From: Oikopleura dioica
Taxonomy: Eukaryota; Animalia; Chordata
Length of the DNA: 64,000 bases
NCBI GenBank assembly: GCA_907165135.1
Contig: OU015566.1
Span: 13,206,001-13,270,000 of the forward strand
Reading direction: 5' to 3'
Shown: positions 1 through 64,000 of the stretch, in pieces
How positions within the stretch are numbered: the stretch's first letter is position 1
Layout: every line of letters begins with the position of its first letter
Made by a program: the position numbers and the translations under genes
The notes under the pieces: model-generated
Seen by the model: the letters and a program-made list of their open reading frames with translations, nothing else
What the model was told of the DNA's origin: nothing
The model's database searches: none

Positions 1-178
1 AAAACCGATGATTTCAGGGCTTTAAAACTCTTGGCTACCAATAGAAGCGATAAGCTTGAGTCCAAATCTATCAGACTCTCGATCTTCGTCTGCTCGTGGA
101 TCTTGCCCCGGCGCTAGAAGCGTCAAATCGCACAAATTCGGCAGTGATATTGAAAAACGAGGACTAAAATAGATTCCG

Positions 179-2729
179 TTAATGAGTGTCGAAAGAAAAA
201 GTGTCTGACTTGAGATTGGATTCGATTTCCTCTCGATACGGTCGTGAAGAAACATCGCTGCCACAGAGCGAGTACTCTTCGTCTTCTTCATCAGGGCTCT
301 TCAGGTTGTTTTCAAGCGTATCCGGAAGCGACTGAGTCGAGAAGCGCAGACTTTCATGCAAATCACCAAGGTTTAGGAGGCCAAAGCCCAAGTTTGTTGT
401 TTCAAAACTCTGCACACCACTTGTTGAGTCATCTTGTTTCACCGGATTAATTTCATTTCATATCATGCATCATGCAAAAAACTCAAATAACAAGTAAAGC
501 CCGGACCTTCGATTTCTCCATCGGACCAAAAATCTCTCAAGAATCGGAAATTATCGCTAAACTCGAAAGTATTTCCCTTGAATGAGCTGCTCTTTCGCCG
601 TAAAAGTCGTTGGTACTTAGCATAACTGAATGATTAACTACAGTAGAATACTGATATGAGTGTGGCTATTAAACCTGTCTCTGCGTCTAATTATCCGTCC
701 AGCTCCAACCGTCGGCCGTCGTGAAAAGTATCGATTAGACGGCGCCGATTCCAGCGAGCTGTAAATCGAGTCGTCCCTTTCGGCCACGAGACCAACGCTC
801 GTGCCGTTCAGTAAAAACACGCTACTGTGATCTTGAAGAAACGTTAGCAACTTATTCGTTTGAAGCTCAATTTGCGGATTCTTCTTCAGCTCATTGGCGA
901 TGTCGTCGAGGTTCATTTCTCCGTTGTGTCGAGCAACAAGTCGCGTGAGGAATTCCATCGCATCAGCTTCAACAGCTGATGATTTCGAGTCTGTTTCTTC
1001 GTCGACTGGAATGATGACTTCTTCATGCTTGGGAATAAGGATCATTTTTGAGCTCAAAAAGGAGAATGAATGAAGTTTGATCCTTTTCTTGGAAGGTGAA
1101 TGTGCCTTGAATGAGCATTTTGTTCGATTGGCCGACTTTTATGGAGTTTTTTGAGTTCTTTTCAACGAAAAATCGGGTTAAAATAAAGTCCATTCCTTAG
1201 AACATGAACAGTCAGAGCAATCCACGGAAAGTTATTTAGATGACTGTAACTCGTCGCCGCTAAAAATTGTAATCATCAGCAAGGCAGTGGAATCATACAT
1301 GGAATATTTCTAATAACGGCCGCTTGAATCAATTGTCCAGCGGAGCATTTTTCGCGGGCGTCGTAAACGGTCTCGCAATTGCCGATGGAAAGCGCGTGAT
1401 TGTCTTCCTTGATTTCAAAAAATGATTTATTTATGAAAAAAGGAGGGGTATTTTGAAATCCTGGCGAAGAAGCAACGGTCGGATTGGGAGACGATTATGC
1501 CGTAAGTAGGGTAGATTTCCTGAATGACGCCATGGATGATGTTGATTTCTGAGCCGTAATGCAGAAGATCTGGGGAGAGAGGTCTTTTATTGGCTTAGAA
1601 AATATCAGAGTACGAGGTTTGAGAACAGTAAGCCAACGAGCCTGATTGGCAGAAAATAGACCATGCCAACTTGATACCGAAAAAGTGACGGGTATTTCAG
1701 CAGAAGTCGCTGAAGCGTAGGAGATCCGCCAGAGAATCGTATCTGATGCTCTAAATTCAGTACGAGCTGGTTGATATGCAAATGCTGGTTGTTAATGCTG
1801 AGCCATTGAGAACAGAGACGGAGAATTTCCAACTCCTGCAGATTTGCATGACTGTGTACGTCTTCCACAGGTGTCTCCAACGAAGCATGTCCCTCAACGA
1901 GAGATACTTCCTCGTCCTGAACTCTGAATGTATTTTCGTGACGCGCGAAGAATCGCCGTAATCCGTCCATTCCGCCAATGTACGCCCGAGCGGCTGCTTT
2001 GCACTGTGAGAGAACTCCCGTCATACTCTGGAAGTTCTTCTTGAACCCAGCCCGCTTTATCGCTTTTTTGCAACAAGCCTTGACTTCTGCTTCCATTTTT
2101 CGAGCGATGAGCGAATCTGCACCAAGGGAGACGACGTTGTTCTCAACAATAAAAAGTTGGGGAGACTTCGCCAGGAATTCTTTGATGCTCTTTTCTTCTG
2201 GCCTTACTTGCTTCTTGACGATCTCTGGTGCATTTTGCACCGCTGCGACTAAATCTCTTACATCCTTTGAACCAGTAGCAGCAAGCATCTGTATGAAATA
2301 CAGGTTTTCATACGACCACATGACTGATTCCTCCATCGTTGTTACTTCCACTGGTTCTATCTTTGTCGCTTTCCATTTGCACCGCGATCCTTCTGAATTT
2401 AATTGTCAGAAAAAACAAGCGTTTACATTAACTTACCCGGCCCAATTTCAGCGTTAATCCAGACTAGTTGCCCAACAGTAAAGATATTTCGCAAGTCGAT
2501 TATCCCTTTCCCAGAAATAGCTTCCAACGTTTCTTTTCGAAAGTAAACATTGTCACTAAAATCTTATGAAGAGCCTTTAATTCCTATTATTTACCTGAAA
2601 TTTAGGTTTCCCGGATTACAGTGCCCCGTAGAGAGCGTCGCAAAGCCAACTCTACTCGACAAATTCTGAATTCTTCCTTGAACATTTACAAGCTCTTTTT
2701 TCTCGCTTGTTTTCGCCTCCTGTGGCATG
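179..2729 (-). CDS. Multi-exon putative RNA-binding protein with OB/cold-shock-like and Egalitarian/LIN-66-type winged-helix domains
   Basis: Hand-spliced exons give an OB-like segment (VQGRIQNLSSRVGFATL...DLRNIFTVGQLVWINA...CKWKATKI). Repeated helical units follow (YFIQMLAATGSKDVRDLV...SIKEFLAKSPQLFIVENNVVSL; GLRRFFARHENTFRVQDEEVSL; MEFLTRLVARHNGEMNLDDIA...LLTFLQDHSSVFLLNGTSVGL). These resemble Egl N-terminal winged helices. A second OB-like segment (GQLIQAAVIRN...WIALTV) lies at about 1200-1420. The start codon is uncertain and the gene may extend to about 3100. Confidence 0.5.
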
Positions 2730-3445
2730 CTGAGAAGTGTTCAATTTTGGTTATGGATTCGAACTGAAGAAGGCGGAACCAAAGAAGCTTCGATTTCGGA
2801 GCGTGCGGGACGTCATATACGGTTGAGATCGTCTTTCTAGGTGGCTCAAGTAAGCTAGTCATAGAAAATACCTTATGTAAACTAAATGAGCAAAAGTACG
2901 ATACGACGGATCATGCGGAACAGGCACAGTAATCAACTTGATCACTGAATATTTTCTACAACCGCTGCGTTGAAGACCAAAGTAATCAACACTGAAATCA
3001 TTGGCGGACACGACTTTGTCAGCATTCAGCCAGTTATTTTTAACATCAACACAACCACTAAAGCTTCACTAGAAAGTATCACTACCTGCTTTCTTCAGAT
3101 TCTGTAATTATTATTAATCTTAAATAAATCCATTTTTGAAGCCAAAAAATATCTGAACCTCTCAGAGCGGATTCAGAAGGCCTTTATTAGTCCTCGCACC
3201 AGATTTTGAGAAGGTTACCTTCAATTTTTGCTTCCAGGGGCGTTGATCCTCCGCGGCGTGGTGGGTCCTCCGGGCGCCGCACGCGACGCTCTATTTTTTT
3301 GGACTTTTGGGGCAGGGCCTGATCCAGAGAAAACTAGAGTTTCGCCGTGGGCACTTTCAAAACTACGATTCCCCGCCCATTTTTATGAAATCAAAAAACT
3401 ACTTGTGAATTGACGAAGAATCAGAAAAGAGAAAGAAACGTAAAA

Positions 3446-5013
3446 ATGGCATTTCCACCTTTTACGCTTGGAGGAAGCCTTCATAACAAAGAAGAATTCT
3501 CGGGGAGATATTTTCACTTTTTGAATGTCATCAATCCGGCTTCGTTGATAAAATCCGAGGCGGATATTCGAGCGGCGGAAGGATTGCTAATGAGGAGTAG
3601 GAATGAAGCAAGAGGAGGTGTCGTCAAAGGTGAGAAATCAAAGAAGAATCCGTTCATCTCTGACACGAACTTAAGGGTATACGAACAAAGAAATGTGGGA
3701 AGCACAGACGCTGGTGCAAAGCGCAGTCCATCCAGATACAGGCGAAATTATCCCTCGACCGTTTCGAATGTCTGGTTATGTTCCCTTCAATTTGCCGGTA
3801 AGCAAATTTTCTCCTGTCGAAGCCCTTATGTTTTATGGGTCTGCTGATTGCTTTGCACTCGATTATTATTGCTCTTTTCGAGAACCAAAGTAGACAATCT
3901 GGGTTACATTCAAACAGAATTCAGGAGCCATTTCTTTAGCGGATTAATGAAAGGTACTAAATGATTAAATTCAGATTCTAGTGGGACTTCTTGTACCACA
4001 AGGGACTGCAGCAACAGCTTTCTGGCAATGGGCGAATCAAACGCATAATGCGCTGATCAACTACTCCAACAGAAATGCCAAGGTAAATAACAGACAGTAA
4101 ATTGTCTGGAAGAGAGACTGCTTCTCAATTCTACAGTGTCTACTTCTGAAAAGGACCTTTTTCGTTCGAAAAGTTGCCCAAAAAGCGTCTTTCTTAAAAA
4201 ATAGCCACTGTAAAAAGATCTCTCCAGCTCTAACCGTTCTTTTAGACGCCAGTAACGACTTTCCAGCAAATCTCCGGCTACTCCCTCGCCGTTGGAACTG
4301 CCCTATCCGTCTCCTTCGGCTGCGCAGCTTATTTGAAGAAGAATATGGCGAAGATGAACGTAATTACCGCTCTATCAGCTCTAGTTCTCTATATTTTTAT
4401 TCAATAGACGAAAATAGAGACTCGCTCTAAAAGCCGATGATTAATTAATTAACGATGATGAAACGAGGATTTAGCCGAAAGTCGCTGGTGCGGCGAGCGC
4501 GCTCCTTCCATTCGGAGCCGTCGCCGTTGCGAATGTGGCGAACACAGCGGCAATGAGAAACGGGGAAATTAGCACTGGCATCGAAGTTTACAACCCAGAC
4601 ACTGGCGAAGTCTACGGAACATCAAAAGAAGCAGCGAAAAAGGCGATCGCTTTGACTTGTTTTTCGAGAGTGGTGATTGCTGGCGGCTGTCTTGCTATTC
4701 CTCCTATCATGACTTCTGCAGCCGTTCAAAGTAAGAATACCCATGCATTCCTTCTCTACCTCCCCTTTTCAGTGAAGCTAATCGACCAAGTGAAGAGGCC
4801 AAAGCAATTCGTCCTGGCCCAGTTTGCGTTTTGTGCAATTTGCTTTTTCTCCTGTCTCCCTGGTGCTATCGCATTATTTCCACAGTACAGGACGTAAGTT
4901 TTACAGTCGATTCCTTGTTTTCATCAAAATTTAGGATGCCAACTTCTGAGCTAGAGCCAGAACTAGCGGCAAAGATCAAAGCAGCTACTGTAACCTACAA
5001 TAAAGGCTTGTAG
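3446..5013 (+). CDS. SFXN5: Sideroflexin (SFXN5-like mitochondrial carrier), multi-exon
   Basis: Motifs [75 protein letters not shown] and a C-terminal YNKGL. Confidence 0.9.
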
Positions 5014-5373
5014 GAAGAAAGAAGTAGAAGTAGAAACGAGTTTGGAAAACGATCAATCCAAGACGAAATTCATACTTAACCACGTGATTACCTGCTATTT
5101 ATGTCTGTTGAGATTTATAAACGCTTTTTGTCTGTCTTTATTTTATTATCTAGTCGAGTTTGATAGTCTCTCCTATTCTGTGTTCTTTCGAAATCAATAA
5201 AAAATCACCAAGGTCCATTTTTCCTGACTGCAACTGTAACTCAACTGTTACGTAAGTGGTCTTGCATAAGGGGAAGACCAAGGGAGGAAAGAAATTCTAG
5301 AAGAATCGTTTTTCCACTGCGCTTTTGCATTCAATTTTATCAGTTTTTTGAAAGAGGTTTTTTGTTGAGAAAA

Positions 5374-7822
<2,449 letters not shown>

Positions 7823-7965
7823 AATACTCTTTTTTACCTCCCTCGTGAATTCTTTCTTACCTGCAAATGTTCAATCGGTAGAAAAATCTCTCTCAGCTTT
7901 CCTCAAAGACAGACTCAACACGGAAAATAAAATTTGTAAATAAAAATGATGAAAAGAGATGCTTT

Positions 7966-8537
7966 TCAGAGATGGAAGTGGACAAGATGCAGTCGCTGTT
8001 CACGACAATTAGGAGAAGATCGGACCCGGTTTTGTGCAGGAGGATTTGGGAAGCAGTGAATGAAATACACGCTGACAATGTAAGTGTTGAGTGCTCTTCT
8101 CGCTATGAGTTTATTTGTATTCAATAGAGTCAGAATCAGAGTCTCGTAGATCAAATTTCGGACTCGCATATCTTCTGTTGGCTGAAATTCAGGACAGTGT
8201 CCTATTTTAACGCTCACCCCACCGGTCCAAGCATCATTGGCATTCATTTCCATTTTGGCAATAACATTTCCATTCAGTGTAAAAATCTAACTCAACTTTC
8301 CGTTTTTCATCTGCTTTTGATAATAGACCAGTTTGTTCCAAGCATTTTTTACGGGGTATAGTCATCGGCAGTCAAATCATAGTTGTTAGGAATCATACTT
8401 ACTTTAGCGTCCCACGCATGGTAAATTCCACTACTTCCGCCAGTAACGCAGTGAGCAATATGCATCTCTGACGTTTTGATATGCTCATAAATACAGAAAA
8501 ATCGCTCTCCTAGTTGGCGTCGAACGTCGCCAGTCAT
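7966..8537 (-). CDS. Small hypothetical two-exon protein
   Basis: The ATG at 8537 runs to a GTAAGT donor after ...YHAWDAK, then splices in frame (TTAG acceptor) into the 7966-8253 ORF. No family recognised. Confidence 0.3.
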
Positions 8538-8687
8538 GTAAATTACATTTTGCCAGTCTGATATGTTGTAAAATAACTTTCTTTATTTTAAATCTTACTG
8601 TTGGGATAAGTAGGAGCCCAAAAAATTTCTACGGAGAGCTTGAATGTTTTGAAACCTCTTGTTTTTGCTAGAATTCCTTTAGTAGGT

Positions 8688-9248
8688 TTAACGCTTGAAC
8701 GCACGTTTGTAAAGTTTTGCTGAACGCATATTGCGCAGATTTCTGCGCAGCGCCTTTGACGGGTTCTAGCGTCGACTTATTAAAAGATTTGAGAATACGC
8801 TTGGCAACCAGAAAAATATAGTTTTGAGTCCTAACCTTAACCAAAACCTAGCTAAAACAAGTGATTTCAAGTATTGCCTAAGATATGCTATTTTCTCAAC
8901 TTTTACCGACTATAATACAAAAGAATCTATCATTTTGACAATAAATCGTCATTTTGATTCTTCTTAGAGGTTTATTGTTACTAAAATAAAATTAAACCAT
9001 GAAAAATTAACTGATTTCGTCAAAAAAGAATCAGTTTATAAGGAAAATTTGGAGAACTTAAGAGGGACGGAAATTTTCGCTCTGAAGCCAAAATTTTAAC
9101 CTGACGCCAAAAAAATTTTTTGATGATAGATTCGGATTCCTCATCGAAAAGAGCCCGAAAAGTGAAATTTTGACAAAGTTAAGTTTGAGTTATCGAGCTT
9201 CGAAGGTGTTCTGCGCAGAAATCTGCGCAATATGCGTTCAAGCGTTAA
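8688..9248. mobile_element. piggyBac-like MITE (TTAA-flanked, long terminal inverted repeats)
   Basis: 8721-8750 is the exact reverse complement of 9211-9240. 8688-8703 (TTAACGCTTGAACGCA) is the reverse complement of 9233-9248. TTAA at both ends; no transposase. Confidence 0.65.
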
Positions 9249-9444
9249 CAGGAATATCTGAATACAATTTTCTCTCGGTCTTCGAGATCAACCATGCAGT
9301 TTGAAGCCTCAAAATTTAGAGTCATTTCTAGTAAATCTTTTCGTATTTCCTACAGATCGAAAAATCCCAGTCTCGGGCACAAATTCGATAAAAAACAAAT
9401 ATGCTTGTTTGAAAGTAACCAAAACAAGAACAAATGAAGATTTC

Positions 9445-9565
9445 TCTAGAACGTTTTTGTTTATTTTTAAGAATTTTCAAATTATTTTAAATTCCCAACC
9501 CGGGATAATAAAAAAAAGAAAAAAAAATTATTTTTTAAACTTTCATCAAAACAAATTGTTCTAGA
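9445..9565. mobile_element. About 120-bp palindromic MITE-like element, copy 1
   Basis: TCTAGAAC...TTTGTT and AACAAATTGTTCTAGA ends, with core AATTCCCAACCCGGGATAATAAAAAAA. A second copy lies at 26367-26488. Confidence 0.6.
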
Positions 9566-9591
9566 AACGATTCCTTTCAACTTTTTTTTCA

Positions 9592-11951
9592 GGAAAATGA
9601 TAGCGACCCAACTCCACCGGACGTTTCCTTGATTCTAGCAAAACTGACGGAAGCAGATCCTTCGCTGGAAAAGCCAAAAATCATCGATGAATGCGAGAAG
9701 ATGGTCGAAGATGATCTTCTTTATCCAACTTGTACAGTATCGAACACAGGCGAAGAACACTGGAAATTTTCAATTCCTTCTTACGCACCAAGGGGAACCG
9801 GTCGCGCACGAGATTGGTACTGCTTCGTTTGTCATCAACCAGGAGAAGTTCTCGGCTGCCGAACTTGCTTCAGATCGTATCACATCAACTGCCTCTCAGA
9901 AGCGCCCAGAACGAGCACAAGCCGGAACCAGAAAATCGACGAGAACTGGACCTGCCTTTGGTGCATATTTTTAAAGCAGTCAATGGAGAAAGCGTTCAAT
10001 CCTGAAATCTTCAAAAAGTCAATGAAGATGCTTCTGAAAATGATCTCACAACAACACAGAGTGCTAGATACACCCATGCTGCCGCTAGAAAAGAACTTTG
10101 TCTTTCGCCACGCCAGTTTGCTGCAAATTAAAGACCTGGTCGAAGGAAATATGATCAAATGTCCGGAACAGTTCGAGCTTGAGGTGCGGAATATCGTTCA
10201 CAACTTTCATGTCTACTTTGGACCCAATGACAGCAAAACTGCTCGGGCTGAGCATGCTCTTGTAAGACATCAAGAAATCTCTTCGTCCCTTATTCAGGCA
10301 TCTTTTTTCTAGCTAAATACCCGCGAATATGTACAAGACATGGATCCCTGTATCGAGTGCTTTTGGAACAAGTATGAATCCTGGCCGCAGATCTCCGACA
10401 AATGGCGAGTGAAAACCTGCAACCCGGCGCATTTCATCGCCCGCGTAAAACACAAAACCTTTGGCTACACGCCTGCCAAAGTGTTGTCCTCGTTGTTGGC
10501 CGCCGAAGTGCAAGTGATGTTCTTTGCTGGAAAGGCGGAAAAAGTCACCGTCGATCGAGGATCAGTTTGTAAAATGACAGATGAAAGTGGAGAAAACGAG
10601 AAGAAGAGGAAAAGCGCACAAGTTACTCAAGCACATCTGGTAAGTACAACTGTACTTGCAGTTTTCCATGAACGAATAATTACTGAAAATCAAGCTTTCG
10701 ATCGTTATTTTTATAATAACTTGTTGCGTCAAAGCAAATTAGTGTATAAATATCTCATAATTTACGATTGAGTGAGCATAATCCTAAAAATTGATTTTGA
10801 TACGCTGATCTCAAATATCTCATGTAACTTTTGCTGGCGCTATCTCCTGGTTCTATCATCTGACTTTTTTTATTCCGAATTTATCGAAAACTAGAAAAAA
10901 GACTAAATGAGAAATAAAGAGAAAATGCAGAAAACAAGGGCAAAAACAGCGTCTTATAAAACTCGCGAATTTCGCGCTCTTGAGGTGAAAATTTTTAAGA
11001 AAAATTATTGCATATCAGCAAAAATAAAAGACCACCAGCTCAAGCAATTTTTTAGGAAATGAAAGAGCACATAAAAGCCCTGAGAAAACGATTTGGCGCG
11101 GATACAGTCAATCGGGCTTTGAACTTCGAATCGGGCGATGCTTCTTCTACCAACACTTCTACAGTCGATACCAGTAACCTCGTTGAAATCGAATCTGTGT
11201 AAGAAAATAAGAGAGCCAGCCCAAAATTGATTGATTTCAGAAGCCAAGAAGAAGCATCAAGCATGGAAACAGATGTAAATGGAACTTCTGAAGATCAAAC
11301 TTCGAAAAGCCAGGAAGTCCAAAAGCGAAATTTACGGAAAAAGGAATCGACAGAGAATAAAAAAGACAATCTCGCTTCAGACCTTGGACTTTTGGTCGAG
11401 CGATGCGATCAGGTTTGAAAAAAAATTCTTTTTTGTTCCCTTTACCACCAAAAATCATCTGATGATGATTTTCAGAGCGTACAAACCGACCCATACCGAA
11501 GCCGTGAGGACATGAAAACCATCATGCATCTTCGAGAACAACTGGAACATGAAATGCGACGATCGAACGAGCTCAAAATCAAGCATAACGCGATTCTAGC
11601 GGCCGAAGTTCAAAAGGTACAATCGTCAAATTTTCTAACCCTCTTATAATTTCTTCCAAAAAGGCAAAGCGCAAAAGCTGGTGCAATATTTGCAGCAAAG
11701 AAGCAAGATACCACTGCTGCGCGTCCTTCTTTTACTGTGGAACTGTAAGTCCATTCTTCCTGTAGCCAATACTGTAATTTTTTAATAAGGAGTGCCAGAG
11801 AAACGCTTGGAAAGACGGCCATCAGGAGATTTGCAAAAAGCGCTCTAGCCAAAAACGCCCAAAATCGAGCAAATCCGAAACGGTAAAAAATACAGTCTTG
11901 AGGCCACTGCTTTCAACCCTTTCTTTTCTAGCCGGAACACCAGGCCGATAA
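9592..11951 (+). CDS. ZMYND11: ZMYND11/BS69-like chromatin reader (WH-PHD-bromo-PWWP-MYND); first exon not resolved
   Basis: PHD DWYCFVCHQPGEVLGCRTCFRSYHINC, a bromodomain-like helical region, PWWP-like RVKHKTFGYTPAKV...VQVMFF, and MYND WCNICSKEARYHCCASFFYCGT|ECQRNAWKDGHQEIC. Confidence 0.8.
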
Positions 11952-12323
11952 GAGGCAAAAAACTGCATAAAGAAACGACACACTGCTACGAACTTTATTA
12001 AACAAGAAGATTTTTTAGAGAAATTCAAAAACTTCAAAAATTCACTCTCTACTGCCACCTTTTTAATTATTTCACTGTAAATCTGTAAGTTACAGTAATC
12101 AGTCATAAAATAAGCAAATTTCACATGGAATGAATAAAATGCCCAATCCAATAAAAATTTAGGAAAACATAAAAAGCAAAAATATCTGATGACTCATCAG
12201 TTATTCTTTGGTCTCCTCGAAATCTTGATTCATGCGGCAGGTTGATTAATCAGCAGGAGAGACCGTAATTGTTACTATCGATTAGCCTCAATATTCAGTG
12301 AGTCAAGCAGATAAAAAGCGCTC

Positions 12324-12346
12324 TGATTGGCGCCTTCCCACCAATC
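12324..12346. promoter_or_regulatory. Paired CCAAT boxes upstream of gephyrin
   Basis: CTGATTGG and ACCAATC lie about 160-175 nt upstream of the gephyrin ATG. Confidence 0.35.
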
Positions 12347-12499
12347 GCAAAAGCCGATTACGTCACAACTTTGAGTAGAGTAAAAAAAATCCGTCCCTTC
12401 CACCTCTCTCGAGCCTACTCGCTCGGCCTCGAGTCGAAAAGGAAACAAAAATAAACCGAATTATAAATATTTTAAATTTTTTCTCGGATTTCGCGGAAA

Positions 12500-15103
12500 A
12501 TGGAAGAGTCACGAAAAATTCGAGTGGCGATTTTGATCTGTTCTGATAGAGCTAGCGCTGGGAATTATGAAGATAAGACCGGACCAAAACTAAAATATCA
12601 GATTCAGCAAGGTAAATTTGCATTTGGCAGAAATGGCGGGAAATTTATAATGAGTTCTTTGGCGGAAAAAGCAAAAAATTGATTTTTTGCCCTTTTCACC
12701 AAAAAATTTATTAATTTCTTAAAGTGATATATTTATTAATAATTTTGAGAATTTGATTAAAATGCATGTTTATAAATCTCATAATCATACTGAATTTTTT
12801 TCGATAAGTTTAGTTTTTTATTCAAAATATAATTATTCAAAAAGAGAATCCTTCAGGAGAATTGATCCCTGTCAATTTTGATTTTGGCTTATTTTGTGAG
12901 CAATATTCCTTGTCAGAAGAGTTATTTGAACAATGAGAATCTCGAGTGCCTTTTTTTAAGAATATTTTGATTGTCTCGCAGACAAAGGCTTCTGATTTTT
13001 ATTGTCTCCTTCAGCTCCGTTGAATGGAGAGTGCTGTGAGTTTAAAATCTTGCCCGACGAGCAAGAAGAAATCGAGCAGCTTCTCAGAATTTGGAGCGAT
13101 GTGAACAAGGTTGATTTGATTCTGACTTCTGGAGGGACGGGCTTTTCAAAGCGGGATATTACGCCGGAAGCGACGAGAAATGTAATTGAAAAGGAGGCGA
13201 TTGGGATGGTTATTGCAATGATGCAATATTCGTTGACGAAAACACCGATGGCTATGCTTTCTAGGTATCAAAAAATATCAGGAAAAAGAAACTTGAAATC
13301 TCAATAGAGCTGTTGCTGGAATACGAGGAAGCACATTGATCATCAACCTTCCTGGAAGCTCAAAAGGCGCTCTTGAATGCTTCGAATCCGTGGCCGGTCA
13401 AATTCCTCATGCTATCGACCTTCTTCAGAACTCACATGCAAGTATTGACGAGTTGCATTCACGAATGAATGGAATCGCTCTTTCGCCCGAGCAAATCAAA
13501 TCGCCCTCGCCCGTGAAAGTCAAAAGCGCTCCTCATGTTTGCCCTCACAAGAAGAAAAAATCGGTCAATTTTAAGGTCTGTTCTTTCAACAAATTCTATT
13601 TTTATGTCTTCGTAGAAGACTTCAATTGTTGACAACCCCGCTCGTCGAGATAGAAAATCTCCTTGGCCGATGCTGTCCGTCCAGGAGGCTTTACGGTACT
13701 TTTTTTCTTGACCTCTTCGTTGACTTCAAATCGGATTTTTTAGCCTCATATTTGAAAACTCAGAAAAAGTGCCCTCCGAAGAAATTGACTGCCGAAAAGC
13801 CATGGGACGAATAATCTCCGAAAAGATTGAAGCTCGTGTTCCTCTTCCTCCTTTTCCAGCTTCCATCAAGGATGGTTATGCTGTTCGTTCTACGGATGGA
13901 GGAGGGGTTAGAAAGCTGTTGACTTCCGTAGCAGCTGGGGATGGAAGGGATGATATTTTTCTCGCCAGTGGTTATGTTGCTAGAATTAATACTGGAGCGC
14001 CCTTGCCAAAGGGAGCAGATGCGGTTGTACAGGTCGAAGATACAAACGGTAAAGAGGATCGTTTTTTGAAATGTTGTAAAACGTAGCCATCAGTGATCAG
14101 CATGGACGATGACGGAGAAGAAACAGAAGTCTCTGTCGTCGCCGTCCCGGTTGGAAACGACATTCGGCCAATCGGCTCTGACGTTTCTGCTGGCGATGCT
14201 CTTTTATTCCCTGGAGACCGACTGAACCCTTCGAAAATCGGTCTTTTATGTACAACTGGAAATCGTTTGATAAAAGTCTTCCGAAGGCTCAAAGTCGTCG
14301 TTTTCTCAACTGGTTCGGAAGTTGTCGAACTAGACCAACGCGAACTCAAACATGGGCAAATTTATGACGCGAATCGATACGCCCTAATTGGATTTCTTGA
14401 GAATCTTGGATACTGTGAAGTCATTGACGGAGGAATTCTACCGGACAAGCCCCAAGTTTGCCTTGATGCTTTCACAACAGCCCTAGAAGACGAAGTTGAT
14501 GTGATCCTGACATCTGGAGGCGTGAGCATGGGGGATAAGGACTACATAAAGAGCATTATTACGAATGATCTCGGTGGAAAACTTCAATTTGGAAGAGTAA
14601 ATATGAAGCCAGGAAAACCAACCACTTTCGGAACAATAGGAAAAGTTCAAAAAAAAACGTTTTAGTCAGCTAAAAAGATCTTCATTTTCTGAACTTGAAG
14701 TAGGCTCGACTTTGTTCTTCGGTCTTCCAGGAAATCCATCCTCCTCTGCCGTCACATTCAATCTTTTTGTGAAACCTGCGTTGCGAATGATGACCGGACA
14801 GAATCCACGACCCAATGTTGTCAAAGTCAAACTAGCGCAAGAAATTGTTTTCGATGGCAGACCTGAGTATCATCGTTGCGTTCTAGGTAGATAATTCCCT
14901 TCTTTCTCGTTCTATTTTTGCGTGTAGATTATTCCCGAGAAAGTGACCTCCCCATGGCAGTTTCCACTGGCTCCCAGTGCTCTGCGAATATCCAGTCGAT
15001 GGCCAAAGCCAACGCGTTAATAATCGTCCCGCAATCTTCCGACGCAAAAGAGTCCTACGCATCGGGCGAGATTGCCTGCGCCATGCTTATCGATGATTTT
15101 TAA
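12500..15103 (+). CDS. GPHN: Gephyrin / molybdenum cofactor synthesis protein (MogA G-domain + MoeA E-domain)
   Basis: G-domain VAILICSDRA...DKTGP, LILTSGGTGFSKRDITPEA and LIINLPGS. E-domain PPFPASIKDGYAVRS, INTGAPLPKGADAVVQVED, STGSEV, TSGGVSMGDKD, MKPGKP, FGLPGNPSS and STGSQCS. Confidence 0.95.
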
Positions 15104-15268
15104 ACATAAACCACCACTCCTGTCTTCCTTCTCACCGTGCCAAATCAAAACCGTTACTGTCTTCCTTCTTTACATGTTCGTCCTCATTTTTCTTCAATTT
15201 AGCCTTTAACAAATTCTTCAAATTGAAGTCAAAAGTCCTGAATTCTTACTTTTCAGAAACTATCAGAA

Positions 15269-17166
15269 ATGGGCGATGGGCTGTTTGATATCCCACGATA
15301 CGAGCCAGAGCGAATTGAGAAGCTTCCAGAAAAGAAATCGAGGAATTCATTTTTAGAAAAGGCAAAAGAGCGAGCTGCGAAAAGAAGGCTTCAAGAACCA
15401 CTTCCTGAAAAAGAGCCAGAAAAGCGCAAGACGAAAGCAGAGCCAGTAAATGATATCAAGACAGAAGTTGAGAATCTAAGCATCAACCGAGATGAAGAAG
15501 ATATCAAAACTGAAATCATAGAAGAGAACCACGAGCCTGAAGAGCCCGAAGACTTCAAAATCTTCGACAACATCCAAGCGCAAAAGAAAAAGCGCCTGGC
15601 AGCGAGTTTCCCGCGTTGGTGCGAAAATCCCGAGGTCATTGACGGCGACTTTACAAATCTGCCGCCGCTAGAAGAGCTGCACGAGTTTCTTGATGAGACG
15701 ATTTACAAGAACTTGGAGGCGATGAATTTTACGACGGTGTTTCCTGTTCAAAGGGCGATTATTCCGGAGCTGTTGAAAAGAGGGCCTCCGAGGGATTTAG
15801 CTGTTCAAGGAAGGGGGTTAAAGTTTATTGAGTAATTATGTTCAATCACGGTTCTATCAGATAATGGAGGTGACTTTCAGGGATCATTTTAAAGTATATT
15901 GTAAAATTCTTCGTTAACAAAATTTCCAGAAATGAATCATTTTAAAAAAATATCAAATGAAATGGAAAATATTGATAGTTTTCCTTCTTATATCCGCGAG
16001 CAGGTGTTTCTACTATCGTCATCTAGCCTGCTATCTACCTTGATCTAGATAAGATTTTAATCCTCTGAAAGCTCCCACTGGTTCTGGAAAAACGATAACA
16101 TTTCTCGTCCCAATTGTTCAAAAGCTCATGCAACGCGCTATCCCTGCCATCCGCGCTCTCATCGTCCTGCCCACCCGAGAATTGGCAAAACAAGTCTACG
16201 ACGTAATGCTAGAACTCATCAAAGACACTAAGCTGACTGGCATGATTATCGGTGGAGCAACATCGTTGGAGCAAGAATGTAACAAATTAATTCAAACCAT
16301 CGGCGGAAAGAAATATGCGACGTGTGACATCATCATTGCAACTCCCGGCCGACTTATGGACCACTTAGATAGCGGAATGGATCTCACACGATTGCGATAT
16401 CTTGTGGTAGACGAAGCGGATCGAATGAGAGGCGCTTGGCTGGAAAAACTGGAGCAGAAAACTAATAGAGCGCTCGTTCAGAAACTTCTTTTCAGTGCTA
16501 CCCTAGCCAGTGATCCGCAATTTCTTTCATCGCTAAAGGTAGTCCTCTTCATACCAACAACGAATCACAATTTTTTTTAGCTTCGTTTTCCAAAGCTCTA
16601 CACATCGGGTTGGACACAGCCAGCGGGACTTACCGAAGAAATGATTCGCTACGGGCGACTGGACGAAAAACCGCGCATTATTAGATCACTGATCAAGGAG
16701 GACACTCGCGCTCTCATTTTCGTCAATTCGAACGAGTCCGCTGTGGCATTGGATAAACTGTTGAAAAAGAGTGGCATGCGGTCAGAGTCAATAGCCGGAG
16801 CGCTCGAAAATTGGCAACGAACAAATGCAATTAAGAAGTTCAAAAAGGGAAAGATTTCAGGTACTCTTCCTTGATTTCAAAGACGTTTTTTTCACTCAAT
16901 TTTCAGCTATAATCTGCACAGACGTCGTCGCAAGAGGGCTCGATTTAGACTGCTGCAATACAGTTATTAACTACGATGTGGCCTTATCTGCAGCTACTCA
17001 TGTTCACAGATCAGGCAGAACAGCTCGGGCAGGCAGTGCGGGAGTGTGTATCACTCTTTGCCAGTTGAAGCACAAACCTTATTTCTTCATGATGAAAGAA
17101 CTGGGAAGGACGTTTATTCAGCGATCGTCAAAATTAGAATTAAAAGAAGAACCGATGGAAGAATAA
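15269..17166 (+). CDS. DDX51: DEAD-box RNA helicase DDX51/Dbp6-like
   Basis: Q motif FPVQ, motif I APTGSGKT (across a GA-AG intron), PTRELAKQ, TPGRLMDH, DEAD, SAT, TDVVARGLD and HRSGRTARAG. RDLAVQAPTGSGKT and LLFSATL fit the Dbp6/DDX51 subfamily. Confidence 0.8.
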
Positions 17167-17223
17167 ACTGTATATGAAGAAGACGATTCTCTCTCTTCAG
17201 AAAATCATTAAGAGTTTTATAGA

Positions 17224-18047
17224 ATGATTTCCTCCGTTCTTTATTTGGAGCAATTCATCGAAAGTCTCGACCCGCTGCCCGGCGAGCTCGCGAAAAGTTT
17301 CAAAGACATGCGCGAAATGGACGTCAAAGTTGAGCAGCAAAAAGCGCTCGCGGAAAACATGACCAATGTAAGAGCATTTGCTAAAAGTCAAACAAGCTGA
17401 ACTGAATTCTGGAACTAAGGATTACAATAAAAGAGCTCACGAAATGGCGGAAAAGGAAATGCGCGACCATGTGAAGCAAATAGAAGCTGCGTGGCAAAAT
17501 GCCGCGAAGTGGCAAGACGAAAAAGTCAGCTTGGCAACGGCAACATATGAAATGGTAGAATGATTCGTTGAAAATAAAATCAAGCGGTTTGCAGGTTGAT
17601 AAACACATCAGGCGATTAGACAGCGACTTATCGCGCTTTGAAAGCGAGCTGGCAGAACGCGGTGGTCTCGATTCCGCCAGTCCGACCAGCGATAAAAGTA
17701 AGCCCTACTCTTTCAACATCCAAAATAACAATTTCAAGGAAAACGAGGTCGTCCCGAAGAAGGTGAAAATTATCAGCTTGCCGCGCAAGATGTCCTCGAC
17801 ATGCCCGTTGATCCAAACGAGCCGACATACTGCTCCTGCCATCAAGTTTCTTATGGAGAGATGATCGGCTGCGACAATCCCGACGTAGGAGCTTTAAGAC
17901 GAAACTCTTTTTAACTTTTTCTAGTGTCCAATCGAGTGGTTCCATTTCGGTTGCGTCGGGTTGGTTCAAAAACCAAAGGGCAAATGGTACTGTGCCAGAT
18001 GCAAGCCACAGGCTGCCGAGCCCGGACCAAAGAAGAAAAAGAAATAA
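17224..18047 (+). CDS. ING5: Inhibitor of growth protein, ING4/ING5-like
   Basis: N-terminal [43 protein letters not shown]-like [33 protein letters not shown], and [56 protein letters not shown]4 versus ING5 cannot be resolved. Confidence 0.85.
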
Positions 18048-18185
18048 AAGTGCCCTCGATTTTGTTTTCCGATTTTCCGAACTTGTTTGAGTGCGCGTCT
18101 AATATTCCTTTCAACAACTGCCCAAATTTTACTTTTTGCCATTGAAAAGTGAACTCTTATTGATTTTGGATGTTTTTAGAATCGG

Positions 18186-21100
18186 ATGGCCCAGCATTTT
18201 CATGGGCAATATGGGCCGGGTCGACGAGATCTGCCCATGGGTGGCCCAACGGGAAGCCCTGCGCCACGCGTCCGGGCTACCTCGTCCAACGGTGCTAGAG
18301 GGTTTCCTCGCACTCCGCAAATGGTACCTAACAACACCATCAGTCCCAACCCGACTAGTCCACCAGCGGCCCCCGTCAATCCGATGATGATGATGATGAA
18401 CATGATGCGCAAGAATCCAAACGCCAATCCAGAGTGGATTGAATTCATGCTCCCGCGTATGATGACCCAAATGCAGTCAATGATGCAAGAGTTCCGCAAT
18501 CAAAAAATGAACAAACAGATGAACCCAACCCCTGGCTTCTCAAAAACCCCAAATCTTTCTGGAGCGGAGATGAACGAAATCAAACTCGCCCTGGATTCGC
18601 TTCAAAAGAAACAATCAGCAATAGCCGCACAAGAAGCCGCCCAGGCCAACCCTGACAAAAGAAACGCACGAGTCAAGCTCGTCAAGCAAATGCGCATGCA
18701 GCTACAGAACAAGTACCTCAACTTTTATTACATCAGGGAGATCAGGGGAAATCTCATGAGCTTGCAAATGCAGCTAAACGCACTGGAAGTCTACCCTGAG
18801 GATGAAACGGATCTTTCTTTCTTCCTGTCGCAAGGGAAAGAACTTTTGGGAAAAGTGGAAAATCCTCACGGAGGAGAAGCGTCACTGACTGTTGTGAAGA
18901 ATGTTTTTCAAGGAAAGGTTGAATTTAGTTGAATTCAAAGCTGAATATTCTTTGACTCATTTACTAGCCAGCTTTTGTCAACCATTTAAAAAGCTCTAAA
19001 GACCCTGATTCTCTCCGCTTCTGCCACCCAGCAGCTAAAATTTGAAGAAGCTAAAGAAACGCTCGAAGAAAAGCCCGAAAGTGCTTCAGTCAGCGAGTGC
19101 AAGCTTCTCAAAATCCACCAACTGCTCAAACGCGACTTTTCTTCGCTGACAGACACCGTCAGATACATGGAACACGCGTTTGTCCGCATCGATGGCTTCC
19201 CTGACAAGAAGGCCGTATCCAGCTGGTTCAAGTGCTGGAGAGACTTGTGGAAGTTGCAGGCGATTGCGAACCCAACGCCGGCTGCATTTTCCGGCGAAGG
19301 AGGCGAGCTACTGAAGGAGATGCTGCCACACTTTCGATCGGAACACTCGCAGTTGTTGTATAAAATTGATCAAGGAAGGTTTCACAAGCTTTTTTTTTCA
19401 TGTTTACTGATTTTTGACTCAATTATAACCTCCAATAAGTCGGCATCGGTTCCTTCATCGTCGACCAAGAAGTCCTCCAGGACGACTTGGATCTGCTCAA
19501 AATCGCCTTGCATCCGATCAAGAAAAAGCCAGTGATTTCCAGCGAGAACGAGCTCCGCCAGTGGCTAGACGCCTTCAATGAAATGGAAAAAGCTGACGTT
19601 TGTGAAGACGAGTCCAAGCTTGAAATGCATCCAAAACTGCTTCGCGATGCAGTGACTTCGACTCAATGCCTCAAGAGAATACGAACCTGGCTCGGCGAGA
19701 AGTTTGCCAAGCCTCTGAGTAGATCGTAAGTTCATGAGTTTGTTTTGCTCTTCCACTCGCCCGAGGCGAACTGCCGAGAAAACCTTTTTCGATCGGGAGC
19801 CGTAGAAGTTTATTTACAAGCGTCCGATTCCAAACTTTATGAAGAAATAATCCTTCAAAGATACAGTTAGCACTGCCCTTAGAAACTCGTGTTGATTCCA
19901 TTTGCATGTACAAAAATGTCTTTTTTATCATTTCCTTGTCCACATTTCTTTGATTATTCCAGCTGTTGCACTGATGTTAGAACTCGTGGTTAGGGTACAC
20001 TTTTTTCAGACCGTGGATAGTAGAATCAAATTCGATTTTTCGACGCAGCGAATCATACATGTCATTTTTTCTTACTGTAGCTGTTCAATTCTTAGAAATA
20101 AAAAACGCTTTTTTCAGTTATCAATATTTTTCACATTTTCAAAGCTGCCAGTTCACTAATCCACTTTTTAGGTTGTCAAAGTTGGAACTCAGAAATAAGT
20201 TTAATTTCAGGCCGCTTCCTGGGCGTCTCGAGGATATCCTCGCCAACCTAGATGATGCCGAATCCATTTCAGAGAGCCACACGCTCCTCATCAAAGCTCT
20301 TCTCAAAGAGCTCGAAGAACGTCGCGGCTGGATTGCCGACCGCTTCGACTCACTCGAGGATCAGAGGCTGCTTGAATGCGCCATTCAGCTGGCCATAGTC
20401 ATGATTTCTTCGAAACACGACGGAATCGTTGTCCTCTTGGGCGGCAAAGATGGCCAGGTCGCGCAAACACTTGCAAATGTGAAGAAAATTGAAGCGGCGA
20501 AAAAGGGACCAGTGAAGGCTGATGTTGTCACAATCACTGCTATTTTGACGAGCATCAGGAAAGGAGCTTGATTTTTCTGTCTGATTGTCACGAAAGAGCA
20601 TTTTTAAGCTCTGAATAAAGAGAGGAAGAATCGCCAAAGAAAAACGAGGATGAAATCGACCTGGACGACTCCGAAGAAGAGGAGGAAGAGCGAGAGCAAG
20701 AAACACCTCTTAATCCGGCTAACATGAAGCAGCACCTTCAAAATCTCCTCAACAAACTCGACGGAAAGCCAAAAGAAGACGCTCCTCCTGCCGCTGAAGA
20801 AGATCCAGTCGAGGAAGAGCCAATCTCTGACCCGGAAATGGAGGAAATCTCATCAGACGAGACCGAAGACGAAGAAACACCGATCGACTTTGGTGCAGCT
20901 CTGAAACCTCCGTCCCCGCCTCCACAGGTTGAAATCAACGAGGAGAACGTCAAATTACTCAAAAACGCAAGGCCGATTCCGACAATTCCAGTTCACAATC
21001 CAAGACACTTTCACATAAGCCAAAAGCATCGTCGCGGTCGATTGACTCACTTTTCTGAGCCTCCTGAAATCGGTTAGTAATCACAGTTATGGCCTTTTTT

Positions 21101-23707
21101 ACGAATCTTTTCAGGAAATTGTTATGAAAAACTCGCAACAAAACGCACAGCAAAAGCGGATTTGGAGATGGAAGACGAGCTGATGAAGAAATCAACGGCA
21201 AATATGAACAACATCATTTTGATTTTGACATCCGGCGGGGACACTCCAACTTATGATGAGCGCAATGGATCGAGAGCAAGTACACCAGCGAATCCAGACT
21301 CGGCTGAAGAGGGAGAATGTAATGATGATGGAGTCGAGTTGAAACCAAGTTTGAGAATCAAGAATTTAATCGACAGCCCTGAACGGTAAGTATCAGCTCT
21401 TTTGCCCTTCTAAATTTATTGTAGTGAGGAGAAAGAGGCTAAGAAATTGCAAGAATCAGCTTCCGAGCAATTAGAAAAGGCCAAAATACGACTTGAGCGC
21501 GTCGAATCGTCCCCTCCTAGAATCAAGTCCATCGACAAAGATGATCCCGACATGTCGGAAATTTCGAGCGACGAGTCTGACGAAGAAGAACCGGTCAAGC
21601 AAGGGCCTCTTCCTGAAGCCGTGTCAGAGCTTGCAGAGGCTGTTACTGATCCTCCCGAGTCCATGATTTCACAAGAGCCAAGCACAATCGAGGTGATCAA
21701 AAAAGAGAATCGAAGAAAATCTACAGATCAGGAGAAAACGCCCGAAAAGCCCAAAATCGTCGCAAAATACTCGAGCGAGGACGAAATTCCTTCAGACTCA
21801 GAGCCCCAGCCTGACGACAAAAAAGCAGCAGCGAAAACAAGTGAAAGAATAAAATTAGAACCTATTGTACTTCAAAATCGAAATAAATCGAGAACCAACG
21901 GCGCCCATCACAAGCACGAGCCCACAGTTAGATTCCGACCAACTTTCAGTCCCGAGCGAGAGGAAATGATTGAAAAGCCAGAATTAGATATTATCAAAAA
22001 AGATAATCTTTCACAGGTACATCTTTCTCTTTCCTGCTTATCAATTAAGTTAATCTCTCAGGATTCACAAGAGTCAAAGTCCGACTTCGACAGGACCCGG
22101 TCCATCACCAGCGACGCAGACTCCATCGACCGACTTGAGAGCATTTCTCAGCGCTCTTCCGAGACATCTTCGAAGCACAACTACGTCCTGACTGATATAT
22201 CCCCGCCGCAGCCTCCGTCGAAAAGAAGGTCAAAGGAACTTGCACCTCCACCGCCTCCTTCTTCCAGCTCCCGGCGGAAAGAAAGAAGAAGCTCGTCCAA
22301 CTCCTCGAATTCAAGGCACAATCTTCCGATGCCCCCGCAACCTGCATCCAGGCGCAAGGAACATAAAGTCACGATCGCGAAGGGCCAAAGTCTCAAAGAA
22401 GCGCTAGAATATACTCCGGCTGCGAGAAAAAGGAATAGTTCTTAGAACTCGAAAGTATTATCCCGTACTTTGACAGATTAAGAACTCATAAAAAGTGCTC
22501 CTGTAAAACAATCAGCAGAAGAGCGAGTAAAAGCTCTGAAAGCGCGTCTGGAAGAGATGGAGCGAGTCATGCGAACTGGAGTCATAGATTCTTCAAGTCT
22601 GAAGAAGGGGCCGCAGTCCGCGCTGGATGAAGAGTATTACCCGACAGGAGCAAAGGCTAAGAAACAAAAGAAATCCCGGTACCAACAAGTAGCAGAACCG
22701 CCTCCTCCGCCACCTGCTAAGAAGAAAGCACCTCCCCCACCTCCTCCACCAAAGCGTCAATTCGGAGCAGAGCCACCTCCCCCTCCCAAGAAAACAGACT
22801 CACCTAGAAGTCGTTCCCCTCCCCCAGCACCACCAAAATCAGGACGAGACATTTCTACCCGTCCTCCTCCACCACCCCCTCCAAAGAACACGAAGAAACC
22901 TCCACGAACCCCTGAATCCGACGAGTTTTCTCTCAACGATAGTCTCACAATAGTTTCCAATTCACCGCGCTCGCCGCGTTCACCCTCATCACCTTCTCCT
23001 CAACGACCAACTGAAAATCGAGGACCTTCGACTCCACCAGCCCCACCGCGGCGTTCACGATCCAGGTCCTCTCCCTCCCCAAGCAAGACAAGATCCAGAC
23101 GGGCAAGATCACCAAAAACTCCATCTCCAGAACGACCAGCTCCTCCATCTCCGCCAAGAAGATTGTCAGATGGAGTAGCAGGGCCTCAAGCACCGCCAAG
23201 AAAACTCTCAGATGGACTTGCTGGACCTTTACCACCCCCATCAACAGATTCACCAGCAAAGCGAAAGCGCGAGAAATCCGGATCCGGGAATGAGCCATCC
23301 TCGAAAATCCATGTTCTTCAAGATGAAGATCCCTTTGACAGCTTTGGCGCTGGCCCAATGCCTCCTAGACCACCAACAAGGTTTGAAAGTAACTAAAAGG
23401 GTGGTTCTTAAAATCTTTCTTAGTAGATCGGCACCATCCCCTGATGCTTTTGGCCCAGCACTGCCAGCTGGTATAACTCCTTTCGATGATCCAAACAGCG
23501 AAGAAGATGAATGGGTAGTAAAACCGCCAAGGTAAGCCAACGGATTTAGAATTGACTCCCCCTATTTAATTTTCTAGCTCTTCGAAAAAGTCCAAGAAAG
23601 AAAAGAAAGAGAAGAAAAGGAAGAAGGACAAGAAACGCAAAAGCAGTAGATCAGGTAAATCAAACACTTTGTCCAGGCACTCTTCATTCGGATTTTCAGA
23701 ACGATAA
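18186..23707 (+). CDS. Large uncharacterised protein: M/N/P/Q-rich N-terminus, helical core, acidic region, Pro/Ser/Arg-rich region, Lys-rich tail
   Basis: Continuous same-strand ORFs joined by plausible introns. The final exons splice to ...EDEWVVKPPSSSKKSKKEKKEKKRKKDKKRKSSRSER*. It may be more than one gene. Confidence 0.55.
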
Positions 23708-24184
23708 CAAGAATGCAAGTCCGAAAGTTCACCGCAACATCTCTACTGCTCCCAGAAACTTACAGTACCTTTACTGTACAAAGTTGTCTAGAAAGTTCAA
23801 GACGCTCGACTAATTACTCGGGTGAGAATGCATCGAAAACCATGTTATTAAAATTGAACAAACCCACACTGAATTCAAGGTCTTCTCGCAATTTATTCTA
23901 CCAACAGGAAGTGAAGTTAAGAAATGTAGACAGTCCATTTTACTCTGTCTAAATTTGTAGTGGTCATTCTGAATAGTTGTTGTTTTCATCGACAGTTGGG
24001 TTATTGTTCTCATCGAGGATTTGCATATTCTTGTGTTTTGTTTATGCTCCGCCGACAATATTGTTATATACGTAAGAGCAGGTGCACAGCTGATTTGCTT
24101 TCTCTGATAAGGCCGCCTGCTACATGTGCGCCATCTCCTATCACCTTTGACTCCAATCGTATCTACTTCAGATCGTTCGAACAG

Positions 24185-26802
24185 ATGCGTTTTACTAGAA
24201 CTCTGAGATCCTCGTTTCGGGCCGCTTTGGCAAAGCAAATCGAGTTCTCTGGGCCACTTACTGTCGCTCAATTTATGCAACAATCCTCAACAAATCCCAT
24301 GCAAGGATATTATACTAATAAAGATCCTATAACGGTAAGGGTCCTGAATTTCCCTTTGATGCTCTAAAAATCTTCGAATCAACTTGACGGACCCTTAAAA
24401 TTGGCGGACGGTGACTTCATAACTTCCCCTGAAGTGCACCAAATGTTTGGCGAGCTAATCGGAGCGTGGATTCTCCAAGAATGGACAATTGCTGGAAAGC
24501 CTGAATCTTTTGAATATCTTGAACTCGGGCCTGGTAGAGGCACACTCGCTAAAGATGCTCTTAATGCTATTCAAACTCTGCTAGATAAACTGAGTGAAAA
24601 CAAGGAGGACTCTCAGAAGACTCGGATAAATGTCCGTTTTGTAGAAGTTTCTCCTGTTTTGTCGAAGAAGCAAGCAGAAGTTTTAGGTAAGAATTTTCCC
24701 TAAGGAAGATTTGTGAGCCTGTTTTCCAAGATATTAGAGCGGTTTTTATATGAAATTATATCAAGAAAGACACATATTTTGATTTTTCGGATTTTATTTA
24801 TACTGATTTTGACTGAAAACACACACACAACTGTAGAACTGACTTTGCTTTTTAGAAGAGAGTGAAAATATTAACAAATATAAAAGGGAATATAAACTAA
24901 ATGTTTAGTAATAGAATCCCTGTCGGGGCTGTTGGTAATAAAAGCCTTGCTTAGGCTGCTGGTAGTAGAATCCTTGCTTGGGCTGTTGGTAGTAGAATCC
25001 CTGTCGTGGCTGCTGGTAGTAGAAGCCCTGGTCATAGTAGAATCCCTGCTTTGGTTGTTGGTAGTAGAAACCCTGTCGTGGCTGCTGGTAGTAGAAGCCC
25101 TGGTCATAGTAGAATCCCTGCTTTGGTTGTTGGTAGTAGAAACCCTGTCGTGGCTGTTGGTAGTAGAAACCCTGCTTGGGCTGCTGGTAGTAGAAGCCGT
25201 CGTAGTAGAATCCTTGTCGTGGCTGCTGGTAGTAAAAACCCATTTTTATATTATTGTTTTGCTCGATTTTCTCTCGATGAAAAACGAAGGGGAGAGCCCA
25301 GTATTTATGAGAGCTTTCGTTTCCGTTTTACCTAATTAAAATTGCCTTCCTGTCTAATTATTATCTGGTTTTATATAATTAGACTATAAATGAAGGGATT
25401 TAGGGCGTCTAAAAATGCTTTCTGACGGAATCACTTACATATTATTTCTAGTTCGAATCTCTAAAGAACCATAAGAAGCTTCTTTTGAACTTTGAATAGA
25501 TATCATGCTAGTTGTAGGCTCATTAGTCTGGAGGTGTTCAGAACGAGTACTAGCTTGTAGATATCTTTCTTGCTAGAGGCAACAGTGAAGAGATGTTCTA
25601 TACCTAGGCCGAAGTAGTCGGAAAGGAACGCCTGAGAAGAGAGGCTTTCCCGGCCATCGGGTTAAGCAATTTTTGTACGCTCCAACAGGAGCATGCGATG
25701 AATAAATTTCAGCTTACAGAGCCATTCAGGTCTTACGATTTCCGAAGTATCAGAAGTAGAAGGCCAAGGATGTTACATGAAAGCCACGAACGGTTCAAAT
25801 CTTAACGCCGAGTGGTATCGAAACTTTGAAAGCTTGCCTGAATCTGATGATATTTGCTTCGCCATATGTAATGAGTTCTTTGATGCGCTGCCGATTCACC
25901 AGTTTGATTTCAACGAGAACACCCGCCAGTGGAGAGAAGTGATGGTGGACGCCGACCCTGTTGAAAAAGAAAAGCTTCGTTTTGTCACTGCTCCTGGCGA
26001 CACCCCTGCAGCTAAGGCACTCCTCCCCATGTTCGACAATGAAGATCTTGAGGGAAAAAGACGGGTAGAAGTGTCCCCTAGTTCATTAATCCACTGCCAG
26101 TGGCTTTGCGAAAGGATAATGAAACAAGGTGGTTCATCTTTAATAATCGACTACGGACACGAAGGACAAAAAGAAGACACTCTCCGTGGTTTCAAAAATC
26201 ATCAGCTCGTCGATGTGCTGGAAAATCCTGGAGACGTGGATATAACTGCCGATGTCAATTTTTCCCACTTGAGATCTGTCGCTGAAGCCGTCGGGGTGGA
26301 TGCAAGTGAAAGTATCACACAAGATGTGTTTTTGAAAAATATGGGGATTGATACAAGGTAAAATTTTCTAGAACAATTTGTTTATTTTAAAAATAAAATC
26401 AAAGAATTTTTTTTATTATCCCGGGTTGGGAATTAAAAAAGTAAATTTCGAATAAATTCAAAATTTCACAAAAACAAATTGTTCTAGAAAATAATTTAAT
26501 GTCTAAATAACTCAATTACCCCAAAATAGGGCAATTCATGAAGGCTATCCTTTTAGAGTCTAAAATTTAGACTCTTGATGCTTATGCGAGCGACAATTTC
26601 CGGCCCCGCAAGAAAAAATCTCTCTGAATGCTTCGATTATCTAATGAAAGAAATGGGCCCTAAATTCCGAGTTATGGCGGTTTCTCATCCCGCTCGGCAA
26701 AAATCTGGAGAAGAGATGCCTGGATTCTATGCTCTGCAACAAGATCATTCTGCATTTATGCGCGCGCCACCAAAAATTGATATTGAAGGCGACTTGAAAT
26801 AA
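24185..26802 (+). CDS. NDUFAF7: Mitochondrial protein arginine methyltransferase NDUFAF7/MidA
   Basis: GPLTVAQFMQ...GYY, GDFITSPEVHQMFGELIG, ELGPGRGTL, ICNEFFDALPIHQF, WREVMVD, LIIDYG, TLRGFKNH, PGDVDITADVNF and MGPKFRVM. Confidence 0.92.
24905..25240. repeat. 27-bp-unit minisatellite with 15/18-bp truncated units
   Basis: Repeated GCTG(C/T)TGGTAGTAGAA(T/A/G)CC units are directly visible. Confidence 0.95.
24905..25243 (-). CDS. Nested intronless 112-aa Tyr/Gln/Phe-rich repeat protein (GFYYQQP[RK]Q)n
   Basis: ATG in an AAAAATG context and TAA straight after the last GFYY. The 14 GFYY units show synonymous codon variation. There is an ATAAATA motif about 60 nt upstream and an AATAAA about 105 nt downstream on the minus strand. 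Confidence 0.7.
   Translation of the reverse strand: MGFYYQQPRQGFYYDGFYYQQPKQGFYYQQPRQGFYYQQPKQGFYYDQGFYYQQPRQGFYYQQPKQGFYYDQGFYYQQPRQGFYYQQPKQGFYYQQPKQGFYYQQPRQGFYY
26367..26488. mobile_element. About 120-bp palindromic MITE-like element, copy 2 (last NDUFAF7 intron)
   Basis: TCTAGAACAATTTGTT...AACAAATTGTTCTAGA ends. The core TTATTATCCCGGGTTGGGAATT is inverted relative to copy 1. Confidence 0.6.
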
Positions 26803-26882
26803 CAATTCTTAACTGTTCATCAAAATAAACAAATTGAAAATGGGAAACAAAGTTCCAACTGATTAAATTTTAAAACTCTAGA

Positions 26883-29235
26883 ATGGATTTGAATAAATCT
26901 GGGTCGCAAAACGAGACGATATTCAAGAGGGTTGAAGAAATCTCAAAACTGCTTTGTCTGGTAAATTCGATGTTCCCTGGAGTCATGGAAGAATAACGGT
27001 TTTTCCTAGTCGAATCGACAAGTAACCGATGATGCTCTGCTCAACAATCTCCTAACAGAACTGAATAAATACATCATCAAATGCAAGAAACAGTCCGAAC
27101 TAAAAGCAAGGAGCGCCGAATTCCTCAAAATCTTGCGAGAAGCATTCAACAACTGCGAAAATCTGAAGGCTAACAATCTTGCATTTTTGATCGAGTTCTT
27201 CGGCAATTCGATTGATTACTTTGAAGCTCCGGTGTGTATCAAGAGCTTTTTGAGGCTCCAAGAAAGCGATATTTTTGAAAAGGAAGCGTTGATCAGAAGT
27301 TCTTGGCTATCAGCATACACTGGTTTCATCGAAAGATTCGAAGAAGTAAAATCTTATATTTTATCAGCAATTATAATCCTCATTCAGGAAATCAGCAACG
27401 AAGAAGCCAGAGAAGTCATTCAAAAGCTTTCCAATGATATTTCTGTCTTCGTCTCCCGCCAAGCTCAACTCACAACGATCGCTCTTCTTCTGCGTAACAA
27501 AGAAAATCAAGACGAATTCGAAAAGATCGTTAATGATTGCGTCTTCCCCTCTTCTGATTTTCTCTACTCGCTTCTCGTCAATGTCAAGAGAATGAAATCT
27601 TCGGGAACAAGTCCTGTCGAGCTGTGTAAGAAGATTTATTCTTTGATGTCCAAGGAGCAGAAAAGCGCTAGAATCGTCGAACTTTATTTGGACATGCATT
27701 CAATAGCAGCCGCCCCTGGTCTTTCTGAAGACGAATGTTTCGAGATCACCGACGAGTTTTTCATAAAGGAGCATTTTCGTATTCACACGCTGGTAGCTTC
27801 GATGCAAGATGATCCAAATACCGCCGTGGGTGGATGTTTACAAAGAATGCTGGCAATTTTGGACGATGAAGAACAACCACATGTGCAGTTTCTCGATGTT
27901 TTGAAGAAAATTGATAATTATCTGGAAAGTGTTCAACAACAAGTTTCTTACTCTCAAAATCTATATTTTGAACTCTCAAAAGTCACCTGAATGCAGACTC
28001 TTAGTTGTTAATTTTTACAAAAACTACTTCAAAAATATGCCTCCAGTCTTCAACAAAAAGCTTCAATTTATGACGATAAAAATCTTCGTTCATTTCATGA
28101 CAACAAATACTTCTGAAGATTTCGAAAAAACACTGTATTCAACCCTCTTCGAAGTTTTGACAAATGATCGTGTTTCTGAAAAGGTAGCTCTTTATCACTT
28201 GAATTATCAAAGAAATGTTTCAGCTAAAATATCCAATCTACTTGGCCTTTGGGTATTTGACGAACAATGACTCCGTGAAAGAAGTCTGCAAGTATATTCC
28301 AGATGCTTATGGCGCGATAACAATTGAAAACTGGCAACTGAAAGATTCTATTCTGGAATGCTTCTATGAATGGTCGAAGAAGAGTTTTTCATATGATGAG
28401 AACTTCATCAAACAGTCGGAAGCGATTCTGAAAAATGCAGTAGAAGATGAGAATCCTTCCGTGAGGACGAGCGGGATCAGGAAAGAGTTCAAAACTTGGA
28501 ATTTCAGAGAAGGCTCTCAGTTAGTTACTGACGCTTTACAGAACTCCGAAAAGAGCGTACGCACTTTTTGCAGAAATCAACAAAGAAAAATGTCCAGAAA
28601 TTCTTGTTCAGCTTCTCGAGCGAACGACTAGCGACATGGACTTTAGTACTCGTCGAATGGGAGTGCTCACCGTCTCAAGAATTCTCAAAAATATACAGTC
28701 TCCATTTGAGCATTCAGAGATGGAAGCGATCATACACGACACATCCCCAATTCTGGAATACAAGCGCCGGAAGATCAACAACTTGTTGAGCTTAATTTCT
28801 TACATGGTTCGTGATGATGATTGGGAAGTGCGTAAGAACATTATTGGCTTGATCTGTGAATGTAAAGATCGCAATGAAGACAGTAAAATAGCCGCTTATT
28901 TAGAAGAAATGCTAAAGCTACTCATTGAAGACCAAGTTGGAATAGGTAGGGTCATATTTAAACATGTATAAAGGGCCCTTAATTTGGACCCTTATTTGTT
29001 AATACAATGTCTATACACGTTTTCTTCACTTTCCTCTTCGAAAATTTATTTATTTCTAGTTTCGGATGCAGCAAAACGAGCTCTCGGAATAGAGCTCTCA
29101 AGTCGGAAGGAATACAGTACCGAGAGGCTAGAAGAAATTCTGACAGACATAGAGTTGAACCTGGCCGTGATTCATGAAGAAGGAAAGCTGGAATTTTCAG
29201 ATAACGAGATGGATAACTTTGCTGACTGCTATTAG
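26883..29235 (+). CDS. BRAT1: BRAT1-like ARM/HEAT-repeat Integrator cleavage-module assembly factor
   Basis: Helical repeats with EDENPSVRTSG and DDDWEVRK, matching remembered BRAT1 motifs DEESYVRAS and DLDWEVRA. The C-terminus ...NFADCY* matches the human ...EADCY end. Confidence 0.75.
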
Positions 29236-29685
29236 ATGAACACCGGCGTTATCACACTTTACTGATACTGTCAATTTGCACACGGATAATAAACTTCTAC
29301 TGCCGAAAACTGACGAAAGCAGTTTATGAAAAAAAAACTGCAGAAAATTTACGTCTTTTGATTTATTAGGAGCAGGAAAGATGGCGAATTTGAAGCGTTG
29401 TTTTTATAAACCAAAACGATGCGATTTCTCCATGGGGGCATTCCAGAGACGAACTTGTTCGAGCGGCTCAACTGTAGGATTCCAGCGGGGGAGGACGTCT
29501 CGACCGGATTTAAATCGCTTCCACAAGTAAAACCCCATGTCTATTTTTGCAGAAATATAATTACGAATAAAGACTCTTTACAAAATCTTACAGGCGAGGC
29601 AACTAATGACGATTACGATGAAAAATATTCCCATGATGTTGTTCTTCTTCGCTTTCCCACGGCTCTATTTTCTTTCAATAGATGT

Positions 29686-30321
29686 TTTCAAAAAACTTTT
29701 TTGTGGGGCCGGAAATCGTAAAAAAAACTGCAAGTGCAGTTTTCTTCAGCTCGTCGAGACGAGTCGAATGATGGGTCTAACTCTTGATAACTCTAAGGAT
29801 TTACCGGTTTACCGGCTGGTTACCGGAAAATACGTTGTCACCGGCCGTTTTTGTTCTAGAAGTGATAAACAGATGATCGACCCAGGAAATTGTTCCTTAT
29901 AGTCAGTTCTACAGCAGGCTAAAAGATGAGAGTCGTATCATTACTCCGAAGAGAGTTATCACTAAAAACAGTAAATTTTGCATAAATTTCGTTGTCGCTG
30001 CACGTTCCTGATTTCTAGTCCCATTTCCGCCAGAAATAGTATTTTAGTGATAACTCTCTTCGGAGTAATGATACGACTCTCATCTTTTAGCCTGCAGTAG
30101 AACTGACTATAAGGAACAATTTCCTGGGTCGATCATCTGTTTATCACTTCTAGAACAAAAACGGCCGGTGACAACGTATTTTCCGGTAACCAGCCGGTAA
30201 ACCGGTAAATCCTTAGAGTAATCAAGAGTTAGACCCATCATTCGACTCGTCTCGACGAGCTGAAGAAAACTGCACTTGCAGTTTTTTTACGATTTCCGGC
30301 CCCACAAAAAGTTTTTTGAAA
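29686..30321. repeat. Near-perfect long inverted repeat (foldback): arms about 280 bp, spacer about 75 bp
   Basis: 29686-29967 is the reverse complement of 30042-30321 with only a few differences. Confidence 0.95.
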
Positions 30322-31353
30322 TCATCATAATTCTTAAGTTGAAAAGTATCAAGGAAAGAGGCTATCTCCCTTCAGCTTCTTCACGGACGAGTGATCAATC
30401 GTATGGAACATTATACGGCCGAGGGCGGAATTATGTATCGATTTTTAAACACTGAGACTGAAATTTGATAATTAGCTCGTTTGGGCGCGTGAAAGATTTA
30501 GGATTTCAAGTGGAGATCAAGGACTGTATCGAGTAGGCAACGAGGCTTGATGATTTCTTTGCACATTATTTTACCGCTTGGCTTGGCAGATGCATCCATC
30601 CTGCTGTGCCACGTTTGACTCAGAATAACGAAAAAAGAGTTCAGCAGTTCTTTACCATTGAGTCTTCACTGTAGATTCTAGAGGCAAACACAAGCATTTT
30701 CATCATTGAGTACTTTGGCCGCTTACTACGACATCTGATAATATGCTCTATCTAAAAATACAGTATTTTACAGTCTGTCATATATTCTTTGACGTGTACC
30801 TTCAATTCTTGTTGTATATTTTGCTTTCTTCCAGAATCAATTATTGACTCTTTTTTTGTCTTGAAATAAAGACCTTTGATTATTATTTATAGTCGTCGTG
30901 TTTCTTGAGAAATCTCAGTAGATAGCGTCTCCTAAGAAAGTTCTCCAACATTTGGCATGAACTTTTGGACACTTGTCTTATCAAAAACATGGATATATTT
31001 ATCTGAAATTGACGATTAAAAATTTAAGGATATAAACAAGACTTTCTTCTATGTCTCCTTCGCCGAAGCATGTGACATGCTGCATCTAGCAGCCTGTTAT
31101 GGCGCTAGCAAAGAGCATCATCATCATCATTCGAACAGTTCTGGAAACCTTGATGTTATAGTAATGGACAAGCAAAAGAGTATACTACCCATTAGGGACT
31201 TTCATACTGTTTTTCTTCGTTTTCAAGACACTTAGCTCGAGTGCCTGTGAATAAATTTATCTCCCTATAAAACCAGAAGGCGCTAACAGACGCCAACCAA
31301 ATTCGATTAAACAAGATAAAAACGACAATAAGACAAAATAAGTCCAAAGAAAA

Positions 31354-31689
31354 ATGAGAATCTCAAAAGTTCTGTTCACTCTTTTTTTCGCCCTTTTTGC
31401 TGCCCAAGAAACGGAAATGAAGAAGACTGAAGTCACTGGAGACATGGAGGAGAATCGAAATCAGCAGATGAAAATGATGAAGAAAAAAAGTGCAATTGAG
31501 GAAATTATCGCGAAGAGAAATGACTTTTTGAAGAACTTAGAGGTACATTTGCGAATAAGGGCGAGTCTAAGCAAAGTTAAGAAACTGAAATCGAACGATA
31601 TGAACACACTTGATGGATACCTAGGAAAATCGCTCAACTATGGCCGTCCTCACTCCGACAGAATGTTTCAATTTGTCCGACTCGTTTGA
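31354..31689 (+). CDS. Small putative secreted protein/propeptide
   Basis: TATAAAA at about 31266 and a hydrophobic N-terminus MRISKVLFTLFFALFAA, with basic clusters (KK, KKK, KR). The 3' structure is uncertain. Confidence 0.4.
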   Translation: MRISKVLFTLFFALFAAQETEMKKTEVTGDMEENRNQQMKMMKKKSAIEEIIAKRNDFLKNLEVHLRIRASLSKVKKLKSNDMNTLDGYLGKSLNYGRPHSDRMFQFVRLV

Positions 31690-31873
31690 TGACCCTCTTT
31701 TTTTACTTGTTACTTTTTTCAGTTTTTCAGTGAATAAATTTTTATAATAAAAAATCGGTTGTTTTTGAAAGTCGCGCAGCTGTTTTTTGTTATGAAAAAG
31801 AAGTCAAAATCGAGATTCGATCAGCGAGAAAAAAACGGTTGTTCTGATTTTCGCCATTCAAAAAAACGGAGAA

Positions 31874-34800
31874 ATGTCGCCACCAGCGCCGGATTTTATT
31901 CCGACTCTGGACCCGAAAGAAGAGCCGGATTCGTTAGAGTTCCACAGCGTCACGTGAGTGTTCCATCAATCGTCGAGATATGAAATTGAGCTTTCAAGAG
32001 CTACTGAAACTCAACTAGACTTGAAATTTCAACGACCGCTAGAAGAATTGAGACGGAAGGGATCGACAAGAGGGTTAGATCCAGTTTTAGAAACGCCAGA
32101 GAAAAAGTAAGTCACATGATTTTTATTGTGGTGAGATTCTTGAACTTCAAAAAATTTGAATTCTATCCCCTTAATTGAAATTTTAAGCAAAGTAAGGACT
32201 TCATTTTACTTTTAAGTGGGTAGTCAATAAGTATCTTGATTTGCAAGCGGATTTCTTTTTCAGTAATAACGAAGTGAGTCCCTTATTCCCCATAAAAAAG
32301 GGGAAAATAAGGGTGTCACTATGTTTAATCCGCAAGAAAAGTCCACTTGTAAATAAAGATACTTGATGACTACTTCCTTGAAAGTAGAATTAGAAGTTGG
32401 AACATTTCTTAAGGGGGTAGCCTTCAAATTGTTTGAAGGTCAAAAACTTCGTTCAGATAATATCTCATCTGAAGTTTGCGTCATTTTTCGTTTTCTGTTT
32501 GCCGAATTTTTACTTTTGAAAAAGGCAAAAAAAAGAGGCCGAAAAAAGCTGAAAAACTGACGAATAAAGAAAATCGATGAATCATTTTTTTGTTGCTCGT
32601 ATTCACTCGCCAAACACCAAAGCCGGAGAAAGATAAAAAAACGGCGGATTTATTTAGCTGACCTTTTTTGTTTTATTTATGACGCCAGAGAGAAAATATT
32701 TTCGAAAACGAAAAAATGAGAAAACAAAGAGGAATAACTTTCTTCAGAAGAAAACTTAAAATTCGATTTTGATTTACTTTGAATCAATTTATCTCTTTTT
32801 AAAAATTAATTAAGGGTGCTCCCTCAGGAGTTTTTTTCCAGGAAAAAAGTTGAAGGTTTCTGTTAATTTTTAACCAATCTTTTTCTTTCGGAAAAAATAT
32901 CGCTTGGGGTAACCTTAATCTGATTTTCTAACAACGAGTTGTTTCAGAATGGCTCGTCGTGGGGAAGACGAACAGACAAAGGTGAGTTCTTACTGTAATG
33001 ATCTGTAAATGTCAGATTTTAAACACAATTTCTGACACATAATTTCGCTCTCACGCAAGAATTTTTATCATAACAATTGAAGATAACATTTCGCGGCCTG
33101 GAGCCGCGCATCCTTGCCAAGAACAAGGGTACTCCTCTTTTGCCATCCTTGAATTCAGCCGTAAGACCCTTTTTAACAATCTTAGTTCTCATTTTTCGAA
33201 AATTGCTCTAGAGCTACTTCCAGTTAGCTTTATAAGGCCTCCCTTTCTAGTAGAATCGTCATTTTCAGGGTGGTCTTATATTTCCTACTTTCTGTAGCTC
33301 TCATTTTTCGAATCATTAGAAACTAACCAAAATGTTGTCTCGTCGATTTACTGTCATCTTCTGAAGTTAAAAAAAAGAAAACACGAAAGGCTACTTTTCC
33401 CAATTAGAGATTGAGAAACGCCGATTCTCAGTTTGAAAATCACACCCGATCGAAAAGTTAAAATCAACCCTCTTTCAATCGCCCAAAATGGATATCCACG
33501 AACTTGAGAATGAAATCAAGTCGTTACAGGCGAATTTTGACCAGCTTCCCGGTTGGGTTGCGCAGAGATATTTGACAGAATACGAAGAGGTACCCTTATC
33601 AAAGTGATTTTTAACCCATCCAAGCGCGTACGCCAATTTTTTGGTAAAATAGGGCAAAACGCGTGTTATTAATCATTTTACCAACAAAATGGGTTGTCTG
33701 CCCGCCTGAGTTAAAAGAATTATTTTCGTCTCAAACTTTCGTCAATTTTCGAGTCAAAAAATCTCTAGATGCCAAAGAGCTCTCATCGTCCAAGCGCGCA
33801 TCCTTATTTTTGTCCAAAAAATAACAGAGAAAAAAATCAATAGAAGAGGAAAAAAAGATGGACAGTTCAAAGTATTCTATGGGATCGAGAATTGTAAGAA
33901 CACTTCATCTCAGTTTTCGAGGACTCTTGAAATTCGGAAACTACCGATTTTTCAAAAATATATTTTATCAATTTCAGATTTGTCAAAATCAATTAACATC
34001 TGAATCGGGACTGAAAATAAAGAATTTAATTCTACAAGTGCGATAAGAATTTATCACCGGTTGGTCGAAGCCAACTGTTGCTTCCTGTCCCCCTTGGCCA
34101 GGTCGGGGATTATCATCCGGCGGTACATTTTTCTTGCAGCAAAAAAATAGAAAACCGCAAAAAATAATATAAATTCATAGCTTTTTTGTTCACAATAAAA
34201 AAATGTCCGGAAAAGATGTCCGAAAAGGGCGGACCACTAGAGGGAGCCTTGGATCTGGGGTAAAGTCAGATCAATTCAAGAGACAAACATTTAACCAAAA
34301 CAAAAATCTTTTACTAATTTTCATAGAGAAGCACGCTTTCGCATTCGTAACACTATTGTACTAATCGTAGTTTTATTCTCCTCTATCTCTCTTTTTAAAA
34401 TATGCTTTTAGGTTGGGGGAGAAACCCTTGGCGGCTTCATTGGTTTCGCCAACTTGCCAAATCAAGTGCACCGAAAATCGGTGAAGAAGGGATTCGAGTT
34501 TACTTTGATGGTCGTTGGAGAATCGGGTCTTGGAAAATCGACGCTAATCAATTCTCTCTTCCTCACAGATCTCTACCCCGATCGAGAGCTTCCTGATGCC
34601 GAAGCTAAGGTTAGACGACCGACTGTCGAATGACTGTAACTGCCCTTTTCCAGATCAAACAAACAGTCTCAATGGAAGCCTCGACAGTTGAAATCGAAGA
34701 GCGCGGCGTGCGACTCCGACTCACCGTCGTCGATACTCCCGGCTTTGGCGACGCGATCAACTCTTCAAAATGCTACGATCCAATTCTCGAATACATCGAT

Positions 34801-35856
34801 GCGCAGTTCGAGCGATATCTGCACGACGAAAGCGGACTCAACAGAAGAAACATTTCCGATAATCGAGTCCACTGCTGCTTCTACTTTATCTCGCCTTATG
34901 GACACGGCCTCAAGGTAAAGAAAGCAAGAGTTATTTCTGCAGACACGTCGCGATATAACGACGTTTTCTCTCGCCCTATCCAAGGCTTGCAAAAGAGGTC
35001 ATTAAGACATGATGTCTCTGTTGAACTGATAACCCAAGAAAGCCGCTAAAACCAGCTAGAATCAACCTTTTTACCTAGCCACTGGACATTGAATTCATGA
35101 AATCTCTTCACAACCGAGTAAACATCGTGCCAGTCATCGCCAAGTCGGATACATTGACGAAACAGGAAGTCAACAGGCTCAAGAAACGCGTTCTCGACGA
35201 GATCGCCAAGGTATACATTTTCTTAAAACCATTTTCAACCCTCTTTTCAGCACAATATCAAAATCTACCAACTTCCAGACGTAGAAGACGACGAAGAAGA
35301 AGACTACAAGGAACAGACTCGAGTGCTAAAGGTAGAAATTTCTATGAATTTCGAGGATTACAATACCACTTCTAGCAATCGATTCCCTTCGCCGTCGTCG
35401 GCTCAACGACAACTATCGAAGTGAAGGGACGAAAAGTGCGCGGACGGATGTACCCTTGGGGCGTCGTCGAACTCGAAAACGACGAGCACTGCGATTATCT
35501 CAAGCTCCGAACTATGCTCATGTAAGTCCCTCCTTTCAATTTCATTTCCCTTATCTTCGCTTCAGCTCGCACATGCAAGATCTCCAAGAAGTGACACACG
35601 ATCTGCATTATGAAAATTACCGAGCTACTCGACTCGACCCCGAGAATGTTGTCGAACCAGTCAAACCAGGTATTTTCCCTTTATTTTGCTGGTTCTTTCA
35701 TACCAATCCTTTCTTTCAGGAAAACAAGCATCTGGCAACACTGACGCAAAACTCCGGGAAAAAGAAGCCGAGCTGGCGCGAATGCAAGCCATGCTCGCCC
35801 AGATGCAGAAACAGTTGCAGATGCAAAACGACGGTCAACAAACTCACCAGCTATAA
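31874..35856 (+). CDS. Septin of the SEPT2 group (SEPT4/5-like), with alternative N-termini
   Basis: [89 protein letters not shown] and a coiled-coil tail. Upstream exons 31874-31953, 31999-32106 and 32948-32981 splice in frame. Confidence 0.9.
32141..32442. mobile_element. Degenerate about 300-bp foldback element in a septin intron
   Basis: Nested imperfect inverted pairs: TGAACTTCAAAAAATTTGAA..CTATCCCCTTAA with TTAAGGGGGTAG..TTCAAATTGTTTGAAGGTCA; TAGTCAATAAGTATC with GATACTTGATGACTA; GCGGATT with AATCCGC; CCCTTATT with AATAAGGG. Confidence 0.5.
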
Positions 35857-36170
35857 TCCCAAATTCACGCACTCACTCACCCTCTTATCAATATTCTTCC
35901 TGTGTTCGAAATTAAATAATAAGGGCATGTCACCAATCTTCTACTAACCTCACAGCCGAGCGTGTTCGAGTTGACTCTTTTCTTTGACCATTTTCAACCC
36001 TTTTTTCATCATCACAGCCTGCGCTCTACAAAAACAGACAGTGTAAAGAACAAAAATAATAAAGTATAAAATCACAAAGAAAAAAATCTTTCCTTTCATT
36101 AGAAATTCTACAATTGTAGAATTTGGCATGAAAAAATTATCACTAAAAAGCTCATTTCTTTGAGAAAAAG

Positions 36171-37538
36171 ATGCCGATTCTGATAAATGATTTCACCTGG
36201 GAGCAAAATGACAACTTCGTGATCGTGAATGTCAACCTCCCCGTTGGGCACGTGACCTCCAAGGCGGAAGTCAAGGTTGGAGAGAAGATGATCTCAGTAA
36301 TGAGTCAAACGCATCTCTTCCGAATCGCTCTTTTCCGGGGAATCAATGAAGAGGAATCGACGATGAAACTGCATCACCAGAAAATAGAATTCAATCTGGC
36401 GAAGGTGGATAAGATCCCATGGGAAGATTTGACGAAGAAGAAATCGGGCAAGGAACTGACGGAAATGTACATAGAGCTTCTTGAGCAGGAGAGAAAAGAT
36501 ATCGAAGCCAAGGGAGAAGCAAGAAGGATCAAATTCAGGTAAGATCAACAGCTTTTCTGGCCTCATTCCGGATTCTAGAGCCGATAAAGACTCCTCCGTC
36601 CACAATCAACTCGCCGCGGAAGAAGTAAAAAGAACCGAGCGAAACCAAATCAAGCAATTCGAACTCGACCTGATCTCGCAAAAAATCAAAAATGAAAAAT
36701 TCATGCAAGAAGCTCAAGCCAAAAAAGCAGAAGCAGAAAAACAACAGGCGAAAAAAGACGAGAATAGTGGAGAAAAGAAGAAAAAGTCGAATTCAGAAAT
36801 CGAATTTTCAGATGTCAAAAAAGAGCCGACAGTTTCAATTCGCAGATCGAAAATGCCCCCACCGAGGTAGACCCTAAATTTGAGCTTATTGTTAGCCTTA
36901 TTTTTAGGCAGCGAGGAAAAATCACGGTCGCTTTCACCGAGCGCTCCTTCCCAACGCCTCTTCGCGAGTCGAACAAGCCCGAAGAAGACGCCTGGCTGCA
37001 GAAACAAGCCGCTGCTAGAAAACGCGTCGAATACGCAAATGGAGATCTCACAGAGCAAGACAAAGAAGATGGATATTTGGAGGGCAAGGCGGCGAAGATG
37101 GTCAAAAATGGAGACTTTCAGTCAGCTGTTAATGCGCTCACCATTGCTAGCAAGATGTTTCCAAGAAAACCAAGGTAAGAAGCTTGAAAAGATCCCTTGA
37201 AAATAAAGCTTCCTTTTAGCATTTATCTGTTACGCTCTGAAGCAAACCTCGGAATGCAAAACGCAGTGCGCGCCGCTGAAGATGCAGCACGCGCCTTTGA
37301 AATGTACCAACCACCCGTTCCTGCGAATTTAGACGAGCGCGTCAAGTGCCACATCCTTCGCGGCTCCGCACTCCGCCGCTTGCAAATGTACACCGAAGCG
37401 TTGATGGATTTCGTCGCAGCGGAAAAGCTCAAGCCAAAAGACGAGGAGATCCAACAATACTGCACCGATCTGCGAAATATTATTCAAAACAACGGAGGCG
37501 ATGACTGGAAAGAAGAGTGGGAAACTGACCTGCTTTAG
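36171..37538 (+). CDS. DNAAF4: Dynein axonemal assembly factor 4 (DYX1C1): CS/p23 domain, coiled coil, TPRs
   Basis: N-terminal MPILINDFTWEQ, MPPPR..GKITVAFTERSFPTPLRESNKPEEDAWLQKQ, DGYLEGKAAKMVKNGDFQSAVNALT, and a TPR containing RVKCHILRGSAL. Confidence 0.88.
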
Positions 37539-37871
37539 ATTCTTTGATTGAAATTTACACATCTGCCAAACTATATTTTTTTACTTTCAATATATTTTCA
37601 TGAACATCAAAGAAAAAATATTCTAAAGAGAACTTTATCTCAAAAGGTTTATCTTTTGAAAACGTTTATTCTATATGAAACACAGTTTGGACGGTAAATA
37701 TCAGTCACTGGCGTCAGCCATGACGACATCTCGGAAGAATTTGACGAAGCCAAAGAGGATGAAACTTCCCACGAGCAAGAAAAAGATTAGTACAAAGATT
37801 GTATTAACTTTTTGTGCACATGTTGCCTTGTTAGGAGTTCAGCGCTAAATTCTTCAAAGCGAGAGAACTCG

Positions 37872-38073
37872 CTATTTGCAACTACAGTTTTGAACTCCAA
37901 CCTCTTGAAAGCTTGCAGGCTAGGAGAAAAGGCGTTGATTTAAACAGGTCTTGTCAAACTTGACATACCTGCTGAACCTGGTTGCACGCTCGAACTGGTT
38001 GTTGAACATTCATTACTTGTTGGACGTTTACGACGACAGGCTGCCCCTTGTCGCAGTTTTTCGCTTCCTGCAT
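37872..38073 (-). CDS. Putative 50-aa Gln/Val-rich micropeptide (two exons)
   Basis: MQEAKNCDKGQPVVVNVQQVMNVQQPVRACNQVQQ|PASFQEVGVQNCSCK*, with a canonical phase-0 intron at 37920-37968 (GTATGT...CCTAG). Confidence 0.35.
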
Positions 38074-38850
38074 AACTTAGTGAAATAGAACGGTTAAGAA
38101 TAAGATACCGTGCCACTGACTTCCGCCGCCGACATAATTTCAGCAAATTTTAAGAATTTTAAAGCAACTGATTAAAGCATGGGTTGAAAATTTTTGGACA
38201 ACAAGTTTTTCTAGAGAAAGCGTTTCACCTTAGACCGCAAAAAGTCGATTTTAAGAGTTTTTACCAAACTGCGATTACCTGCTGCCAGCAGGCTGCTGGC
38301 GACCCTGCTGGGTGAGGTCTACGAGAATCGTGATTTCTGTAACCAAAAATGCGGAAAAACCTGCTTAGATAGGCAAATTATGACTTTTCTTTTGGAAAGA
38401 AAAGGGCGAGAAAATGACGACGATGTTGAGCAAACGTTCTTTTTTTTTCTAAATTTGGTACTAGTAGTCTATTTTTATCACTTTTAATATGCGCCATTTC
38501 TTTGATATTGTCGTCATCTTGGCAAAAGATCAAGTTTTTAATGAGATTTATCCTCTTTGATTAAATTTGATTAATTTTATATTTTATTTTATTTGTACAG
38601 TTTGTGCTCGCAAATACTGTAATGTAAGATGGTCATGGCAAATATTCAAAATCTTTTCTTATACAGTCATTTTGGACAGGAAATTCTCGGACGTTTTTCG
38701 ATTTTAGGGGTTTTTGGGGGTTCTTTTTATAAATAAAGGGGACAAAAATGTCAAAAAAATAACCACTTAAAAATTGACTGTAATTAATTTTTGATAAAAA
38801 TTCTGTACAGTACAGAAAAAAAGACAGAAGGAAATGACTTTTTCGGAAAG

Positions 38851-40819
38851 TCATAATCTTGTTTTTCCGGCTGTTATCATTTTTGAGTTTTCTGAGAGCG
38901 GATATCTCCGACTTTCTTCTTCTGAAAAGTCTTCCAAGCCGTTTTCTTTCAAGTAAAGATGCATTCCCCAGTTGAGGTTGATATAGTTCCCGTTGTAGTG
39001 TCGACAAAGCTCAGGTGCGTGCAACGGCGTTGGCAGTCCTGCCATGACGCGGAAGATTCCGGTGTACATCAAGTCTTCGAACTGAAAGGTCGAAATTACG
39101 AAGCCGTTAAATCGCCCGCTCTAAAATACGACCGGAAACTTACTGTGACATTATTGTTCGAATAGCGGATGGAAACAGAGTAGATGTTCTTCATCGTCTC
39201 AGCCGACAGCGTTTTACAAGCGCCGCCGCAATATCCAGGGAAATAGACGCCTTTGTTTTGGTTTTAGAGAGCTCAAGAACTTCTTCGAGTTTGTGTCAGG
39301 AAACGACAAAAATCCCGACAAATTTCGGAAATTTTCGGCCAATCAGAAGCCTGAACTGGGCTTACCGGCCAATCAGAAGCCGAGAAGCCGCCCACGCAAA
39401 ATTTGCGTCAAAATTTTTGTCGGTTCCGGACGCCAACCCCGAGGAAAGTCCACCTTAGAACTAGGTAGTTATGTAGGTATTTTGTAATTGAAATCAACTT
39501 TATGAGTCGAGAAGAAGAATTAGATAAATCTTTATGAGTTCTTTTTTTATGAGTTCGCGCTTCTCAAAACCGTACCTGACGGCCATTGCTGCTCGGTAAG
39601 CGCCCACTTACCGGTGGTCATTTTTTCTGTCATCGAATTCAGCCGGTAGCCGCAGACAATGTCTTCATCTGGCATCTTGTCGCCAGCGTAGAAGATCGTG
39701 TCGTCGTCGACCATCGTCACTTTTTGTTTTGAAAGGCCGCATTTGCTGACGAATTCAAATGCGGAACCAGTCTTGAGGTAGAGGTTCTCGTACGTTTCGT
39801 TGTAGCTGCCGATGACGTAATCGTCGAAGTCGGTTGGAAGAGGGTCTTCGGTAAAGCCGATGAGAAAGCGGACCTCGACGGGGTATTTGGAATAAAATCG
39901 ACGGTGGAGTTTTCTGATAGAGTTATTCAAAGATACAGCATCATTGATGGTCGAATTTTGAAAGTCGACCTTGTCAAGGCTTATTTCACTTAGTCCGATT
40001 TAATTACGAGCACTCCGATTAAATGACTTGATTGAAACTATTCATCGAAAGAGAATTCAGTTTCGACTTCTACTCCCGTAAAAAGACTCTCCGCAGGAGT
40101 AACTTGTTGAAAAATCTGTGGGTTCCCCGGGAAAAAATCCCGGGTAAAACCAAAGGACTCGAAATCGACAGCCATGTTCTACTCTACTAAACTAGCAAGA
40201 GTCTTGCGTAGTGATAAAAGTAATGTATGAAAAGCTGTTTATCATAATTGATTATGATTGAATACTTTTTAAGATCCTTTGTGGATTCATAGAGTATTAT
40301 CATGCATTAATGAGAGTCTGATAGAAAAATGAACTTCAATATCAACCCTGAGGATTCAAGAACAACATAAAAACTCATTTTTATGGCTTGATTATCTCTT
40401 GATTTATTGGCCTAGTCCGCGAAAAATTTGCGGAATTTTTGAAAAAAGGTACAGAAACTGAATTTCATTCTTGACCCCAGGGCGCAAAGTAAACAACTCT
40501 CCCTATACTGTGGATTCCTCGCATTCGTCGTCACAAGAACAAGATCATTCTCCGTCTCTGGGCATTTAAAGCTATGAAGTAGGGTGTCTTCAGAAAAACT
40601 AGGAGTCGTTGTTTTGCCCGAGTGTTGTCTTTCTCTGAAAAATGCTTCTGGAATAAAATCGTTGGCGACTATCTTCTTCGATTTGATATCTCGTTTGCTT
40701 CTGTCTCTTGTTGTTTCACTGCTTTTAAAATTCGACACGACTGTGGCAACTAGAAAAAGACACAAGAAAATCGAGCCAAAAGTGTAGATCTTGCTCGTAA
40801 CGCGCATTTTCGTTGGCAT
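38851..40819 (-). CDS. Family GT31 beta-1,3-glycosyltransferase (B3GALT/B3GNT-like), type II membrane protein
   Basis: N-terminal TM IYTFGSIFLCLFLVATVVS, LVTTNARNPQYRE, VRFLIGF, ETYENLYLKT, a DxD-type VDDD, FPGYCGGAC and EDLMYTGI. Confidence 0.85.
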
Positions 40820-41739
40820 CGAAATCAAATCAAGTGCTTATTCTGAAAATTGATCATTCCAATCGAGCGTGGTACCTTATCTCGTAAAAATCGGCGCTCG
40901 AGCGAGAGAAAAAGAGGCTGATCGTGGTTTATGACGAATTATCAAATTTATTGGAAAGCGCTCACCAAGACAAATTACGAACTTTTATGATGAGCAATCG
41001 ACAATGATTAGTCGATGACCTAAATTCTTTCCCAAAGTTCTAGCTTTCACCTTGCGTCAAAACAGCTTTTTACGATGGTCGATCCTAATCATTTGCATTT
41101 TTCTTCACGTCAGATCTGAACCGTCATTAATTCTTCGTTTCAGGGAAAATCCTCGTTTCTCAGGATCAGAATGTTACATTCTGAATGTAGCTATTGGGAG
41201 CTCTCAGAATACCTCCAGTCTTATCATTATCCATTTTGACTTTTTCATTGTTGATTTTGTTGTGAGAAAAGCTTCATCTATTGAACAGAGAAGTAGATTA
41301 AATAGGTAAGAAATAATAATTAAAAAAGAGAGTTTGTTTACAAATAATAATGGAATAATTGATATACCGTATATCATATACGGTAGAAAGAAGAATAATT
41401 TATTGTTTCATTGATAGTTACTTTTATTCCATGACCAAATTCTTCTAACGACCGTAATTAATTGTCACTAAGACGATCACTATTTATTGCGTTGATTTGA
41501 AACCTAGGATGTGTGTGTGTCCTTGTAGGAACTTCCTACACCCAAATTAGTCTTCAATAAGTGAGTGTCGTCTTCCGCCATCTTAAGGGTGTCTCATCCC
41601 GGAAATTACTTGCAGCAATTAATTCCTTCCGTAGATTGTAGGATTCTAGGACGCACAGCCTGGTTATGATAGCCGTTTTTTATTAGGACTTAGTTGTTTT
41701 CATTACGGTATCCACTTATTTAGCCAACTCGCTTTACTT

Positions 41740-42139
41740 AGTTGCAAATTTTGATTTATTTTGCTGAGCTGACCTGAGTAAAAATTTCTCTGAGCTGAGC
41801 TGGCCTATTTCGGAGGTCATTGAGCGGAGCTGAGCTGAGCAGACATTTTGTTTAAGGTAGTTGAGCTGAGCTGAGCGGAACCTTATTAGAGCTGAGCTGA
41901 TTGAGCTGAGCTGTTTTCTACTGTTTTTTGGTAGTAGACTTGGATTCAAATCATTGAGCTGAGCTGAGCTGAACTAAGTGATAATTGTCTGAGCTGAGCT
42001 GAGCAGAACAGATCATGTTCGAAAATAATTGAGCTGAGCTGAGCAGAGCAGACTATTTTCCAAAATCACTGAGCTGAGCTGAGCGACTGCTCAGCTCACT
42101 CAGCCAGCTCAGCTGGCTCAGCTCAGCAAATTTGCAACT
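41740..42139. mobile_element. MITE-like element filled with GAGCT pentamer arrays
   Basis: AGTTGCAAATTT (41740-41751) is inverted at 42128-42139. The interior holds many GAGCT/CTGAG pentamers that flip to CTCAG near the right end. Confidence 0.6.
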
Positions 42140-43575
42140 CTGCTCCTTTATAATTTTTAATAAAAGTGTCAACTGAAAATGTGGTAATGGAGAATCTGCT
42201 TTTAAAAGCCACGTGATCAGTAGCTTATCTCTCTCTTTCTTCAAAACCCAGAAGAAAAAGATTTATGTTCTGATTTGAGTTCTGCGCGACTAGGCGCTAG
42301 AATTTGGGTTACATGCTCATTGCGTCGAAATCATCCTCAGTGTCGACCTCAGAGCTCAGCATAATTTTGAACCTCCTCGAAACTCAAATCCCTTCTTTTT
42401 GCTTCAAATTCCGAATTCCTCAAAATTCGAAGGTGAGTGAAATTGAAATTATTGATTGCGGCTTTTTTCAAACATTGATTGGCAAGATTGACTGGCAAAA
42501 GAGGGAAAATGATCCAAAAAATACAAAATAAACCGCCGTTTTTGGAAAAAACAGAGAAATGGAATTTCAAAAAGACCCTGAATTTCAATTAATAAAATGA
42601 AGAAAAAGGTATTTGAATAATTTTTTTTCATGAAAATTTGGAAAAGTTCAATAAATAAACTTTGAAAAGAAAGTTAAAAAAGTTAAAAACACAAATTCGT
42701 CAGAATTTTTGCCTCGTCTTGCCTCCTAACAATGTTGCCGCGGTAAGCGAGCCCTGGGCGCTTGGACCAACCAGTTACTCTTCCGGGAGTACTAAATTTG
42801 TACAAATTATGAGATTTTGTTAATTTGGAGATAAAAGAGATTTGTTTTCAGAAGAATATATTTATAATGAAGGGATGAATTTTGACAATTAAATTGTCAA
42901 ATAGAAGAGTGAAAATATAAAATTAATTAATTAAAATAATTATTAAAATAATTAAAAAAAATCATTTTATTTATTTATGAAAAATTAAAAATCTATTTCA
43001 AAAAAATTTATTAATTATTAATTAAATTAATTATTTATTTATTTAATAAAATTGTTTTTAAATTAAAATTATAAATTTAATTATATTTTATTGTAGAGAA
43101 AAAAAAAACTAAGATTGAAACCACTTTTGACAAACCAAAAACCATCTTCGCCGAAAACCATTATCAACGTGGCATAAAACCTGCAAGTTGCTGGTGATCC
43201 ACTTTGTGGGAGTGTCGGTAAACTTTGGCAGCTCTGGCCCAGGGCGAATTCTCTCTATTTTACTACCACCCGAAATTATTATTTTTTTGCAATCATAAAT
43301 CAAATCCCCGAGAGACTTTTCCTCATCCTCTTTTTAAATCATTTTTCCTCTAGAACATAATTACGTAATAATAAGAAGAAAAAACTACTAAACTTTGAAA
43401 TTTTCTTTTTTCAAATTTTGAAGAAAAATTTTCTTTCTTTTGTCCAAGTCTGAAAAAAAAGAGAAAAACACAATTGTGTTCACGACTGAGTAATTTTCTG
43501 GCAATTTCCCAAAGGCTCCTTTTTTCTCAATTACAAATTAGTACTTGTCGTTTTTTAACCTTTTGTTTCTTTTAG

Positions 43576-45759
43576 ATGGCGATGAGTGGGGGGACAGACA
43601 AGGAACCGGTTGAAAAATAAAGAGATTGAAGCTTAGAGACTCAGAAAATTAAAAAAGAAAAAAATTCTCCGAGCGAGCGATCGAAATTTTCAATCGGTAA
43701 AAGACCACCTTCTACATCAGTGTTTTATTATGCGTTATCGCGGGTAGTTTTCAATATGGGCAAGGTTTTCAACAGTCTTAACCTCTCGAAGGAGATTGGC
43801 CAGGAAATTGGCAGCTCCCGGCTATTTTCTCGGATGATTTCAAAGATGAAAAACCTTGGTAAAGCTACAACATTTCTTCGGTAAACGGCCCAGCTGAAAA
43901 CATCAAGGACAATCTCTACGGTGAATTCCAAGGCGGCAAGGGCGTTTATCAACTCGACGAAGAAGGAGCTCTTTCTGCCGATCCCGTCGCCACCTGCCCG
44001 AACATTTCTTCCGTCGCAGATTGCAAAGCTTGCGCGGAAGAAATCGCCTGCAAGAGTCAGTTCGTCAACGAGGAAGATCGACAACTTAGTGATACAAGAG
44101 AAGATCAGTACAGTTATGCTGTTGCTCTTTTCACTGTTGGAGGAATTGTTGGTTCCTTTTCTGTGAAACCAGTTGTCTCGCAATTCGGAAGAAAGAAGGG
44201 ACAGGTTTGAAGAATTATCAAAGAGCGTCATTTTTTATCGATCATTCTAGTTGGTGAACATGATCATTTCTCTCGGAGCATCAGTTCTTTTCGTCGGAGC
44301 AAAGCACTACAACAGTCATATTTGCTTGGTCGTCGCTCGAATTCTTATCGGTCTCTTTTCCGGCCTCGCAACTGGCATCTGCCCCATGTACATCATTGGT
44401 AAGCCTTCCCATCAGTTTTAGAGACCAGGACTAATTCAGAAATGAGCCCGAAGGAAGACCGAGGCTGGATCGGAGTCTTGAACCAGTTGCTCATCACGAT
44501 CGGCATCCTCGTCGCACAGATCATTGCTCTTTCTTCTTGGATGCGACAAAACTGGGGAATTTACATGGCTTTGACCGCCGTGCCAGCTATTCTCTGGATC
44601 GCTCTCATTGGCCTCTCTTACGAATCTCCTCGATACTTGTATTTGGAAAGAAATGATGCTGAAGAAGCTTCAAGAGTTCTCAGAAAAGTCCGAGGAACTG
44701 AAGATGTAAGTTCGAAATCAACGAAGAGAACCTTTTCAGATCAATTTTCAATAAAAATTTTAGGTCGAAGAGGAATTGGACGAAATGAAAGCCGAGCATG
44801 AAAAATCGCTCAGCGAAGAAAACATGTCCATCGGCACTCTTTTCACCGCCAAAGACGTCCGTTGGCAATTGATTTCCATCGCCGCCATGATGATTTGCCA
44901 GCAAATGTCAGGAATCAACGCTGTCTTTTTCTACACTAACAAGATCTTTGAATCCGCTGGTTTCACTAACGAAACTTCGACCAAGATTTCTGTGCTTATT
45001 GGAGCGCTCAATGTCGCCATGACTTTTGTAAGTCGATTTTCATGTATTCTTTGATTCACTAAATGGCTAGGTTTCTATGTCTTTGATGGAGAAAGCTGGT
45101 CGAAGATCGCTCATGGTTTATGGTTATGGAATCATGGTCGTCTTGTAAGCTAATTATCGACATATATCGACAAATATATTTATGGAAAAATATCTATCAA
45201 TAGCCCCTTATTCATTTAAAAATCTAGCTGTGTTCTCCTCGCTGTCGCTTTGAAAAGCCTTCATGTCGGCACTTGGGTCTCCTACGTTTCTATTCTCTGC
45301 GTCATGGGCTACATCGTCGGCTTCGCGATCGGACCCGGACCTGTCCCATGGATCTGGGCCACTGAGTTCTTCAAGCAATCTGCTCGGGCTGCCGGAGCCA
45401 GTAAGTTTTCCACCTTTTTTCAAGGGGTTTAACGAATTGGTAAGGTATGGGTTGCGTCATCTGCTGGGTGTGTACCTTCATCGTTGGAAAGTTTTTCCCG
45501 ATTGCTGAGGCAAAACTTGGACCTTACGTCTTCATCTTCTTTGCTCTCGTTTCGCTCTTTGCGTTCTTGTATTGCTTGAAGATCACTCCAGGAATGGCTT
45601 TAAGATTTCAACAACTGATCGAATTTTTGCAGTATCAAAAGCCAGAATAAAGAAACGAAAGGAAAGAGCTTCGAAGAAATTCAAGAGTACTTTGCGAAAT
45701 TGAACGGCGTTGAAATCTCCGACGAAGAAATGAAACTTGCCGACAATCGCGAGGAATAA
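43576..45759 (+). CDS. Facilitative hexose transporter, SLC2A/GLUT family
   Basis: SFQYGYNISSVNGP, VALFTVGGIVGS, FGRK, PMYII.EMSPKEDRG, QLLITIGILVAQ, ESPRYL, QQMSGINAVFFY, AGRRSL, FAIGPGPVPW and PETKGK. Confidence 0.92.
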
Positions 45760-46395
45760 TTAATCCACTCCTTGAGAAACAACAAGGACTCTCTTCCAAA
45801 TCTATCTTTGCCAAATAATGTCAATTTTTTTCGTTGCCTTTGCTTATCACTCGTTACACAAAAAGTAGCCACTCTTTACTCTTACTACTAAACTCGATTA
45901 GTTACGAAGATATATTAACCTATTTATATCAAACCTTTGCCGAATCAAAACCTTAACCACTGTGTTCTTCCTAACCCCGCCAGAGTTAAATTGAATGTCC
46001 ATGATTGTATTTTTGACTGTAGTATCTTCCTGTGTGTGTTATTGTTATTTTTTCCGCGGCGGAGAAAAAAGACGCGCGGCTTTTGAACAATTTTGGTAAT
46101 GAAAAAATTAGTGTGGCTCTCTTCTGTTCTGTTTTTGGCAATTCAGAATTCTGTAGCGCTTATTCTATGAATACATTATATAATATAAAAGAGGTGTTTT
46201 ATTATGTGTTGACCACTGAAAAAAGGGTATCGTTGCAAAGTCAAGTATCAGAGCAAAAGTCAGTATATGCTCAAGAATAGATTTGACACAGGGTCGCGAT
46301 AAAGTACAAGTGCGGCTTAGCAGAAAAATCCCTCAGCCTCTGTTGTTAAATCCTTGTCTATTTTGATTCAAAGAGATAGAGAAATTCCCCTCAAA

Positions 46396-48085
46396 ATGGA
46401 CTCCTTTGGCGAAAATGTCGGGACCGAGACCGGTCTGCAGATCTGGCGGGTTGAAAACTTCAAACCCGTGGCTGTTCCGAAAGAGTATTATGGGCAGTTT
46501 TACGTTGGAGACTCTTATATTGTGATGGATACGATTGTCGAGGGGGATTATAAGTCGATGAATATTCATTTTTGGCTCGGAAAGGATTCTTCTCAGGATG
46601 AAAAAGGAGCTGCAGCGGCTTTGACCGCCCAGTTAGACGAGGAAAAAGGTTGAAAATTATTTTTTCTTTGAGACAAAATTGAAATAGACCCTCTGAAAGC
46701 TTCTTGGAGACATTCCAATTCAACATCGAGAAGTTGAAAAATGCGAGTCGTCAAAGTTCCTTTCCTACTTTCCCAACGGCATCCAGTACCTCTGGGGAGG
46801 CGTGGCTTCCGGTTTCAATCACGTCGAAGATGAGTCCAAACCTCGACTGCTTCATGTCAAGGGTAGCAAGAAGATTAATGCGACGGAAGTTGCTGTCTCG
46901 TGGGACTCGTTCAATCATGGAGATATTTTCATTCTTGAGCATCAGTCGCGCATTTTTCAGTGGAACGGACGGGACTCCAATCCCTTCGAGCGAATCAAGG
47001 TTTGATCTTTTTTTACCAACAAAAACTACTTCAGACAATTTTCAGGCTTGTCGACTTGCAAATAAAATCGCTGCTGCTGAGAAATCTGGCCGTGTCAAGG
47101 TCCGAATCGTCGATGACGTCGATGACAAGGATGCCATCCCTGAAGCAATGCTCGAAGTTCTCGGTGATCGACCTGATAACATCGCAGAAGCGACTTGTGA
47201 TAATGTGACGCCAATCGAGCTTCATCGAAGCCCAGCTACACTCTTTCATGTTTCCAACGCTAGTGGATCTATGCAGGTAGGAGTCGGATTTTCCAAAAGT
47301 GTTCTCACCAATTCTTCCAGGTCAGCGAGAAAGGCACTGCTCCTCTTTCCCAATCCAGCCTCGAGTCCGGCGATTGCTTCCTGATTGACGCTGCTGCTGC
47401 GAACAAGATCTTTGTCTGGAAAGGAAAAGATGCCGACTCTGAAGAGCGAAAGAAGGCCCTGCAACAAGCTGAAGAATTTATCTCCCAAAAAGGATACCCA
47501 GCATCGACTGCGATTGAGATCTTGCCTGAAGGAGGAGAGTCGACTTATTTCAAAGAGTACTTTTCTGACTGGCAGCATGTTGAGGAGTCGCCAGGATTAA
47601 AGTATTTCAATCTTCGACCTCCAAAACTATTCTGGTAAAAAATCAGCTTTCTAAAGAAATGCAAAGAATTCTAGCGTCTCCGATGCTGATGGAGAACTTC
47701 GAGTTGAGGAAATTCTCGGCTCTCTTGAACAAACCGATCTTCTGCCAAAAGAAGTTTGCATCTTGGACTGCTTTGATAAAGTCTTTATCTGGAATGGAAA
47801 AGACGCATCTGATGCTGAAAAGTCGTCGTCTGAAGGATTTGCGAAGAAGTTCTTGGAAACTGATCCTCGAGGAAGATCGATTGAAACTCCAATTGTCTTC
47901 GAAAACCAAGGTTTTGAAAAGGTTTTCGGAAAAATAGATAAAATGATTTTTTAGAGGAAGAATCTGATGATTTCAAAGCCTATTTTCCGGAATGGGACAA
48001 CAACTGCTTCGTTGATCCGCATCAGGTTTTGCTCGATATGGCCGAACAGATGAAATTACTGACTCAAAGACACTGCAGCTGCTAG
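46396..48085 (+). CDS. Gelsolin/villin-family actin-binding protein with four gelsolin repeats
   Basis: GLQIWRVENF, GQFYVGDSYIV, IHFWLGKDSSQDE, IQHREV, GGVASGFNHV, RLLHVKG, FNHGDIFIL, LESGDCFLID, IFVWKGKDA, and a last repeat VCILDCFDKVFIWNG...LETDP.GR..ETPI. Confidence 0.9.
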
Positions 48086-48317
48086 TAACATTATATATTT
48101 CTTTAAATTTTACTGAAAAAAATAAAGAAAAACGAGTCATTTGAGTGTCAGAAACTTGCCAAAATCATTATGATATTCCGAGTACAGTGAATTGAAATAA
48201 TGAAAAGACTTAAAAACTCTTAGAAAAAAGTTGTTTTCTTTGGAGCTTTTAATTGTTCGTTTTTGTTTATAAAAAGGGTTGATGTATTTACAGGGTAGGA
48301 GTTTTCAACGAGTGAGT

Positions 48318-49071
48318 TTACAGCGAATACTTTTTCTTTTCGTTTTTGCGCGATTTCATTTGAACTTCCATACAAGCTTCTGTCGTTTTGTCGAGATAGT
48401 CGAGTCCCAATTGAGCGATGCGGCGCACTTCGGCTGAGACGCTTCCCACTGCGTTCTTTGGCTCCGTTTTCAAAATTTGCTTCAAAAATTTGCGATCCTA
48501 AAGGTTGATTGATAAGGTTTAAATAGGATTGTAAAAAGTTACCGTTTCAAAACCAGTTTTGGAGACGATTTTCAAATTGTTCATTCCGAGATGTCCAAGA
48601 ACTGCTTCTTGCGCTTTTTGAATTCCGATTCGGAAGTGGTCGACTTCTGGCCTGAGCATGTGACCTCGGTGGTAAAAGACAAGAGCGTGTTCGTATCGGC
48701 CCAGCTGGAAGAGAGCCTCTGCTTTTCGGTACATTGCTTCCTGACTCAGTTTATCTTTCGCCAAAACTTTATCTGCATCGGCAACGGCTAGTTCTAGCTC
48801 TCCGAGCTAAACAGTATAGCATAGTAAGGAGCTTTCTTGTTTGAGTTGTACCTGTGTGTAACATCTTGAGCGTGCGACAAGGCCGGCATGATCAGTTGGA
48901 TCTCGTTCGAGAACTTCGTTATACAGTTGAAGCGCTTGCTCAAGCTTTCCGTTGATGAACAGCTTGTCGCCCTCAGCGATCAGAGCTTTTGGTGGCCGCT
49001 CGAGTTCAACAGCGCCTTAGTCTTCAGGTAAAATCAATGCAAAAATGACAAAAAGGTGTACCTCCTTTCAT
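48318..49071 (-). CDS. ODAD4: Short TTC25/ODAD4-like TPR protein (N-terminal half only)
   Basis: LIAEGDKLF, GLVARSRCY, EAMYRKAEALFQLGRYEHALVFYHRGHMLRPEVDHFRIGIQKAQEAV and DRKFLKQIL...LGLDYLD. The stop comes after about 190 aa. Confidence 0.7.
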
Positions 49072-49359
49072 GATTTCTTCTAAACTGAAGATTTTTTATT
49101 TTTTCGGCTTTCGAAAACAGGCATTCTAGAGATGAATCAGGGATCTAAATGTTTTCACGAAAATAGCAATTGCCATTGCTTCTTTTATATGCTTTTTTAG
49201 AATAAATTATTTGTTACAGTATTCATAAGAAGAAATGAATGCAATAGGATTTACAGCAGATTCCTCTTGGTCAAAAATAATATCGCTCGAAACAAAATTT
49301 CCATCTTTATCTGTCAATAGGTCGCTTAAGGGTAGAGTAGGATCCTTGCGCGCGCCCCT

Positions 49360-49745
49360 TTAAGGGGGTGGTGGTCGAGAAATCGACCTAGATTTTCATA
49401 AACTTCCAATAATTCCTTTAGTCGAGCAATTCTTTCTTTTCGAATGGATAGATAATGGTTAAATAAGTCAGTATTAACGAAAAATAAGGCTTCCCCCAAG
49501 TTAAAACCGATTATTTCGGCCGAAACATTCACAGGGCGAAGCAAAAATCCGCAAATTTCACTTTTTGGGGGTACTTTGAGCAATATTTTCGCAAAATTTT
49601 TCAAGAATTTTTTTTAAAAACTTCACGCGACCACATCCGCTTAACCTTTATCTTTTGAAAAACTAAAAGAAAATTCTAGTATCTGAGGCGGTTTTTGCTC
49701 AATCTTGGTTTGAATGAACCCAATTCTCGACCACCACCCCCTTAA
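49360..49745. mobile_element. TTAA-flanked MITE with GGGGG...CCCCC termini (Kolobok-like)
   Basis: TTTAAGGGGGTGGTGGTCGAGAA (49359-49381) is the exact reverse complement of 49724-49746. Confidence 0.65.
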
Positions 49746-49963
49746 AGGGTATAGCCCCCGCTCCTAAAGGGTTGAAAAAATCTATCGGCGAGAAGTTGAA
49801 AAACTTTCACCGGAAAAAGTCGGTTAACAATCCCGTCAAAGTAGTGCCATTTTCGCAAAAATGCACCAAAAATGGTCATTTTTTTACAATTTTCTTAATT
49901 TCACCCCCTAAATCTCATTTTTATCGAACGATTTTAGGCTCATATGCAGACTATGTGTATAAG

Positions 49964-50400
49964 CTAGGGTCGGCGCCGACACTCGACCAAATCGCTATTG
50001 TCGGGTTTTGGTCGGGCAATGGTCGGTACCTACCCGACCCTACATTGAGATTTGTCGTTGGTCGGTCGATGGTCGTGTTTTTGTCGGGTCAGTGGTCGGT
50101 TTTAGCTCATTCTCGGTAATGTTCTCCGATATAAATTCACTTCTTTTATTCGACAAGTTCTTCTTATTTCAATGTCACAAGCGACAAAATAATGTAAAAT
50201 CTAGGACATTTATAAAATCGAAAGTTTCATACCCCCAATGATTCGATTTCGAAGCTTTTCCATCATTCTCATTGGTTTAAAAAACCGACCACCGAGCCGA
50301 CCAAAAGGCCGACTCGACCCGACCCGACCATGATTTTGGCCATTTCAAAGTGGTCCGACCCGACCCGACACTGAAAAAGGGTGGTCGATGCCGACCCTAG
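49964..50400. mobile_element. MITE with CTAGGGTCGGC termini and inverted GGTCG/CCGAC pentamer arrays
   Basis: Left end CTAGGGTCGGCGCCGAC and right end GTCGATGCCGACCCTAG match at 15 of 17 positions. The left half is GGTCG-rich and the right half CCGAC-rich. Confidence 0.65.
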
Positions 50401-50849
50401 ATATAAGTGAAACGATCACCCCTGAAAAATTCTCGCCGACTCCCCCCCCCCTTAATATCAAAATTTTTGATTCAAAACATAATAATTAAAAGAAACGCTT
50501 AAAAATCTCAGAAACACACTGACCGTGACCTAGTATAATTCTGAAAACTGAAGTTTTTCTGTCGCCTTTAGACCATCTAATTTTTCCAGGAAAAACGAAT
50601 ATTGTGTTATCAAATAATAAACTCGCATGTCTTTCAATAACCTTGAAAATACAAGTCAATTGGTAAGGTTAAGCAGACTTCATTCTTACCCCGGAAAGCT
50701 GGCCTATTAAATTCCACTTGTTGTTCCTCAGTTGCCAAATATCACCTGAGTCGGCGCCACCTTGGAGACCATCAAACATTCCTCCGACCGTCAATAAATC
50801 GCCTGAAGGTAGTCCAATCGAGGTGAAATATTTAATTCGTCTCAATCAT

Positions 50850-53134
50850 GATATTGGCTCAAATTATAATTTGCAACTTTACCTTGGATGTGATGAAAGT
50901 TCTATCCAGCCATCTTCAGTAAGTGTTTCAACTGTTTTTTGTCCATAATCTTTAAATTCGCCACCAACGATAGTCGGGCGATTTTTATAAAAAGCTAAAT
51001 CGCCATAGTAGTGAGGTGTGCGTAAATCAAAAGTCTCGCGCCAAGTTTTTGATCCATCGAATCTGTCGCACTTCTCTGCTTTTGAGTTATAATCATTGCA
51101 AATTAGAGCTACGAATTTAATATTCAGTCGGTAAACTTTCTAACCTTCGTTTCCTTCTTTTACAGCTAGAGCAGTTTGGGAACCAAAAGCATAAAACCCT
51201 ATCAATTTGATTGAGAGTACTCTGAATTGGCATCCATCTAGCTTAGCAATCTTTTTTTTTTAATTTTTTTCAATTTAATTTTTATTACTCTTTGTGTGTA
51301 CTTGGGATAATATCCTCCGAATATATAAAGATGACCTTTAACAATCGCATTTTTCTGATAGTAAATGAAGTTTACAGGGTCGACGACAAGTTGTCTTCTT
51401 GATATGTTCGTTTTATATGAAAATTGGTAAAAAAGAAAAATTAAACGTTTTTATGAAAAAATGAATATATCAAGATTTCCTTTTCCCGTCTCATCAGGTG
51501 GATATCTTATGAATATTTTTTTGCTAACGGATCCATCATCGAGAAGTGCGTAATTTCTGTAGTTATAAGCAACCGTAACAGCAATATGATTATCAGCAGC
51601 TATCAAAACATTAATTTGCTTCTTTGTCCCGGAAGAATAAATAAAGTTTTTGATTTCTGTTTCACGATCTTGTTTGAAAAGCCTGATAAATTGGCTTTCC
51701 TCCTGTGGAAAATGAGCCATTTCTATTGATGCAATCTGGGCATTATTCTTGAATAATTTAAAAGTCGGAATTCTGGTATCTCCTGCATGAATCTCTATGT
51801 CCAACTTCGTCCAATGAAATATTGGCCCTTTAAAGTTTAATCTTTCGTCGAAGTATTTCATTGAGTCAATCCAAAAGGATCCATTTTTGTAAGTTCCAAA
51901 GTCGAAAAATACTTGTCTATTAAAGAACTGGAATTCTAGCACTTTGGTTTCTTTATCTAAGCCCTCTTTTGCCTTAAAAAATTACGAATCTTAAGAAATT
52001 TATATAATTTATATAACAAACTTTTAACTGAAAGCCTAAAGTTGGACGATCGGCTTTTGTTTGAGCTTGAATCTTCCATTTAAAAGTCGAAATATGCTTA
52101 AACTGAGCAAGTGCAGTAAATGGCTTCGGCTTGTTCTGATGATAAATGACATCTGGAACTATTGTTTTTCGATATGCTCCGAAAAGCGAGCTTGCGGATT
52201 CAGGAAATTTCGGCTGAAAAACAGCATTTGTCGAGAAAAAAGCTGGAAAGACATCGTCATGGAATGCGAAATAGGGATTGCTAGTCACGTGCATCTTTTT
52301 AACAGCTTTTTGTTGGACAAATTCAATCTCAATGTTAGCTGGTTTTAAGGATTCTAAGCTCTCTTTGAATACTTTATTCGATAAATATGCAAAAATCCTT
52401 TCCAAAATCAAATTCAATCTCAAATGTCGCATCATAAACGTAGTTTTGAATAAAGAATTTCTCGTTATTGATGATTCCATTACCAAAATACTCACACTCA
52501 TCGTTATTTGTTCCGGTTTGATCAGTGTAGTGCAGATCAAGCGGGGCAAATAATCCAGAAACACATGGGGTCTTTTCTTCGTATTCGACAAGAGTTCCAA
52601 TCCATTCGCTGCCAAGAATTATAAATCTTCCTGCCTCGACCTCCATCATCAACGAATACTGCGTATTTGAAAGGACGATGCTTCTTGTTACTAGAATAAA
52701 GAAAAGCCGGCCTAAATCGATCTTTCTAGGGTAAAAGAGAGAACTGAAGTTAATTTGTTTATATCTTCCTCGGTAAAAAAATTCACAAATGCAAAAATTT
52801 CAACCCTTTTCAAAGGAATAATATGAACTGGATCCAAATCCCTGAACTCCGATGGCAGCCCAAACTCGTTCTTTTTCCATCCTTTCTCCATTTCTTCGCT
52901 TTTACGAATTCTATTTAGAGCGACTGCAGTTGACAGCTTGATGTAATGATCGCCGATCTTGACACTCATAAGATAAAAGACTCCTTTGTAGCTGATCGAA
53001 GACAGCTTTGCGTTAATATGGTTGCTAGCAATGTAGCCTTGAGCCTCTTCGAAGCGGTTTAAATTGTAATTTGGAGCGTAATAGTAGCACTTGTCTGACC
53101 GTGCTGTTGGAGAGCTTCGAACGGTCAAACTCAT
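50850..53134 (-). CDS. Lineage-specific multi-exon protein with C-terminal kelch/beta-propeller-like blades; possibly degenerate
   Basis: Long ORFs 52712-53134, 52374-52652, 51974-52615 and 51451-51942. The segment CDRFDGSKTWRETFDLRTPHYYGDLAFYKNRPTIVGGEF...VETLTEDGWIELSSHP at about 50880-51110 has kelch-like GG...W spacing. Confidence 0.35.
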
Positions 53135-53324
53135 TCATTTATATAAAGTTATTGTTTCTCAAAGAGTAAAAGTTTTTTGACCATTTTCAAATAACCACCA
53201 TTGGGAAAATTTTGGTGTCTTTTTCTTTGTGCCTGATCTCAATTTGATGAGTTCCGATGGAAGCGCCGAAATGAAATACAAAAAATCCGATTCTTCTCAA
53301 AATATTAATAAAGTTATTTTTTTA

Positions 53325-56300
53325 TTATGTGCACCTTCTGATTCGATTAGAAATGAAGATGAGCGATGCACCAGCTTCTTTGATTCTCAACAAATTTCCT
53401 TTAGCATCGACTAAATAGTGCTCCCCATCCAAAAATGTTGCGCCAATAGACTGTATGGGAGGTATCGGAAGGTGAGTCGGCCACCCAGACCTGATTTTTA
53501 AAAATGATAACAGCTGCATGAGCAGCTCGGAGCTTCAAAGACCGACAATGCCAAATGCTACCTGCTGAGTGATATAGATCTGCATTGGCCAAAGAGAACA
53601 CTGACTTCGAATTTGGAAATTTTTCGATGAGATCTGTTTCCAAGTCAGCAAACTGAGAGCAGATTTTGAGAATATTGCTAAATTATTTAAAATATTTCAT
53701 AAATCATTTCTAAAAACAAAAACCTTTCTAGCCAATCGTTTTCCTGCCGGGATTATTGGTCTGAGTGTTCCAACCTGTATGTTGCTTGAAATTTCCTTTT
53801 AATGATACCCATTCTGATTAGATCCGAAGATTTTCACTTATTGAAATACCGGAAATCTGATGGGCCGCGCTCTCTCGGTCGAGGAAGGCGCTGAGTCGCG
53901 CTGATGGAGGAGGACAGTGCCCACCGCCAGGTGTAAACTCCTGCACGGGCTCTTCCTTGGCCCGACTCGACGCAACGCTTGTTTCAAGTTGAGCCGATGA
54001 GTTGGGGTTTCCCTAAGTTGGGTAAACGGCGATTTGAAAGAACGAAGGAAGTTCTATAGATTTTGTTTTGAGAACAGTACAACTGTTTTGGCACTCCACC
54101 TTATCTAAACTACTACGGAGTTTCCTTCAATTCTAGCTCGGATTTTATTTTTGGCTTCTACCGGCGGTACAAAATTGTAGCGGCGGTACAAATTTGTACC
54201 GTGGCCGCCCTACAGCCCAAAAATTTGCGCTATGAGCTCGTTGCCCTGATGTGCTACTATACAAGACCGGAGGAGAAGAAGAACATCGACTGTAAAAGGC
54301 AGCAACTACAATTATTATCTCTTAGTACGACGGATTAGAGAAAGGAGGGGCCATTGAAAACAGATTTTTATTTGCGAATGCGGCCCTTTTGCCCTGCACC
54401 GTACCGATTTCCTCTGCTGATTACAGTCACTTGCTCCCCTGGGCGATGATTGATAAGCCGCGTTGTGCTGAGAGAACGTTCCAGCTGTTATCATTTTTAA
54501 AAATCTGGTCTGGGTGGCCGACTCACCTTCCATTCCCCCCTGTATGGATTTATGAACTTTATTTGAAATTTAACCCGTTGCCGAGCGCGTAGCAGTTTCG
54601 CTGCTACGACACGCCCCGAGGCTCAAAATATGGCAGACTTATTGGCGGTGAAGGCATATCTACGCCTACCGCTCGGCAATGGGTTAAATTATTTTTATCA
54701 TTCATAAATCATTCATAAGGGAACAGTGTCTCTTGTACATCTGTTTCGATTAAATCCGTACTCGACGTGTTACTTTGAAAACTAAAAAAAATCAGCGGTA
54801 TTTTCTTAAATGGAACATGGCGATCTTCTCGTCTTTTTGCTATTAACCCGATATCCTCAATTCTCCGATCTAAATACTTTTTCATTTTCCAAATTTTGAA
54901 TCAAGAAAACTTTCCTTTCGCGAACTGGGCATTATCCAAGTCCCAGACAGGGACCATAGTTTGTTCATTTTCTATTTTCTCGCATTGGTAAAATTGGCAT
55001 GGACATCCTTTCAAACAATCTTTCTCAAATGGACAAATTTCTCCAGCAAAATCAAAAGATCTTGTCAATTGAAAACAGATTATTTCGCAGGGATTAAAAG
55101 ACTTGATTCTTGTGGATTTCAAAAACAGAGATTGAGAGCAAAGATTGCGACAAATAAACTGATCTTTTCTCTGGTTAACCTATTACTAGGGTGGTCGATT
55201 TCGCCTACGCTTCTGCCTGTTTGTGATTGAGTGAAATTATGGATCCGGATTAGTGATTGGCTATATGTTTTCACGCGTGCAGGTTAAACCTGCACGCCAC
55301 TGTTCACGGGTTAAGGGCGTCAACAACGATTTTTAGCCAATTTTTGACCCTGGTAGAGTGTCTTTACAAGCTGAATGAAAAGATATTAATTGGTTGAATC
55401 ATAAGAAAGACTTTTATTCAATCGTTGTTGATACCCTTAAATCTAAGAATCATTTATGAAAATGAGGAAACCATAGCATAAAATTTGCGCTTCTTGCATC
55501 GAAATGCATTTATTTCATTTTCTTTTTCCGTGAATTCGAGTGGCGTTTCTTTCGGCTTCTCTGGAATAGTGACTTCAGCTGGTTGAGTAAAGGTTTTTGT
55601 TCCAATGCAGTCATGAAGAAGATGAGCACAGTAGTTCATATCATGAGTCAAGGTACATTTCTTGAAGCCAACTTGGCAAACATTTGTGAGATAAGTGGGT
55701 TGAATTTGAGCGGCAAGCATCGAGTAGTAATTAGCTTAAATTTCTCATTGATTCATTTTAGACAGCTATGAGTACTTATGCCGATAATTATCCCCCAAAA
55801 TGCGCATCCAAAGAGCATATAGACAATAAATTGTTTTTGTGTTGCATTCCCACTAAAATTCACAGCCATGAAATTTCCTCGATATGCTTTTGGAAACTTA
55901 CTGAAGAGAAAAACGCTTCCAAGACTTCCAGAAGTCTTCCTTTTCGTACTCGTCGGAGAACAAACCCGTAAATTGCTTTGGAGCAGGCGTTTTTCTGTTG
56001 TCAAGAGCTATTTTTTCGGCAAGCGTCATCCGGTTTTTATTTCTCACATTTTTCTTGCCTTTCTCGAATCTCGATCTGATCTTATTGAACTGTCTACTTG
56101 TCCTCTGAATAAAACCGCCGTTGATTTCGTCCTCTTCGCTTTCAATAGTCTGATTAAAGCCCTCTGCAAAATCCTTTGCCTGCTCAAAGGCGCTTCTCAT
56201 CGTCGGTTCGACTTTTTTTAATTTCGGCAACATCCCTCCACCAAGAACTATCAGCGTCTTTTTCACCGTACTTGGCAAAAGAACGACACCTTTAGATGTG

Positions 56301-56428
56301 TTCATGACAGTACCAACACAGTGACATTCGAGGCATTTAACTGCTGGCATGGAGCAATTCTCTCTCTCACGATTATCATTGACGATCTCTTCGTCAGCCT
56401 TTTGCCGCATCGTAGAAAATGAATTCAC
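53325..56428 (-). CDS. Cys-rich protein with fragmentary kelch-like region; possible pseudogene
   Basis: ORFs carrying CLECHC, CQVGFKKCTLTHDMNYCAHLLHDC and CPFEKDCLKGCPCQFYQC. Downstream frames are broken and interrupted by small repeats. Confidence 0.3.
54570..54687. mobile_element. Tiny piggyBac-like MITE
   Basis: TTAA-CCCGTTGCCGAGCG ... CGCTCGGCAATGGG-TTAA, with one mismatch in the terminal inverted repeat. Confidence 0.6.
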
Positions 56429-56861
56429 TTCAATCTGAGGAACTATCGTTGCCGGTGTTACTTGCTCGAAGATTATTTTAATCCGTCAAGATCGCTTGTT
56501 GCTCTTTCAAAATGTCAGAAAGATAGAAAGTGACATTTGCAAAATTTATTCTGGGTCCACAGCTTCATTATAACCAGGGATTCTCAAGGAAACGGCGCGC
56601 GGCGGGGCCCCTCGAACCCAAAATTATCAAATCTTATTTTATCATTTCCAGCATAATTTGAGCGAAAAACATATTGAAACTATTTAAACTTGAACTTTCA
56701 TTGTGTTTTATCAGTTTGAAACAAATAAAGGTGCATATTTCTTAAATTCTCTCGACGGCATAATTTTTCACAGATGTACTGGGAGTAACTGCGCTTTTGT
56801 TGTCGTTCCAGCATTTCCCTCAAGTTGATGACTTTAGCGGGTCCGCAATTTTTCGTCTACT

Positions 56862-59423
56862 TTAATTTATCATTTTCGAAATGGATCCGATCCTGAAAAA
56901 GCTCTTTGGGCAAAACAGTGGCGCAACAAGAGCACCAATATATACGCCAACAATTATCACTGTAGTCCCGGCTTTGATCCAAAAAGTCACTGCGTTTTCT
57001 CCTTGCCTAAAAAATTGTTAGCAATTCGAACAGATTAATGGTACTAACGCGAAATTAGCTTCAAGGTCATTTTGTGGGACGAACCAGTTTGTAATCGTCA
57101 TCATTAAAAACATCGATGCTCCGATGAAAATCAAATGAAAAGCCCAGTAGGAATATGTAATCCTAGAAAGTAATTTAATCGTCGGTTGATGAAGATTTTA
57201 TTACTTTTCACGGTCGTCCGGGATTATTTTTTGTCCATCAAGGCGCATTTTCTTGATTTCCGGAATCTCTGTTTCGCCGTAGCAAAAGCAGAACATCGGC
57301 GATTCCACTTTTGATTTTCCCGTTACTTCGGAAGAGTTCATCGCGGCGTAGATGGCGAGGAAGAGAGTCAAAGCAATGACGAAGTAATTGAAGATCATTG
57401 CGAGCTTGTTTTGACTAGCAGAGTTGTTGAGGTTGCATTTGGTGTTGATATCGTTTGCAATGTCTTTGATGTAGTCAGGAAAAGAAGGGAAAATGAGATG
57501 ATCGGGGATAACCATGCATCGTTCGTAGCATAATCCATCGTCAGGTTGAGTGCTTACTGATTGATTAGTGGCTACTGTGACGTTACTAACGGCTGCAGTT
57601 GTTGTTTCGACTACCGGTAGTTCATACTTGATCGCAGCTTGAGCATAAACTGTGCTTTATTTGGAATCGAGAAGCAATTTTATTTCGAAGAAGATTTCGA
57701 AAAAAACCTCCGGTAAAAGAGTTGAGATCCGTTACTGAAGGTCAAGTACATTATGTAACCAATAATCAGCGCTGACTGAAGCACTCCCCTAGTCGAGTTT
57801 CTATCTGGCGCTCGGCTACCGCATGGTACTTCAAAATGTCAATAAATTTTATGTTGTCTACGTAGATTCATACATAGAGATATGAGCAGCAAGAAGATGC
57901 AGGCAAGACCACTGGCGACGATAAACCAGCGGTTGATTGAACAGTTGTTGAGGTCGATATCAAGGTCGATGCTGATATTGTCCGTATCCTGCGCTCCATT
58001 TGCTCCAGAAGGAGAATCAGTAAAGACTTGCGACATGATGTAGAAACAGAAGCCTGTGACGCCCAGAACCAGTGCGGATAGCAGCCAAATCAAAGAATAC
58101 CAAGAAACTTTCCAGCAAGTACTGGAGGCATTTGTCGCTGCTTTTTCCCAGCTGCTGCTGAGTTGGGAAGCAAAATTCACGTAGACAATCATTTGCCAGA
58201 AAATGAACAGGGTCGCTAAATTGCATTTTCTAGAGCAGTTCAGATTAAATTATTTGCTCAGATGAATTCTTTTCACAATGATGAATGTCTTCAAAAGCCT
58301 TTTTGGGAAAAATAAAGAGCAAGAACCATGAAAAGACTTTTAAAATAGCAGATATAATTATGGCTTCGATATTTGAAAGTCTTTTGAAATCGACTAAAGC
58401 GCAAAAATGCTATCCGCCGAAAACGAAAACCAAAGACTGAAATCAACAAGGACTACATCCCCATTTCTCCAGTCAAAGTGACTTTGATGCGGCTGAAATA
58501 CTTTGAAATCCTCCGCGAATCAAGCGAAAATCTAACAAAAGGTAGCGCCCAAAATCAGCCTATAAAATTTTTTAATAGTACCGAAAGCTCCCACAGATCG
58601 AAGGTGGACCTTTTAAAGCGCCATAAAACTTTATTTTGTACCTGTAACAACTCCAGTCCACATCCAAATTTCCAAGAATAAATCAACCGCATCCGAATTC
58701 AAATGAAAAAACATCGTGTACCCCATTCCAACAACGATTGCCACTAGAATCACGAGCTTCCAAAACCAGAAGCCATTATGAATCGATGCTCTCGATTGCG
58801 ATGAGTTTTTGATCCCTATCGTTAGCAAGAGCAGGACGAAGAAAAACATTCCAAGCGATAGGAAAATAATATAGACACCTTGACATTTATATAAATCATG
58901 TAAAAGCAGGTCAACTACCTGTTGTACTAAAAATCTCATCACAGGTGATTTCAGTCGCCGTTTGATCACAAAATCCTTGTAATGCTTCATTTTCCCTGAT
59001 GAGTTCGACGACTTTGGAGGAGGAGAGTACAGTCGCTAGGACTGTAAAAATAATCAGGAAAATACTGTACATCAGCTTTGTTCCCGTGCTTTCATTGATG
59101 GCTTAAAATACATTACGTAATCGTTTTCTTTCATTAAAAATTTACCTGGAAGACAACCACAGCATAATCGACAGCTCTTCGGGCCGAGTAAGCAATCGCA
59201 TCCGAACGTACAACTGCATTTCTCATCATTGAAGCTTGCTTCAGAATTTGTTGAAGAAGAGTTTGAGTCTGATTCTGAGCCGCTACTGTCTCCTTCATCG
59301 TAGTGTTTTAGACGTTCGGGCTGCTTTTTGACGGCTTTAAAAAGTGTTTTGGGATCAAATTCGGGTGCTCGAAAATCGACTTTTTGCTATATTATTGAAA
59401 CTCGTACCTTTCATTTCTTCCAT
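56862..59423 (-). CDS. Serine incorporator (SERINC/TDE family)
   Basis: Cys-rich N-terminus CSCTFGCDCLLGPKSCRLCCGCLP, GVYIIFLSLGMFF...KNSSQSRASIHNGFWFWK, NFASQLSSSW, CSINRWFI, FLMMTITNWFVP and FWIK...YIGALVAPLFCP. Confidence 0.88.
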
Positions 59424-60190
59424 TTTCTCAACTTTCTCCTCTCTCTCCTTTCTTTTTCGCGGCATTCGTTTTTTCGGCCTTGGACTTCTTCTTTTCTATT
59501 CTTTTTAGAAAAATTTTGGAATGACGTGCGAAGAATATCTGCTCCACCACAATGAACGACTATTAAACTCAAAAAGGCAAACAATGAACTAAGGAGCAAA
59601 GAGCCGTCCTCTGACTCGCCTTTTCTCCGACCTGTGCAGTCGACCGTAAAGTTTTTGTAGGAAAAAATAAGTTTCCTTTGAAAAAGCCGTAGGATAATTT
59701 TTGGCACCGGTCTAAGCGACACACTCTCTTCCGGTGGCACCGCTCATGATAAATTTATCATCATTTTCGATGAAAAACACGGTCTTGAGAATTTTTGTAC
59801 TGAAAACATGGAATGGAATGAAAAGCAAATAATCCAATGATCAAATACAGTTGGCGATACACCTTTTTGCTGAAATAAACTTATTCCTACAGTATTTATG
59901 CGGAATATTTTACGGTAGTCAGAATTAATCATCGGTTTGTTAAAAATCTATGTTTTTAAAAGTTCTATACAGGATTTATTTTCGAAAGTTTATTGACATT
60001 TGTTTCTGCGCAAGAAGCGTCAGATTCACACGCTAGTATAAATACCACGATAGAGCTGCGTAAATCCATCGATAACTGGTCAAATGACCATGAATAGAGC
60101 AATAACGTTATTATGTCTGTCCTCGCTCTTGAGTCATTCACTGCCTAATTTATTTGCGCATGATTCCTAGAGGTTCCCTTCTTGCACATT

Positions 60191-60292
60191 TAGGTCATCT
60201 GATCGCCTTCAGTAATCAACCGTCACGGTGAATTTCGCCCCAGATGGTCGATCAACCCCATCTTTCGACAGTATTTAACCGCTGCAGAATCT
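60191..60292 (+). promoter_or_regulatory. Conserved promoter module, copy 1
   Basis: TAGGTCATCT, TCAACCGTCACGGT, GATCAACCCC, TATTTAA and GCAGAATCT occur in the same order upstream of the paralog at 63322-63423. Confidence 0.6.
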
Positions 60293-60344
60293 CCAAAAGT
60301 CAGAAAAAATCAAATACAAAAATTAACAGAAAAAAACATCGAAA

Positions 60345-62274
60345 ATGAAACTTCTCGATGTGCTCGCGAAAACAAGACTTGCTTCAGTTTCGAAACTTGA
60401 AACAGCGCTCACTGGGGACAGCATCATCGCAGAGCATCTTCAAGACAATGCCGAGTGTTCTATGAGAGGAATGTTGGATAACGGAGACACTCACCCACTC
60501 GATTCTCTTCACGCCGATAACTTGGGAGGACCTCTTCATGAAAGTAAGTATACGCTTAGTAGTTATGAAAGAAAGGACTTCATTCTTACGTAAATTCTAG
60601 TGTATGTCGTGGCGAAAACACCGAACTCCTTCATGTCCAACAGTGGCGAATGCCAAAAGATGAACTTTCGCTGGACAACGAACAAAATCGCCGAAGTGAC
60701 TTCAAGCGAGGTGACAAAAAACAGCAGCGTTCGGAGAATGTTCGGCGGCAGCTCAAAAAGAACGATGGACGCAAACCGAATGTATGCACGAACAACTCAC
60801 TACCCTCTCGATGAAAGCTACATCATGGACTTTTACTTCGACTCAAGCTCGATGGACGGGCTAAATGCGCGACTAAACAAACAGCTTTATGGCGAAGAAG
60901 GGGGATATCTCATTAGAGGAGTCGAAGAATACGATACCAGGAAGTATGCAGTTCTCTTACAAGGATGCCACGGTGGGAAAAAGTCAAACCTTTTCCTTTG
61001 CACGGACTGGAATTGCCCCCTTCAATCCTATTTCTCTGATTTTTCCGCGATGACTGGTGGTGTAGACGATTTTACGACTGCTTCACTCATCTACCCTGAC
61101 AATCGCGATGCCAACTGCAAGCACGACAATGCTACTCCGCTCTGTTCCCCGTGCGAGGGCAAGGACAACTGCTATGAGCTGATGGACTGTGCTGACGGAC
61201 AGACTATCGACACCACCAAGGTAAAATATTCTTCGTTGTCTTCAATAATCATTACTTGCCATTTCAGACATACGCGGACCTAGGAACATTGACAAACGAC
61301 TTTTTGATCAGCTACGAGATGAAATTGCCAAGCGGTTACGCTGCCACTCACTTTGAAGAATTCTTCAAAATTACAACTGATCCAAGCAAGGACGAAACAG
61401 ATGCTGATTTCGACCGGCATAAACACGATGCTCTCTCGACTGGTTATGCAACCAATAATAATTGGGATGAACGTTGGATTACTTTGACTATGGCATCTCA
61501 CACAATTGCTGGAGTCAGGTAAGAATTCAGTTCTGAGGGTGACATTTGCTTCTCAAAATTTATCACAATCTTTCGAAATCAAATCTTCATCTTAGGGCTG
61601 TTTTTATATTCGTCGACGACACTTTTGCTCCTGCTGCGGTTGGATACGACCACACCCACTCCAACCCTTTAATTCCCGATGGCTACAATGTTCAGCCAGA
61701 CTTCGTCGTTGCCGGCGGAACTGTTAGGGATGTTACTAGCGCTGGAACGCAATATGCAGTATGGACCGGCGAAGTGCGCAACGCATACGTTCAAAAAGGC
61801 TCGCTTCAGAATATTTTCCCCGACTCTAAAATCAGCCGTCCTGATATTGCAAAGGTATTTTTCAATTTGAAATCCAAATAAAAAAATTGATTCTAGGGGA
61901 CAAAAGTTTGCGCAGAGTGGAGAGACATGGGCAATACTGCTGTCGATTACAACACCGCAAAAACAACCTGCGCTCAAGCTGGAGGACACCTTCCTTATTT
62001 CACTAGCAACAGTGAAATTAGCGCCTACAACGCACAACTAACTCGGACAGAATGGCTCGGAATCGAGAAACAAAATGGAAATTGGGTTGACCTTACTGGT
62101 GCACTAGTCACAACTTTTGTCTGGGACATGGGCGAGCCAAACAATGGTGGTGGTAATGAAAATTGCGTCGAGACCGACAGCTGGGGCTTTTGGAATGATG
62201 TCGATTGCGCCAGCCTGAAATTATTCTCTTGCTATTTCGAGTCAGTGGTCGCCCTCCATGACGACTGTTCTTAA
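60345..62274 (+). CDS. Multidomain protein: lipocalin/ApoD-like + beta-sandwich (LamG-like) + C-type lectin
   Basis: Five exons join in frame. The C-terminal CTLD has TCAQAGGHL, WLGI, WDMGEPNNGGGNENCV and WNDVDC. The N-terminal region resembles lipocalin conserved regions (LHEMYVVAKTPNSF...C; YLIRGVEEYDTRKYAVLLQGC). Confidence 0.7.
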
Positions 62275-63321
62275 TTTCCTCGTCAGAATAATAGGATTTT
62301 CTTAACGCTTGCAGACGCAATAATTTATTCTGTTCCTTTCACCATATTTATTTGTGATTTTACTATTTATTCTCCTGTGTTATTTATGATAATGTATCAT
62401 ATTTACTGTTTAAAGTTTTTTGTGTCTGAAAATACAAATTCATTCGAATAAAATGAAAAAAAAATCTTAGAAACAGTTTCTGAAAATAAAAAGCTCAATT
62501 TCAGCTCGCAGTGTTCTTAAGAATATCAGGAAATCTTCATAATCTCGCAGAAAAAAACTCATTTTATAGGTGCGCTATCTTGGGAGCGTTTCTGAGAATC
62601 TTTACTTTGAATTATAATTAATATTATCTCTAGTCGAGAATCAAAATATAGCACACCATGATTGGTCATAAAGATGAAAATCTGCACCCGAAAAATCCAA
62701 TTTGAGGACCTCTCCCCCCCATGAAGAGTTGCGAAAATTGGCCTTCTAGGGCCTAGGAGCAAGTGTTTCTTTTCTATCTTAGATACACCCTTAATTTCAA
62801 TTGAAAATTTTAGATCTAACCCTTGGCTACAACCGTTTCCCTTGTCATAATCTCTTGATCAACAATTTAAGGATACACAGGCCGCTCAAGGTCATGTTGC
62901 TAGGAGCAAGCTTTTTTGGGTTTTTATTCGAGGGAAATCCTATATTTTTTCAGGAGAAAGCTAAGGCTTTGAGCTACAATCGACGAGAGCTGGATGTTCT
63001 TCATATTAGAAAGACAGATTGATCAGACAGAGATTAGTACCAAATGCGCCTGGTTGTTGGCGAAAAAGAAGCGAGTTTTATTCTTTGAGTTCAAACACCT
63101 TTCCTTGTCTTGGAGTTTCTTGCCGTCTCCTAACAATCAAATAAGCTGTTCGTTTACGCTCTCAACCGTTTTCAAACTACCAGAATGTGATAAGAAACTA
63201 TATTCCCCAAATAAACTTTTGAAAAATAGTCAGGTTTCTTTTTGGAAATTCGTGGTAATGACTCATGGCTTAGTCGCTAGAACCTCCTCTTGTCCTCAAT
63301 AGCAATCTAGCCTAGATTATC

Positions 63322-63423
63322 TAGGTCATCTTATCAGCGTCCCATTATCAACCGCCACGGTCAATTCACAACCACCTGCTGGATCAACCCCTTTTTATCT
63401 CCATATAAATGCGTGCAGAATCT
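63322..63423 (+). promoter_or_regulatory. Conserved promoter module, copy 2
   Basis: TAGGTCATCT, TCAACCGCCACGGT, GATCAACCCC, TATAAAT and GCAGAATCT. Confidence 0.6.
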
Positions 63424-63455
63424 GCGCAACTCAGAAGAAAATTCAAAACAAAAAA

Positions 63456-64000
63456 ATGAAGATTTTTGATTTCCTCGCGAAATCCCGACTCGCTACATAC
63501 ACAAGACTTCAAGAAGCATTCACCGGTCAGAACGACATAGCAGAGCATTTGCAAGGCAATGCCGAGTGTTTTATGAGAGATATGTTGGTTTACGGAGAAA
63601 CGCATCCACTTGACTCTCTTCATGCGGATAATTTGGGCGGACCTCTTCATGAAAGTAAGTTGAAAGAGCCATCTTTATATCCATTAAACGGTTCTCTTGA
63701 CCTTTATTCTAGTGTTTGTCGTCGCAAAAACGCCAGACTCGTTCATGTCCGATAATGGCGAATGCCAAAAAATGAACTTTCGCTGGACAACCAACAAAAT
63801 CGCCGAAGTCACGTCGACACAAGTTACTTCAAACGATAATCTGCGGAGAATGCTTGGAGGCAACGCAAGAAGAAAGATCGAAGGAAGTCGAATGTATGCC
63901 AGAACATCGTTTTACCCAAAGAGTGAAGTGCACATTTTGGATTTTTACTTTGACGAGAGCTCGATGGAGGGGCAAAATGCCCGGCTCAATAAGCATCTTT
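63456..64000 (+). CDS. Tandem paralog of the 60345 gene (truncated by the window end)
   Basis: Shares THPLDSLHADNLGGPLHE, the same first-intron position, and VVAKTP.SFMS..GECQKMNFRWTTNKIAEVTS...RMYART..YP. Confidence 0.85.

Follow-up and report, generated by a model that had tools for sequence, protein, structure and literature searches.

The window, a 64,000-nt stretch of Oikopleura dioica DNA, contains a complete intronless transcription unit on the minus strand at 24783-25330, which lies antisense within an intron of NDUFAF7. The unit comprises a TATA-type promoter, a putative short 5'UTR, an ORF of 112 codons, a 122-nt 3'UTR and an AATAAA signal (Table 1). It has the properties of an independent nested intronic gene: signals of its own, conservation footprints and metatranscriptome coverage that are confined to the unit, the RNA contigs being unstranded. 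That this is a genuine protein-coding antisense gene, transcribed independently of NDUFAF7, is well supported. The locus illustrates well how annotation can miss a real gene: it is short, consists purely of repeats and sits antisense in an intron, yet it is conserved.

Table 1. Features of the nested gene and its NDUFAF7 host (positions in the window)
Feature	Position	Strand	Remarks
NDUFAF7 exon upstream of host intron	24401..24686	plus	PF02636, E 1.6e-15, profile positions 1-73
NDUFAF7 host intron, GT...AG	24687-25729	plus	1,043 nt; outside the nested unit unalignable with L009
NDUFAF7 exon downstream of host intron	25730..26361	plus	PF02636, E 2.2e-38, profile positions 81-245
Upstream block AATAATTAGACAGGAAG	25346..25362	minus	conserved with orthologue; approximate distal edge of conserved promoter
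Upstream motif ACGGAAAC, core CGGAAA	25319..25326	minus	about 10 nt upstream of TATA-like box
TATA-like box CATAAATA	25302..25309	minus	core ATAA invariant in orthologue L009 and paralogues L007 and L011
Short 5'UTR (putative)	25244..25280	minus	start placed about 25-30 nt below TATA-like box
CDS of nested gene	24905..25243	minus	ATG 25243-25241, 112 codons, TAA 24907-24905
Young 72-nt (24-codon) higher-order repeat within CDS	24963..25174		2.9 copies, 95% identity
3'UTR, stop codon to end of metatranscriptome contig	24783..24904	minus	contig X1 collinear over 24783-25099
AATAAA poly(A) signal	24793..24798	minus	conserved in L006, L008, L009 and L007

The ORF starts in the context AAAAATG and ends with TAA right after the last GFYY. 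The protein, with the N-terminus MGFYYQQPRQ..., consists of 14 units, each of which carries the aromatic triplet FYY within a GFYY motif. Ten units had nine residues, two had six, one had five and the terminal one four, and aromatics recur every 5-9 residues along the chain. The composition was 28.6% Q, 25% Y, 12.5% F, 12.5% G, 8.9% P, 4.5% K, 4.5% R and 2.7% D with a single M and no other residue, cysteine included. The intronic minus-strand ORF of 112 codons with its 14 GFYY motifs, its Tyr and Phe content and its restriction to nine kinds of residue (G, F, Y, Q, P, K, R, D and M) had all been described in the first-pass annotation, and the recount agreed in each respect. The calculated mass was 14.4 kDa with a pI of 9.35. 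A GRAVY of -1.62 and the lack of a hydrophobic segment agree with the earlier statement that the protein has no signal peptide. A degenerate pattern of the unit matched ten times here and not once elsewhere in the 64 kb, the chance expectation being 0.01. N-myristoylation of Gly2 was rejected, because the pattern PROSITE PS00008 permits neither Phe at position 3 nor Gln at position 6.

The exons on both sides of the host intron were identified as NDUFAF7 by their Methyltransf_28 matches. The TATA-like motif and the AATAAA that were said to flank the ORF are both present and both conserved in related loci. Furthermore, CGGAAA was invariant in 4 of 4 aligned upstream regions, and a block CATCGAGA...ATCGAGCAAA in the region of the putative 5'UTR was conserved in the orthologous locus L009. 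At the other end of the unit, the cross-locus alignment decayed directly past AATAAA. The 3'UTR was 92-95% identical to those of the orthologues compared with 77-80% for the host exon. A snoRNA or another structured RNA behind this conservation was rejected; Rfam gave sub-threshold matches only, which lay elsewhere in the region and reached 18 and 16 bits where 47 and 44 are required, and the z-score of folding was 0.21.

Like nested opposite-strand genes of other compact animal genomes, the gene has its own promoter and poly(A) signal wholly within the host intron, which is unusually long for this genome. Compared with such genes there is nothing unusual in kind. What stands out is that nesting was kept across lineages and that the 3'UTR of the guest is better conserved than a coding exon of the host.

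Related metagenome loci were retrieved with a single-protein query. Three contigs (L006, L008 and L009) carried the same repeat-only gene in the same intron of NDUFAF7, antisense and between or next to NDUFAF7 exons, which had 68-90% amino-acid identity to those of the window and differed by 20-23% in nucleotides. The ORFs of the three had 9-11 or more units, always in frame, began with MGFYY and ended with ...QQPRQGFYY-stop. Repeat number varied, with 10 units in the complete ORF of L009 and 14 in the window, and no frame-breaking change of repeat number was seen among the three orthologues. Two paralogues, L010 and L011, possess a 48-nt GT-AG intron with the frame kept, and the repeat-only form was present across all loci from L006 to L011. 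Thus the search for orthologues and paralogues that had been suggested before was productive, with variable repeat number and an intact frame. Lineages that have diverged thus keep the gene nested in the same way.

The repeat can be read through in several other frames as well, hence an open frame by itself proves nothing. Evidence at the level of codon positions was drawn from the units of the window only, with all units included. Among the ten units of nine residues, seven columns were variable outside the K/R codon, and all of them were third codon positions. If seven variable columns were placed at random among 24, of which 8 are third positions, all seven would fall on third positions with a probability of about 2e-5 by our own arithmetic. 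Arginine was always encoded by CGA and lysine always by AAG, i.e. a K/R swap is a difference at all three bases. The first-pass annotation had reported that the units differ mainly at synonymous positions plus a multi-base R/K swap. This was borne out with the exception of one detail, as GGG had been listed among the glycine codons, while GGT, GGA and GGC are used and GGG is not. A test of codon positions with units pooled across loci was discarded as circular, since those units had been chosen by their protein pattern. Between the orthologues and the window 22-33 codon differences were synonymous and 7-10 non-synonymous. The earlier claim of selection on the protein, as opposed to a neutral minisatellite, is upheld by the synonymous excess, the third-position variation and the frame kept in three orthologues. 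The comparisons show that purifying selection acts on the protein encoded by the nested gene.

Expression was assessed from assembled metatranscriptome contigs, which are unstranded, together with a handful of reads. A contig of an oligo-dT metatranscriptome (X1) was 98.7% identical to the unit over its collinear part and ended about 10 nt downstream of AATAAA. The nested unit was covered, with zero depth on the host exons and on the remainder of the intron. The shares of sequence words detected in X1 and X2 were 0.48 and 0.33 for the 571-nt unit and 0.12 and 0.08 for a stretch of 2.1 kb. Because the absolute number of words was the same for both lengths, all words of X1 and X2 lie in the nested unit. 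Two further data sets, X32 and X33, also contained the unit. The nested gene is present in plankton metatranscriptomes where the host exons went undetected. In oligo-dT runs of the species itself (X6-X8) there were almost no reads at the locus, host exons included, probably as a consequence of strain divergence. A few reads of X6 fell on the 3'UTR, and others came from a paralogue with a different 3'UTR. With regard to the transcript check proposed earlier, the oligo-dT contigs cover the unit and not the host exons. Read from these unstranded oligo-dT contigs, the nested unit appears to be transcribed and polyadenylated.

About 50 unnamed relatives were found in Tara metatranscriptomes and marine metagenomes, 40 of them by a word-based search and further GFYY-bearing proteins by an exhaustive search. 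All begin with MGFYY. In phmmer comparisons of the window protein with the 40 relatives E ranged from 6.5e-17 to 1e-3, and the columns G, F, Y and Y were invariant or nearly so. We define the MGFYY family by an MGFYY start that is directly followed by tandem units of GFYY and 0-7 polar residues, an architecture which the window protein shares. Most relatives carry in addition a C-terminal orphan helical domain (type A of about 200 aa or type B of about 90 aa) or a Lys-rich tail. Paralogues have units of 5, 8 or 9 residues, some with added domains and some without. A C-terminal domain or Lys-rich tail was absent from the whole window, where tblastn with all family proteins gave matches at 24900-25250 only. 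The window protein is thus a repeat-only member of a family in which the array otherwise precedes an orphan helical domain or a Lys-rich tail. The family is one of marine plankton, probably of larvaceans. Its modular architecture, the resemblance to OCRE domains described below and the conserved nesting had been overlooked in the earlier reading.

Searches of Pfam, NCBIfam and PDB sequences with the window protein returned nothing significant. The exact window protein was absent when 15 billion sequences were searched, and none of the relatives carries a name; the exact sequence is present in the ESM Atlas, without a model. A feature search of the ESM Atlas with the window protein gave unnamed or unrelated repeat clusters only (0.87 or less, within the chance range), and one with the type A C-terminal domain gave matches at chance level only (0.80). 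The two strongest matches of the exhaustive search (E 1e-40, 2,382 aa, and 8e-33, 1,277 aa) were set aside as compositional because they lack the GFYY motif and are only 30% identical; other long matches of which the matched part was inspected carry different Q/Y/P repeats. Literature searches for GFYY-type repeats or tyrosine-rich Oikopleura proteins yielded nothing relevant. The description of the protein as undescribed accordingly stands and extends to the family.

With moderate confidence we favor the joint explanation of a real gene and a basic product that would self-associate inside the cell as a multivalent aromatic scaffold. Because the protein has no signal peptide it would stay inside the cell. 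In this reading the FYY triplets would serve as aromatic stickers, and hydration as well as cation-pi and Tyr-Pro contacts would come from the Gln/Pro/Lys-Arg spacers. Stickers and spacers together would therefore cause self-association of the window protein to a condensate, a gel or a beta-rich polymer, and domain-bearing paralogues may co-assemble via their GFYY arrays. The window protein shows the compositional bias of the prion-like, aromatic-sticker class, i.e. it is rich in Q, G, Y and P with regular aromatics and predicted disorder. AlphaFold2 gave a mean pLDDT of 46.4, with 85 of the 112 residues under 50, and no secondary structure, a low pLDDT being weak evidence of disorder in a repeat with a shallow alignment; the full-length relative P0090 had a pLDDT of 37.

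Examples of prion-like aromatic-sticker sequences are the FUS-type [G/S]Y[G/S] regions and the nonapeptide repeats PQGGYQQYN of yeast Sup35. Prion-like domains share with the window protein the richness in Q, G, Y and P, periodic aromatics, polar spacers, predicted disorder and the absence of a signal peptide, and the Sup35-type repeats also share the period of nine residues. On the other hand, the window protein has about three times their aromatic content and includes Phe, its units each carry Lys or Arg and render it basic, no functional domain is attached and no homology was detected. Aromatic residues account for 37.5% of it, the period is perfectly regular and each unit has one basic residue, which makes it an extreme natural case of stickers and spacers. 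High glycine-tyrosine keratin-associated proteins are likewise small, aromatic-rich and devoid of a signal peptide, and they form an intracellular matrix. Yet they are dominated by Gly, contain Cys and belong to vertebrate skin appendages, whereas the window protein is dominated by Gln and free of Cys and, with no Pfam match, shows no homology to them. Those of vertebrate hair are mentioned in PMC8409303.

The array is OCRE-like in its sequence pattern and thus may alternatively form beta-hairpin meanders that bind Pro-rich partners. In such a folded adaptor of the OCRE type the exposed Tyr faces would mainly bind proline-rich partners in place of self-assembly, which we regard as rather unlikely. 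Similarly doubtful is the corollary that the partners would be e.g. Sm-tail-like motifs and that the repeat-only copy would be a competitor or a multivalent clamp. OCRE domains (PF17780; RBM5 and RBM10; PDB 5mf9 and 2mxw) and the GFYY array both are short tandem repeats of about eight residues, in which D/N/Q and then a polar or Pro turn come after an aromatic triplet (G-x-Y-Y-D/N...). Octamers that bear such triplets are the defining feature of OCRE, and their exposed Tyr bind Pro-rich motifs (PMC5127646). The paralogue P0005, which has octamer units, reached 44.2 bits against OCRE, above the gathering threshold of 24.7 bits, and aligned with the OCRE domain of RBM10 (E 0.009). P0003, P0014 and P0041 scored just under the threshold with 22-23 bits, and the best two PDB matches of the family profile were the OCRE domains of RBM5 and RBM10 (E 0.03-0.07). 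The window protein itself, however, scored 10.2 bits with an E of 0.81. OCRE is one capped globular domain of 55 residues, in which five octamers form six antiparallel strands in a compact twisted sheet; it has N- and C-terminal extensions or caps and sits inside large RNA-binding proteins (PMC5127646). The window protein, on the contrary, has 14 units of 9, 6 or 5 residues that make up the entire protein, no caps and no confident fold, and AlphaFold predicted no strands, although a model of such low confidence speaks neither for nor against the OCRE fold. Moreover, the likeness could be due to convergence of low-complexity repeats. We conclude that the GFYY repeats weakly resemble OCRE octamers in sequence. 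The GFYY family would connect the octamer motif of OCRE with repeat arrays that are open-ended.

Extracellular or cross-linked material such as house, egg coat or adhesive is an improbable use of the protein; it would involve export by a non-classical route and hardening through dityrosine/DOPA bonds or Gln-Lys bonds made by transglutaminase. A Tyr content of 25% alongside Gln and Lys in the units would suit it and resembles the composition of Tyr/Lys-rich mussel foot proteins and Tyr-rich trematode eggshell proteins, and the nested gene appears to be highly expressed compared with its host. Yet no signal peptide, hydrophobic segment or Cys was found in the window protein or in the approximately 50 relatives examined, family members bear helical domains and Lys-rich tails of intracellular appearance, and there was no Pfam match to any matrix family. 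Because a signal peptide is lacking, the role in house or egg coat suggested in the first-pass annotation is disfavored.

A transcript without function as a protein, either the decaying remnant of a domain-bearing copy or a minisatellite that is open only through its stop-free repeat, would fit the other open frames, the C-terminal domain missing from the window and the young 72-nt duplication inside the array, yet is highly implausible in view of a repeat-only architecture, start, last unit and stop that are identical in three orthologues with host exons 20-23% different, synonymous changes far in excess of non-synonymous ones, array variation at third codon positions only, a frame never broken by changes in repeat number and a conserved promoter and 3'UTR.

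It is tentatively conceivable that the GFYY array is a new lineage-specific polymerization module, either an open-ended beta-meander derived from OCRE or a condensate sticker, for an intracellular material of larvaceans. The repeat-only proteins would be the bulk scaffold and the members with orphan helical domains or Lys-rich tails its clients, with control of place or time by the very highly conserved 3'UTR, e.g. in the germ line or the embryo. For larvacean biology the data flag an abundant unnamed family, the cell type and role of which could quickly be learned from existing single-cell data. The variants in repeat number together with the paralogues with units of 5, 8 and 9 residues would provide a useful natural model for the effect of aromatic valence and spacing on assembly.

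Minus-strand translation within the NDUFAF7 intron yielded the frame described in the first-pass annotation, with an AAAAATG start, 112 codons made up entirely of repeat, a TAA stop and 14 GFYY motifs (see table). Of the motifs, ten belong to nine-residue GFYYQQP(K/R)Q units, two to GFYYDQ and one to GFYYD, and the last is a bare GFYY. The composition of 25% Tyr, 12.5% Phe, 28.6% Gln, 12.5% Gly, 8.9% Pro, 4.5% Lys, 4.5% Arg, 2.7% Asp and one Met agreed with the Tyr and Phe contents and the nine-residue alphabet claimed earlier. Aromatic residues account for a fraction of 0.375 of the predicted protein, which has a mass of 14.4 kDa, a pI of 9.35 and a GRAVY of -1.62. Tandem Repeats Finder detected a 27-nt period in the array, and a degenerate pattern of the DNA unit scanned over the whole window matched ten times, always in the nested ORF, while 0.01 matches were expected. 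The plus-strand ORFs on either side are two pieces of one Methyltransf_28/NDUFAF7 domain (profile positions 1-73, E 1.6e-15; positions 81-245, E 2.2e-38); the claimed intronic location as well as the flanking TATA-like motif and AATAAA were confirmed. Because the upstream NDUFAF7 exons are separated by an apparent gap of only a few tens of bases (24367-24401), the 1,043-nt host intron is a length outlier, for which the nested gene appears to account.

Features of the nested gene, its host intron and related loci
Feature	Position	Strand	Detail
NDUFAF7 host intron	24687-25729	plus	GT...AG
AATAAA	24793-24798	minus	
Conserved 3'UTR	24793-24904; L006:297-405; L008:235-342; L009:1482-1587	minus (window)	
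Nested gene coding sequence	24905-25243	minus	AAAAATG, 112 codons, TAA
Young 72-nt (24-codon) higher-order repeat	24963-25174		within coding sequence; 2.9 copies, 95% identity (Tandem Repeats Finder)
TATA-like motif	25302-25309	minus	CATAAATA
ATAA core and upstream CGGAAA	25302-25326	minus	spacing ~10 nt
Intron inside Gly codon of one GFYY unit	L010:238-285; L011:1361-1407		47-48 nt, GT-AG; splicing restores frame
Architecture: repeat-only			window, L006-L011
Architecture: GFYY array + type-B helical domain			~90 aa; e.g. P0006; array and domain in separate exons in L001
Architecture: GFYY array + type-A helical domain + Lys-rich tail			~200 aa; P0090
Architecture: two GFYY exons, second acidic	L005:278-1121		exon 1 basic/neutral GFYY-NQPK-type units; ~285-nt intron; exon 2 acidic GFYY-D/E units, Lys-rich end KKKSKKAKSKSRKPRRQ; own TATAAAA and AATAAA

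Since several other frames are likewise open across the repeat, the open frame alone is no evidence for a gene. Among the ten nonamer units, leaving aside the K/R codon, seven of the eight third-codon columns vary and all 16 first and second positions are constant; by our own arithmetic the chance of all seven variable columns falling on third positions is about 2e-5. Arg is invariably encoded by CGA and Lys by AAG. Of the four Gly codons listed in the first-pass annotation, GGG does not occur.

Six related loci were retrieved from JGI metagenome contigs. In three of them (L006, L008 and L009) opposite-strand NDUFAF7 exons adjoin the GFYY ORF, with both flanking exons present in L009. Because these exons show 68-90% amino-acid and 77-80% nucleotide identity to those of the window, we regard the three as orthologous loci of diverged lineages with conserved nesting. 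All three ORFs are in frame, begin with MGFYY wherever the start is present and end in QQPRQGFYY-stop, while the number of units varies (10 in L009, which is complete with 85 aa; at least 11 in L006; at least 9 in L008). In aligned codons the window and the orthologues differ by 22-33 synonymous versus 7-10 non-synonymous changes, the latter mostly K/R, Q/N or D. Together with the third-position variation of the array this bears out the claim of selection on the protein rather than a neutral minisatellite, and the suggested search for orthologues and paralogues revealed no frame break in the orthologues. In the other loci (L007, L010 and L011) the gene consists of repeats only and no NDUFAF7 exon was detected within the contig; we take these genes to be paralogues. 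No intron interrupts the window gene or its orthologues, in contrast to L010 and L011.

Alignment of the window region with L009 gave identities of 74-86% for the host exons, 66-94% for the nested coding sequence, 83-94% for the 3'UTR and 62-74% for the promoter region, and mostly gaps in the rest of the intron (25400-25730 and 24700-24790). Up to the AATAAA the three orthologues show 92-95% identity in the 3'UTR, compared with only 77-80% for the NDUFAF7 coding exon of the same lineages, and the alignment decays right after the hexamer. The 3'UTR of the paralogue L007 still has 78% in common with that of the window. This 3'UTR matches nothing in Rfam and its fold is unremarkable (z 0.21); its high identity suggests linear regulatory elements, e.g. 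for mRNA localisation or translational control. The ATAA core and the CGGAAA upstream of it are invariant in L009 and in the paralogues L007 and L011; CGGAAA may be a promoter element common to the family.

Of the words sampled from the 571-nt nested unit, fractions of 0.48 and 0.33 were present in two oligo-dT plankton metatranscriptomes, X1 and X2, compared with only 0.12 and 0.08 for a 2.1-kb stretch including the host exons. The absolute word numbers were equal on both stretches (~26 and ~18), so all words lie within the nested unit. Two further runs of the same study contained 0.17 and 0.15 of the unit's words. A contig from X1 is collinear with window 24783-25099 with four differences and ends 10 nt beyond the AATAAA; depth on the host exons and the remaining intron was zero in this comparison. 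X6, an oligo-dT RNA run labelled with the species, gave a few reads on the window 3'UTR. Four other X6 reads passed from a GFYY unit through the stop into a 3'UTR unlike that of the window (loose end at 24990; region 24400-25900) and appear to stem from an expressed paralogue outside the window. The species runs barely matched even the host exons, probably due to strain divergence, and therefore yielded no expression level, stage or strand. The oligo-dT matches indicate that the unit is transcribed; RNA strand, cap site and poly(A) tail were not seen directly. Third-position variation, in-frame orthologues, conserved signals and metatranscriptome matches support the hidden nested gene proposed earlier, and we are confident that the locus is a real, independently transcribed protein-coding gene.

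With a word-based search we retrieved 40 related proteins (E 6.5e-17 to 1e-3), each of them from a Tara Oceans metatranscriptome assembly or an ENA metagenome contig; all are unnamed, and NCBI and UniRef contributed none. Full-text literature searches yielded nothing on the repeat strings or on tyrosine-rich Oikopleura proteins, in line with the claim of an undescribed protein. The exact window protein is absent from a 15-billion-sequence collection and is present letter for letter, without a model, in the ESM Atlas. An exhaustive representative search gave 51 matches, of which the GFYY-bearing ones that were read are small (197-310 aa). The two strongest, both long, lack the GFYY motif at only 30% identity and were treated as compositional; the matched part of other long ones, where read, carries different Q/Y/P repeats. 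MGFYY stands at the start or after a few residues in every relative. Many from Tara assemblies (P0003, P0005, P0008, P0010, P0014, P0016 and others) have MG plus 3-12 residues ahead of it. This constant MG may come from in-frame reading of the terminal ATGGG of a template-switch cDNA adaptor; if so, the 5'UTRs would be only ~10-35 nt long and the MGFYY methionine would be the true start.

The array is a portable N-terminal module on differing C-terminal domains, which argues that its function is a generic one in assembly or targeting. The C-terminal domains had no match in Pfam, NCBIfam, PDB or Atlas, AlphaFold rendered one such relative all-helical at an unreliable pLDDT of 37, and the window contains no coding sequence for such a domain. 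Judged by sequence, the only known family that the array resembles is OCRE (PF17780). OCRE is defined by octamer repeats bearing aromatic triplets, and that of RBM5 forms a six-stranded sheet with exposed tyrosines that bind Pro-rich motifs (PMC5127646). The paralogue P0005, built of octamer units, passed the Pfam OCRE threshold (44.2 vs 24.7 bits) and aligned with the OCRE domain of RBM10 (E 0.009), and the best PDB matches of the family profile were the OCRE domains of RBM5 and RBM10 (E 0.03-0.07). The window protein itself scored 10.2 bits against the threshold of 24.7 and, on the tests applied, does not appear to belong to OCRE. Its likeness to prion domains, keratin-associated proteins and matrix proteins is one of design only, with no homology. 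We regard it as an OCRE-like aromatic repeat protein that stands alone, with an open-ended array, within an unnamed lineage-specific family; the evidence for a new family of extreme composition and for its unusually conserved 3'UTR is solid.

A structural or self-assembly role, as predicted from sequence, is plausible. The window protein is hydrophilic and basic, has no Cys and no transmembrane segment and, as claimed before, no signal peptide; AlphaFold gave no secondary structure (pLDDT 46). A role of Tyr-Pro contacts in driving condensates has been discussed (PMC8409303). We tentatively favor an intracellular multivalent scaffold, in which FYY triplets would act as stickers and the Gln/Pro/Lys-Arg spacers would provide Tyr-Pro and cation-pi contacts; the protein would associate with itself, and the paralogues bearing C-terminal domains could assemble together with it. 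An adaptor with an OCRE-like fold that binds Pro-rich partners, as the P0005 matches might propose, is unlikely. An exported, cross-linked material for house or egg coat, as envisaged in the first-pass annotation, is still less probable given the lack of an export signal. A non-functional remnant or minisatellite is contradicted by third-position variation, in-frame orthologues and conserved signals and is very improbable.

The window allele has 14 units compared with 10 in L009, and the X1 contig has a joint within the array that goes back 111. Like the 72-nt higher-order repeat, these observations fit repeat-number differences or assembly collapse.
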